Source: a virus
Lineage: Duplodnaviria; Caudoviricetes
DNA: 64,000 nucleotides
Virus record (IMG/VR): IMGVR_UViG_3300037484_000435
Location: 64,001-128,000 of that record
Reading direction: 5' to 3' (one strand)
The first letter of the stretch is position 1; each line of letters starts with the position of its first letter. The translations under genes were made by a program, and so were the position numbers. This document shows positions 1 through 64,000 of the stretch, in pieces. The notes under the pieces are model-generated. The model saw only the letters and a program-made list of their open reading frames with translations, did no database searches and was not told the DNA's origin.

Positions 1-6815: not shown

Positions 6816-7175
6816 CAAGAAAGGACAACATCTGTGGGATGGACAGTTGAAGAAAAAAAGTCAGACTTGGAAACGGTGTTAAATGTTTACAAGGACGGTA
6901 AGATAAAGGGCGTTATTGATGTCACCCTTTATGCCAACGGACCTTGCGTAAAGTACTTGACCGCAATAACCAGTGAAGATGGACCTGCCATGGTGCAGAT
7001 CGCCACACAATACCTCCAAGAACATTACGGTTATCCCTATGGGGTATTTGCTTATGTCTATGACTACAAGGAATATGAAAAGGATTGGTTAGAGAAAGCT
7101 GATTTCAAATTCTTCCGTAACATGGACGAAGGCAAAAGGCTAATGTTCAAATTGGAACCTCCCTTGGTAAACTAG
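6786..7175 (+). CDS. hypothetical protein (true start probably downstream of the tRNA)
   Basis: ORF track; 5' part overlaps tRNA-Thr(CGT). Confidence 0.5.
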   Translation: MVWVQVPRGAQERTTSVGWTVEEKKSDLETVLNVYKDGKIKGVIDVTLYANGPCVKYLTAITSEDGPAMVQIATQYLQEHYGYPYGVFAYVYDYKEYEKDWLEKADFKFFRNMDEGKRLMFKLEPPLVN

Positions 7176-7182
7176 GAAAACT

Positions 7183-7476
7183 ATGTTATCACCAGAAATC
7201 ATCAAAGAAATATCAAAAATAGAAACACATGAGGATTGCAAAGAAGCTTGGGACCTGATTCGAATAAGGCTATCTAGAATAGTAGCCTCAGAGGCTCAAA
7301 ACTTTAGAGTCGGACAAAAAGTTTGGTTCATGTCTAAAAAGCTGGGCGGAAATCGTATTATGGGGACCGTAACAAGGATTAACAAAAAGTCTATCTCTGT
7401 AGAGACTACGTTGGGAAAATGGAATGTTGCCCCATCCCTTTTGAATCCTGTCGAAACTAAAAACAAGACGGCCTAA
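7183..7476 (+). CDS. hypothetical protein, SH3/KOW-like
   Basis: FRVGQKVWF...GTVTRINKKSISV pattern; SD AGGA. Confidence 0.55.
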   Translation: MLSPEIIKEISKIETHEDCKEAWDLIRIRLSRIVASEAQNFRVGQKVWFMSKKLGGNRIMGTVTRINKKSISVETTLGKWNVAPSLLNPVETKNKTA

Positions 7477-7494
7477 CAAGAAAGGAAACACAAA

Positions 7495-9288
7495 ATGAAA
7501 TTCGGAAAAGTAGCACTGATTGGTATTCTTGCTTTATCAGTTCTCATTTTCACAGGCCCAGACCTCACCGTTTACGCAAAGGGAGGTGGCGGGAGTTCTA
7601 GTAGTAGCAGGAGTAGTTCAAGTAGCTTCTCCTCAAGCAAAAGCAGTTTCTCCTCTTCGTCTTCCTATTCCAAACCTTCTCTCCCCTCTTCCAGCTCGGG
7701 CTATTCTAAGCCTACTACAAGCACTTGGGGTGGACGTAGCGGAGATGGAGTAGTAAGCAAACCTGCGGTTGCAACGAGTTCTGGTTATACAAAACCCACA
7801 AGCAGTAATGCTGCAAAGACGCCAGCGGGTTCTAGCGGGTACACAAAACCTAGTAGCAGTACCACCACAGCCACAACCGTAACAGCACAAAAGGTTTCGT
7901 TCTCTGGAGCAGGGAAGTCTACTTTTGATAAGGGTGCAACTACCTCTATACAGAGACAGAAGTCTGCTGAGTCACTCTCAGCTTACAAAGCAGAACAATC
8001 CAAGTTCAAACAACCAGAAAAACCATTTGATAAGAACACTTACGCTAACAACGGGCTGTACAAGAGTGCCCCAGTGTACAGTGGCTACAGTGCAAAGACA
8101 CAGATAACGGTTAGGAACAACTACTATGGCGGCATGGGCTATTCCCCGCCGATGTACTACACTTCATTTAGCCCTTCCTACGGTGTCTTTGATACAATGT
8201 TCATGTTCTGGATGCTTGATAGCATGCACACAAATGCTGAAGCTAGGGCGATGGCACATAACTACCGCAATGACCCTGGTTACCAACAGTGGAGAAGGGA
8301 CGCGGATAAACAAGCAGACACGAACGCTGAACTGAAAGCCAAGCTGGCGTCTATGGATGCCGAAATGGCCAAACTAAAAGACCAGCCTGTAAACCCTAAC
8401 TATGTACCGAAAGGAATACCTTCCGAAGCAATCGTAGCCCCGCAGGCTATGATGGCGAAGACTCCTGCTACGGCACCCTTGGTTTTTGCTAGCGGGCAAA
8501 AGTCTGGGAAGTATTTCATGTTCGCGGAAGCACTAAAGGGCAATGCAAATACGGTTGGTGTAAAAGTGGAGGCGACCGCGGGCTCTATGGAAAACCTTAA
8601 ACTGCTAATAGCGGGAAAAGCTGATATGGCTCTGGTGCAATCCGATGCGTTAGCAATGTTTGATAAGGAATTTCCGAATCAGAAACTGTCTTGTGAACAG
8701 ACTATAATCTACCCCGAATACATGCAGTTGATTGTCAATTCGAGTAGTGGTATTAAATCAATCAACGACATGCTGGATGGAAAGACAGAAGTCTGTTTTC
8801 CTAAGGGAAGTGGTAGTGCGGTATCGTGGGACGCCTTGTGCGAAAAGGACCCGAAGTATAAAAAGATACCAGTCAGACATATCCTGATGAATAGTGAGAG
8901 TGTTAATGAAGTCGCAAAGAACTCTAAACTTGCTCTCTTTCTGGTTGCGGGACTTAATGCCCCAGCTATGCAACAAGCAGAAAAGATTGCGAAAGAAAAG
9001 GGAACTCTGCAGTTGGCTTCTATTGAAGACACACACATGCTGGACAAAACAGACAGCCACGGGAACAAAGTTTACACCTATTACGAGATTACCAAAGATA
9101 CTTATCCCGCTCTACAAAAGGGCTGGTGGTTCTTCAAGCGTGACGTAAAGACCTTGGGTGTTGACGCTGTATTGGTTTTGCGTACAGCATGGGTTGAACA
9201 GTATGGGCAGGAAGCTCTTGAGGCCCTTACTCTATCGGTTTTGGAAACAAAGTCTGAAGTTGACCGAACAATCATAGCAAAAAGGTAA
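7495..9288 (+). CDS. exported Ser/Gly-rich protein fused to a TAXI-family TRAP solute-binding domain
   Basis: signal-like N-terminus, SSGY(S/T)KP repeats, C-terminal SGKYFMFAEALK...TAGSMENLKLLIAGKADMALVQSDA. Confidence 0.7.
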   Translation: MKFGKVALIGILALSVLIFTGPDLTVYAKGGGGSSSSSRSSSSSFSSSKSSFSSSSSYSKPSLPSSSSGYSKPTTSTWGGRSGDGVVSKPAVATSSGYTKPTSSNAAKTPAGSSGYTKPSSSTTTATTVTAQKVSFSGAGKSTFDKGATTSIQRQKSAESLSAYKAEQSKFKQPEKPFDKNTYANNGLYKSAPVYSGYSAKTQITVRNNYYGGMGYSPPMYYTSFSPSYGVFDTMFMFWMLDSMHTNAEARAMAHNYRNDPGYQQWRRDADKQADTNAELKAKLASMDAEMAKLKDQPVNPNYVPKGIPSEAIVAPQAMMAKTPATAPLVFASGQKSGKYFMFAEALKGNANTVGVKVEATAGSMENLKLLIAGKADMALVQSDALAMFDKEFPNQKLSCEQTIIYPEYMQLIVNSSSGIKSINDMLDGKTEVCFPKGSGSAVSWDALCEKDPKYKKIPVRHILMNSESVNEVAKNSKLALFLVAGLNAPAMQQAEKIAKEKGTLQLASIEDTHMLDKTDSHGNKVYTYYEITKDTYPALQKGWWFFKRDVKTLGVDAVLVLRTAWVEQYGQEALEALTLSVLETKSEVDRTIIAKR

Positions 9289-9295
9289 ATAAAAA

Positions 9296-10027
9296 ATGGC
9301 AAGTACTTGGGCATTGTTCCGAGAAATAGCCAAAAAAAAGTTGACTTGGGGGAGTAGCACTGTCGAGAAACCACGTATCGACCGTGACCTCCCCTTAGGA
9401 CTTCGTATTGGCTCGTTGGTAAGTATTATGTCGGTGGACGCAATACTCGCAGGCGATCAGCTTAAAATCAAAATGCCTACACAAGACCTTATGGTTGTGG
9501 CGTATGGCAAGTTCGATGTGAACCCATTTAAGGGCCACCGATTCTATCTGTCGGCAGATTCGGGGGAACTTTTCACCCTACAGGTTGTCACAAATACAAA
9601 GGGCGAGATAGATGACTGCAAACTATTCTCCCTCCACGACGAAATCATCACAAATGACTGGGACTTCTGGCTCAACGAACGAGACGGATATATTGGGTAC
9701 AGCGTTTTCCAATTAAAACCAGAAGATGGTGGTGTTACTTATTTCCGTGCTTGGGATAACGAACTGGAACAGGTTGTTATTGAACAAAACGAAGAAGGAA
9801 ATATTACACGTATTCCCCCTGTCGAACTTACTGAAACAATTTATGGTGACCCGTTTGCTGGTGAAGTTAGAAGAGTAAAACACACGTCCATGCTCTATGG
9901 GCGTGACGTTACTGACTCGGTACAAGAATACATGATGGTGTCCGTCGCTGAAGACAAAGACGGTGCTAGCATCCAAATTATTATCGGGCTCCCATTGGAA
10001 CCCGCATCTATCAAAGTTCTATTCTAA
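9296..10027 (+). CDS. DUF2491/YjfK-like protein
   Basis: LPLGLRIGSLV start of domain; position next to a PspA-like gene. Confidence 0.55.
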   Translation: MASTWALFREIAKKKLTWGSSTVEKPRIDRDLPLGLRIGSLVSIMSVDAILAGDQLKIKMPTQDLMVVAYGKFDVNPFKGHRFYLSADSGELFTLQVVTNTKGEIDDCKLFSLHDEIITNDWDFWLNERDGYIGYSVFQLKPEDGGVTYFRAWDNELEQVVIEQNEEGNITRIPPVELTETIYGDPFAGEVRRVKHTSMLYGRDVTDSVQEYMMVSVAEDKDGASIQIIIGLPLEPASIKVLF

Positions 10028-10039
10028 AGGAGACAACAA

Positions 10040-10792
10040 ATGGCAGGAGTATTTGGTTTTCTGAGTTCATTTGGTAAGGAAAAAGCAAAGGATGCTCAAG
10101 AAGGTTTCTTGCAGAAACTGGTTGCTTGGGACCCTGAAACTGCTTCAAGAGCAGAGATTGAGGAAATGATTAAGGAACTCGATCAGATTACAATCGAAGC
10201 AGGAAAAGCCAGTGCCGAGTTCAAGAAAGAAAAGGCAGAAGCGGAAGCCGCTAACGCTAATTATAAAAAGTATCTGGCGGCAGCAGAACTTCTGAATTCA
10301 CAGGTAGAATCTGGTGATACAAACAAGCAGGCGAGCCTAGAGAAATTGCTGGCAGAACTGGAAACCCTAAGACCCGAAGTCGAGAGGGAAGAAAGAGAAG
10401 CGAAAGAGGCCGAAGAATATTACCTCCAAGTGAAAGACTTGGCAGAAGCTACTGCGGCCAAACTGAAGACAGCTCAGTCTACCCTGGAAAGAGCTAAGAA
10501 AGACATGCGTTCCGCCGAGATCGAGAAGCAAAGAGCGGAACAGAGAGCTGCAAAAGCAGAACAGTTGGCTGGCCTACGAAAGGACTCCAGCAGTATGGGT
10601 ATTGCGTTGGCAGCAATGAACAAGCAAGCAGAGAAGGCACGCGCCGAGGCTGCTGCGTCTGGGATGAAAGCCACGCTGTTAGGTGACATGAAGAAGGAAG
10701 ACCCGAACATCGCGGAGGCCTTGAAGACCGTGGGTGGGGAAGCCCCTAAGAATGCGTCAGTAACTGAGCGTTTAGCAGCGTTACGTAAATAA
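10040..10792 (+). CDS. PspA/IM30-like coiled-coil protein
   Basis: amphipathic N-terminus MAGVFGFLSSF, long Ala/Glu/Lys coiled coil, C-terminal ERLAALRK. Confidence 0.55.
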   Translation: MAGVFGFLSSFGKEKAKDAQEGFLQKLVAWDPETASRAEIEEMIKELDQITIEAGKASAEFKKEKAEAEAANANYKKYLAAAELLNSQVESGDTNKQASLEKLLAELETLRPEVEREEREAKEAEEYYLQVKDLAEATAAKLKTAQSTLERAKKDMRSAEIEKQRAEQRAAKAEQLAGLRKDSSSMGIALAAMNKQAEKARAEAAASGMKATLLGDMKKEDPNIAEALKTVGGEAPKNASVTERLAALRK

Positions 10793-10879
10793 CATCTCAT
10801 CATTGACCTTGCCTTGCCAATGAGAACTGGGAGTCCGCTTTATGCGGGCTCTCACAACAAAAAAGAAAAGAGGAAACAC

Positions 10880-11506
10880 ATGGATTTTTTCACCATCGTT
10901 ATAATATTGTCTGTCGTTGTCGTTGTGGGTGTGGGAGTCATTGGTTACGCTTTGTTCTTTGGAAAGAAAGAAGAAGTAGGCGTGGATGCAGAGGATGTCA
11001 CACTTCTATCAGCAGGCCTTCAAGACCCCATGTTGGGAGTAGCTGCTTACACAGCGGGTAAAGCCTCACAAAAACGTAAACGAGTAGGCTGCTGTGGAGA
11101 TGATTGCAGTTGTGGAACAGATATAGATATTGCTGACGACTTTGCCGCAGCTATGGTTACTTCACTTACTGATGACCCGCCCTCAGATAGTGAATTCATA
11201 GTGGAGGAACCAGAGCCCCCTGTAGCATATAGTCATGCAAATATACTTCAAGCAGAAGACCTGACGCCGAACCCAGTATTCCATCATGTGGACCTAGGTA
11301 AGACTGAAGAACCGAGCCCTACCGTGGAAGAATCTAGGCCGTCATGGGAAGACACCCCAGCAAGTAGCTCTAGCTTTTCCCACGCTGAATACGGGAGTTC
11401 CGAAAGCTCTTCGTCCTCATCAAGCTACTCTGATAGTGGTAGTTCTTCGAGCTCATGTGATTCTGGTAGCTCGTGTGATTCTGGCGGAGGATGCGGAGGG
11501 GATTAA
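10880..11506 (+). CDS. membrane-anchored protein with Ser-rich tail ending DSGGGCGGD
   Basis: N-terminal hydrophobic helix, low-complexity C-terminus; SD GAGGA before ATG 10880. Confidence 0.65.
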   Translation: MDFFTIVIILSVVVVVGVGVIGYALFFGKKEEVGVDAEDVTLLSAGLQDPMLGVAAYTAGKASQKRKRVGCCGDDCSCGTDIDIADDFAAAMVTSLTDDPPSDSEFIVEEPEPPVAYSHANILQAEDLTPNPVFHHVDLGKTEEPSPTVEESRPSWEDTPASSSSFSHAEYGSSESSSSSSSYSDSGSSSSSCDSGSSCDSGGGCGGD

Positions 11507-11551
11507 CTAACCTTATATAGGAAAACACAGTCTTTAAACTGTTTACGCAGT

Positions 11552-11639
11552 GCGAGAGTGCTGGAATTGGTAGTCAACTATGTTTTAGAGGCATAGGCAC
11601 AACATGTGCGTGGGAGTTCGAGTCTCCCCTCTCGCACCA
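11552..11639 (+). tRNA. tRNA-Leu(TAG)
   Basis: GCGAGAG/CTCTCGC, TATGT-TTTAGAG-GCATA, variable arm, ACCA. Confidence 0.9.
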
Positions 11640-11643
11640 TAAT

Positions 11644-11727
11644 GCCGGGGTGTTGGAATTGGTAGTCTTGCGAGACTCAAAATCTTGTGTCCGAAAGGGC
11701 GTGGGGGTTCGAGTCCCCCTCCCGGTA
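11644..11727 (+). tRNA. tRNA-Leu(CAA)
   Basis: GCCGGGG/TCCCGGT, CGAGA-CTCAAAA-TCTTG, variable arm, GGGGG-TTCGAGT-CCCCC; followed by CAA, not CCA. Confidence 0.88.
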
Positions 11728-11731
11728 CAAC

Positions 11732-11816
11732 CTATCTGTTGGCGAGTCTGGTACGCCACTGGCTTTGGGAGCCAGCTTCCGCAAGGGAATCGCAGGTTCA
11801 AATCCTGCCAGATAGA
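11732..11816 (+). tRNA. tRNA-Pro(TGG) with long variable arm
   Basis: CTATCTG/CAGATAG, CTGGC-TTTGGGA-GCCAG, extra TTCC-GCAA-GGGA hairpin; followed by CAA. Confidence 0.85.
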
Positions 11817-11828
11817 CAAGACTCGAAT

Positions 11829-11878
11829 TAACTAACTTCCTAGATACTACAAAAGATTCAGTTCTAGGAGGTTGGTTA
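11829..11878 (+). promoter_or_regulatory. RBS-sequestering hairpin
   Basis: TAACTAACTTCCTAGA pairs over 16 nt with TCTAGGAGGTTGGTTA directly before ATG 11879. Confidence 0.75.
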
Positions 11879-12847
11879 ATGAGTAGAGTAGAGCACTTCG
11901 AAAGCATAAGACATCTTGGTACAGTGGCTAACAGCAACAAACGTCGGGCCGATTATTATAATAACCCGAATTACTGTAAAAATTGTGGTAAAGTAATAGA
12001 AATAAAAGAGGGGCAGAAACCCTCAGAAGTAAGGGTTAAGAAGTTCTGTAACACATCCTGTGCGGCATCTTACAACAACACAGGAATAAACAGACATGCC
12101 CGCCACGAGTTAGCTCCGGATAAATCAAACTCCGCGAAGGTTGGTGCGACGAAAGCGGCAGCAAATAGGCGTTGGAGGGCACTACGAGATTATTACCAAG
12201 ATCCGCACTACTGTAATTATTGTGGTTACTTAATCGAAGTTAGAGTTGACGAGCAAGTTAGTGATACCAAGAAAAGAAGGTTCTGTAATCAAACATGCAA
12301 GGAATTACACCACGCTAGTGGTATAATGAGGCGGGGACCAGACGAAACTGTACATACAGCAAAAAAGGTAGTTTCTAAAAGAAAAAAATTCTCTACCTCT
12401 GTAAAGACACCTTACGGAAAATGTGAGAGATGTGGGTCGAGAGTCTTTTATAGGTCGCATACTACAAAACTAGGATTTTATAAATCTCGTCAATATTGTG
12501 ATGAGTGCCTTAAAGTTATTAGATCGGAAGCATCGAAGAAGGGAAATGGTAAAAATGCTTTACCTAAACCTATTGTGGAATATACAAAAGGGGAACTCTT
12601 AGACCTAAAAGGCTACACCCGTTACAAGAACTTGTTAATAAAACATGCAAATAAGACTTTTGATGAGTCAGGGCGGGAAAGAGTGTGCGTTAAGTGTGGT
12701 TACTCCCTCGTGGATATATGCCACATTAAAGATGTGTCAGATTTCTCGGAGGATTCTCTAATAAAAGAGATTAATGATATTGCAAATTTGGTGGCTTTGT
12801 GTCCCACGCATCATCGAGAGTTCGACAAGAAATTATTTAACCTCTAG
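11879..12847 (+). CDS. HNH endonuclease with duplicated zinc-ribbon modules
   Basis: two YYxxPxYCxxCGxxIE...KxFCNxxC repeats; DICHIK...EINDIANLVALCPTHH. Confidence 0.8.
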   Translation: MSRVEHFESIRHLGTVANSNKRRADYYNNPNYCKNCGKVIEIKEGQKPSEVRVKKFCNTSCAASYNNTGINRHARHELAPDKSNSAKVGATKAAANRRWRALRDYYQDPHYCNYCGYLIEVRVDEQVSDTKKRRFCNQTCKELHHASGIMRRGPDETVHTAKKVVSKRKKFSTSVKTPYGKCERCGSRVFYRSHTTKLGFYKSRQYCDECLKVIRSEASKKGNGKNALPKPIVEYTKGELLDLKGYTRYKNLLIKHANKTFDESGRERVCVKCGYSLVDICHIKDVSDFSEDSLIKEINDIANLVALCPTHHREFDKKLFNL

Positions 12848-12860
12848 AGGAACAAAACAA

Positions 12861-13580
12861 ATGTCTGAATCTATCTATTTTCAGGTAGAAGCCAACTTCG
12901 GAAAAGAGTGGCAAAGGAACGGGCAGAAACACACAACTTTTGAAATGGCAGCAAGTATGGCTAAACATTTTCAACGTATGGCCCGAGTAAGGATAGTCAA
13001 AACTACTGAGGAAATTCAAGAAGAGATTATCACTTTAGAAGGAACGTAAACAAAAGGAGGCAAAATCATGGCCGAATTAGATATGGACCACACAGTTACC
13101 ATACGAGAGCTGGTCCACCTAGCACACTTTCTCAGGTCTGAGCACGGTGAAAACGACGAATACGATCGGGCTTTGCTAGAGCTCGTAACAGACGCGGCAC
13201 ACATTCCTCAAAATGATAGAACTATTGTTGCGAGGGCAATAGGTATACCTGACTACATTCATAGGAAATGAGCCATGACACACTGGACAGAAAGAAGCAC
13301 AGAAGACTATCTCTACAGTATTGTCGCTGATTTTGCTTTACAGATTGAAGAACTGTGCGAAGAAGACAACCTTGAAGAAGGTTTTATGGAAGAGCCCGAG
13401 ACAATCACATTAGAAAAGATTATCAAATTGGCTCGTTCTAAAAAGATGAAGGTGGCTTTGGTTGCCTACGACGACAATGACCCTGATAACGAACGTGGTC
13501 CAGTAAATGCGGATATCTTTCGGATATGCTGGGAGAAGTGTGGTAAACCAACAACCTTTTTTGACCTAGAAGAGACGTAA
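12861..13580 (+). other. three small hypothetical phage ORFs
   Basis: tightly packed ORFs 12861-13049, 13068-13271, 13275-13580 with SD-like sites. Confidence 0.55.
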
Positions 13581-13581
13581 T

Positions 13582-13666
13582 GCGGACGTGATGGAATTGG
13601 TAGTCAACAAAGTCTGAGAGGCTTTGGCACATATTGTGCGTAGGAGTTCGACTCTCCTCGTCCGCA
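13582..13666 (+). tRNA. tRNA-Leu(GAG)
   Basis: GCGGACG/CGTCCGC, AAAGT-CTGAGAG-GCTTT, variable arm; followed by CAA. Confidence 0.88.
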
Positions 13667-13826
13667 CAAGAAAGGAACATATTATGAGTATAAGTTTTGG
13701 TTCCAAAATAGTAAGGGACAAAGACGGTAGTGAACACCTTGTCGCTACCATACGTGTAGGTTCTGGGGGACATATAGTTCCTGCCTCTATCAAGGTAGAG
13801 CAAAAAGAAGAAGGAAAGGATACAAA

Positions 13827-15589
13827 ATGAAAACATTTTTGATTACATGCATACTGTTGGTGTGCTTCGCAGGAGTTGGGTTTTGTGAAGAGGCTAAACA
13901 GCTTACGGGACCTCAGGCACTGATAGCGGGACCCCAAACAGTTGTTGGAAAAGAAATAGTTGCGGTCGCACAAAGCATCACGACAGTCTCCGAAGATTTT
14001 ATGAAAACCTCCATCGGAAGTGTTGCCTACTACGCACTGATGTGGAAACTACTGATAAAGCCTGTCCTCAACATTGCATTGGGTATCCCTATCTGGGCCC
14101 TGCTGAATTACTTGTTGTGGGTGTTGACCATGAAATTCTTCGGAACAGAACGAGTAGAGACCAACTGGGCAGATGGTAAGAAGGATGTTAGTTACGTTCC
14201 CACATTTACGTTTCGAAATGATGGGGCAGTGGGAGCCGGAATAGCTCTTGCGAGTCTTGCGTGTATTGTGAATACATGTGGATTCCTTGTTGTGTTCTGT
14301 TAAGGATATAAAATGTCAGCAGTAAAACCCATAACGCCAGACGAGGTTGTTGAAAGAAAAAAGGAAACTATTCCTGATATAGTATTTGAAGTATTCAATT
14401 ACCTTATAGCGGAAAACTTTAATGGCCACTCTGCCACAATCTTACAAAAAGAAGTCGACGCCTTACTTAAAAAGAAAAAGGTAAACGTAGATGAAGCTTA
14501 TAAGAGACACTGGTTAGACGTCGAGGACATTTATCGTGGGGCTGGGTGGGATGTAGCTTACGACAAACCTGCGTATAATGAAACTTACGAAGCCAGTTTT
14601 GAATTTCGGCCCGCCAAGAAGCGAAAGGCCCAATTCTTTGAGCGGAGGGGTTAACATATGGAACAAACCAAGATGGACTTCTCTCCAGATTTTCCTGAGC
14701 TTTCTTTTACTTCTCGTAAGAAAGTCGTTACTGAACATAGGGTAACTATTTTTGGAAAGGATATGGATGCTGTAGATTTTTATGATTGGTTGAGCTGGCT
14801 AGCAGGCTCTCGCTACACCGAAGACTTTCCACCTTCGCCTAGCTCTAGGATTTATGATGACGACAGAGATTTATTCCAGAAGTTAGGCTTGGTAGACCAA
14901 CGTGACAATTGGGTATGGGAAAGGCTAGATAAATTTCTGGAATACTTTGGGGAGATTTTTGAAAAGTTAGAGGAAAACGAAGACCCAGATTATTATCTGG
15001 ACGAGGAATAAATGGAAATTGTGAAAGATAATACGGACGTATTCGTAGGGGAACCTGTAGAGAGTAATCTATGGGATATACCCCTGTTTCAAACAACTAG
15101 AGAAGAGGACCAATACGTTACAAGTATTGTAGACGAACTCTTTCCTGAACAAGGGAAAGAAAGAATTCATGCTTTGCATCTGATTGACCGCCTATATTAT
15201 GAGGCCAAACTGAAATGTCAACAGCAGTTATTAACGATGTTCCAGACGAGGTCGGCAAAATAATGGAGCCACATTCAGACGAATATCTCAGAGAAAACGG
15301 ATTAATCCGAGAAATGATGCAACAGGGAGAATTTGCCTGTCTAGTAGAGGTCGTTAAGGAACCTTACAGCACTTTCATTGTCCAATGGTGGTGTAGGAAG
15401 ACGGATAAAGAGTATGAGGCTAGTGCAGATAAGCTGTTAGACGCCTTAGCTAGCGTATTAGGGCAAGCACATGTAGACCCCAAACCTTGGGTAACCGAGG
15501 AAGAGTGTGCAGAGACAGCGGAGAGATGTAAAATAAAAATCTATATACCTGACCCTGAGCATCCGTTCAGGCCTAGGCATTTAGATTAA
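13827..15589 (+). other. run of small hypothetical ORFs (first is a membrane protein)
   Basis: abutting ORFs 13827-14303, 14313-14654, 14658-15011, 15012-15263 and about 15263-15589. Confidence 0.55.
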
Positions 15590-15636
15590 GTATTAGCTAA
15601 CCTCCTAGTTATGATAAAAGCACTGGGAGGTCGAAC

Positions 15637-16452
15637 ATGGGGATTGACAGAAGGACGTGGACGGACAAACAATTGGTTGAAGCGGTCGCTTCCTGTACAA
15701 GTATGTCTGCAGTTATTAGGAAACTGGGTCTAAAAGTTCACTCAGGAAATTATAGGACTTTACGGTATTATATTGACCAACTAGAGTTGGATACAGGACA
15801 TTGGGTACCATGGACTTTACCTGCCCAAGAACTCACCAACAAGATGTCTTTACAAGATGCCTTAGTTGCTGATAGCCCTTACAAAAATAATACTCATCTG
15901 AAGAAACGCTTGTTACGGGAAGGAATACTAGCTAATAAATGTGTACAATGTGGTCTTGAAGGTATGTGGTGTGAAGAACCAATAGTTATGAGGTTAGACC
16001 ATATTAATGGAAACTGCAGGGACAATAGATTAGAAAATCTTAGAATACTTTGTCCCAATTGTGATAGCCAGACAGATACATTTGCGGGTCGAAATAACAA
16101 AAATGTAAAAAAGGTTCGTTTTTGTTCCTCGTGCGAAAAACCAGTTACAAATAACTCGAAGACTGGTTTATGTAGGAACTGTTCCCTTACACAGAATAGA
16201 GCAAGGATTCCTAAAAATGAATACCCTATCTGCAATCTACCTGAATGCGGTGTAAGAGTAACTCGTAGAAGTAATAAGTATTGTTCTTCAGAATGCGCGA
16301 GTAAGAGCAGACGGTTGGTAGAACGGCCATCAAAGGAACAATTGCAAAAAGATATTCAATCTTTGAATTTTCTTACCTTAAGCAAGAAGTACGGAGTATC
16401 GGATAACGCGGTAAGGAAATGGGCACAAAGTTACAATTTGTCGTATAAATAA
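15637..16452 (+). CDS. HNH endonuclease with C-terminal HTH
   Basis: MRLDHINGNCRDNRLENLRILCPNCDSQT; SD inside hairpin ACCTCCTAG/CTGGGAGGT (15600-15631). Confidence 0.85.
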   Translation: MGIDRRTWTDKQLVEAVASCTSMSAVIRKLGLKVHSGNYRTLRYYIDQLELDTGHWVPWTLPAQELTNKMSLQDALVADSPYKNNTHLKKRLLREGILANKCVQCGLEGMWCEEPIVMRLDHINGNCRDNRLENLRILCPNCDSQTDTFAGRNNKNVKKVRFCSSCEKPVTNNSKTGLCRNCSLTQNRARIPKNEYPICNLPECGVRVTRRSNKYCSSECASKSRRLVERPSKEQLQKDIQSLNFLTLSKKYGVSDNAVRKWAQSYNLSYK

Positions 16453-16456
16453 CAAT

Positions 16457-16540
16457 GGGCAGGTAGGGAAACGGCTTACCCCACCTCGCTGTAAACGAGG
16501 CGCTTCGGCTTTGGAGGTTCAAATCCTCCCCTGCCCACCA
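16457..16540 (+). tRNA. tRNA-Tyr(GTA)
   Basis: GGGCAGG/CCTGCCC, CCTCG-CTGTAAA-CGAGG, variable arm, ACCA. Confidence 0.9.
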
Positions 16541-16816
16541 CAAGCATAGGAGCAAATATGAGCAACGATATTGGGTCACGTTTTCGATCGATCGCAACAC
16601 ACCAACTAATGGCAATAAGTGGTGCCGCAAAAATGTACAGTGTAGACGAGGTAGTATTTGTTAAGAGGGCTCTCGGAGAAAAAGCTACCTATCTGACACA
16701 GGTCGCTGACCTATGTTACAATGACGCGGTTTTGGTTTTAGAATACGCTAGAAGTCTTATGGCTATTAAAGATGGCGTCCGAGAAGGCGAGCTCGTAATG
16801 AAGATAGCAGACCTAG

Positions 16817-17461
16817 ATGAACGTCTTAGGTACGTCGAAAGCCTACACGAACCCCCGAGAGGATAATACTTTGTTTGATCGACCAGCAACAATCGTTGGC
16901 CTTGGAAATCCGGGACCAGACTATGAACACACACGTCACAATATAGGGTTCATGGTTTTGGATAAGTTGTCTAACAATGTGGGGTTTGGTTACTGGCCTT
17001 CAGTGGACAACGCTAAACTACACGCGATCGTAATCAACGAATGTCCTGTTCTCCTTGTTAAACCACAAACCTTTATGAACACTAGTGGTGAAGCTGTAAA
17101 ATTAGTTGCGGACGGCCTCGGCTCTGATGAAATCATTATCATACACGATGACCTAGACCTTCCTTTTGGTAGTGTAAGAATCAAGCGTGGTGGAAGTGAT
17201 GGGGGCCACCGAGGCATTCGTTCAATCATAAAAGAACTCGGTTCAAAAGATTTTATTCGAATTCGCCTAGGTATTGGGCACCCCCCTGAAGGAACAGATG
17301 TCCTAGACTTTGTCCTTTCTCCTTTCCTCCCAGAAGAACAAGAAACCTTAGATGAATTTGTAAGCAGGGGAAAAGAGGCAGTGGAACTTATCGTTCGTGA
17401 AGGTGTCTCATACGCACAGAACACACTGAACGGGATTAATATAAAGAATGGGGAGTGCTAA
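16817..17461 (+). CDS. pth: peptidyl-tRNA hydrolase
   Basis: IVGLGNPG...TRHNIGF, KPQTFMNTSG, HDDLDLPFG, GGHRGIRSI, RIRLGIGHP; true start may be slightly downstream. Confidence 0.95.
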   Translation: MNVLGTSKAYTNPREDNTLFDRPATIVGLGNPGPDYEHTRHNIGFMVLDKLSNNVGFGYWPSVDNAKLHAIVINECPVLLVKPQTFMNTSGEAVKLVADGLGSDEIIIIHDDLDLPFGSVRIKRGGSDGGHRGIRSIIKELGSKDFIRIRLGIGHPPEGTDVLDFVLSPFLPEEQETLDEFVSRGKEAVELIVREGVSYAQNTLNGINIKNGEC

Positions 17462-17761
17462 AGAGGAATGCACAAATGCTAGATTGGCTACCCAACACAA
17501 ACGAAGAAATGCAACCTGACGATTACTACAGGGCCGCGTTAGAAGTGACAGAAAATGGCTACTTGAGTTGGAAGTATATTGCTCCTAAGCACCACAAAAC
17601 AGAAAGCCCGCTTACAGCAATATCGTTTGAGCTAGAGGATACCGTATTTACGTGCAGAAAAAACAAAAAAGTTCTGATTAAAATACGATTAAACTCAGAA
17701 ACAGCGGAGGCACTGTGGTCTGTTATATACAAAAGTACACAATAAAATAGGGGAGATTTAA

Positions 17762-18118
17762 ATGTCTGACAACGATGAACTAAACAAGACTATAAAGAAC
17801 TACGTTCCGCCAACACCGAGTCCCAAGGTTTGTCCTGGGTGTGAGGGTAAAGGTTGGCAGGCGCGTAATGATGGAATGAGAGACACATGTCCTATGTGTG
17901 GGGGTACAGGTACCTTTATGCCAGCAGGCACAATCATCTTTACTGTTATGCCTCCCCAACCAGTCTACATAGTTCCTAACCCGCATGAAACACAACCGAG
18001 GCCCTCACCTGGATGGGAATATATGCCTCCCCCAACAGTAGACCCCTATCCGTGGGATCGACATTATACGGGGGATGACCCAAGGGATTGGCATGGACCA
18101 CCTAAAGTAATTTGTTAG
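17762..18118 (+). CDS. DnaJ-type zinc-finger protein with Pro-rich tail
   Basis: CPGCEGKG and CPMCGGTG motifs. Confidence 0.6.
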   Translation: MSDNDELNKTIKNYVPPTPSPKVCPGCEGKGWQARNDGMRDTCPMCGGTGTFMPAGTIIFTVMPPQPVYIVPNPHETQPRPSPGWEYMPPPTVDPYPWDRHYTGDDPRDWHGPPKVIC

Positions 18119-18125
18119 TTTGTAA

Positions 18126-18203
18126 GGGTCGCTAACTCAGTGGTATTAGAGTATCGCCCTTTTAAGGCGAGAGTCCTGGGTTCGAATCCCAGGCGACCCA
18201 CCA
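18126..18203 (+). tRNA. tRNA-Lys(TTT)
   Basis: GGGTCGC/GCGACCC, TCGCC-CTTTTAA-GGCGA, CTGGG-TTCGAAT-CCCAG, ACCA. Confidence 0.92.
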
Positions 18204-18251
18204 CAAAAGAAAGAAAGCAATATGGCTGACCTTGGGGGAGTACCTGAATAA

Positions 18252-18683
18252 ATGAACTCTGTATTCGCGAGAGAACTAGCAAATAGGGCACATGAAGGGC
18301 AGACTGATTTAGCAGGAGAACCTTACATAGGCCATATCTACACAGTCGTAGCAGGAGTAGAGTCTGAGGACGCTAAGACAGTTGCGTATCTGCACGATAT
18401 CGTAGAAGATACCCATTACACACTGGATGACCTACGGAACTACTTCCCCCCGCATATTGTGGATGCTGTGGAGCATCTAACGCGACGGGAGGGGGAATCT
18501 TACACGGACTTCATACGCCGAGTGAGACAAAACAAACTCGCAACTGAAGTGAAGGTGGCCGACCTCGAACATAACATGCTAATCAGACGTATCCCCACCC
18601 CTACAGCAAAAGACTACCAGCGTGTGGAAAAATATTATAAGGCTAGGCAAGAGCTTCTCAGAGAGGAAAAGCACAATGACTAA
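18252..18683 (+). CDS. small alarmone hydrolase (SpoT-type HD domain)
   Basis: AHEGQ...GEPYIGH, AYLHDIVEDT, VKVADLEHN. Confidence 0.85.
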   Translation: MNSVFARELANRAHEGQTDLAGEPYIGHIYTVVAGVESEDAKTVAYLHDIVEDTHYTLDDLRNYFPPHIVDAVEHLTRREGESYTDFIRRVRQNKLATEVKVADLEHNMLIRRIPTPTAKDYQRVEKYYKARQELLREEKHND

Positions 18684-18931
18684 CGCAAGAAAGATAATGC
18701 TTGAGGCTGTCAAAAAAATAAACTTAAAAATGCGTGAGTCACAAAGGGCTGTAGACATAGCTCGCCTGTATCACATAGCAGCACAATTAACCATAGCAAC
18801 CAGTACAAAAGAACCCCGCTCGGGTTACAGCTCAAGCAAAGACCAACAAGACTTATTCGCAAATCATTTTGTTTTTCTAGTTGACCACGCGATTGACTTG
18901 ATTGATTTAGAATTGCAAGGACAATAACTAT

Positions 18932-19408
18932 ATGGCATTAAAACCAAACGGCAAAAGGAAAATAGGAAAAATTAAAAACATTGCTCTGGTTGCTCACGAC
19001 TCCCGAAAGCCTGACATTCTGGAGTGGGCCAAGTTCAATCGAGGGAGCCTAGAAACACATAACCTCTGGGCCACAGGCACCACGGGAAAACTCTTGGAAA
19101 AGACATTGGGTTTAGAAATAAATAAACTTAAGAGCGGGCCCATGGGAGGGGACCAACAGATCGGGGCTATGATCGCTGAAAATAAACTAGATGCGGTTGT
19201 TTTCTTTTGGGACCCCCTATCCTCCCACGTGCACGATGTAGATATTAAGGCTCTGGTCCGAATAGCGGCAGTGCATAATATCATTATGGCCTGCGACCGA
19301 GCTACAGCAGATTTCGTTTTCTCTTCTCCGCTAATGCATTCAGAATACGAAATCATTATGAAGGACTACTCATCTTATATTGATAGGTTTGAGGACGGTC
19401 TAATTTAA
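18932..19408 (+). CDS. mgsA: methylglyoxal synthase
   Basis: IALVAHD, ATGTTG, SGPMGGDQQIG, FFWDP..HVHDVDIKALVRIA, ACDRATAD. Confidence 0.95.
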   Translation: MALKPNGKRKIGKIKNIALVAHDSRKPDILEWAKFNRGSLETHNLWATGTTGKLLEKTLGLEINKLKSGPMGGDQQIGAMIAENKLDAVVFFWDPLSSHVHDVDIKALVRIAAVHNIIMACDRATADFVFSSPLMHSEYEIIMKDYSSYIDRFEDGLI

Positions 19409-19463
19409 CAAAAATCGGAACTAATTACTAGATTCGAGAACCAAATTACTAAGGAAAAAGAAA

Positions 19464-19925
19464 TTGGATAAGACAAAGAAACAAATCGAGACCTTATTTA
19501 CAATGGTAAGGGAACGTAGCATGAGTCCCATGTGGAGCCACTACTACCGTACCAATAAAAGAGGACAAAAAGTATTAGCAGCTACTTCCTGTGTGTTGCT
19601 TAACGAAAACTTGAAACCAGTAAGTCGCGGAATCGCTGTGGTATCCCTAAAGGATAATGGTGCAAAAGCTTACGGCAGATTGCTTTCCCTAAAGAGAGCA
19701 TTCCGAGTAGTAGCTAGTGATAAAGTCGACACAACAGAACTACTATCTACCCGTAAGATTGAGGGGTTTTTAAGCTCCACTCAAAAGAAGCAGGCACGAC
19801 TTGACCCTGCAGACTGGGAATCTTACGTTACCGATCTAGAATATGATCGTATCGTCAGTAAAATCAAGCGTGACTCAAAATCTAAATTAGAAGCCTACCA
19901 AGCTTCAAAAGCGATGACTGTATAA
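19464..19925 (+). CDS. hypothetical protein
   Basis: 153-aa ORF with SD AAGGA; followed by hairpin GGTAGCCC/GGGCTACC. Confidence 0.6.
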   Translation: MDKTKKQIETLFTMVRERSMSPMWSHYYRTNKRGQKVLAATSCVLLNENLKPVSRGIAVVSLKDNGAKAYGRLLSLKRAFRVVASDKVDTTELLSTRKIEGFLSSTQKKQARLDPADWESYVTDLEYDRIVSKIKRDSKSKLEAYQASKAMTV

Positions 19926-20573
19926 CTGATAAAATTAGCGGAGAAAAGGTAGCCCTCATACGGGGCTACCTAAATAAATAATATAATAATCAAAGCCCTG
20001 TATACTAAACCCCTTTAGTAAAAGGGCTTTAGGTAAGTGTACCACTTACCCCACTATATATTAAAAGAGTGGTAGGGGAAATATATAAAAAGGTTGTTTA
20101 AATATACCTTCTGTGATTTTATTCCCCGTTACAAAAAAGGAGTTTACTGAAATGTAAGGATAAACAAAAAAGAAAGGTTGGTTATGTAGTGCAAGACAAA
20201 AGAATAATCTTGGTGATTTTAAAAGATAGAGACGAGTATTAACTTTAACTTAGGGGCAACCTAGCAGGAAAAAATTTGTCTCTCTCTATTTGGCACCAAG
20301 ACCGAAAGTATTATGGTAAGTCAGGCTTGAAAAGCACAAAACGGAACTCCCACTTACACGCAGATACCCGAACAGCTGTTAGCATGGTCTCAGTTTTTGG
20401 GCAGTTAGCAGGTATCCTACTTTGGGGATTTGTTAGTTACTTTTTAGGGTCTGGTAAGAGTAATCCGTATAATTTGCCAAAATAATACAAGGAGGTTTTT
20501 ATAGTTCTGAGTTTGTTGATTAATTGCTTGGATTTTTTACACTAAATTGATAATTAATTAAAAAATTGCTAAT
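19926..20573. other. AT-rich, hairpin-rich intergenic region (candidate origin or regulatory region)
   Basis: largest gap between plausible genes apart from the RNA array; inverted repeats AAAGCCCT/AGGGCTTT and others; precedes SSB-like and helicase genes. Confidence 0.35.
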
Positions 20574-21083
20574 TTGATTTATGGACGCGTGTTCGCACGC
20601 AAGGAGAATTGTGTTTTGTCGATGAATAAAGACGAATTTTATGTCAAAATTGTTGGTAACTTGATTACCGACCCCAAACTCGCAGAAGATGAGGAAGGAA
20701 ACAAAGTATGTTATTGCCGGATCGCTACTAACCCTAGGGCCAAGAAGGTAGATCCACGAACAGGGAAGACCCTGACCGAAAAGGAAAGAACTCGCTTGAG
20801 AACTTTCGCTGAACTTAAAATCCCCAAAACAGCTGCCGCAGAGAAGTTTTATGAAAACCTGCGGGACAAAGACCGTGTATGGATTGAAGGGGAAGGTGGT
20901 ACCAAACGAGTACCTAAAATGCTCTGGTCTGAAGAGGAAGGGCGTTACACCGAGTACCTAGTTGATGTTGATGGGGATGAAAAACATTACCAACCATTAC
21001 TCGAAGATCGTTTAGTTATTCGAGTTTATAGGTTTGGTAAGATAATAAAGCAAGACGAGAATTCGATCGCATCCTACGTTTAA
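20574..21083 (+). CDS. single-stranded DNA-binding-like OB-fold protein
   Basis: VKIVGNLITDPKL...CRIATN resembles the SSB N-terminus; start probably near 20616-20622. Confidence 0.6.
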   Translation: MIYGRVFARKENCVLSMNKDEFYVKIVGNLITDPKLAEDEEGNKVCYCRIATNPRAKKVDPRTGKTLTEKERTRLRTFAELKIPKTAAAEKFYENLRDKDRVWIEGEGGTKRVPKMLWSEEEGRYTEYLVDVDGDEKHYQPLLEDRLVIRVYRFGKIIKQDENSIASYV

Positions 21084-21127
21084 TGTATCCTAATGTAGTA
21101 TAGTAGACGACTACTTAGGAGGAAAAA

Positions 21128-22213
21128 ATGAGAGAATTGACTAATGAAGAGCGGATAGTAAAAGTAGTACATGTTGCTCAAAAATGGTTAGAACAGATAA
21201 TAGGAAACAGTTCGCTAGAAGAAGCGGTTCTCGAACTTGCATTTCTTAAAGCTACTGAGATATCTCAACAAATAACCCACGAGCTCCAGTTTAACCAACT
21301 CCAAGAAGAGGAATGGGTAGAAACATGGGTGCAGATAGGTATATTTGCTGGATTCATTTCTGGTTGTAACGCGTTCAAGTTTGTATCGAAAAGCGGACAA
21401 CCGGTATCTGACGCAGTAGCCTTCGATAACGCGACACAAGTCGCATACAAAATATCAGATAAGGTAATAGAACATTTAACTTCTGAGCCGAAGAGTGTAC
21501 TGGTTTCGGGGCTCCACGAAACACAGATAGCATTTATTAAAGAAGCTCTGGAACGTTCATTGTTTTCTGGTTACCTAGAAGGCATAGAATACGCAGGAGA
21601 GATTAGTAATAAAAGTTTAGCCTCTCTTGTTTTGGATCCAACTATAGAAGTATAAACTTCTATCTAGTAATAGGATAATGATAATGGCAAAAGTACTTAA
21701 GGTAGTAAAGAAGCCAGTAAGAGCTCTCGGAGAATACTTGCAGGCAAAAGCAGATAAAATGTTTGCTCGTAAACAACTCGACGAAGAGTATATTAAAACA
21801 CGTAAGGCAGCAGAGTGGCATCTACGGATGTGGGCTTGGCAAAAAACTACACCCGCTTGGAAACTTCCTGGTAATGAAGAGGAAGAACATAGAGCCATAG
21901 CATGCAAAAAAGTAAAATGTCCCCATCTACCTGCCGGTAGCGAGCAGTGCAGAGCTGGGACGTGCCCATAATAATATAAGGCACTCGGCACGGAGGCGGA
22001 TACCCCGTGTCACAAATGGAGGAAAAACATGGAATGATTAAACTTATGGTTTTTCTTTTCATCCTGATAACATTATCAGGATGTTCATGCGTACAGAAAG
22101 CGAGGCAACAATGCTACGAGGATTGTGAGAAACAAATTTGGGTCGGGAGTGTCCAACAGTATAGAGGACAATGCTCAGCATCTTGTGCTTACCAAATTTG
22201 TAACCCTTTCTGA
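21128..22213 (+). other. three hypothetical ORFs
   Basis: 21128-21655, 21678-21971, 22007-22213; first has an SD-occluding hairpin at 21088-21120. Confidence 0.55.
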
Positions 22214-22221
22214 GGAGGTAT

Positions 22222-23670
22222 ATGGTCAGGATTGTAATTGATAATTACACCCGAATTTCGGGCTTGCCGAGGAACGTCTTCGAAGAAGTAAGAAAAAGAT
22301 TGACCTACCCAAATCCTAAGTATGAGGAAGCCCTGAAGCACAGAAAGCGAGGCCGTGTCTGGGGAGAGCCAGCAACTATCCGTTCGTGGGACTACGATAA
22401 AGAAGAACAGGAAATACTATTACCACGAGGAGTCTTTCTGGAATTCATGGATTACATAGGTCGCTTGGGATTAGAATTTGAATTAATTGATAGACGTCAG
22501 AAAACACACATAAAAGTTCCTAAACAATTACTAAAACTCAGGTCCTACCAAGAGAAGTTGGCTTACGAAGGCTCCCTGTACCCCGGTCCTGGTTATATGC
22601 TGCAGTCACCTCCTGGAACGGGAAAAACAATCATGGCCTTGGAGTTAGCTCGACGCGAAGAACGAAAAACACTATGGGTTGTAAACAAGAATCCGTTAGC
22701 TATGCAAGCTTTGCATGCGGCGTCAGATGAAGCTGAAGTGCAAGTACTTGGACTACCTAAAAAAGAAATAGGTCTGATAGGGGCTGGTACCAAGAAACCT
22801 CGAATTGGTGAATTCTTAACTATCGCCACTATTCAAACTATCAATAGTAAGAAGGAAGAGTTCGCTCGATACAAGTATGAGTTCGGAACAATAATAATAG
22901 ACGAAGCCCACCATGCCCCCGCCGCTACTTGGAAGTCTTGTGCTCATATGTTCGCACCTAAGCTGACTATTGGATTGACAGCAACGTCTTATCGAACAGA
23001 TGGGCTGACCCAAATGCTATTCGATTGTATTGGACCAGTGGTTTCTATTGCGGATAAGGAATTGTTAAAGGCTGAAGGTGTTCTAGTAGTCCCGACCTAT
23101 TGTAACCTATACACTAACCTCCGTTACTTTGGGAAGTCTTTCAACGATATAGTCTCTAAACTCATCAACGACCCGAGACGCAATCATATCTTACTAAATG
23201 TTATACAAGAAGTGCTATCAGAAAATGACACAAACGTAGTACTCTTGATGAGCGGACGAGTAAGCCACGTTGAAGATTTATCAATGATGTGCTATAACGC
23301 GGGCCTATCACCGATTAAGTTAATCGGGACACTCAGTAAATTAGAGCGGAATTTAGCATTCGAACAATTAAAAGCAGGACGTCCTCGTCTATTAGTTTCT
23401 ACATACGATTTGTTATCAGAAGGATTCGACTACCCACCTATTAGTCATGTTGTTTACGGCACACCGTTTAAAAATGAAATACGTTTAGAACAGACTGTTG
23501 GGAGGGCACAACGAACCGAACCATTAAAACAAGAAGCTTGGATAATAGACCTCAATGATGAAAACCGAATGCTATACAAACAAGCAAATTTTAGAAGAGC
23601 ATACGCTACAGGCTTAGGAATGCCTGTAGTTGTTTACAACTCAAACATATTTCGGAGAGAGTATAAATGA
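22222..23670 (+). CDS. superfamily 2 DExH helicase (UvsW/ResIII-like)
   Basis: LRSYQ, PPGTGKT (Walker A), IIDEAHH, TAT, EGFDYP, QTVGRAQR. Confidence 0.9.
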   Translation: MVRIVIDNYTRISGLPRNVFEEVRKRLTYPNPKYEEALKHRKRGRVWGEPATIRSWDYDKEEQEILLPRGVFLEFMDYIGRLGLEFELIDRRQKTHIKVPKQLLKLRSYQEKLAYEGSLYPGPGYMLQSPPGTGKTIMALELARREERKTLWVVNKNPLAMQALHAASDEAEVQVLGLPKKEIGLIGAGTKKPRIGEFLTIATIQTINSKKEEFARYKYEFGTIIIDEAHHAPAATWKSCAHMFAPKLTIGLTATSYRTDGLTQMLFDCIGPVVSIADKELLKAEGVLVVPTYCNLYTNLRYFGKSFNDIVSKLINDPRRNHILLNVIQEVLSENDTNVVLLMSGRVSHVEDLSMMCYNAGLSPIKLIGTLSKLERNLAFEQLKAGRPRLLVSTYDLLSEGFDYPPISHVVYGTPFKNEIRLEQTVGRAQRTEPLKQEAWIIDLNDENRMLYKQANFRRAYATGLGMPVVVYNSNIFRREYK

Positions 23671-24617
23671 TATCATCAAAAATTAACAGCTTCAAGCAAG
23701 CTCTGCGTAGCGATAATACATGTGAGCTTACGCGGGAAGCCAAAGAAGCTATCATCAGTCTACTCCCCGCCTTACGGCCTTTAACCTTACAGTGTCTTCC
23801 TGAGACATGTAATCGCCAAGACTTTGAAGACGCGGAAGCAGATGCAATCGCTAATGGCGTAAGATACGCCCAAATATCCCTGAAATCCAACATGGATAGC
23901 AGGAGGTGGAGTAAGACAGAGTGGAGACGTAGACTTTACAGCAGGTTCTTAGACGCTGTGTTGGAAAGTGCTAGGTATTTATTGTATCCTATGAACATTC
24001 CCCGCCCGCTTCGCTTTAGTCTAAAGAAATACTCAGAAGCAGTATCCATCATACGGAAATATGCACATGAAGAGCAGATACACAGCTCCCACTTGTACCA
24101 AGCATTTTTCTATCATGAATGCAACCTACACAAGGTAAATAAATGCAGGATATGTGAGCTGGGGCTATCAGAGTGCCCAATCCTAGACATGGAAGCATCT
24201 GATATGATAAAGATACATAAGCTGCTCTCTGGGGCAAGAAAGAGTTTGACTTACTATGGTAAACTTTATCGGAAGTCTTACAAAGACTGGGTAAGAATAC
24301 TAGAGTCAGTTAAATCTCTGGCCGCCAGCTCTCTCTTATCACCAGATAAGGAGGTATTTCCTGACATGGATAAATACCTAGTACTGAAGCAGCTCAAAGA
24401 GAAGATGGTTGGCATACATCCCGACCTATTTGAAATTTATTGCCATGCAATGTCAGATGTTGATGTCAACAATCTAAACGTAACCCATACTGTGCAGACT
24501 CCGCGCGGTTGGTTGAATAAAGATATTAAAGACCGCTTTGGAATCGAATCTACTGAGTTTCGCTGTCTTCTTGAAGAAGGGGACAAGCTATTAAATGAAT
24601 TTAGGTCATATGAAGGA
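23667..24617 (+). CDS. hypothetical protein; exon 1 (after splicing ends LPPIQRRFWAKSA-stop at 26901)
   Basis: ORF is interrupted at a codon boundary by GTGCG at 24618; the annotated tail VRREVSIMIP is intron sequence. Confidence 0.65.
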
Positions 24618-27600
24618 GTGCGACGAGAAGTTTCGATAATGATTCCGTAATGGTTATTGCATTAGAATGCTTTAACTTAAACGGCCATCAAACTGCTGGT
24701 GCGTGCCTAGGGAAGCATGCGTTTATACATCATGTGTATAGGGGTGTGAAGCCTTCCTAACAATGTACCGAAACCTGCTAGCATTTAAGTGGATTAGGGC
24801 TAGGCAAAAAAAAAGTAATATGGTTAACGAAAGTGAACTGCTGTTTAAATTCCGTCAATGACAACAAGCCAAACATGCTGATAGGCTTGAACCAAAAGGT
24901 AAATGGGTAAACATAAATTTTCCTTCTATTTATGTTGCAGTTAATACTCCCATCGGAAAAGAGGCAGAACCTAAGTTACTCAAATTTATCATTATTGGAA
25001 AACTCGGTAAACCTGTTGAGGGGTTAGTGTATATGCATTAACACACCTGAGAGCAATCGGAGGTTATCTCTCAGCAGGTAAAGGATGTAGTAAAAAGCGA
25101 ATGCCTGCTTGTAACGAGCAGGATAGTTGATTTAATGTTGGTGGCGAAGAGAGTTGCACCCTTTGGGGAAAGCAGGCACGCTAAAACGTGTTGAATCGCA
25201 CCATCTGAAAGGGTGGGGACGTGGGTTCGAATCCTACCCAACATTATCATTCAATACTACGAAAGTAGGCTGACTTACTACTGGTCTCTCACTGCAGGAG
25301 CTTCTTGCAGATAACAAACTTTTGGAGGTACGCATTATGAATATACACAATAGTGTAGATTTGGCAACTTCCAGCAAATTCTCGACGTGGAGTCCAATTG
25401 AATTGGAAGAAGTCGAGAAGTTTGTTAGGAAACTGCAAGTTGCAATTGCAGAAGCAACTAAAGCTAGAAAATGGCATGAGGTTAGAAAACTCCAGTTCAA
25501 GCTGGTCAATTCTTTCCGTGCAAAATTACTCGCGGTTAAAGTTGTAACATCAAACAAAGGTAAAAACACTCCAGGTGTTGATGGTCAAACTTGGAATAGT
25601 AAAGCAGAAAAGCTGAATGGTGCCATAAGTCTTACGGCAACTGGGTATAAACCCTCCCCGTTAAGACGAGTAGAAATTCCAAAAAGAAACGGGAAAACGA
25701 GACCCCTAGGAATTCCTACCATGCGAGATCGAGCAATGCAGTATCTCTATAAACTCGCTTTAGAACCTGTTGCTGAAATTTTGGCAGATAAGGATAGTTA
25801 TGGGTTTCGTCCCAAACGCAGTTGCCAAGATGCAATAGACCAATGCTTCATCGTGTTTAGCAAGAAGTGGTCTGCCCAATGGGTTCTAGAAGGTGACATA
25901 GAGAAATGCTTTGATAAGATTTCGCACGAATGGCTACTAAACAATGTAGTAATGGATAAAACTATTTTAGGTAAATGGCTGAAGGCAGGGTTTGTGTGGA
26001 ACGGAGAATTATTTCCTACTGACGAGGGTACACCTCAAGGTGGGATTATATCACCTATTCTAGCAAATCTTGCTTTAGACGGCATTGAAGCTGAGCTAAC
26101 GTCTAAATTTGGAAGAAAAAGTGTAAGAAGAGTATCTCTTAAATTAAACGTTGTAAGATACGCAGATGATTTCATAATCTCCTGTTCTGATAAAGATGTT
26201 CTGGAAAAGGAAGTGAAACCTTTACTGGACAAATTCCTAGAGCAAAGAGGTTTGAAATTATCTGAAGAGAAAACAAAGATTACTCACATTGATGATGGAT
26301 TCGACTTTCTTGGATTTAATATCCACAAATATAAAGGAAAGTTACTCATCAAACCCGCTAAGAAGTCTGTCATCAGATTTCTGAGAGAAGTGAAAGAAAT
26401 CTTTAACTCTAATAAAACAATGATTCAAGGGGATATGATTCTGTTACTTAATCTGAAAATAAGGGGGTGGTGTAATTACTATAGGCACGTTGTGTCTGGT
26501 GATGCATTCTCCTACGTAGGATTTAGACTCTGGCAAATGTGCTGGAGATGGAGTGTTCGTAGGCATCCTAATAAGAGTAAGACATGGGTCAAAGATAAGT
26601 ATTTTAAGTCTGTAAAAGGAAGTAATTGGAGATTTGCGGATTTTGAAACAGAGGACTACCTAATAGTTCCTGCTTCTATACCTATCGAAAGACACATAAA
26701 GATTTTAAAGGATGCAGAAGTATTTAACCCCTCGTGGAACAAATACTTTGAAGAAAGATAAAGTTTGATGTTATTGAGAGGCTTGAGCTGTATGCGGTGA
26801 AAGTCGCACGTACAGTTCTTAGGGGAGGGTGGGCTAGTAATAGTCTGCTCTTACCCGACCTTCCCCCAATTCAAAGAAGATTTTGGGCAAAATCTGCTTA
26901 GCCCGAAACCATCTGAGAAAATAATAGAATGGCAAAAGGCTGGTCTTCTAAAGCGGTATATCCAGCCATTAGATAAATGTGTAGGAGTATTACAAGATAC
27001 AAAGTTTCATGTTGACGATGTATTTCAACATTGCATAAAGACATGCGATAACGTGCCTCCCATCTTGAGTCTAAGGTGGGCAGGGCTGTTACATGATACA
27101 GGAAAGGTGCCAACACGAGGTCATCACATACTATGTGGTTTAACCTATCCAAAGGAAAAGAAGGTTGTTTCATATTGTCGACGTAAAAAGAAGAGATGTT
27201 CCGCCAAATGTGAACATGCTATTGAGCGAATAACATTCTACAAACACGAGCTGGCTAGTGAGAAACTAGCAAAGGCAGTGCTAAAGATGTTTAAGGTGGA
27301 CCCTCAAGTATATGCAGAGGCAATGGGCCTGATCGCGAACCATATGTATATGTATGTGCGACGAGCAAAGATTTGTGTAATGATTCCGTAGTGATACGGC
27401 CAGAGAACTGCCTCTGCGTACCTAACCAAGCATGCGTTATTACATCCTGTGTAGTAGGGTATGGAGCCTTGGTGACAATGTAATTTATACTACGAGCATC
27501 AATGTGGTATAGATGCTAGGTAAAGAGAAAGCATGGTTAACGCAAGTGAACTACTAATAAACCTCGTTAACATGAACAGGCTAAAGATGCTGAAAAGCCT

Positions 27601-29711
27601 GTACCAAAAAGGTAAATGGGTTGTCATGTATTTGTATATTGTACATGATGCAGTCTACACTCCCATCGGGGAACAGGTAGAACCTACACTTTCTCGTATT
27701 ATCTTATACAAATAACTCGGTAAGCCTAATGAGTTGCGGTCGCAAGAACCGCTAGCCCGTGAGTAATCTGGGGTGATTTACTCAGTAGGTAGAAGATGTA
27801 GTAAAAAGCGAATGCCCGTGTGTAATGCACAGGATAGTTATAAATTATAGCGGAGACGTAATGGAGTTCCTTGTGGAGACCGCCCTTCACGGCGGAGCAG
27901 TCGCAAGGTCACCCAGTATAAGATATAACCCTCGAAAGAGGGCAGACTTACTACCGGTCTCTCACTGCAGGAATATCTGCAGAAACTTTAAGGAGGATTA
28001 GTTATGATACACTGTGAAAACAGCGTTGCTGCCTCCAACAAATTTGATACGTGGAGTTCCATTAATTGGAAAGAAGTTGAAGAATTTGTTAGGAATATGC
28101 AGATAAAGATTGCAGATGCTGCTAAAAAGGAAAAATGGAGAGAGATAAATAGGTTGCAATATACCTTGACACATTCTTTCCGTGCTAAACTTTTAGCGGT
28201 AAGAATAGTTACATCTAGCACGGGCAACCGTACTGCTGGTGTAGATGGACAGATTTGGAAACATGATGAAACCAAATTATCGGAAGCAAGAAACCTTGAT
28301 AGGAAAACTTATAAACCTTCTCCACTTAAAAGGGTAATCATTCCCAAACCAAATGGTGGGGAACGTGCATTGGGTATTCCTACGATGAGGGATAGAGCGA
28401 TGCAATGTCTTTATAAGTTCGCACTGGAACCTGTTGCAGAAGTGTTTGCAGACCAGTGTTCTTACGGATTTAGAAAGCATAGGTGTTGTCAAGATGCACT
28501 AGAGCATATTGTCGGTATTTTCCAAGGTACAAAAGGAGCGGAGTGGGTTCTTGAAGGTGATATAGAAAAATGTTTTGATAAAATTTCTCACGAATGGTTG
28601 CTGTCCAATATTCAAATGGACAAAAATCTGTTGGAGAAATGGCTCAAAGCGGGATTCGTCTTTCAAGACACACTGTTTCTTACGGAAGAAGGAACTCCTC
28701 AAGGAGGAGTAATATCTCCTATTCTTGCAAACCTTGCCTTGGATGGCCTAGAGAAACTTTTAAAGGATAGGTTTCCTCGTCATCACGGTAAGAAAGTTAA
28801 TTTGGTTAGATATGCTGATGATTTCATCATATCAGGTGTTTCTAAAGAAGTAATGGAGAACGAAGTTAAACCTCTAGTTGAGGAATTTCTTTCTGTCAGA
28901 GGATTAAAACTATCCGACTCCAAGACATCAATAACTCATATTGATGATGGTTTTGATTTCCTAGGTTTTACAGTACGAAAGTTCAAGGGTAAACTGATTA
29001 CTAAACCTAGCAAGAAATCAATAAAGAAATTCTTAAAGACAATCAAAGAGTTTCTTACTGATCATCGAACCAGCAAACAAACAGATATAATTATTCCACT
29101 CAATAAGAAAATTTCTGGCTGGAGTAACTACTTCAAGCATTGTAGTGCGAAGGTAACATTTAGTTACATCGATTTCCGCATTTGGAAAATGATTTGGCAA
29201 TGGTGCAAAAGAAGGCACCCCAATAAAAACAATAATTGGGTTAAAGCCAAATACTTCATTACGTTTAAAGGGCGTGATTGGCGTTTTAGTGCGGATGAAC
29301 ACTATCTCACTATCGCCGCGTCGTTCCCAATTACGCGATGGATAAAACTTCGTAAAGATGCTGAAGTATTTAACCCTGCTTGGGATGAGTATTTTGAATT
29401 AAGAGAGGCTTGAGCCGTGTGCGGGGAAACTCGCACGCACGGTTCTTAGGGGGCGGGGGTTATGTAAGTAACTCCTGCTACCCGATGATTGTAGTTGGAC
29501 CGATAAAGCACTAACTAGGTTTGTAAGAAAGTCTGGAATTAAAGCCAGCGATCTGGAAAATCCTGATGAATTTCCTCTGTTTCAATTGAGGATAGCGGAT
29601 AGAATAAGCCGAGGCTTGGAACCAGTAACTACCAAACAACGAGATTTTGAAAATAGACTCAGAGGATACTTTAATCCCAATAAACAAGAGGAAATAATAT
29701 GCCAAAAATAA
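24610..29711 (+). CDS. HD-domain phosphohydrolase split by two group II introns (exons 24610-24617, 26860-27355, 29487-29711; 242 aa)
   Basis: spliced frame MKD|FPQF...FHVDDVFQHC...WAGLLHDTGK...HMYMY|DCSWTDKALTRF...LRIADR; resembles the HD domain of CCA-adding enzymes. Confidence 0.8.
24618..26859 (+). mobile_element. group IIB intron 1
   Basis: 5' GTGCG; DV GAGCTGTATGCGGTGAAAGTCGCACGTACAGTTC; 3' CCCGAC; EBS1 TCCTTC (24921-24926) complements exon end GAAGGA; EBS2 ATGAC complements GTCAT. Confidence 0.92.
25322..26761 (+). CDS. ltrA: group II intron reverse transcriptase/maturase (no En domain)
   Basis: RPLGIPT..DRAMQ, GTPQGGIISPILAN, RYADDF, GFDFLGF; ends after the maturase domain; ATG at 25337 is a likely start. 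Confidence 0.93.
   Translation: MEVRIMNIHNSVDLATSSKFSTWSPIELEEVEKFVRKLQVAIAEATKARKWHEVRKLQFKLVNSFRAKLLAVKVVTSNKGKNTPGVDGQTWNSKAEKLNGAISLTATGYKPSPLRRVEIPKRNGKTRPLGIPTMRDRAMQYLYKLALEPVAEILADKDSYGFRPKRSCQDAIDQCFIVFSKKWSAQWVLEGDIEKCFDKISHEWLLNNVVMDKTILGKWLKAGFVWNGELFPTDEGTPQGGIISPILANLALDGIEAELTSKFGRKSVRRVSLKLNVVRYADDFIISCSDKDVLEKEVKPLLDKFLEQRGLKLSEEKTKITHIDDGFDFLGFNIHKYKGKLLIKPAKKSVIRFLREVKEIFNSNKTMIQGDMILLLNLKIRGWCNYYRHVVSGDAFSYVGFRLWQMCWRWSVRRHPNKSKTWVKDKYFKSVKGSNWRFADFETEDYLIVPASIPIERHIKILKDAEVFNPSWNKYFEER
27356..29486 (+). mobile_element. group IIB intron 2
   Basis: 5' GTGCG; DV GAGCCGTGTGCGGGGAAACTCGCACGCACGGTTC; 3' CCCGAT; EBS1 GTATAT in the TCATGTA/TACATGA loop complements exon end ATGTAT. 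Confidence 0.92.
28004..29413 (+). CDS. ltrA: group II intron reverse transcriptase/maturase (no En domain)
   Basis: same RT motifs including RYADDF; clear paralog of 25322-26761; stop codon overlaps the start of DV. Confidence 0.93.
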   Translation: MIHCENSVAASNKFDTWSSINWKEVEEFVRNMQIKIADAAKKEKWREINRLQYTLTHSFRAKLLAVRIVTSSTGNRTAGVDGQIWKHDETKLSEARNLDRKTYKPSPLKRVIIPKPNGGERALGIPTMRDRAMQCLYKFALEPVAEVFADQCSYGFRKHRCCQDALEHIVGIFQGTKGAEWVLEGDIEKCFDKISHEWLLSNIQMDKNLLEKWLKAGFVFQDTLFLTEEGTPQGGVISPILANLALDGLEKLLKDRFPRHHGKKVNLVRYADDFIISGVSKEVMENEVKPLVEEFLSVRGLKLSDSKTSITHIDDGFDFLGFTVRKFKGKLITKPSKKSIKKFLKTIKEFLTDHRTSKQTDIIIPLNKKISGWSNYFKHCSAKVTFSYIDFRIWKMIWQWCKRRHPNKNNNWVKAKYFITFKGRDWRFSADEHYLTIAASFPITRWIKLRKDAEVFNPAWDEYFELREA

Positions 29712-30494
29712 CAGCGATCGTAATTATGGTTCTGTTAATTTGTGCTCCACCAGTATTTGCTAAAAAGAAAGTGGATAATAGCCCTTTTCCGAAACAGCAA
29801 ATACAGATTGACCCCGGCGTATTGGCCGAACATCAAAAACGTTTTGGCCCCACCATAAGAAAAGCTCCGCCTCTGAACAAGAGAGCAGCACCTGCAGCAA
29901 TACAGACAGAGGTGGGGCGGTCATCAATCGACACAATTTTAGAAATGCCAGTATTACCCAAGATGGTGGGTGATGTTCCCTATGCTCCAAAGTATAAGTG
30001 GGGTAAACAACCAACACTCTCACAAATGCTACAAACTAAAGTAGGACCAAGAAAAAACCCCCAACCAGATAGTTTGGGAACAAAAACAACAATAGAAGAC
30101 CAACGATAGAAAGGCTTTTTGAGTAATGAGATACGCATGGTTACTTTTGATTTTGGTATTGGCCACAGTAATGTGTGGGTGCGACGAAGGAGATTGGAAA
30201 CGTCTATGTAGCACTGTAGAAGGTGTTGTAAAAGATGTTCGGATTACGATGACTCCCGCCGCCCTGCAGGGAGATGGTGGGCAATCTGCGTCCGTACACA
30301 CTGTTGTTACCTTTACAGACGACCGGACAATAATGTTTAAAGGTGCAAGCCCCCAACCAATACCCTTAGATAGTATGGTAAAAATTTATTATCGCAGCGA
30401 TAGAATCGTGGCTGTAGAATTATCAACAGCTAAAGGAACAACCCCTGATAATGATAATGGAGAGACGAAAGGAGTTAAACCCTTATCCAATTGA
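29699..30494 (+). other. two exported or lipoprotein-like hypothetical ORFs
   Basis: 29699-30109 and 30126-30494 have signal-peptide-like N-termini. Confidence 0.55.
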
Positions 30495-31101
30495 TTATCC
30501 AGTTCGTATTTCGAAAGGAAACCCAAAAATAGGTGACATACTTAATGTTAGTTTACCACCCATAGTATCATGCCAACCCAATGTGCCCTGTGCAAAGGGT
30601 GGCTGTTACTCTATGAAAGCGTGGAATTGTTATCCAGGTACTCGTCGTGCTCGGAGACATAATTGGAATAAGCTAAACCATAACAGAGAAGCTTACTTCC
30701 AAGATATCCATGACTGCTTGGTCATTCAGCCCCGCCAAAAGAAGTTCCCTGTATTCTTCCGATGGCATGTAGACGGAGACATTCCTGACCAAGATTATTT
30801 GGAGCGTATGAAAGACGTGGCCCGAGCACATTCTCAGGTAAGAATGTTGGCGTTCACGAAAAACTATAAACTTAATCGTGAGAATCTACCACAAAACCTT
30901 ACCGTTATTCCTTCGGCGTGGCCTAAACTAAAAATACCCAAAGAACTGAAGTCTACTAGAATGGCTTGGGTGTATGACCCCAAAAATGTCGATGAGCGTA
31001 TACTCGGAAATTACTATGTATGTTCTGGTGCATGCACGAATTGTTGGGCTTGTTGGCACATAGACCAAATGGACAAAGATGTGCTATTCCATAAGCACTA
31101 G
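30451..31101 (+). CDS. Gp88-like protein
   Basis: SLPPIVSC...C..CY, FRWHVDGDI, AFTK, C.GAC..C..CW. Confidence 0.7.
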   Translation: MIMERRKELNPYPIDYPVRISKGNPKIGDILNVSLPPIVSCQPNVPCAKGGCYSMKAWNCYPGTRRARRHNWNKLNHNREAYFQDIHDCLVIQPRQKKFPVFFRWHVDGDIPDQDYLERMKDVARAHSQVRMLAFTKNYKLNRENLPQNLTVIPSAWPKLKIPKELKSTRMAWVYDPKNVDERILGNYYVCSGACTNCWACWHIDQMDKDVLFHKH

Positions 31102-31109
31102 GAGAAATA

Positions 31110-33773
31110 ATGCAAACATTAAAAGGTAAAATCACGGGAGTGAAGTCTAGGTATTCAACCATAGGACAAGACCTTGTGGGTACAAATATTACTATTATGT
31201 TGGAAGAAAAAAACGACGTTTTGCTGTGGGACTTAGTGGCTGATAAAATCTTTAACGAATCTCCGCTAGTCCTACAAGTGAAACCTATACTCAAATAATG
31301 TATTACACGAACATTAAATTCAACTGCCCACGTTGCGGAGATGGCCAACCCATCTACGAAGCGTGGGGAAACGTGACCACGTTCCATTATGTGGACACAA
31401 TTGATGAAGACGGAATTATTGATATGACTGATATCGCGGAAGCAGAGTTTAGAAAAAGTGACCGAGACGGTTGCTATTGTGCAACCTGCTTTTCCTATAT
31501 TACTGATGATTTAAATAATTATATGAAAGAAAACCCCGACCTAATTACATGGGAGACAAGAGATTGAGAGCAGTATCAATTGGTATACAGAAAGCAATAG
31601 ACGAACTATACCGCACAAGGGAAGAAAGAAAGATTTTGCAGATGAAAGAGGAACAACTTTCGGATGCAATTAAAGACCACATGATGAGAGAGGGTCTGGA
31701 AATAATCGAGACTAAAGAGCATTGTGCTCTGCTGTCTGTTCGCTCAAGCGGGGCTATAGACCCCGAGGCTTATTACGAAGCCCTCGACGAAGACTTTGAT
31801 AAGTTTCTAGAAACTATATCGGTTAGAAAAGAAACCAACAAGAAGAAAGGTCATATAGGTGCGGATTATTATCTCAGTAAAGAGATGATTGAATCCATCA
31901 CAGCACCTGTAGACATTTCTGCTTTGCGTATAACAAAGATTACCGAAGTTCCCGAGCAGAAACCTGCCCCTAAACTCAAAGCGAAATATGCATGAGCAAC
32001 AGGGTCACCATACAAATCTGTAAGTTTGTAAATTACGGAATCGACCGACAGCCCCAGGACGAGCACTGGGGCTACCGTATATACGATGACTACGGAGTCA
32101 ACTATGACAATCTGTATGATACTCTAGAAGATGTGTTTGATGAACTGGACCCCGACACTATCTTAGAGTTTATACAAGAAAGGCACGATGACTTTCTTGA
32201 ATCAGTCCTCTATTCAGGAGGATTATATCTATGTGATGACTGGATAGACATCACGGAGCAGATGAATGATAGCGAACGAGAAAGAATCCGTAAACTGCGA
32301 GGACTGGATACCTTTTAATAAAGGAATTGAAGTCAACAATTATATTGTTATAAAACGACGTAAAGGCGAGAACACTAAGTGGGATATCCTAGAAATTGAG
32401 TCTATGAAAGGTGACTGGAACGATCTAGTCTTTACGCTCTTTGAAAATTACGGGCAGTTTCAAGACCAAGTTGCCCACCTGTCTAACCGTGCCGCACGAC
32501 ATGACAAACTGGACTCCATAGCGGCGGAATATGCAAGCAAAAATGTACCTTATGAATTTGTGCTAGCAGATGGCACAGATGATTGGTACATTGCTTACGT
32601 AAAGCCTGTTATCTACAGGATGGACCCAGACGGGAGTCTGAGATGAAATATTTAGTTATGGTCTATCCCTACAACACTGACGAACTGGTCGCAGTTTCCG
32701 TATATAATTTTGAAAGCATACCTACACCAAGTGGTGTTTTTATGTTTGTATTGGAAGCAGACTCTGAGGACGAAGCTCGTGTGATTGGGCAAAGGAATTG
32801 GCAGGACTACGAGAAGGAATCGTTGGCCCTCGGAGAAAAGCATCGCGAAGAGAACTACAAACTTTGTCGCAAATTTAAAGTGCTGGGATACCACGAATAA
32901 CAACAATCTAACTGGGGATGTATTTTACATCCTCAGTTTAACAAGGAATTAACAAGGAATTAATATGGCATTAGTATTTGGTAGAGCTATCTCAGCCAGT
33001 GAGATGGTAAAAATATTTCCTCCGCATATAAAAACTGATATGGACCTTCTTATGGCTAGGATGCGTGTGCCCATCAAGGAAAAAGAAAGTCCGAAGTTTG
33101 AAGTGACAAACATAAGCACACGAGTAACCAGAGAACCTGTAGTTAAAATAGTCGACCTGCACACACCCACAACAATTCTCCCCGAAGAACATAAGTATTC
33201 TGTGGAGATACTGGGGCAACTCAAAGATATTTTGGGGGTCGACTTAGCAGGATACTTTGATGTGGAAGTCAGTATACGGGACAAGGATGCTGTTGTGAGG
33301 TTGTTCTATAAAGGTAACGCCTTAGGTGTAGGAGTACATAAAAGCACAGCCGCGGCCCTGTCAGACGCAATAGGCTACGGGGTAGTTCCCTCACTTAAAC
33401 AATTGCAACGTGACCTGAAAGAAATACTAAAGAAACTTCCGTGGATTGGTGCGAAATGAATTCAAAGGAACGGTGGATAGTGGGGGCTATAGAAGCAATA
33501 TTATTTATCATAATAATATCGTTTGTAATCACTATCAACCAAAAGGTGAATCAAGTAATAACCGCCCAACAAAAATTAGATAAACAATTATCTGTCCTTT
33601 CACCGCTATTGGAAGATTCCTCTATGTCAAGTGTTAATAACTTGGCTCTAAGACGGATGATAAATTCATTAAACTCTATAGAGCGGTTCGTAAGAACTAC
33701 TCCATTAGTAGAATGCGGAAACTGGAATGATAGACAACAACAAAAAAGAGCTGTTCTCGAAAACAGTAAGTAA
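31110..33773 (+). other. run of small hypothetical ORFs
   Basis: abutting or overlapping ORFs; includes zinc-ribbon paralog 31298-31567. Confidence 0.55.
32910..32938. terminator. hairpin terminator
   Basis: AACTGGGGATGTA/TACATCCTCAGTT 13-bp stem in an intergenic gap. Confidence 0.6.
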
Positions 33774-34806
33774 TTACTCAACCATCCACATCTTTATGCA
33801 CGATCAGCCCGCCCCTGACCCAGACTCGATTGGATCGGCAGTTGGATTATCCAAGTTGCTTAAAGATGTTTTCCAGAAAAAAGTCATTATTCATGGTATA
33901 CCTACGGACCACCGTATGAATACAAAGATGGTATCCGAGCTTGATATAACTCTACTAGACCCTAGGGACAAAGAATCGATGAGCACGTTGGTTGACAACG
34001 ATGACCACGGTTTTATGCTGGTAGACTGCACCCTTAAATCAGGTTCATTCCACTTCACTGAACACTTGGGGGATAAGAAACCGCTCTGGATATTGGACCA
34101 CCACCCCAACAAAGAAGAATCGGAAACCGCAACCTTGGATTTACAGGCTGTGGGCTCATGTGCAACCATCGTGACGGAATACCTCCGTGCCTTCGATGTC
34201 GCATTCGATTCTGAAAACAAAAACGATCGTAATGTTGCGACCGCCCTGATGTTAGGCTTGATGGTGGACACAGATAACCTCCGAAGCGAGGATGTAGATG
34301 TAAAGCGGGACGTTGACACCTTTATCTACTTGAGGTCACATTACAACCTAGACCTGTTTAACAGCATCATGAAATACGATATACCTCGTTACTTCAACGA
34401 CGCTTTGCAGGCTACCAACCGAGAAAAGAACCAACAAGTAACTGAACCCTATGCTATTCTGACTCCCGGCTTCCTGAAAGAGGAGCGGTTAGGAGTCTTG
34501 TCTTTCATAGCAGATTACTGGATTCGGGTTGAGCGGATAAACATTGTGGTTGCGTTCGCCATCTCTGGCAACGAAATCATAGCATCCATACGTACCAAAA
34601 CAGGAACCAAAGCGTCTGACTTAGTCAAACCTCTTTTTCCTACGGGTCGTGGAGGGGGCAAAAAGTTTGCATCTAGGGCCATGTGCACAGTCAATGGTAT
34701 GTTTGACGTGGGCCTGTTGGATGAAGCTGGAAAAGAAGCCCTCTTGGTTCTGACAATGACCACACTAGTAGCTCGTATGAAAATATTCTTAGACGCAGAT
34801 GAGTAG
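33727..34806 (+). CDS. DHH/DHHA1 family phosphoesterase (NrnA-like)
   Basis: PDPDSIGSA, LVDC, ILDHHP, VDTD, ASIRT, GRGGGKK. Confidence 0.85.
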   Translation: MIDNNKKELFSKTVSNYSTIHIFMHDQPAPDPDSIGSAVGLSKLLKDVFQKKVIIHGIPTDHRMNTKMVSELDITLLDPRDKESMSTLVDNDDHGFMLVDCTLKSGSFHFTEHLGDKKPLWILDHHPNKEESETATLDLQAVGSCATIVTEYLRAFDVAFDSENKNDRNVATALMLGLMVDTDNLRSEDVDVKRDVDTFIYLRSHYNLDLFNSIMKYDIPRYFNDALQATNREKNQQVTEPYAILTPGFLKEERLGVLSFIADYWIRVERINIVVAFAISGNEIIASIRTKTGTKASDLVKPLFPTGRGGGKKFASRAMCTVNGMFDVGLLDEAGKEALLVLTMTTLVARMKIFLDADE

Positions 34807-36423
34807 ATGAATGTAAGAAAATTAAAAGTATACCACGAATGTGCTGTAGGATGTCCAACATGCTATGGTTCAGGAGAGGGTATGTATGACGGGTCCAGAG
34901 GGTGTCAATCGTGTAAAGGCACGGGCACCCTATGGAACGACGGAGAAGTTACAGACCAATTTGAAGTTGAATGGTCAAAAGAGAATTTTGATGATTTGGA
35001 GATTATTGACGGGACCAATGACCGACAATGCCAGTACTGTGGGCAAAACTTATTGGAAAACATAATTGAAGAATTATCGTGGAAATTAAAGGAAGAAATT
35101 AATGAAAGTAAACTTTAAATGTCCCGAGTGTGACCATGATATACTTGTAGAGATTTCGACCGCCACCGAGTCGATACCTGTGGTATACGCAGAAAAAACT
35201 ACCGGTGGTAGTACCCTGTTAGATTATGGAGATTCGTTCGGTATAGACTATGATGACGCCCCACAATCTTATAGGTGTGCACTCTGTGACAAGAAGATTG
35301 CTACAGATTCAGATGAACTTTACGCATGGCTTAAATTCCAAGGAATGCTAGAAGATTGACAACACGAAAAATAAAATTTAAATGCCCTAAATGTGGTGAT
35401 AAGACTCTCTGTATCAACCAATTATCATTTGAATCCATGAGCGTTGATGAAGAGATGGAAGATGACCGTTTTCTTTCAACAGATTATACCTTGGATTATG
35501 AGTTGGATTCAGTTCTTAGTATAGGTTGCTTTAAGTGCGGGTTTGTGGTTGGCTCGGATGTAAGTGACGCCTGCAAGTGGTTGATTGATAATGATATGAC
35601 GGAGGTAACTGCATGATAGACTACACATTTATTTGTCCTTATTGTCTTCAACGAGCAAACATAATCGAACGGTGCTTAATTATACGGGACACGAGAATGA
35701 TTGGGTTCTATCAATATGAGGGCTTCGATTACCCCCATCCCGAATTTAGTGCAGACGAAGATTTTGATACAGATGGTGGGGAATATTCTTACGTATGCTC
35801 TAACTGTGAGCATGAGTTACGAACTACATATGAGCAACTTTATAACTATATAAAGGAACATGGGTCCTTAACCGTAACGGAGGTGACTTAATGCAATGTT
35901 AGACTACAACAGACTGATCGCGACATGGAACGAATTTATACAAGAATACCCAGACGCTATTGATATAGCGGAATTTGATATTCTAAAAGAAGATGCCTAC
36001 ATAAAAAAAGTAGGTAGTAAATGGTGTATTTTCTCTGAAGATGGCCGCAATCTAGGATGCAAAGGTTCCAAAAAAGAAGCAGAAGATCGGCTCGCTGAGA
36101 TTGAAATGTTCAAACATATGAAGAGCGGGCAGGAAGAAAGTGTAAAAAAATCTAGGCGTAAATTCTGCATATGTGATAACTGCGGAGTCGAGTTCACTAC
36201 AACCAAAGAGTGCGACCTAACCAAGTGCCCGTCATGCGGAGAGTACAAGGGTGTGGATGTCGAAGACGAAGAGATGACGCAGAACTCTGAGAAGACTATC
36301 GCTAAACAGGAATGTTACTGCCCTGATTGTGGCCGAGAGTTTTTTGTAAGCACCATGTGCCACCTTGAGCGGTGTAGATATTGCGGCGGGGATGATTTGG
36401 AAGAAATCACAGGAGAACTTTAA
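34807..36423 (+). other. cluster of Cys-rich zinc-ribbon ORFs
   Basis: 34807-35118, tandem paralogs 35102-35359, 35356-35616, 35613-35891, and 35896-36423. Confidence 0.6.
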
Positions 36424-36435
36424 GGAGGTAACTAG

Positions 36436-36825
36436 TTTGGGATTACTGAACATGATATAATAGCGATCGACCTCGCAACGCAGATCGCACAAAATAGTGA
36501 CTACAGGCAAAGACATGGAGCCGTACTTTACAAGAGGAGTAAGATAATTAGTGTAGGGTTTAATAGACTGAAGACTCACCCTAAGGCATTGCCTTTTTAT
36601 AAATATCCGTTTATCCATGCGGAGATGGACACTATAATACGAGCCCCAGAAAATGAAATTTTGGGTGCTAGTCTTGCTTGCGTCAGGATTAACAGGAGCG
36701 AGGACATCAGGCACTCCCATCCCTGCCCAGAATGTATGCGGATGATGCGTTACTATGGGATAGCTTACATAGTATACTCTACCCAAGACGGAATAGAGAA
36801 AGAATTCCTAAGAACAAAACAATGA
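36436..36825 (+). CDS. zinc-dependent deaminase (dCMP/cytidine deaminase fold); start codon unclear
   Basis: RHGAVL, SVGFN, IHAEMD, SHPCPECM; reading frame is open from 36436. Confidence 0.8.
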   Translation, partial: FGITEHDIIAIDLATQIAQNSDYRQRHGAVLYKRSKIISVGFNRLKTHPKALPFYKYPFIHAEMDTIIRAPENEILGASLACVRINRSEDIRHSHPCPECMRMMRYYGIAYIVYSTQDGIEKEFLRTKQ

Positions 36826-37340
36826 AATTTAAAGACATACCCAAGTTCACTCGGTGTGCGAACTACCGTGTTACACAACCGTGGAACTATATGAAAGGTT
36901 GGATTGATAAGAACATCGAGGAGCTGAACCTCGATATGAATCCAGATTTCCAACGTGCTTATGTGTGGACTCCTGAACAGAAATCGAGATATGTGGAATA
37001 CATATTGAAGGGGGGAGTATCTGGAAAAGAAATTTATTTTAACTGCGTGGGATGGATGATGGATTTTCAAGGACCCTTCGTAATTGTAGACGGAAAACAA
37101 AGGGTAAATGCTGTGCTGGAATTTCTAGATAATAAAGTCGCAATATTCGGTAACAACTTTTACCAAGATTTTGAAGATAAACTCGGAACGATGGATGCTT
37201 ATCTTTTGTTTAATGTTAATGACCTCCCTACACGGCGTGAAGTCCTGCAATGGTATCTTGACTTAAATACTGGTGGGACAATACACAGCGAGGACGAATT
37301 GAATAAGGTAAAAAGGTTATTGAAGCAGGAAAAAGTTTAA
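36822..37340 (+). CDS. DUF262 (ParB-like) domain protein
   Basis: PDFQRAYVW...ILKG...IVDGKQR..A...F...LNTGGT. Confidence 0.8.
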   Translation: MKFKDIPKFTRCANYRVTQPWNYMKGWIDKNIEELNLDMNPDFQRAYVWTPEQKSRYVEYILKGGVSGKEIYFNCVGWMMDFQGPFVIVDGKQRVNAVLEFLDNKVAIFGNNFYQDFEDKLGTMDAYLLFNVNDLPTRREVLQWYLDLNTGGTIHSEDELNKVKRLLKQEKV

Positions 37341-37342
37341 TT

Positions 37343-38701
37343 ATGTCAAAAGTCACAAAATTATCTGGCCCCGACCCAGGGGCATTCGATGAAACAATTA
37401 AATGGAACGTTTTGAGTTGCGGAAATATAGAGGTTAACTCAAATAAATATTACGTAATTGAGATACAACGTAATCGTAATACTGGGGAGCACCGCGTTTA
37501 CACGCAATATGGGAGAATAGGCTCATCTGCCGTGTATGAAATGCGGGGGCCTTATTCAGAGTATGACGCCACAAAAGATTTTGAATCAATTCTTAAGGCG
37601 AAACAACGCGGAAAAACGGGTGGAACTAGCAAGTATGCTATAGTGGATGTGATTACACCCACCGTGGGTTCCTACAATATACGAGGAAAAGCACAAACTA
37701 TAAAGGTAGACAGCTCTAAGGACATGGTGGCCCAGTCAAGCCACAAGTTCACACCAGATGTAATGCGGTTGCTCAACCAATTTGCTGACGAAAACATACA
37801 TAATATTACGTCAACAACTAGCATGTCGTTCACATCGCAAGGACTAGAAACAGCACTAGGACCAGTAACAGAGTCCCATGTGCAAAAGGCCAGAGAAGAA
37901 CTCCAAGCTATCCAAACGATAGTAAAGTCTAATGGTGGTAAAGTTTCGAGTCCCTATCACGATTTTGTGCAGGCTAATAATCGTTACCTAAGCCTGATTC
38001 CACATACCTTTGGGAGAAAAATAACTGAGTCTGATTGGATTGCGGACGACTCTAAATTGATTGAAGAGTTTGATTTGTTGGACCAGTTAGAGGCGGCGGT
38101 CAAGCTAGGCCTAAAATCCAACGCCCCCCAACAGTTCAAAGGATTGGATACAGACATCTTTACTGTTGCGGACCCAAAGCCGTTTATAGAAATGGTTAAC
38201 AAAACCAAAGCTCATACCCACCTCAATAGATGGCAGGTAAAGAATGCTTACGAAATAACTATATCCAAAGAACGTGCTCGCTTTGATGTGAACAGTTCCA
38301 AATACGGAAATTACAAGGATTTCTTCCACGGCTCAACCAACTGTAATTTTCTTTCTATATTATTGGGTGGATTAATCATACCAGGGCACGGCGATGGAAT
38401 CGCAATAGCTGGTAGAATGTTTGGAAATGGAATCTATGGAGCGACAAGCTCAACAAAGTCCCTAAACTATTCCGTAGGAAGTTGGACAGGAAGGAGGAAC
38501 AAATATTCAAACGCGTTTCTTCTGAGAGTTAAATTTGCCATGGGTAAAATCTATGAGCCCACCCGATCTGGGAGTCCACCCTCAGGTTATAATAGTGTGG
38601 CAGCTTATGCAAAGAAAACTGGTTTACAAAACGACGAATTTATTGTTTATAATTTAGAGCAATGCACAATAACGCATCTGCTCGAACTCGAACAGCGATG
38701 A
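37343..38701 (+). CDS. PARP-family ADP-ribosyltransferase (WGR, regulatory and catalytic domains)
   Basis: KYYVIEIQ..YGRIG (WGR-like), YLSLIPH (PARP_reg), FHGS, GRMFGNGIY, KSLNY, DEFIVY giving an H-Y-E triad. Confidence 0.9.
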   Translation: MSKVTKLSGPDPGAFDETIKWNVLSCGNIEVNSNKYYVIEIQRNRNTGEHRVYTQYGRIGSSAVYEMRGPYSEYDATKDFESILKAKQRGKTGGTSKYAIVDVITPTVGSYNIRGKAQTIKVDSSKDMVAQSSHKFTPDVMRLLNQFADENIHNITSTTSMSFTSQGLETALGPVTESHVQKAREELQAIQTIVKSNGGKVSSPYHDFVQANNRYLSLIPHTFGRKITESDWIADDSKLIEEFDLLDQLEAAVKLGLKSNAPQQFKGLDTDIFTVADPKPFIEMVNKTKAHTHLNRWQVKNAYEITISKERARFDVNSSKYGNYKDFFHGSTNCNFLSILLGGLIIPGHGDGIAIAGRMFGNGIYGATSSTKSLNYSVGSWTGRRNKYSNAFLLRVKFAMGKIYEPTRSGSPPSGYNSVAAYAKKTGLQNDEFIVYNLEQCTITHLLELEQR

Positions 38702-38719
38702 GGCTAGAAAGGACAGATA

Positions 38720-40400
38720 AAATGAAACCTGTGGAAGTCTATTGTTGTGGAGAAGTCATCTCTTGCACCGACGCAGTTAACGTATGCGATACATGCGGGG
38801 CTGAGTATGACATTGAGGGTGACAAAATAACTAACAAAAAACTTTGGACTAATACTAACATAGACGATCTGTGCGACTCAACAGACGTAATCATAGTAAA
38901 CGAATAATGAGGCTTCCGATGAGTAGAGTAATTCAATATGGCTCCAGTGTTGTAGATGAACATGGGGTCTTACAAAAGAAATATACTGTAGTTGAATGTT
39001 GTGGTGATGAACTTTATTGTTATGGATTTACAAACACGTGCCCAATTTGTGGTGCTGATTATAACCAAGCAGGACAACGACTAGCACCAAGAGAACAGTG
39101 GGGCGAAGAAACAGGTGAGCATTATACAGATATACTCAACATGCGTGAACCGTGGGATGACAATTATTGAGGAAGACAAGAAACTTGAGATAGATTGGGA
39201 AGGGGCATTTGATGAAGCTGTGACTCTATTCGTACAAAAGGGAGGACTGATTGATACTCTTAGACTTGAGGAAGTTAGAGCCGAACTAATCGCCCGCCAC
39301 ACCCATTACGTCGATATTGTGGACACACAATGATAACCACCAATAAAAATCCTAACATGATTACTGCTTGTGAGGCGGCTGAAAGCTACGCACAAATGAA
39401 GAAAGCGGATTATATGTTTTCACTCATTGATTATTTAGTAAGTGGTCTTAGTTCCTGTAGTCATGAATTAATCATACCACCTAATATATTTGGAGTGTAC
39501 AGGTGTGTAAAATGTGGGTTGCGATTTTCCCTCCGTTCACTCCGAGAAAGAAACAGAAGAGAGGTTTCAAAACAAATGTGTACAGTAGATGAAGAAAGAA
39601 TCATAAAGATGAAAGTGGAGGAGTTCCTCCAACAAGGTAAGATGTTTACCTCAGTCGACATTGCAAACGAAATAAAATTATCAGGGACGTGGATTCGTAA
39701 CCGCGACGTTGCAGGCTACTTGAGGGGCAATGCTATGAGTCTCGCCCGTATGCTCATGATGGTGTATAGACAAACCCTAATTCCTGTTACATTGGACGAT
39801 GGGACAGTGTCTGAAACTTATTTGTACCACCCGATACAGACAGATGCCAGTGAATACACCACTACAAACCAGCGAGCTTTAGACCCGCTCACCGCTAACC
39901 ACCCGAGATCGGCATCGATACACATACAAGCTGCCCCACCAGTGGTATCAAACCCAACACCTGTGGATACTACACCGAGTTTCGATATCAATCCTTGGCG
40001 AGTAGCTAGTGTCTGATTGGAAATTACCGGGCGATCAACGACGAAAATTGTTTCGCCGTTATGTGGACCTCCAAATGCGACATGTGCATGAGGAGGTCTT
40101 CAAATATGTGAGTGAAGTTAGGAGTGATTTGTGTATCAACGATATAATGGATGACATACCAGATTTAATGTATCATTCATTCTACGAGCGTCCTCGCGAC
40201 CCGAAAGCAGTTGAAGAGATGTTATCAATACACAAATTATTAACGGAGAAAAAAGATGGACCAACCAACGAAATTGACACACCTAGCAAGCCTGAACAAG
40301 CAGGCCTCAATTGATCAGCTCAAACATGAGTTAGATATACTAGAAAAATACTTTCTAGTCCATGGTACTTTCGAGCAAGCCCTGAAAAGTATACACCAAA
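38720..40400 (+). other. run of small hypothetical ORFs
   Basis: ORF track; several with CxxC motifs. Confidence 0.45.
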
Positions 40401-40429
40401 CAATTAAGACGATCGAGAAGGAATAGTAA

Positions 40430-41704
40430 TTGATGGTACAACAAGCGTTTGATTTTGAAAAATTTGCTATCAGAGATGTGAAATTAACCCAAGAAATCAA
40501 AGAAGGAACTTACCCAATTAATCAAGCGACAGTTATTTCTGTCAGTGCCCTAGAAGATATAAAAGACCTATTACGTTCTAAACTTTTGGACAATACAGTT
40601 TGGGGTGCCGAGCCTATCTCTGAAAAATCCCTTAGGGGCCTGATGGATGAAATAGGAACTGAATGGACAACCAAACAAGGGAATTGGCCCAAGCGTTTCG
40701 CTAAGGTCTTTAAATACCGAAGAAGCCAGAAGTTCGATAATGACTTTCTCTCGCGGGTTGGAAAAATAGCGAGAGAATCATGTATTATGTCCACTGGTAA
40801 GGAACTAGTGGTTTCGAAAGACTTCGATTGGAGTCCGGGGGACTACGGTGACTACGACTCGTGCTTCTGGAGATGCAGGTCTGGAGCCAAGAAGATACTT
40901 AGAGACGCTCGTGCATTTGCACTGCTGATCCACGGAGAAGACGAGAACCCGTTAGGCAGAGCATGGTGTGTGCCCTATAAGTCTTATTACGTAGTGTTTA
41001 ATGCTTACGCACGAGGCGGGGAATCGATTACTATTGTAACCTTCGCCAGAATAGTGTCGGATATATTCAATTTTCCCTACTACAGGAACGTCCGACTTAC
41101 ATGCCGAGGAATGACTGAGGGACCTCTCTGGATAAATAACGGGAAAGGCTATGTTGTAGGACCACAAGAGGTAGCAGACCTAGATGATGTCAATTTAGAG
41201 CACGCTCTGTACTGTTCGAGCTGTGACGAAGAGTGTTGTTACGAAGCCCACCTTGAAGACGACAGAGTGTTTTGCGAGAACTGCTATTCAGGGTCTAACG
41301 TGTGTGAGTGTTGCGATCGACGCATACACGATGACGACACTTATTGGGTACATGACACAGCTATTTGTGGAAATTGTGCGGACAATGATGCCGAGCGTTG
41401 TTATGAGTGCGAGAACCTAGAGTGGAACGACAACATCACCTACTACAGAGATGAGGCTTATTGCGAACGTTGTGTAGATAGAAAATTTGTTACGTGCGAT
41501 AAATGTAAAGAATTGGTACATCAAAAGGACACATTTAGCCTCAGAGACGGGTATTGCTACTGTGATGATTGTGTAGATGAACACACTTTCATTTGTAAAG
41601 AGTGCGGATACAGGTTTTCCAATCTAGAGGACCACGAAGAGGGAATGTGCTGGACGTGCTACCGCAAGCAACATCCAGAGGCAACCTCTCAGCTAGCTGT
41701 GTAA
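40430..41704 (+). CDS. hypothetical protein with C-terminal tandem CxxC zinc-finger array
   Basis: about ten CxxC pairs in the C-terminal third. Confidence 0.65.
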   Translation: MMVQQAFDFEKFAIRDVKLTQEIKEGTYPINQATVISVSALEDIKDLLRSKLLDNTVWGAEPISEKSLRGLMDEIGTEWTTKQGNWPKRFAKVFKYRRSQKFDNDFLSRVGKIARESCIMSTGKELVVSKDFDWSPGDYGDYDSCFWRCRSGAKKILRDARAFALLIHGEDENPLGRAWCVPYKSYYVVFNAYARGGESITIVTFARIVSDIFNFPYYRNVRLTCRGMTEGPLWINNGKGYVVGPQEVADLDDVNLEHALYCSSCDEECCYEAHLEDDRVFCENCYSGSNVCECCDRRIHDDDTYWVHDTAICGNCADNDAERCYECENLEWNDNITYYRDEAYCERCVDRKFVTCDKCKELVHQKDTFSLRDGYCYCDDCVDEHTFICKECGYRFSNLEDHEEGMCWTCYRKQHPEATSQLAV

Positions 41705-41714
41705 AGGAACCTAA

Positions 41715-42641
41715 ATGAAAGTTAACCTGAAGATACTAAAGAACATCTGCACGCTGGATGAAGATAAACTCAAAAACCATCTTACGGTTGTAAGACCTAA
41801 CTTAAAGGACCACGGGACATACCTCTATAGTGAGAGCCCAGACGCAAAAGTATTAGCGGTAGCACATCTTGATGTGCATACCGTTCTAAACGCCCAGTTT
41901 CGTTTGGTTAAAGACGAAAATACAACGGTCATACTACACCCTGGTCTAGATGACCGTTTAGGAGTATTCACTATCCTTTATCTATTCCCTCAATACGGAA
42001 TTGCAACCGACATATTACTAACCACTGACGAAGAATGTTGTATGTCCACCGCACGTGAGTTTGTAGAGAATTGTAAAAAGGATTATAATTGGATTGTTGA
42101 ACTGGATCGTGCAGGCGAAGATTTTGTCATGTACAATTATGATGATGACAAAGAAATAATTCACGACTTGAAATCAGTAGGATTCCAACTTGGTGTGGGT
42201 TCTTACTCGGATATTTGTGAGATGGAGGAACTAGAAGTCAGTGCCTTTAATATGGGCATTGGCTATCATTTCCAACACACCCCACAATGTTGCGTAATTC
42301 TTAGGGAGTTGGCCAAACAATTGCGTAAACTAAAGAATTTCTACGATGAATTTAAAGACAAAGCCTACACACATGTTTACGACCCAACTACAGCCTATTC
42401 ACGCTTTGGTAGTCTAGGTGTTTACTATCCGTCAGATCGTGACTTCCGCGATGAGGCCGATTATCTTTACGGTACATCTAGGGATCGCGAAGAGGAAGAC
42501 GATTACGATGGTGCAGACGTCTACTGGAAAAATGGAAAAATGCACTGGTCCTATGTGGCCCCGCGTAGGGCCTCCTGTGGGCAGAGTCGTGATCGAAGGT
42601 TGTGGAGTGGTCACTGGGACGAAAACGAAGCGGACTACTAA
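41715..42641 (+). CDS. M20/M28-like zinc peptidase
   Basis: VAHLD, GLDDRLG, TTDEE, ELDR, GYHFQHT. Confidence 0.75.
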   Translation: MKVNLKILKNICTLDEDKLKNHLTVVRPNLKDHGTYLYSESPDAKVLAVAHLDVHTVLNAQFRLVKDENTTVILHPGLDDRLGVFTILYLFPQYGIATDILLTTDEECCMSTAREFVENCKKDYNWIVELDRAGEDFVMYNYDDDKEIIHDLKSVGFQLGVGSYSDICEMEELEVSAFNMGIGYHFQHTPQCCVILRELAKQLRKLKNFYDEFKDKAYTHVYDPTTAYSRFGSLGVYYPSDRDFRDEADYLYGTSRDREEEDDYDGADVYWKNGKMHWSYVAPRRASCGQSRDRRLWSGHWDENEADY

Positions 42642-42658
42642 GGAACAAAGAAAGGAAT

Positions 42659-45377
42659 ATGACTGCAGGTAAAAGCTATTACATAGATTTCAGGTGCCCC
42701 AAATGCGGGCACCCGAGATTGGAGGAAAAGGTAGAGGGAGTAATCTGGTTTAGCGAGGTTAACTCCTTCTATCAAGAAGAAGATGGTCTCACAACTAGTG
42801 AGGAAATGGGGGATATGGAAGATTTCCATGAAAACTCTGAAGTGACAGCGTATCTTTGCCAAGAGTGCGGACACATAATTGCTACAGATGCTTACGAAGC
42901 CTTAGAATGGCTTAAAGAACACGGCATGATAGGAAAGAACCCATATGAAACCGCATGACGGGCCTGAAACCGCCGATGAAATTTATCCGTGGTTACTGGA
43001 AGACGAAGACCCCCCCCCAGAAATGAGCGATCTGGACGCGTTAGACATGTTAAATTATTTTCGAGACCGCTCGCTCAGTAAAGGGTATATGATTATACCT
43101 GATTTTGAAACGCTAATGCAAGCCGTATACATAGCCACAACGTGGTATTATGAACGGCAAGGAAAGGAGTAATGGGACAATACCACATAGTCTGTAATGT
43201 TGACAAGGGTGAATTTTTACACCCATGGAAATTCGGCCAAGGATTGAAATTCCTAGAATTTGCTACCTCAGGCGATGGGATACTTTACGGACTAGCTACA
43301 TTAATCGCAGATAGCATGGGCAGGGGTAGTGGGGACCTTAGAGTGGGGAACGCTATAATAGGTTCTTGGGTAGGAGACCGTGTAATAATTACCGGTGACT
43401 ACGGAGGAAAAGAACACATTCCGCAGGAAGAACGTAGGGACTACGAGAGTTTCTATGATTACGCTATAAACTGCTATGAAGATATCAGTGATAAAGTTAT
43501 TAAAGCCATACGTAATGCTGACCCCCACTCTCGTCTGCAGAACGTGAACTTCACAGAAGAGGGCTGGCGACATGTCCGAAGCAATTAAATGTCCTAACTG
43601 TGGAAAGAAAGAAATAACGATTACTGGAACGTTCAAGATTTATTATCATTGGCTTCAAGCAGAAGAAGACAAACACTCCCCTTGCTTTTTTGATTATGAA
43701 CTGGGGGATTACGAACCGATTGATGGCTACCCTCTTGAATTTATATGTCACTCCTGCAACCATGTATGGGAAGGAGACAATGACAAGGATTACTTTACTG
43801 ACTAATGTTACCAACAATCAAACTGAAAAATATTGATACGCAAGTAACTTTTCACGGGGATATTGATTGGGAAAAGCACCTCAAAGATAACACCCCAATT
43901 ACACAACTCCTCGATAACCTACGCCCAGATTTGAACGTATGGTTATACATTCCCCAAGGTTGGGGCTCAAACACTAGACCAGAACAACACCAAGACTTAA
44001 GGAAATACATAGAAGATAACTTAGGTTACGACAGTATAAAAGGAAAGATGAGAATCTGGGATCATCGCGGTGACTGTTATCGACTATGGTGCAGGGACAG
44101 ATTAACCTTTATTCGTATTTTGAATCTGTTCAAGGACAATGAATGACACAATTATTTACAGGCCACACTCTCACCAACACACGTGCAGAAGAAATTGTTG
44201 AGGCGATTAATGCTATATCGGATGCGTGTGACGAGGAAATACGGGTCCTATGTATAGAAAATGATGGGCCCGTTATAACCGTCGTAATTAATAATTCGGA
44301 TTTATATGATGAGGTCGTAGCACTAGGTGAGGCATTCTCCGCGGAGAACTAAACAACATGGTAAAAGAAAAAGAAAAGCCACGCCAAAAATTAAAAAAGG
44401 GTGACCGGGTAAGACTCTGCTCACAGTTGGACGAACGGGGAAAAGTAGGGACTCTTCTAAAATGGGAATACCACAAGGACACTGGGGTATTCTTCATTGA
44501 CTTGAAACCAGACGACGGAGTAGGATATTACTTTATGGGAACGAAGAAGCAATTTTCTTTAGAGAAATTGGATGATTAGATATAGGAAAAGAAATGCCAA
44601 AACCAACACTTAATGAAAGAACCCCTATTGTGGAACAATGTAGAACAGCCAGTCTGACTGTAACTACGCCCGACCCAAAAAACAAGGACAAGAAAGTTAC
44701 TGTTAATATACCTTGCCCGAGGATAGACGGCGACTATTGCACAACCTATCTGTATCCTAGCCTAAAATGGCGAACAGGGTCTTGTCCATTCGCACAGTCA
44801 GCCGTGACTGAAGAACAGGAACGCATGTTGAACCCATTGAAAGCCTCAAAGAGAGCCGCAGGAAAATGATAGAAGCTTTAGCAAAAGAAGGGTGGGAAAG
44901 AGACCGAACAGAGGAGGTTTTTGTAACAGGCAACGAAATACTTCTTTCCTTCTACCACCCCTCTTTTCCTTCTTGTGACTTGGTTCTCGGGATACAACTC
45001 AGTTGCGGAGAGGAAGGGGGCAGCAAAGTAGGTCTGAGTCTAGCTCTTAGGTCGCTGGATTACCAAAGTGGGTCAGAGAATTATAAGGAATGGCGGGACA
45101 AAGAGATAAATCCTACCCTAGTTACCGATACCGCTGAAGAACTACAAAAAGAAATTGATGATACTGAGGGATACGTATGATACAATTCATTTTAACAGTT
45201 GTACAAGACACAGACAAAGATGAGGATGTTATTGCTGATTTGGATGAAATCATTGATGACCAATTTGATATTTTCATCGAGGGTCTGATGCAGAATTACC
45301 CCCACACCGAGTATTGTTCTAGTGTAGATTGGGGTTATGGTGACTCTGAAGGTCACGAGGAAGAAATATGGGATTAA
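42659..45377 (+). other. run of small hypothetical ORFs
   Basis: abutting ORFs; includes zinc-ribbon paralogs 42659-42958 and 43572-43805. Confidence 0.5.
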
Positions 45378-46123
45378 TAGCACATGTGGACACCAAACGG
45401 GTGCCCGTAGAAGTAGTTATGGACGTACCCACACCTGACCGCACCCGTACTTGGGGTGCTATAGGGCATGGGCAACTAATCGACACCCTGAAGGGTGCAG
45501 TAGATAAAACTAACCTGGTAATCAAACGGGAGGAGTATTCCTTATCCAAAGATGGTGGAAGAATGTTTGGAGTATTCACCCTAGAGAGCCTCGACCTAGA
45601 GAAATCCAACATGCTGGGCTTTAGAAATAGCATAGATAAGACTCTCGCTGTGGGTTTGACCGCAGGTGCCCGAGTGACGGTTTGTGACAACATGGTTTTC
45701 TCAGGTGAGTTCATTGATTATCATGTTCACCGTGCTAAACTTACCGTGGAGGCCCTCGAAATAGCAGCTGATACAGCCGTGCAGTCGATGCTGGTGAAGA
45801 TAGCGGAATTCAATAACTGGCACGAAGGCCTAAATCAATACCAGCTCAAAAGGACAGACGCAGAAGCACTTACCTTTCGTGCGGTAGAAACAGGCGTCCT
45901 ATCTCCGGGGAAATTCGGAAAGTTTCATGAGTTATTCTTCACAAAGAACAATGAAGAAAACGATGCTTACTATGCAGACACCCTTTACGGGTTTCATGGT
46001 GCAATGACACAACTGTGGAATAATAATTCCTTAATAGGTACAGCACCCCGCCACGAAGGGCTGGTGAAACTAATAGAATCTGCAAAAGGTAGCTTACTGG
46101 GGCAGGGCGAAATCAGGAATTAA
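45368..46123 (+). CDS. DUF932-like protein
   Basis: GFRNSIDKTLAVGLTAGARVTVCDNMVF. Confidence 0.7.
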   Translation: MGLIAHVDTKRVPVEVVMDVPTPDRTRTWGAIGHGQLIDTLKGAVDKTNLVIKREEYSLSKDGGRMFGVFTLESLDLEKSNMLGFRNSIDKTLAVGLTAGARVTVCDNMVFSGEFIDYHVHRAKLTVEALEIAADTAVQSMLVKIAEFNNWHEGLNQYQLKRTDAEALTFRAVETGVLSPGKFGKFHELFFTKNNEENDAYYADTLYGFHGAMTQLWNNNSLIGTAPRHEGLVKLIESAKGSLLGQGEIRN

Positions 46124-47237
46124 TTATGATTAATATACAATGGCTGTGGGTCATCGCCCTCAGGTTCATGGCCTTCGCTCTCATACTCTACGCAGGTATA
46201 TTTGCAGGAACACTGCTCACCATAGAGTTCTTAGGTTATATGGGTAACGGTGTAGCCTGCCTTATCCTCGCCAGATTAGAGGAAATTTCACTTACGAAAG
46301 GGCGGGATTTATGATTCCCGTAGAACGCATCTCACGTTATTGGTACATAGATACAGAAAACACAGGCCTGATGAATTGGAATGACTATGATGCTCCCGAA
46401 GAGTTTTGCTTACATTGTGTATCTAAGAGACATCAAGATTATTGCATATCCATAGAAATTTCATTGCACAATTGGAGGGTGGGCCTCATCACATTGTGGC
46501 ACAACGAAGGCGGAGTTCTGCGCCCCGTAACCCATACGAAACCGGACGTACCTAATTTAGAAGACCTTCTCTTAGATTGGGCACACCACCCGCAGAAGTA
46601 TGATAAGAAAGAGGATTCAGTAATGAAGTCTATCCTCCTTATTGATAAATGGAGAAAGGGGCTAGAGGGGCAAGCTTCACGCTTGAAACTCAGAGCTACT
46701 GACTTGGTACAAGAGGGCCAACACAGAGTAGTGTGCAGATTTAACGGAACGGAGCTGGATGATGACGAATTCTGTGCTCTCGACGAGAAAGAACAAATAG
46801 CTTGTTTAGAACAACTATCTCGTGCAATAGAACACAAAATGGGGTTAGTATTGGACGATTACAATACAATCGTAGATCAGCTCAAGCATCTTGTAGGAAT
46901 ACACAAATGATTAACGTCAAGCAAGAAATAAAAGGGCATATTCTACACCTCTGGACGGATCTGAGAGAACGTCATGGTCCGTCCAAATCTAAAAAGACAA
47001 CCATAGTGGCGTCCTCTGAGGGAAACCAACGGATAGAACACGAGATGATTCCAGAGAACGAGGAGATGTCCTTTGGATTAAATGTCTACACGAAAAAAAT
47101 CAAAAGTAAGAAATAAAATTCACAAACTACTTCGGCTAAGAACCTTACAAAAGTCGCAATAATTAAACCAACCTATTGGCCTTAAGGATAGGTCGAACTA
47201 TCACACACTTCACGTCTCGCAGGGAGGGCCACATGAA

Positions 47238-47582
47238 ATGGAACACTACAGGGGTACCCATGTAATCATTGACCTGTTTGGCTGTAATTTTGACCTCATA
47301 AATGATGGGCCGTACATGGAAAACGTATTGTGCGAAGCATCAGTAGAGGCAGGTTGTACTATATTACATAAGTACACACATAAATTCGAACCCCAAGGGG
47401 TAACAAGCATAGTAGTGTTGGCAGAAAGCCACATATCTGCCCACTGCAGTCCAGAGTATAATAAAATTTGGATAGACGTATTTACGTGCGGCAGCAGAGC
47501 CATGCCCGAGAAAGCTGTGGCCCTCCTGATTGACAAATTGAAACCAGAAACATTCACCACAGAAACTATTGAGCGTGGTTGA
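47238..47582 (+). CDS. speD: S-adenosylmethionine decarboxylase proenzyme
   Basis: GTHVIIDL, FEPQGVT, LAESHIS (E-S self-cleavage site), DVFTCG. Confidence 0.92.
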   Translation: MEHYRGTHVIIDLFGCNFDLINDGPYMENVLCEASVEAGCTILHKYTHKFEPQGVTSIVVLAESHISAHCSPEYNKIWIDVFTCGSRAMPEKAVALLIDKLKPETFTTETIERG

Positions 47583-47628
47583 CTGTACAACAAGGAAAGG
47601 AAAGACTGTATAGGAGCTAAAACAACTT

Positions 47629-48597
47629 GTGTTAACGAAGGAATTAAAGGAGTTCACCTTTATTGACCTCTTTGCTGGTATAGGCGGTTTTAGATTGGGC
47701 CTAGAAAGCATAGGCGGAAAGTGTGTGTTTTCTTGTGAGGTAGATAAACATGCGGCTAAGACCTATGAAGCTTGGTATGGAGATAACCCACTAGGCGATG
47801 TAACACAGCTTAACCCATTAGATGTACCAGACCACGATATACTGACGGGAGGATTTCCTTGTAAATCCTTCAGCATAGCTGGTGTATCACAACGGGTCGG
47901 AACAAATAAGCCCCATGGATTTGACGACAAAGATACCGGACACCTGTTTTTTGAGATAATCAGAATTTTGAAAGTAAAATGCCCGCCAGTAGTTCTGTTG
48001 GAGAATGTAAAAAATTTACGGTCCCACAACCAAGGTCGTACATTCTCAACAATTCAGAAAAAACTCGGGGAGCTTGGGTACAAAGTATTCTATGAAGTAA
48101 TAGATGCTAAATATTACGTTCCACAACATCGAGAAAGAATAATCATTGTAGGTTTGAGAAAAGATGTATTTGGAGAAGAAATAAATTTTGAATTTCCTAA
48201 TCACGACAAACTCGAACCGAAGAAATTAAAAAGTATTCTCGAAGAAAACCCAGACCCAGCTTATACTCTACCTGATGGAACATGGGCCTACCTACAAAGA
48301 CGAAAACAAACGAATATAGACAACGGAAAGGGGTTTGGTTACAGTTTGGCAAACCCAGAAGGTATCACTCGAACTCTAAGTGCAAGGTATGGAAAAGATG
48401 GGGCGGAAATACTAATTAAACAAAGTGGAAACCCGCGGAAACTCACAACTAGGGAGACAGCCAGACTAATGGGTTTCCCAGACCATCTCCCTATTGTTGT
48501 ATCAAAAACTCAAGCATACAAACAATTTGGGAATGCAGTAGTGCCATTAATAATAAAAGCCGTTGGTCTAAAGATAAGAGAACTAATCACATCCTAA
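47629..48597 (+). CDS. C5 cytosine DNA methyltransferase (Dcm-like)
   Basis: DLFAGIGG, GGFPC, LENVKNL, PQHRER, TLSARY, QFGNAV. Confidence 0.95.
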   Translation: MLTKELKEFTFIDLFAGIGGFRLGLESIGGKCVFSCEVDKHAAKTYEAWYGDNPLGDVTQLNPLDVPDHDILTGGFPCKSFSIAGVSQRVGTNKPHGFDDKDTGHLFFEIIRILKVKCPPVVLLENVKNLRSHNQGRTFSTIQKKLGELGYKVFYEVIDAKYYVPQHRERIIIVGLRKDVFGEEINFEFPNHDKLEPKKLKSILEENPDPAYTLPDGTWAYLQRRKQTNIDNGKGFGYSLANPEGITRTLSARYGKDGAEILIKQSGNPRKLTTRETARLMGFPDHLPIVVSKTQAYKQFGNAVVPLIIKAVGLKIRELITS

Positions 48598-48603
48598 TAA
48601 CTA

Positions 48604-48643
48604 ACCTCCTGATACACTACAGAAATTAAATGTGTCAGGAGGT
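48604..48643 (+). promoter_or_regulatory. RBS-sequestering hairpin before small ORF (ATG 48651)
   Basis: ACCTCCTGATAC/GTGTCAGGAGGT 12-bp stem. Confidence 0.65.
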
Positions 48644-48650
48644 AAACCAC

Positions 48651-51426
48651 ATGGCAGCACACAGAATGGCCTGGACTTTGTCCGAGACCAAACAACTAAT
48701 TGAAAACTTTGACGAACCCATACAGGTATTAGAAGAATTATTTCCGCGTCACCCTAAAGCGAGCATAGAAAGAAAGATGACACGCTTGCGTAAAGAGGGA
48801 AAGATTGGTATGAAGTCAGAAGACACAGTCAAACAAGCATATAAAATGCGACATATCCCAGAGAAAGAATTAACAAAGAAACGACCCCTTAAATAATGAA
48901 AGACTACGAAGAAAAAATTATTGCTCTGCTTCGAGAAAAAGGTGACTACTCCTTCGGTCTATTAGGTTATATATCGGACCAGTACACGGCAGGCGAGCTT
49001 ATGCAAATACCAGCAGTGTACTCGGCAGTAATAAATAGTCACGGGAGCTTGTTTGTGGAAGACGTAATCCAAGAAGCTATTGAAGATGAAGGTTACCCAT
49101 TCCGAGAAGAGTTGCTCCAACTAGTCCCCGAAGACGTGCAACTAGGAGACCCCTCGTGAGTATGCAGAAAGCAACAATCGAAAGATTGGAGCAGTCAGCA
49201 CTAATAATACGCACAGAGTTACAAGGATACCAAATCGGTAAGTTTACCAAAGAGCCTGAATTAGGTGTGTTTGATATCCCCATGTTTGGTATTCGTATTA
49301 AATGCGTAAGTAACTTCAGGGATGACGATGCGAACTTTCGTGTAATTGACATACCAGATATAGACTCCTTTGACAGGAATAAGCTATTCTTGGAACTTGC
49401 CTCTAGTGGATATTTGCGTTGGATACGTACAAAATATAGCTCACATGGGTATTTTGTTTTATTATCCTATGAGAAACGTGGAGAAAAACTACTCAAGGCA
49501 GCAAAGCTTAAAGCAAAAGAAAACAAAACAGGAGATTTCCGTATCAAATACTTAGAAAGCTTAATCAGAAGGCCTTTCATAGAAGTATATCAGGAAGACC
49601 CTACTATTTTCGATTGGATAATGCTATGAGAAAAATCAACTTTAGATGCCCCGCCTGTGGATGTAGAAAGGTTCTCCAAGTAGAAACAGGAGCGGTATTA
49701 AAAAGCCCTATAACAGAATTAGAGGTTGAAGGGGGCATAGTCGAACTGGAATACGAGAATGAGGGCACGCTTATAATCACAGACGAGACTGAAGTCCCCA
49801 TGCAGATAATATGTTATGAATACGCAGATTGCGGAAGTTTCCTAGTAAGAGGAGACGGAGAGCCCTGCGTAACCCCCGAGGACCTGTTCAGATGGTTACG
49901 GGGAGAAGGAATGTTAGGAGGAGAGGAAAGTAAAAATGAAAAAGATATTGTTAGTAGTGTTACTTGGCATAAGCCTTAGTGGATGTGCCACCCTAGGCTC
50001 GATGTACACAAGGGCAAAGGATTGTGTTTATCCACCAGAGAAACCTGTAGTAACTGAGACGCCCGCTGTTGCCCCAGCCCCGCCTGTAGCGGAACCCACT
50101 ATTAAGATTCCCGAACCAAAAGTGGAACCAACAACTCCGAAAGCGGAGCCAGTTGTGCCAAAAAAGAAACTCAAAAAGAGTGACTTTACAAAAAAGAAAG
50201 TAGACCAATTACCTTTCTACACAAAAGAACGTAAAAAAGTAGAAGACGATCTACAGAAAGAGAAGGCCCCCGCACCACCAGGAGTTAAGTAATGTCTGGT
50301 CCCCCAGATTATATCTACACCGCGCAGCGTCTGTGTAATGATATTGAAGACACCTGCAGGGGCTCTATAGAAGAGCTTATCAACGCCCTTGTTTCTATAA
50401 AGAACCTGCAGGCAGAATTAAAAGATTGTGAGAATTTCGAAGAAGGAGTAGACGAACAGCTGAAGTATAGTTGTGAAGACCTTCTTCGAACTCTAGCAAT
50501 CGTAAGAGAAGATTCCGATATGCTCGCATCCCAATCAAACAAAATATTTGAAACATTGGGACTAAAGGCAGAGTGGGATGACAAAAGAGAAGAATGGCAT
50601 TTGAAAGGAGAGGTCTACGAAAGGTGAGAAACACAACAGCATTTGTTTACACTCCTAAGAAGGTGCTTCCAAACGCAAGCATTGATGAACGGTAAATGCT
50701 GTGATGTACCCGCTACCCTAATCTTCGACGATAGTAAGTGCTAAACAATAGGTTTTGATTAAATTACTTTAGGAATACAGGATGATTAATTTTCTGGAAA
50801 ATGAGATTTATCAACGATACACAAAAAGTGACACACACCGAGCAATAATTTTACCACTACTAATGGCCCAAGAAAACTTGAGTATCTTGAATCGTAACGA
50901 CATAAAGAGGGCTTTCGAAACCCACGGAATAAAAACATCAGCACAGAAAACAGCCTTTAGATTTCATAAAGTATTCTATGATGGTGATGAGTGGTATACC
51001 TTCCCCCGTGTCATTACGAATGAAAATATTCATGAAGCCTATACTTACCATCTAAATCAGGATGCTAAAGGTTTCTACGCCCACCTCAGTGCCCCCAGAT
51101 CCCCCGCGGATAGGACACAGTTAACTTTGATAGAAGATCTGCAGTATAGGGTTCGCGAGCTCGAAGATGACAACATGGCACTATCACGAGTTGGCTGGCA
51201 TTTGTACGAACGCGTAATTGACATGAAGGAAGAATTAAATACTCGGGCCGAGAAAGCCATTGTTAATCTACGAAAGTCCTTTATAGCTATGGGGTTTGAA
51301 ATATCGAAAACCGCGGGTAATTTACCCGAACCTGAGAGCCCTCTCAAGAAAATATTAACAGAGGATGATGCAGAGGATTTGTTGTCTAAATACACGGATC
51401 CGAAGTACACGGATACAGATGAGTAA
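48651..51426 (+). other. run of hypothetical ORFs including a Pro-rich lipoprotein (49936-50292)
   Basis: ORF track; LSGC lipobox; zinc-ribbon paralog 49626-49979. Confidence 0.5.
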
Positions 51427-51946
51427 TACTTTCTTTACAGCGGATCCCCATTATGGGCACGCTAATATTATTAGACACAGCAAACGTCCTTTCTCGGATC
51501 ACGAAGAGATGGACGAGACGATGATTGAAAATTGGAACAAGGTAGTGGGCGTAAACGACGAAGTGTATATCTTGGGAGACTTCACTTTCTATTCCAAAGT
51601 TTTGGTTACGAACCCCGCGAGTATATTCGCCCGCTTGCGGGGCCGTAAATATCTTATAAAGGGCAACCATGACAGAGACTTTACCTTTAAATTACCGTGG
51701 GCATGGGTGAAAGATACTTACTTTGTTAAGAATCTAAACCAAGAAGGTATCTGGTTAAGTCATTACCCGCACCGCTCTTGGAGAAATTCCTTCCACGGAA
51801 GCTGGCACCTATTCGGACACAATCATGGTCACGTAGGACCTTATGGAAAATCGTTTGATATAGGTGTAGACTGTTGGGAATTCACACCAGTAGAATTTGA
51901 AATTGTAAAAGCAAAAATGAAAGAATTAGAATGGATTCAGGAATAA
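51419..51946 (+). CDS. calcineurin-like metallophosphoesterase
   Basis: FTADPHYGH, LGDF, KGNHD, LSHYP, LFGHNH. Confidence 0.9.
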   Translation: MSNTFFTADPHYGHANIIRHSKRPFSDHEEMDETMIENWNKVVGVNDEVYILGDFTFYSKVLVTNPASIFARLRGRKYLIKGNHDRDFTFKLPWAWVKDTYFVKNLNQEGIWLSHYPHRSWRNSFHGSWHLFGHNHGHVGPYGKSFDIGVDCWEFTPVEFEIVKAKMKELEWIQE

Positions 51947-52335
51947 CAAAAGACCAAGTAAATGAGATTTCGTCTAACCAATCCTTCACTTTTTATATCA
52001 AGCATGATGGGAGACTAAGCATAGCAGAGCTCACCTTTGATGACTACGTTTACCTAAATGCTCTGGCCACACATGGTATACGCCCGCCAGGACGTTTACT
52101 ATATTTCAATAGACTAAAAGCCATGCCCGAAGGAATAGGTTTGGGCACACATTTAATGAATAGGTTGGAAGAAGTGTGCGATAGGGAATCATATACTGTG
52201 TGGTGTGACTTAAACCCGTATGGTTCCTTAGACTATGAGCAACTCAAAACCTTCTATACGAAATTTGGATTTATAGAATTTGGTTTAGAGGGGGCGTTGA
52301 TACGACTGCCGAAAGGAAAGAGCGATGAAAGTTAG
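51931..52335 (+). CDS. GNAT-like acetyltransferase
   Basis: GIGLGTHLM acetyl-CoA loop, FYTKFGF. Confidence 0.7.
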   Translation: MDSGITKDQVNEISSNQSFTFYIKHDGRLSIAELTFDDYVYLNALATHGIRPPGRLLYFNRLKAMPEGIGLGTHLMNRLEEVCDRESYTVWCDLNPYGSLDYEQLKTFYTKFGFIEFGLEGALIRLPKGKSDES

Positions 52336-52577
52336 TGTAGAGATAGAACCTGGGAAGGTCCAAGAAATCGCGGACAGAGAGTTCTCTGACCTCGTAAGCC
52401 GAAACATAATGACTACCTTCTGTGAAAGCCCAAGATTCTGGGATGTAGTAGACGAAGAAATCATTGGGTATTTAGAATCTGATAAATTTGTACAACTGAT
52501 TAGAAAAGTAATTGCGGACTCGGAAGAGTCTTTGGCTCAGGCAATCAAAAATAGATTTCTTATGAAGGAATAAAACC

Positions 52578-52919
52578 ATGAGTGTCCCAAAGGAACTGAT
52601 GGACTTCTATACTAAGGTATGCCAAGCCCGAAGCCCAGAAGAAATCTTTGGGGGTCTGAATTCGGGTAATCCTATAGAAGCACTAAAGAAGGCTTACCAC
52701 GCGAATTCTTTTGCGTGTCATCCAGACCACTATGCCACCGACCCAGAGGCAACCTTGTATGCAGAAACCACATTCAAACTGGTGCACGAACTGTTTGAGG
52801 AAGCCCAAAAAAAGATAGAAAATAAGACTTACGGTAAGCCTGACGCCCCGGTCCGCTCTCATTGGGAATGGTTATCAGCATGTGCGTTTACCAAATGGAA
52901 GAGAACCACTATAAATTAG
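52578..52919 (+). CDS. J-domain protein
   Basis: LKKAYH...CHPD...F..V...FE. Confidence 0.7.
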   Translation: MSVPKELMDFYTKVCQARSPEEIFGGLNSGNPIEALKKAYHANSFACHPDHYATDPEATLYAETTFKLVHELFEEAQKKIENKTYGKPDAPVRSHWEWLSACAFTKWKRTTIN

Positions 52920-52947
52920 AACAACAAATCAAAGGAAATAAAAATCA

Positions 52948-54670
52948 ATGAGCACAGAATATGATGCCGTAGTATTCTATGGCGTTCTAGTGTCCCAAGC
53001 AGAAGTAGACGCTTGGGAAAAGAAAACAAAAAAGAATTTCTATGACCAAGAAGCCCACGACTGTCATGTTTATATGTATGGTGATATGATTTGTGGAGAG
53101 ACTGGTTACGCGGTCAGTGTTGATGGGTCAATGGAGTGGGCAGAGTTTACGGCTAAAATTCTGACAAATGAAATCACTGGGTCTTGGAATGAACGCCTGT
53201 ATGAATTCTTCAAAGAAATTGATATGCCCTACGATAAAACCCCATCGTGGATACTCACTATGACGTGTGGTTAGAATGACCTACATACAACCCGAAGACT
53301 TTCCGTTGCTACCTCCCGAACAATACTCAAACGAGTTATGTGATTGCGGAAGTGGTAGAGTCAGAAGCAAAGAGAAGAGACATCTAAATACCATGTACCA
53401 TGACGAGGAATCTAATTGGGCTCAACCATGTTGTGATGAATGTTTTGCAGACGTATGGAATTACTACACAGAGCGGTGGGAGGATTACTATGCTGGACTA
53501 TTTGGATAAGTTGGCTTTAGAAAATAAGGAAGAAATCTTGATCTGCCCTAAATGTGGTGCCCCCTTGGCTGGGTCCTATATGGTGCAGACATTTGCAAAT
53601 CACATGACTATAGATAAATACCAACGTATAGGGTTTGCCAATAGGGAGGGGCCACTTGACGCCGACATAGATGAGAGTGAGCTCTACGACTTGCTGTGTT
53701 ACAAATCCAAGTGTAATTGGTCACTAAGAAAGGAGCTGGGCGACTCGCTACCTAGCATCTATGATAAACGTAGCCTGCCTAAAGAGGCGATACTAGAACG
53801 GATAGTATTACCTATGAGGAAAGAGCAAGATGATCTGTCAAACGAAAGTTAAATTTGTATGCCCCAGTTGCGGGGGCACTACTCTGAGAGAAGAGCGCGC
53901 TGTTAGAGTGTTCTCCTACATAACAGGTATTGAGAGTAGCACAGATTTTGAATACCGCCCCATAAGAGATGGAGATGTAGATTGGGAGAACTCTACTTGG
54001 ATAACAACAGAGTGTGCAAACTGTCACAGACCTCTCCGAGGCACAGATGAGGATATGATTAAATGGTTAAAAGAGCAAGGAATGCTCGTGGAACCCGCAG
54101 GAGATGGACAAGATGCCCCTTCTTAAGAACCAAGATGAGTGGGATGCGTGGTTAAAAGAAAATGCAATTGGGATACATTGCGCCATAGACGGGGGAGAAC
54201 CTAAATGTTTTCCATGCTGGCTTATCGCCATATATCATTCCTCCGATTGTCATGATGACACTTACCTCTGCTCGTTTGTTTATAAGGACAGTAACGGGGA
54301 ATGGGATTTGGGGGATTATGAAGAAAGAGAGGGGTGGGGATAAAAAATGAGCCATAATTGCCAAGCAAAAGTAGTTTATGGGATTCCTTTGAGTAACGAA
54401 GACCTAAGCGTGTGGGAACAAAAACACGGGGAAGACTTCGACCCTATGCCTATACATGGTTGTGAACACATCATACATGGAGATATGGATGTTAAGGCCT
54501 TCTCAGCAATAGGTGTTTCTGTGTCTAAAAGTAGGATATACGCTGGAGAAGTAAGGGACCTTGACTTACAACGAGAGATAGAGTGGGATACTGACTTGTA
54601 TCATGTATGCCTAGACCTAGAATTACCTTGGCTAAAGCCCCGCTGGATGTTACTTTGTTGTTGCGGATAA
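52948..54670 (+). other. run of small hypothetical ORFs incl. a paralog pair and a zinc-ribbon paralog
   Basis: 52948-53274 and 54347-54670 share a VxYG...WE.K...H.C...GD...P.W.L..CG pattern; 53830-54126 is a zinc-ribbon paralog. Confidence 0.55.
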
Positions 54671-54680
54671 GGAGAAACAG

Positions 54681-55853
54681 ATGTCAATAAAAAGGGCAAG
54701 TGAACTACTAAATATTCCAGAAAAGGAATTCAATGAGTTCTCAGAGATAGACCCCTTTAATGGTTTTGAATTGTCAGGCTACATTAGTCGCCACGGTGAT
54801 CACCGCTACGGGGCCATGGTTATTGTGGCTGTAGATGAGGTACCTTGCGAACAGGTCATCTTCGCGACCCCGAAATTACATTACCCATTTGATAAACATG
54901 GTAAGTATACGTGGCCTACAATAGATGAGCTACAGGCCTTTGAGAAACTGGACGGGACCAACATATTAGCCTATCGTTATCTGCACCGAGGCCAGATCTA
55001 TGTGAGCTACAAGACACGTTTAAGCCCCGTACTAAAGCAGTCTCAATTTGGAGATTTCCTTTCCTTGTGGAAAGAATGCTTGAAAAAGAATCCTTGGGTT
55101 GAAAAAGCAATTGCAGATAACCCAGATTTCAATCTTTCATTTGAACTCTTTGGCTCCCGCAACCCTATAACGATACAATATGAAATTGATCTAGACACGG
55201 CCCTACTCTTTGGTGTACGTAAACACGACCACGCAATAAGGCCTCCTACCCAGCTAGTTCTATCTCCAAATGCCAAATTGCCAGGGCAGAATACTCTTAC
55301 AGAAAGTCCTTGGTACAAAGATGTAGAAATTACAGAGCCAACTAATCTCTATAATGCCTATCGTATGGAAGCTTCGAGGCGTAATGCACAAGAGCTACTG
55401 ACCGAAGGGAATGTATTCTATGTGCATTCTGGTAGTAAATGGCACATGTTCAAATGTAAGCCCGAAGAGATAGAAAAGATACATTGGGCCGCGGGCGGTA
55501 TCCCCCAAATTGCTATCTACAATACAATCATCAATGCATATGAAGATATGGACCAACCTGACATATCCTACATTAACCAGTTACTTCTAGAGGAGTACAC
55601 ACAAAAACAAATTGAGGACCGTGAAGACTCCATCGCTAAACTTTTCAAGAAAGCCAAAAAGCAGATGGACCTCAAGAAGAATGTCAATGAAGTATACCGC
55701 AAAGCCATGGAAGAAGGCTTCGATATTAAAGTTGACAAGAACAAAACGCTTCGTTGGATGTCTCAATTCTTTAGTAGGGACGACATGAAGAAAGTGGGAA
55801 CGGTCATCTTGAAACAAGCGGGGCTGAACAAACCAAAGTTCAGAAGGGCTTAA
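54681..55853 (+). CDS. ATP-dependent RNA ligase-like nucleotidyltransferase
   Basis: EKLDGTNI (motif I), SFELFG, TEGNV, FKCK. Confidence 0.8.
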   Translation: MSIKRASELLNIPEKEFNEFSEIDPFNGFELSGYISRHGDHRYGAMVIVAVDEVPCEQVIFATPKLHYPFDKHGKYTWPTIDELQAFEKLDGTNILAYRYLHRGQIYVSYKTRLSPVLKQSQFGDFLSLWKECLKKNPWVEKAIADNPDFNLSFELFGSRNPITIQYEIDLDTALLFGVRKHDHAIRPPTQLVLSPNAKLPGQNTLTESPWYKDVEITEPTNLYNAYRMEASRRNAQELLTEGNVFYVHSGSKWHMFKCKPEEIEKIHWAAGGIPQIAIYNTIINAYEDMDQPDISYINQLLLEEYTQKQIEDREDSIAKLFKKAKKQMDLKKNVNEVYRKAMEEGFDIKVDKNKTLRWMSQFFSRDDMKKVGTVILKQAGLNKPKFRRA

Positions 55854-57054
55854 AGTAATGAGTAAAATAGCCGAATTATTGAACAAAGAGATTTGTAACA
55901 TTTCTATGTATGACCTAAATAATTTGTGGGAAGGGGTAGTAGACGAATTAACCCAATCATGGTATAATGAGTTATCGCGAGAAATCGAGGACTCAATGAC
56001 AGATTTGGGTTTCGAATCTGATATAAACCACAATTCATTGGGGCATGAATATGGAATAAAGTTCCAGCAGAAAGACATTGTCTGTAAGATTTACATCAGC
56101 AGGCCCATCCTAGGCTATACTCTAATGGAAGAGGATTCAGAATTCCGACTGTCTGCGATTATTGAAAGGTCTACATCTTCCACAACCACCCATTCGTATG
56201 ACATCGAAGCCGACACAATACAAGAGCTACTTATAGAAATTCAGGTTAACTCAGATTTGTTATCAGAAGTCTGAGGAAGGGTGTAATTAGATGATAACCA
56301 TAAGAAGAAACTATTGGCTTGTTTGGGAAGACGACGGAACGGTCGACGGTACTCCACAAGACTATGAATACAATTCCTTAGAAGAGGCTGAGCGTAACTG
56401 TAGGATATTTAATAAAGTATACGCCACCCGTAAATTCTTTACTGTCCAACACCATAAAGACATTGAAATAGAAGAGGTAACATGCGGGGACTGCGGGGCG
56501 AAGGAAGGAACCCTCCATCGTCCTGGGTGTGATATGGAGCGGTGTCCTTTTTGTGGAGAACAAATCATAACCTGTGATTGTGCTTACGATATACTAGGGA
56601 TAAAAGACAAAGAAAAATATGGTCCAGAAACGTGTTATCTCCCTCCTAAGATATACAGTGGGGGTCTTACAAAGACGCAAACCCAAAAATGGGTGAAACT
56701 CTTATCAGAGAGGGGTTTTATCCCGTTCATTTCCTACCCCAACATATGTGCCAAATGTGGAAAACTCTGGCCCAATATGTTTATGGTTCCCAATGAAGAA
56801 TGGAAACACTACATAGAACCAGAGATGCGTGACAAAATGTTATGCATGGATTGTTACGCAACTATAAAGTACTTGATAGACTCAGGAGCCAAGAAAAGAA
56901 ATGCCTAAATTAGAGAGAGAACAACATGAATCTGAAGAAGTGCTGTTTACTTTATTAGAGGAGTTGAGCTCGGAATCAGCAAATCGAATCATAGAAAATA
57001 TCCGCAGACAGGGCGTTGAGTTAGATTTCAAAAACAAAGTGATGATAAAAAAAG

Positions 57055-59932
<2,878 letters not shown>

Positions 59933-60908
59933 AAGTCTTTGTGTGGCCAGAAGTGGAAACTCTCGCAGAATATATGCCAGGACTGGCGTTTGCACATGCA
60001 AACACGAAAGAGGAAGCAGTTACGGAAATCGCGGGCGAGAGGGGTCACAACAGGTATAATGACCGGTTACGTGATGAATTAGAGAGGAAAGAGCCAGAAG
60101 TATATGATGGACCGATGGGCTATACTCAAATGGGGAGTGCCTAATGAAAGTTACCACTTACTACTGTGATATTTGTGGAACTGAGATAGGGAATACAAAT
60201 GCGGAAGAGGGATTTCGAGCCAAGAGAATTTCTACATCAATGGTTAACCAAAGAGCTGAAGAGGTGAGACTAGACCTCTCCGTTATCATAACTGGATGGT
60301 CTAATAAGATTGACATCTGCTATAAGTGTGGGGACAAAGCTTTACAAAAAGGCAAAAGAAAATTAGCTTTTGAAATTGTAGGGGAGAAATAGACTAAGGG
60401 GGGGCCCTACCAGCCCCCTAATTAAAATTTTTCCTTTATTTAAAAGGTTTTTTATTTAACCTTGTGCCCCTTAATAGAAGGATGCCAATAGGCCTCCACC
60501 GATCTTTGGACTTAATGATTCCGTGTGGTTGCTATAAAGGAGGTTATAGTATAAAATTATTACCTTAAAAGGATGGGAGGATCTAGGTAATCCTATCAGA
60601 GGAGAACACAATGGACGTAAGAAAAGACCAAAGAGACAAAGAAGATCGAGCCGATAAGGAATTCCACGCTAAACAGGAAGCGAGTGACCTTGCTTTTACA
60701 CAAAGAAGTTTAGCAGAAATGGAAACCATCGAGGTTAAAGAATTTGTTAGTCTCACTGAATACGAAAGTGGGATGGTTATACTAAAGTATAAGGATGATG
60801 CCGGCAAAAGCTGTGACGTTTCTTTATACCGAGTAGTTCCAGAAAAGATTGGAAAGTCTGCTCTGGGCCCAAAACGGGCAGTTAAACCTGTAGTCGAGAA
60901 ATAATAAT

Positions 60909-60945
60909 AAGGAAGAGGCCCACACGTCTCTTCCTTTTTTTATTT
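60909..60945 (+). terminator. intrinsic terminator
   Basis: GGAAGAG/CTCTTCC stem followed by a T run. Confidence 0.65.
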
Positions 60946-60996
60946 AAACTTATTGGGTAACTCAGCAATAAAAAATTAAGCATTGAAGGAGACACA

Positions 60997-61563
60997 ATGA
61001 CGATCAAGAATTTTATTGCTGTAACTGCAATATCCGTTTTATCTGCAACCTCTGTCTACGCATTTCCGTGTGAGGACCAGAGGTTTATGGGCAAAGAAAA
61101 TAATGGTGGTTATAGAATCAATCAGACAAGAAGTAACACACCTACAGACGTATCTGGTTCGTACAAGACCCAGAATAATGCAGATGAGATGAAGACTACG
61201 AGTAGAGAAGAGAAGAAACTCAGAGATGACCAGATTAAAGCCGACAAAGAAGCTCGGATAAAAGCTGATAAGGAGGCCAAGGAACTCAGAGACGCTAAGG
61301 CCAAAGCTGACAAGGAAGCTAGGGTAAAAGCCGCCGAAGACGCTAAGGCCAAGGCTGATGCAGACGCCAAAATCAGAGTAAATGAATCTGGTAAGGTCAA
61401 AACAGACAAAGAAATTAAGGCGAAGGCCGACGCAGATGCTAAAGTAAAAGATACTGATGCTCAAAATGCTAAGGCTAAGGCTGACGAAGAAGCCAGAGCT
61501 AAGGTCAAAGCTAACGAAGAAATCAAGAAGCTTAAAGACGCTAAAGACCTAGAAAAGAAATAA
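60997..61563 (+). CDS. exported Ala/Lys/Asp-rich repeat protein
   Basis: signal peptide, then KADKEA/DAKAKAD repeats. Confidence 0.7.
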   Translation: MTIKNFIAVTAISVLSATSVYAFPCEDQRFMGKENNGGYRINQTRSNTPTDVSGSYKTQNNADEMKTTSREEKKLRDDQIKADKEARIKADKEAKELRDAKAKADKEARVKAAEDAKAKADADAKIRVNESGKVKTDKEIKAKADADAKVKDTDAQNAKAKADEEARAKVKANEEIKKLKDAKDLEKK

Positions 61564-61597
61564 AAAAATATTTTTGCTGAGTAAAATCCAATAAGAA

Positions 61598-61636
61598 AGT
61601 ATGGTGGGTCCTACACGGGACCCATCATATATTTAA
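61598..61636. terminator. bidirectional terminator between convergent transcription units
   Basis: TATGGTGGGTCC/GGACCCATCATA hairpin where coding switches from + to - strand. Confidence 0.6.
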
Positions 61637-61897
61637 GGTTTTTTTGTCCCCGTTCAATAGGGGTGTGTGGGGATGATAGACAGGAAAGGGTTATCCTTTT
61701 CTTTCTCTGCTTCTTCCATTTCATACAGTAGTCTGTCGTTGGACCAATCTGCAAATTCAGAGATACTGTGCAAATCCAGTCTACGATTAAAATACTCTGC
61801 TAGTAATCTACTATAACGGGATTTACTAGTAGTTATCTTGTCATGTTTACAGAATGAATTTGTCAAAGCATGTCCCTTAGAAAAGTTTAAACTCATC

Positions 61898-62308
61898 TTA
61901 CCTCCTATTAGGATACTTCAACTTCTTGAGTTCCAAAAGCCATTCGAGTAGTTGATAATCCTGCTTTTCTTCTGCAAGTGTAATAGCGTCTAACAAATCT
62001 CTAAATTCTTTTTCCCGTTTATACGCCCGTTGTTGGCGGGATGCTTTCTCTTCTTCGGTAAGAATAAAACTTTTAAAAGAGTCTACCGAACCAACTGCTA
62101 GCGGACCTTCTTGACCGTTTTCTCCATGAAAGTAACGATAACCTAACCAAGTCCCTGCCTGTTCAGAAAGTACCTTCCACGAATGGGCGAAGTAGTCACA
62201 AAAATCATTTAGACATACTTCTAATTCTACCCCGCCCCATTTTGATAGTGCTGGGGTCTCGATGGTAGTTAATTCTTGGGAGCAATGGGGGCATTTCAAT
62301 TTTTCCAT
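61898..62308 (-). CDS. hypothetical zinc-ribbon protein
   Basis: CPHC...VCLNDFC; SD upstream. Confidence 0.65.
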   Translation of the reverse strand: MEKLKCPHCSQELTTIETPALSKWGGVELEVCLNDFCDYFAHSWKVLSEQAGTWLGYRYFHGENGQEGPLAVGSVDSFKSFILTEEEKASRQQRAYKREKEFRDLLDAITLAEEKQDYQLLEWLLELKKLKYPNRR

Positions 62309-62319
62309 TATTCCTTCTC

Positions 62320-62850
62320 CTATATTTCCAAAAACCGAGAGTTAGTAATAAATTTTACTCTCCAATTTAAATAACTTTCCCACAAACCCATCTCCTGCAG
62401 ATAATAAAACAGTGCTGTAGTTTCTGGTAATGACCCCCCTTTATGTAATTTAATATGATCGGAACTGGACATCAACAGAAGGTTATTCGGGTTGTTATCA
62501 TAAGGTTTCGCGTTTATGTGATGTACCACATATCCTTCTGGAATACCACACTTATTGAACTCACAAAAGACAAAATGATGTGCGGGGGTCTTTTTTCCAT
62601 CAGGTAAAGTTATAATAAAATACCCAGAAACCGATTCAACAGGATACACTTTACCCAGCAATTCCATCTCCTTAAGTGGGTAATCCTGTTTTGAAATGAT
62701 TTCCTTTAGCTTGTGCTGTATAGCATTTGGGGTTCTGTTTTTAATAACTCGACTTAGTTGTACACTCAGCCCCCATAACGTCGACTCTTGTCTTCTCTCC
62801 AAAGACATTCTAAGTTTAGACAGCTCTCTATCAGACCAGCGTCGGGCCAC
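62320..62850 (-). CDS. HNH_3-type endonuclease
   Basis: AHHFVF...GYVVHHINAKPYDNNPNNL...HIKLH. Confidence 0.8.
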   Translation of the reverse strand: MARRWSDRELSKLRMSLERRQESTLWGLSVQLSRVIKNRTPNAIQHKLKEIISKQDYPLKEMELLGKVYPVESVSGYFIITLPDGKKTPAHHFVFCEFNKCGIPEGYVVHHINAKPYDNNPNNLLLMSSSDHIKLHKGGSLPETTALFYYLQEMGLWESYLNWRVKFITNSRFLEI

Positions 62851-63770
62851 TATATCTTCTCCAAAACAGGAAGTGCTCTTTGGTATTTTCGTTCAAGATA
62901 GATAGTAGCATCTGCATAAATATGTTGAAGAAAAGATACCGCTTTTGTGCCAGTATAAACAACCTTAAAAGTATGGTCCCCAGTTTGGTGTATCTTAGTA
63001 GAACTATTGCATATCTTGTTAAAATAAGTCTTCACAAAGGTTATGATATTTATATTACCAGTCATATTGCATTCCAAACCAGATAAAGTTGGTCTGTTGT
63101 TTCTATGAAAAACAGAACCATCCCCATCAAAATAACCTCTCATCCAATGATTTAATAAATAATTGGGAAGATTAGGAGGGAGCTTAACAGCTCTTGTTTT
63201 ATTTGGAATAATTCCGTGGGAATAAAGTTGCTGACATAATTCTACATTATTTATACAAAATTCACAGACATCAGTTCCATGCTGGTTTGTATTATAATAA
63301 ATTCGGACTTCACCCCGCGGTTGAATATAATCCCTTAACTTCTCAAGCAATTCTAAGTCGTCCAACTTTAATTTTAAACATGTAGCCCGTCTATGGTGGT
63401 ACATCCGACCATCAGCCGCTAGAAGCCCTAAAACATAAGCTTTGACCTCTGTATCAAGGTGTGCAAAATCTATTTTGTAATCATGTTTGTCATCACTTCG
63501 CAAGGTAATCATAGCATTTTTCAAAAGATTTCTTATGAATTTTCTGGAACAATTATGTGTTTTTGATAGGCACGTTATGGTTGTTCCAGCTTTATAGGAC
63601 TGAATAATTTCTTTCTCAAACTGCCACGCAATACTGCTTTCCCACCTATTAATTCCAGCCTCAGTCAAAGTTCTATTAATCCAACGAACGTCGCAACTAA
63701 GAAGAGACTGTATCTGCTTTTTAGTTTTGCCCTCTGCTCGTAAATTAATAATCTGTTCTTTCTTTGTCAT
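62850..63770 (-). CDS. LAGLIDADG homing endonuclease with N-terminal HTH
   Basis: AYVLGLLAADG and WMRGYFDGDGS motifs. Confidence 0.88.
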   Translation of the reverse strand: MTKKEQIINLRAEGKTKKQIQSLLSCDVRWINRTLTEAGINRWESSIAWQFEKEIIQSYKAGTTITCLSKTHNCSRKFIRNLLKNAMITLRSDDKHDYKIDFAHLDTEVKAYVLGLLAADGRMYHHRRATCLKLKLDDLELLEKLRDYIQPRGEVRIYYNTNQHGTDVCEFCINNVELCQQLYSHGIIPNKTRAVKLPPNLPNYLLNHWMRGYFDGDGSVFHRNNRPTLSGLECNMTGNINIITFVKTYFNKICNSSTKIHQTGDHTFKVVYTGTKAVSFLQHIYADATIYLERKYQRALPVLEKI

Positions 63771-64000
63771 TACTAGTTTATCCTATGGCTATAACACAAC
63801 ATATTAAGGCGTATTTTACTTACTTCTCTTGTGTGGGCTATCTCTGGTAAAAAAGACAGCCCATTTCTTTTTCCGTCCATCTAGACATTAAGTGATTCTC
63901 TGTATATAACCTTACATCCGTAATATTCAGATAATTTATCCAGAACTTCTGACATAGCCACACTAAAATCTTTATGTGAGGCTTGTGTTTTAGTCACGCG

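Follow-up and report, generated by a model that had tools for sequence, protein, structure and literature searches.

A tRNA-shaped element on the outer end of domain III in a group II intron of a huge phage

Group II introns serve as a model for the origin of spliceosomal introns, as gene-targeting tools, and as scaffolds for cryo-EM. In the huge-phage genome considered here (545,322 bp), in which ARAGORN called 40 tRNA genes, one such intron carries within its ribozyme body a structure that resembles a tRNA. This raises the question of whether the resemblance is genuine, which part of the intron accommodates it, whether related introns share it, and what it might do. The window analyzed is a stretch of 64,000 nucleotides corresponding to bases 64001-128000 of the source record, and the only two group II introns of the whole phage genome are found in the same region of this window (see the table below).

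Intron 1 is delineated by its terminal sequences and by matches to two Rfam families. Its EBS1 motif (UCCUUC) pairs with an IBS1 motif (GAAGGA) formed by the final six bases of the exon and, based on this pairing, the intron looks functional. The domain IV stem, which starts immediately 3' of domain III and whose 3' strand ends immediately before D5, encloses an intact ORF encoding a reverse transcriptase/maturase devoid of an endonuclease domain and preceded by a GGAGG ribosome-binding site. The maturase ORF of the paralogous intron 2 is also intact and, by Pfam, lacks an endonuclease domain. The gene interrupted by intron 1 has a first exon with no recognizable family and a second exon with an HD domain only; no tRNA-related function of this gene that could be linked to the element was found.

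Coordinates of the features of introns 1 and 2 in the window, and content of hairpin D3b in related introns
Feature	Position	Strand	Description	Basis
Group II intron 1	24618-26859	+	5' end GUGCGAC; 3' end ...CCCGAC	Rfam and sequence reading
IBS1, intron 1	24612-24617		GAAGGA	
RF02012 match (D1), intron 1	24685-24800			Rfam
EBS1, intron 1	24921-24926		UCCUUC	
Domain II, intron 1	25011-25079	+	basal stem ACCUG/CAGGU and two small hairpins	covarying basal stem
J2/3 linker, intron 1	25080-25086	+	AAAGGAU; bears gamma nucleotide	
Domain III, intron 1	25087-25281	+	basal stem GUAGUAA/UUACUAC	folds and compensatory changes
Domain III hairpin a	25104-25122	+		
Domain III hairpin b (D3b)	25126-25255	+		
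tRNA-like module at D3b tip	25134-25245	+		RF00005 match; cloverleaf MFE fold
Acceptor-like stem	25134-25141 / 25238-25245	+	8 bp, AAUGUUGG / CCAACAUU	
UG after acceptor 5' strand	25142-25143	+		
D-like stem	25144-25147 / 25196-25199	+	GCGA / UCGC	
Insert between D-stem strands	hairpins 25154-25175 and 25176-25191	+	48 nt; hairpins predicted	
A between D-like stem and capped hairpin	25200	+		
Hairpin in anticodon-arm position	25201-25216	+	CCAUCU-GAAA-GGGUGG, 6 bp, GAAA-capped	
Variable GGAC	25217-25220	+		
T arm	25221-25237	+	GUGGG-UUCGAAU-CCUAC	
Domain III hairpin c (D3c)	25257-25268	+	CUAC-GAAA-GUAG	
Domain IV stem	25283-25291 (5' strand) / 26775-26783 (3' strand)	+	GGUCUCUCA / UGAGAGGCU	sequence reading
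Ribosome-binding site, intron 1 maturase	25324-25328		GGAGG	
Intron 1 reverse transcriptase/maturase	25337-26761	+	474 aa	Pfam RVT_N, RVT_1, GIIM
RF00029 match (D5-D6), intron 1	26783-26859			Rfam
Paralogous group II intron 2	27356-29486	+	5' end GUGCGAC	RF02012 D1 match, RF00029 D5-D6 match
Domain III, intron 2	27798-27954			
Intron 2 maturase ORF	28004-29413			Pfam
D3b of intron 1			129 nt; tRNA-like module	
D3b of intron 2			91 nt; unrelated sequence	
D3b of L092, L095, L096, L106			12-13 nt; without insert	
D3b of L002			182 nt; 39-aa ORF behind strong ribosome-binding site	
D3b of L093			220 nt; 59-aa ORF, no known family	
L098, exactly at D3b loop			246-nt insert; 83-aa ORF, no known family	
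D3b tip of L107	L107:42-144		103-nt insert; acceptor/T-arm upper half	

All the tRNA-like parts described for intron 1 in the initial annotation were found where it had placed them, the insert between the D-stem strands measuring 48 nt. The 8-bp acceptor-like stem is combined with a 5-bp T stem and a UUCGAAU loop, the 3' strands of the two stems being contiguous, and the junction spacing (2, 1, 4, and 0 nt) is tRNA-like. Alignment to the Rfam tRNA model RF00005 correctly placed U8, G10, C11, A14, G15, A21, A26, C48, G53, the UUCGAAU loop, and C61, and thus the G15/C48 and G53-C61 pairs. This match (25135-25245) reached 32.4 bits, above the family's gathering score of 29, and the claim of a genuine tRNA-like fold within intron 1 was supported. 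Its E-value of 5.4e-4 was obtained in a sensitive search of a 5-kb segment (24600-29600) against all 4227 families; a default Rfam run on the whole window, which relies on fast filters, missed the match. The minimum free energy fold of the element is a cloverleaf, both alone and within domain III.

Resemblance to a tRNA might arise by chance, and the folding z-score of the whole element, which is only -1.15, would be compatible with such an accident. However, besides the Rfam score exceeding the cut-off, a strict scan for a T arm with an adjoining 7-bp acceptor, designed as an empirical control for false positives, returned no match on the entire minus strand of the 545-kb genome and, across related loci totaling 1.03 Mb, nothing but genuine tRNAs and a single homologous element. 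In the absence of false positives in these controls, the match is far beyond chance expectation and, with a second copy at the homologous site of a related intron (see below), an accidental origin is extremely improbable. A working tRNA gene residing in the intron is hardly credible either, even if the covariance-model alignment contains a 7-nt loop, CUGAAAG, from which an anticodon GAA could be read. The anticodon arm lacks one base and adopts the form of a GAAA-capped hairpin of 6 bp, with a UGAAAG loop region of 6 nt, which is not the 5-bp stem and 7-nt loop of a decoding tRNA. Nor is the D loop tRNA-like, with 48 nt inserted at the elbow and no clear GG doublet (G18 G19). ARAGORN made no tRNA call on the element, the phage already possesses a tRNA-Phe(GAA), and in the second copy the place of the anticodon arm is taken by a three-way junction.

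The T stem is poorly supported by thermodynamics: in nearest-neighbor ensembles, its predicted probability is 0.15 in intron 1 and 0.03 in the second copy, whereas 32 genuine tRNAs of this phage reach a median of 0.96. An alternative 8-bp pairing inside the element, CACCCUUU/AAAGGGUG, competes with the T-arm fold. Since no sigma-70-type promoter or terminator motif was found next to the element on the + strand, it is most simply regarded as transcribed with the intron, and an independent transcription unit was rejected on the same ground. From the 3' end of the element, the maturase ATG is 91 nt downstream and an in-frame TTG that precedes this ATG is 76 nt downstream; the initial annotation gave about 80 nt.

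To which domain of the ribozyme the element belongs was addressed by comparing introns 1 and 2 with relatives obtained through their maturase homologues. Among these, the basal stem of domain II covaries (CCUG/CAGG, CCUA/UAGG, CUCG/CGAG, and CCCA/UGGG). In the 7-nt linker that follows, the fifth base is G in four introns ending in C and A in three ending in U, a covariation (7/7) that represents the known gamma-gamma' pair joining J2/3 to the final base of the intron. This identifies the linker as J2/3 and, thus, the next domain as domain III, whose basal stem, hairpin a, and hairpin c all exhibit compensatory changes across the 7 introns. MAFFT/RNAalifold analysis of whole domain III sequences recovered hairpin a alone because the inserts break the alignment, so that a script was used to tabulate the remaining stems. 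Taken together, the compensatory changes in the stems of both domains and the covariation of J2/3 with the last base in all seven introns refute the initial placement in domain II: the element lies 3' of J2/3 and, as delineated by these covarying stems, makes up the distal part (tip) of D3b, as the middle one of the three domain III hairpins is called here.

The endonuclease-less maturases, at 58-73% identity, group in a well-supported clade that is separate from the HNH-bearing bacterial maturases, and at least some of them come from very large phage contigs. Within this clade, hairpin D3b is only 12-13 nt in four introns and carries larger inserts in six, three of which contain small ORFs. 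The ORF of L002 has a weak similarity to DNA polymerase A (E 9e-4) that falls under the Pfam cut-off. L098 is informative, as it and L096, an intron devoid of an insert at this place, have nearly identical maturases. In intron 2, as initially noted, the corresponding place is occupied by an unrelated insert of about 80-90 nt in which the tRNA-like fold is absent. All of this cargo is in the sense orientation, and the relatives that lack the module appear intact. Across the wider class, domain III and the maturase begin mostly 129-190 nt apart, which points to a compact domain III. Based on these comparisons, D3b is a peripheral cargo site in this phage-borne clade of endonuclease-less introns. 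A precedent exists in the fungal rnl-489 and rns-952 introns, in which domain III hosts LAGLIDADG ORFs (PMC13190283).

Whether the module is a routine feature of the intron class could be answered in the negative: under strict or relaxed criteria, its signature was found in none of about 95 other related introns. The exception is a close relative, L107, a 1.8-kb contig from another sample, sequencing run SRR33452761, that encodes a maturase sharing 70% identity with the intron 1 enzyme. Its insert has an 8-bp acceptor stem, GACGUGGG/CUCACGUC, followed by UG, and its T arm, GAUG[U]G-UUCGAAU-CCAUC, consists of 5 bp with one bulged base. As in intron 1, the acceptor 3' strand directly follows the T 3' strand. 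When the two copies are compared, the acceptor stems differ by three double compensatory changes and one single change, and the T stems by two double compensatory changes, while both copies have the same T loop and the same UG next to the acceptor. MAFFT aligned the acceptor and T strands of the two inserts in register, and their global alignment scored about six standard deviations over shuffled sequences, a figure that includes the shared domain III flanks. The remainder of the inserts has diverged almost beyond alignment, and the lower halves differ, with an 8-bp D-like hairpin and a three-way junction in L107 where intron 1 has its GAAA-capped hairpin. RF00005 was not detected on the L107 element at E<=10.

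The module is known in two copies. No further ones were found in IMG/VR with patterns built on domain III anchors or on the T loop plus hairpin D3c, GenBank phages yielded only an 85-nt match to D1, and a single-sequence search of viral contigs with the maturase gave no match. A second contig with the same maturase as intron 1, L099, is 100% identical and thus adds no variation. Absent from about 95 relatives and present in L107 with its upper half conserved, the module is neither routine nor a one-off. Such a covarying second copy argues for selection on the acceptor/T-arm half, and the maintenance of this half through compensating changes suggests that the module in intron 1 is probably functional.

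The origin of the module was first proposed to be a captured tRNA fragment, a view that the searches for a donor did not bear out. Elsewhere in the genome, the sole similarity is a T-arm identity of 18 nt with the phage's own tRNA-Asn. No donor was detected in viral contigs by an exact 28-mer or in 185,579 species genomes by a 21-mer, and a gapped acceptor/T-loop pattern run on the same 185,579 genomes produced only four chance matches, none of them a tRNA. Group II reverse transcriptases are able to switch templates end to end, and the uniform sense orientation of the D3b cargo would fit a capture at the RNA level, for instance through such template switching by the intron reverse transcriptase; we infer this route from orientation. 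The module might then be a neutral passenger, a tRNA or tRNA-like RNA copied into the exposed D3b loop, for example across a nick, and merely tolerated there, following either one old capture or two separate ones. The unrelated sense cargo of other D3b tips (the ORFs of L002, L093, and L098), the fast turnover illustrated by the 246-nt difference between L096 and L098, the T-arm identity with tRNA-Asn, and the template-switching ability of these enzymes would all be in keeping with a passenger. This explanation is nevertheless weakened by the five double compensatory changes that keep the acceptor and T stems paired amid divergence in the rest of the insert, and is further at odds with the 8-bp acceptor, UG, and similar D3b flanks common to both copies, with the lack of a donor tRNA in the phage or the 185,579 species genomes, and with the remodeling of both lower halves, which is unexpected for recent captures. 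We regard it as unlikely.

The conserved portion corresponds, by prediction, to a tRNA upper half in which 8 bp of acceptor stem stack on 5 bp of T stem, with the canonical UUCGAAU loop and U8. This is the part of a tRNA read by RNase P, RNase Z, and CCA-adding enzymes; RNase P recognizes the acceptor/T-arm helix and cleaves many tRNA-like substrates that are not tRNAs. Selection seems to have acted on the enzyme-read part, since the lower half was rebuilt differently while the geometry of the upper half was kept. Our preferred interpretation, put forward tentatively and with somewhat less than even confidence, is that of a selected mimic of the tRNA upper half that would be recognized or cut by tRNA-processing enzymes such as RNase P. 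The host RNase P would cleave where the acceptor stem starts on its 5' side (about 25133-25135), and a nuclease acting on tRNA 3' ends would cut near 25245. The intron RNA would thereby be interrupted in a loop that tolerates a break, yielding a free tRNA-like molecule about 110 nt long and, downstream, a fragment coding for the maturase, whose defined 5' end would lie some 90 nt ahead of the maturase start codon. Ll.LtrB still splices in vivo when its domain III is broken in the loop, and a natural split within this domain occurs in the plastid rps12 intron (PMC1874635).

In favor of such processing are the occurrence of the same module, with compensatory pairs, at the same D3b tip in L107, and the variable nature of this tip, which ranges from 12-13 nt to a 246-nt insert. 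Against it are the existence of only two instances, one of them from a 1.8-kb contig with no RF00005 match, the low ensemble probability of the T stem together with its competing pairing, and the apparently intact state of relatives lacking the module. The base at position -1 of the element is paired with position 73 and no CCA is encoded, two features that slow bacterial RNase P; an RNase P RNA of the phage's own was not found. Moreover, selection on the intron need not favor cleavage, as cutting would destroy the retrohoming template.

A bolder extension, of which we are rather doubtful, regards the domain III tip of phage-borne group II introns as a cargo bay. The cargo of one lineage would be a tRNA-shaped RNA gene punched out by host tRNA-processing enzymes, or else the module, once cleaved and supplied with CCA, would become a tRNA-like 3' tag on the 5' part of the intron. 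Tags of this kind are recognized by the reverse transcriptases of retroplasmids. If true, the intron would offer a bacterial or phage counterpart of intron-hosted small RNAs and tRNA punctuation.

The conserved upper half might also serve uncut, as an architectural or docking module in which the T loop and a rigid 13-bp helix provide a tertiary element, or a handle for a tRNA-binding partner such as the ribosome, an elongation factor, a CCA-adding enzyme, or the maturase, and thereby, without being cleaved, help the intron RNA to fold, remain stable, or be protected. T-loop motifs act as tertiary elements in RNase P RNA, rRNA, and T-boxes. Both helix length and T loop are conserved in the two introns, the module extends the D3b helix and has no long single strands on either side, an uncut module would be harmless to retromobility, and the phage encodes a PolyA_pol/CCA-type enzyme at genome positions 480894-481271. 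Ribosome association is reported to protect a group II intron RNA (PMC3851717). Conversely, a conserved partner sequence was not found, the two copies diverge in the D-like and anticodon-like parts needed to complete a tRNA elbow, and four members of the clade have no insert whatsoever. In addition, the only canonical GAAA receptor of intron 1 (24819/24970) sits where the standard contact with D5 is expected. A docking role is thus possible, though on the unlikely side.

Whichever role it fulfills, the module has kin of two known kinds: tRNA-like elements that act as processing signals or mimics, and group II introns that bear cargo. Among the former are the t-elements of plant mitochondria (PMC1920247) and the mascRNA-type element of MALAT1. 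These are likewise non-decoding tRNA-shaped folds within a longer transcript, with an intact acceptor/T-arm helix readable by RNase P and RNase Z. Their cutting defines the ends of neighboring RNAs and they occupy untranslated or intergenic parts of organellar or nuclear transcripts, whereas cleavage of the phage element is putative and the element resides inside the body of a group II ribozyme. It further differs from them in continuing a ribozyme helix, in its 48-nt D-loop insert, and in its capped anticodon arm. With the fungal rnl-489 and rns-952 introns (PMC13190283), the phage clade shares a domain III that takes large inserts while the catalytic core is kept, and D3b tips of relatives similarly carry ORF-bearing inserts. 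In contrast to these introns, the cargo of intron 1 is a structured non-coding tRNA mimic instead of a homing endonuclease gene, and its host is a phage intron that retains its own reverse transcriptase in domain IV.

Upper-half mimics are also known from retroelements and RNA viruses, as illustrated by the 3'-terminal tRNA-like structures ending in CCA of the Mauriceville retroplasmid and TYMV, where they are found on the replicating RNA and the polymerase is related to group II reverse transcriptases. The intron element is instead internal, about 1.6 kb short of the 3' terminus of the intron, and cleavage would be needed to make it terminal. The literature searched contained no report of a tRNA-like fold inside a domain of a group II intron, which is not proof of absence. 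If a selected mimic in domain III is confirmed, this would reveal a tolerated and evolvable insertion site, link the fate of an intron RNA with the tRNA-processing machinery, and indicate that huge phages, rich in tRNAs, put tRNA mimics inside mobile ribozymes.

Y RNAs of the YrlA type also are non-decoding tRNA mimics with a canonical T arm. Their topology is opposite, YrlA being open at the anticodon end and the intron element at the acceptor end, and no match to the Rfam YrlA family (RF02553) was obtained in 24600-29600 at E<=10. Elsewhere in the phage genome, three other candidates with an acceptor and a T arm were set aside: those at genome positions 1166-1280 and 516225-516396 are not recognized as tRNA by Rfam, and the third, at 66046-66259, lies within a Y RNA region.

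The position of intron 1, a group II intron, can be read from the frames on either side of it. With the intron end at 26859, the long frame of exon 1 meets a stop after only 14 more codons, and an ATG close to the exon's 3' end is joined to the HD-domain frame instead. On these reading frames, the intron is placed 8 nt past the putative start codon, at a point where two genes overlap. A helix in domain I (D1) of the same intron has the canonical 11-nt GAAA tetraloop receptor UAUGG/CCUAAG, which is probably the standard docking site for the domain V tetraloop; in the paralogous intron 2, the equivalent site reads CAUGG/CCUACA, a variant of this receptor.

Within the tRNA-like element carried by the middle hairpin of domain III (D3b) of intron 1, a perfect pairing is possible between CACCCUUU and AAAGGGUG, and is predicted to compete with both the GAAA hairpin and the first D-loop hairpin. 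This pairing, which is not conserved in the second copy of the tRNA-like upper half at locus L107, could represent a switch or an artefact of structure prediction. The D3b inserts of three related introns were found to hold small sense-strand ORFs of 39, 59 and 83 aa. The shortest is preceded by a strong ribosome-binding site and weakly resembles a segment of DNA polymerase A, and neither of the other two matched any Pfam family.

Coordinates of intron, tRNA and associated features (window positions unless marked genome or given by locus)
Feature	Position	Remark
Exon 1 long frame	23667-24617	
ATG of HD-domain frame	24610	24610-24617 joined to 26860 onward
GAAA receptor, intron 1	24819-24823 with 24970-24975	
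Competing pairing	25157-25164 with 25208-25215	
39-aa ORF	L002:2779-2898	sense
59-aa ORF	L093:2727-2906	sense
83-aa ORF	L098:223-474	sense
Long-variable-arm tRNAs	4730-4819; 4829-4915; 11732-11817	
Long-variable-arm tRNAs	genome 37565-37651; 538785-538968; 516029-516111	
CUA tRNA	genome 47126-47202	outside window; Rfam, 63.6 bits
T-arm stretch	genome 1166-1280	outside window; 115 nt
T-arm stretch	genome 516225-516396	outside window; 172 nt
Poly(A) polymerase/CCA-adding family protein	genome 480894-481271	outside window; minus strand; 531 aa

Several phage tRNAs are themselves of unusual form, those for His, Trp, Pro, Gly, Arg and Gln having long variable arms and a length of 83-91 nt. In bacteria, this shape is normally confined to Leu, Ser and Tyr tRNAs. 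The phage also has a tRNA with the anticodon CUA, which reads TAG; stop codons may thus be suppressed or recoded in some phage genes.

In two further stretches, a canonical T arm leads straight into a strand that forms pairs with a 7-nt acceptor strand lying upstream. Neither was recognised as a tRNA by Rfam, and both may be additional tRNA mimics of the phage. As for processing enzymes, no bacterial RNase P RNA was found in the phage genome, and one phage-encoded protein belongs to the poly(A) polymerase/CCA-adding family.
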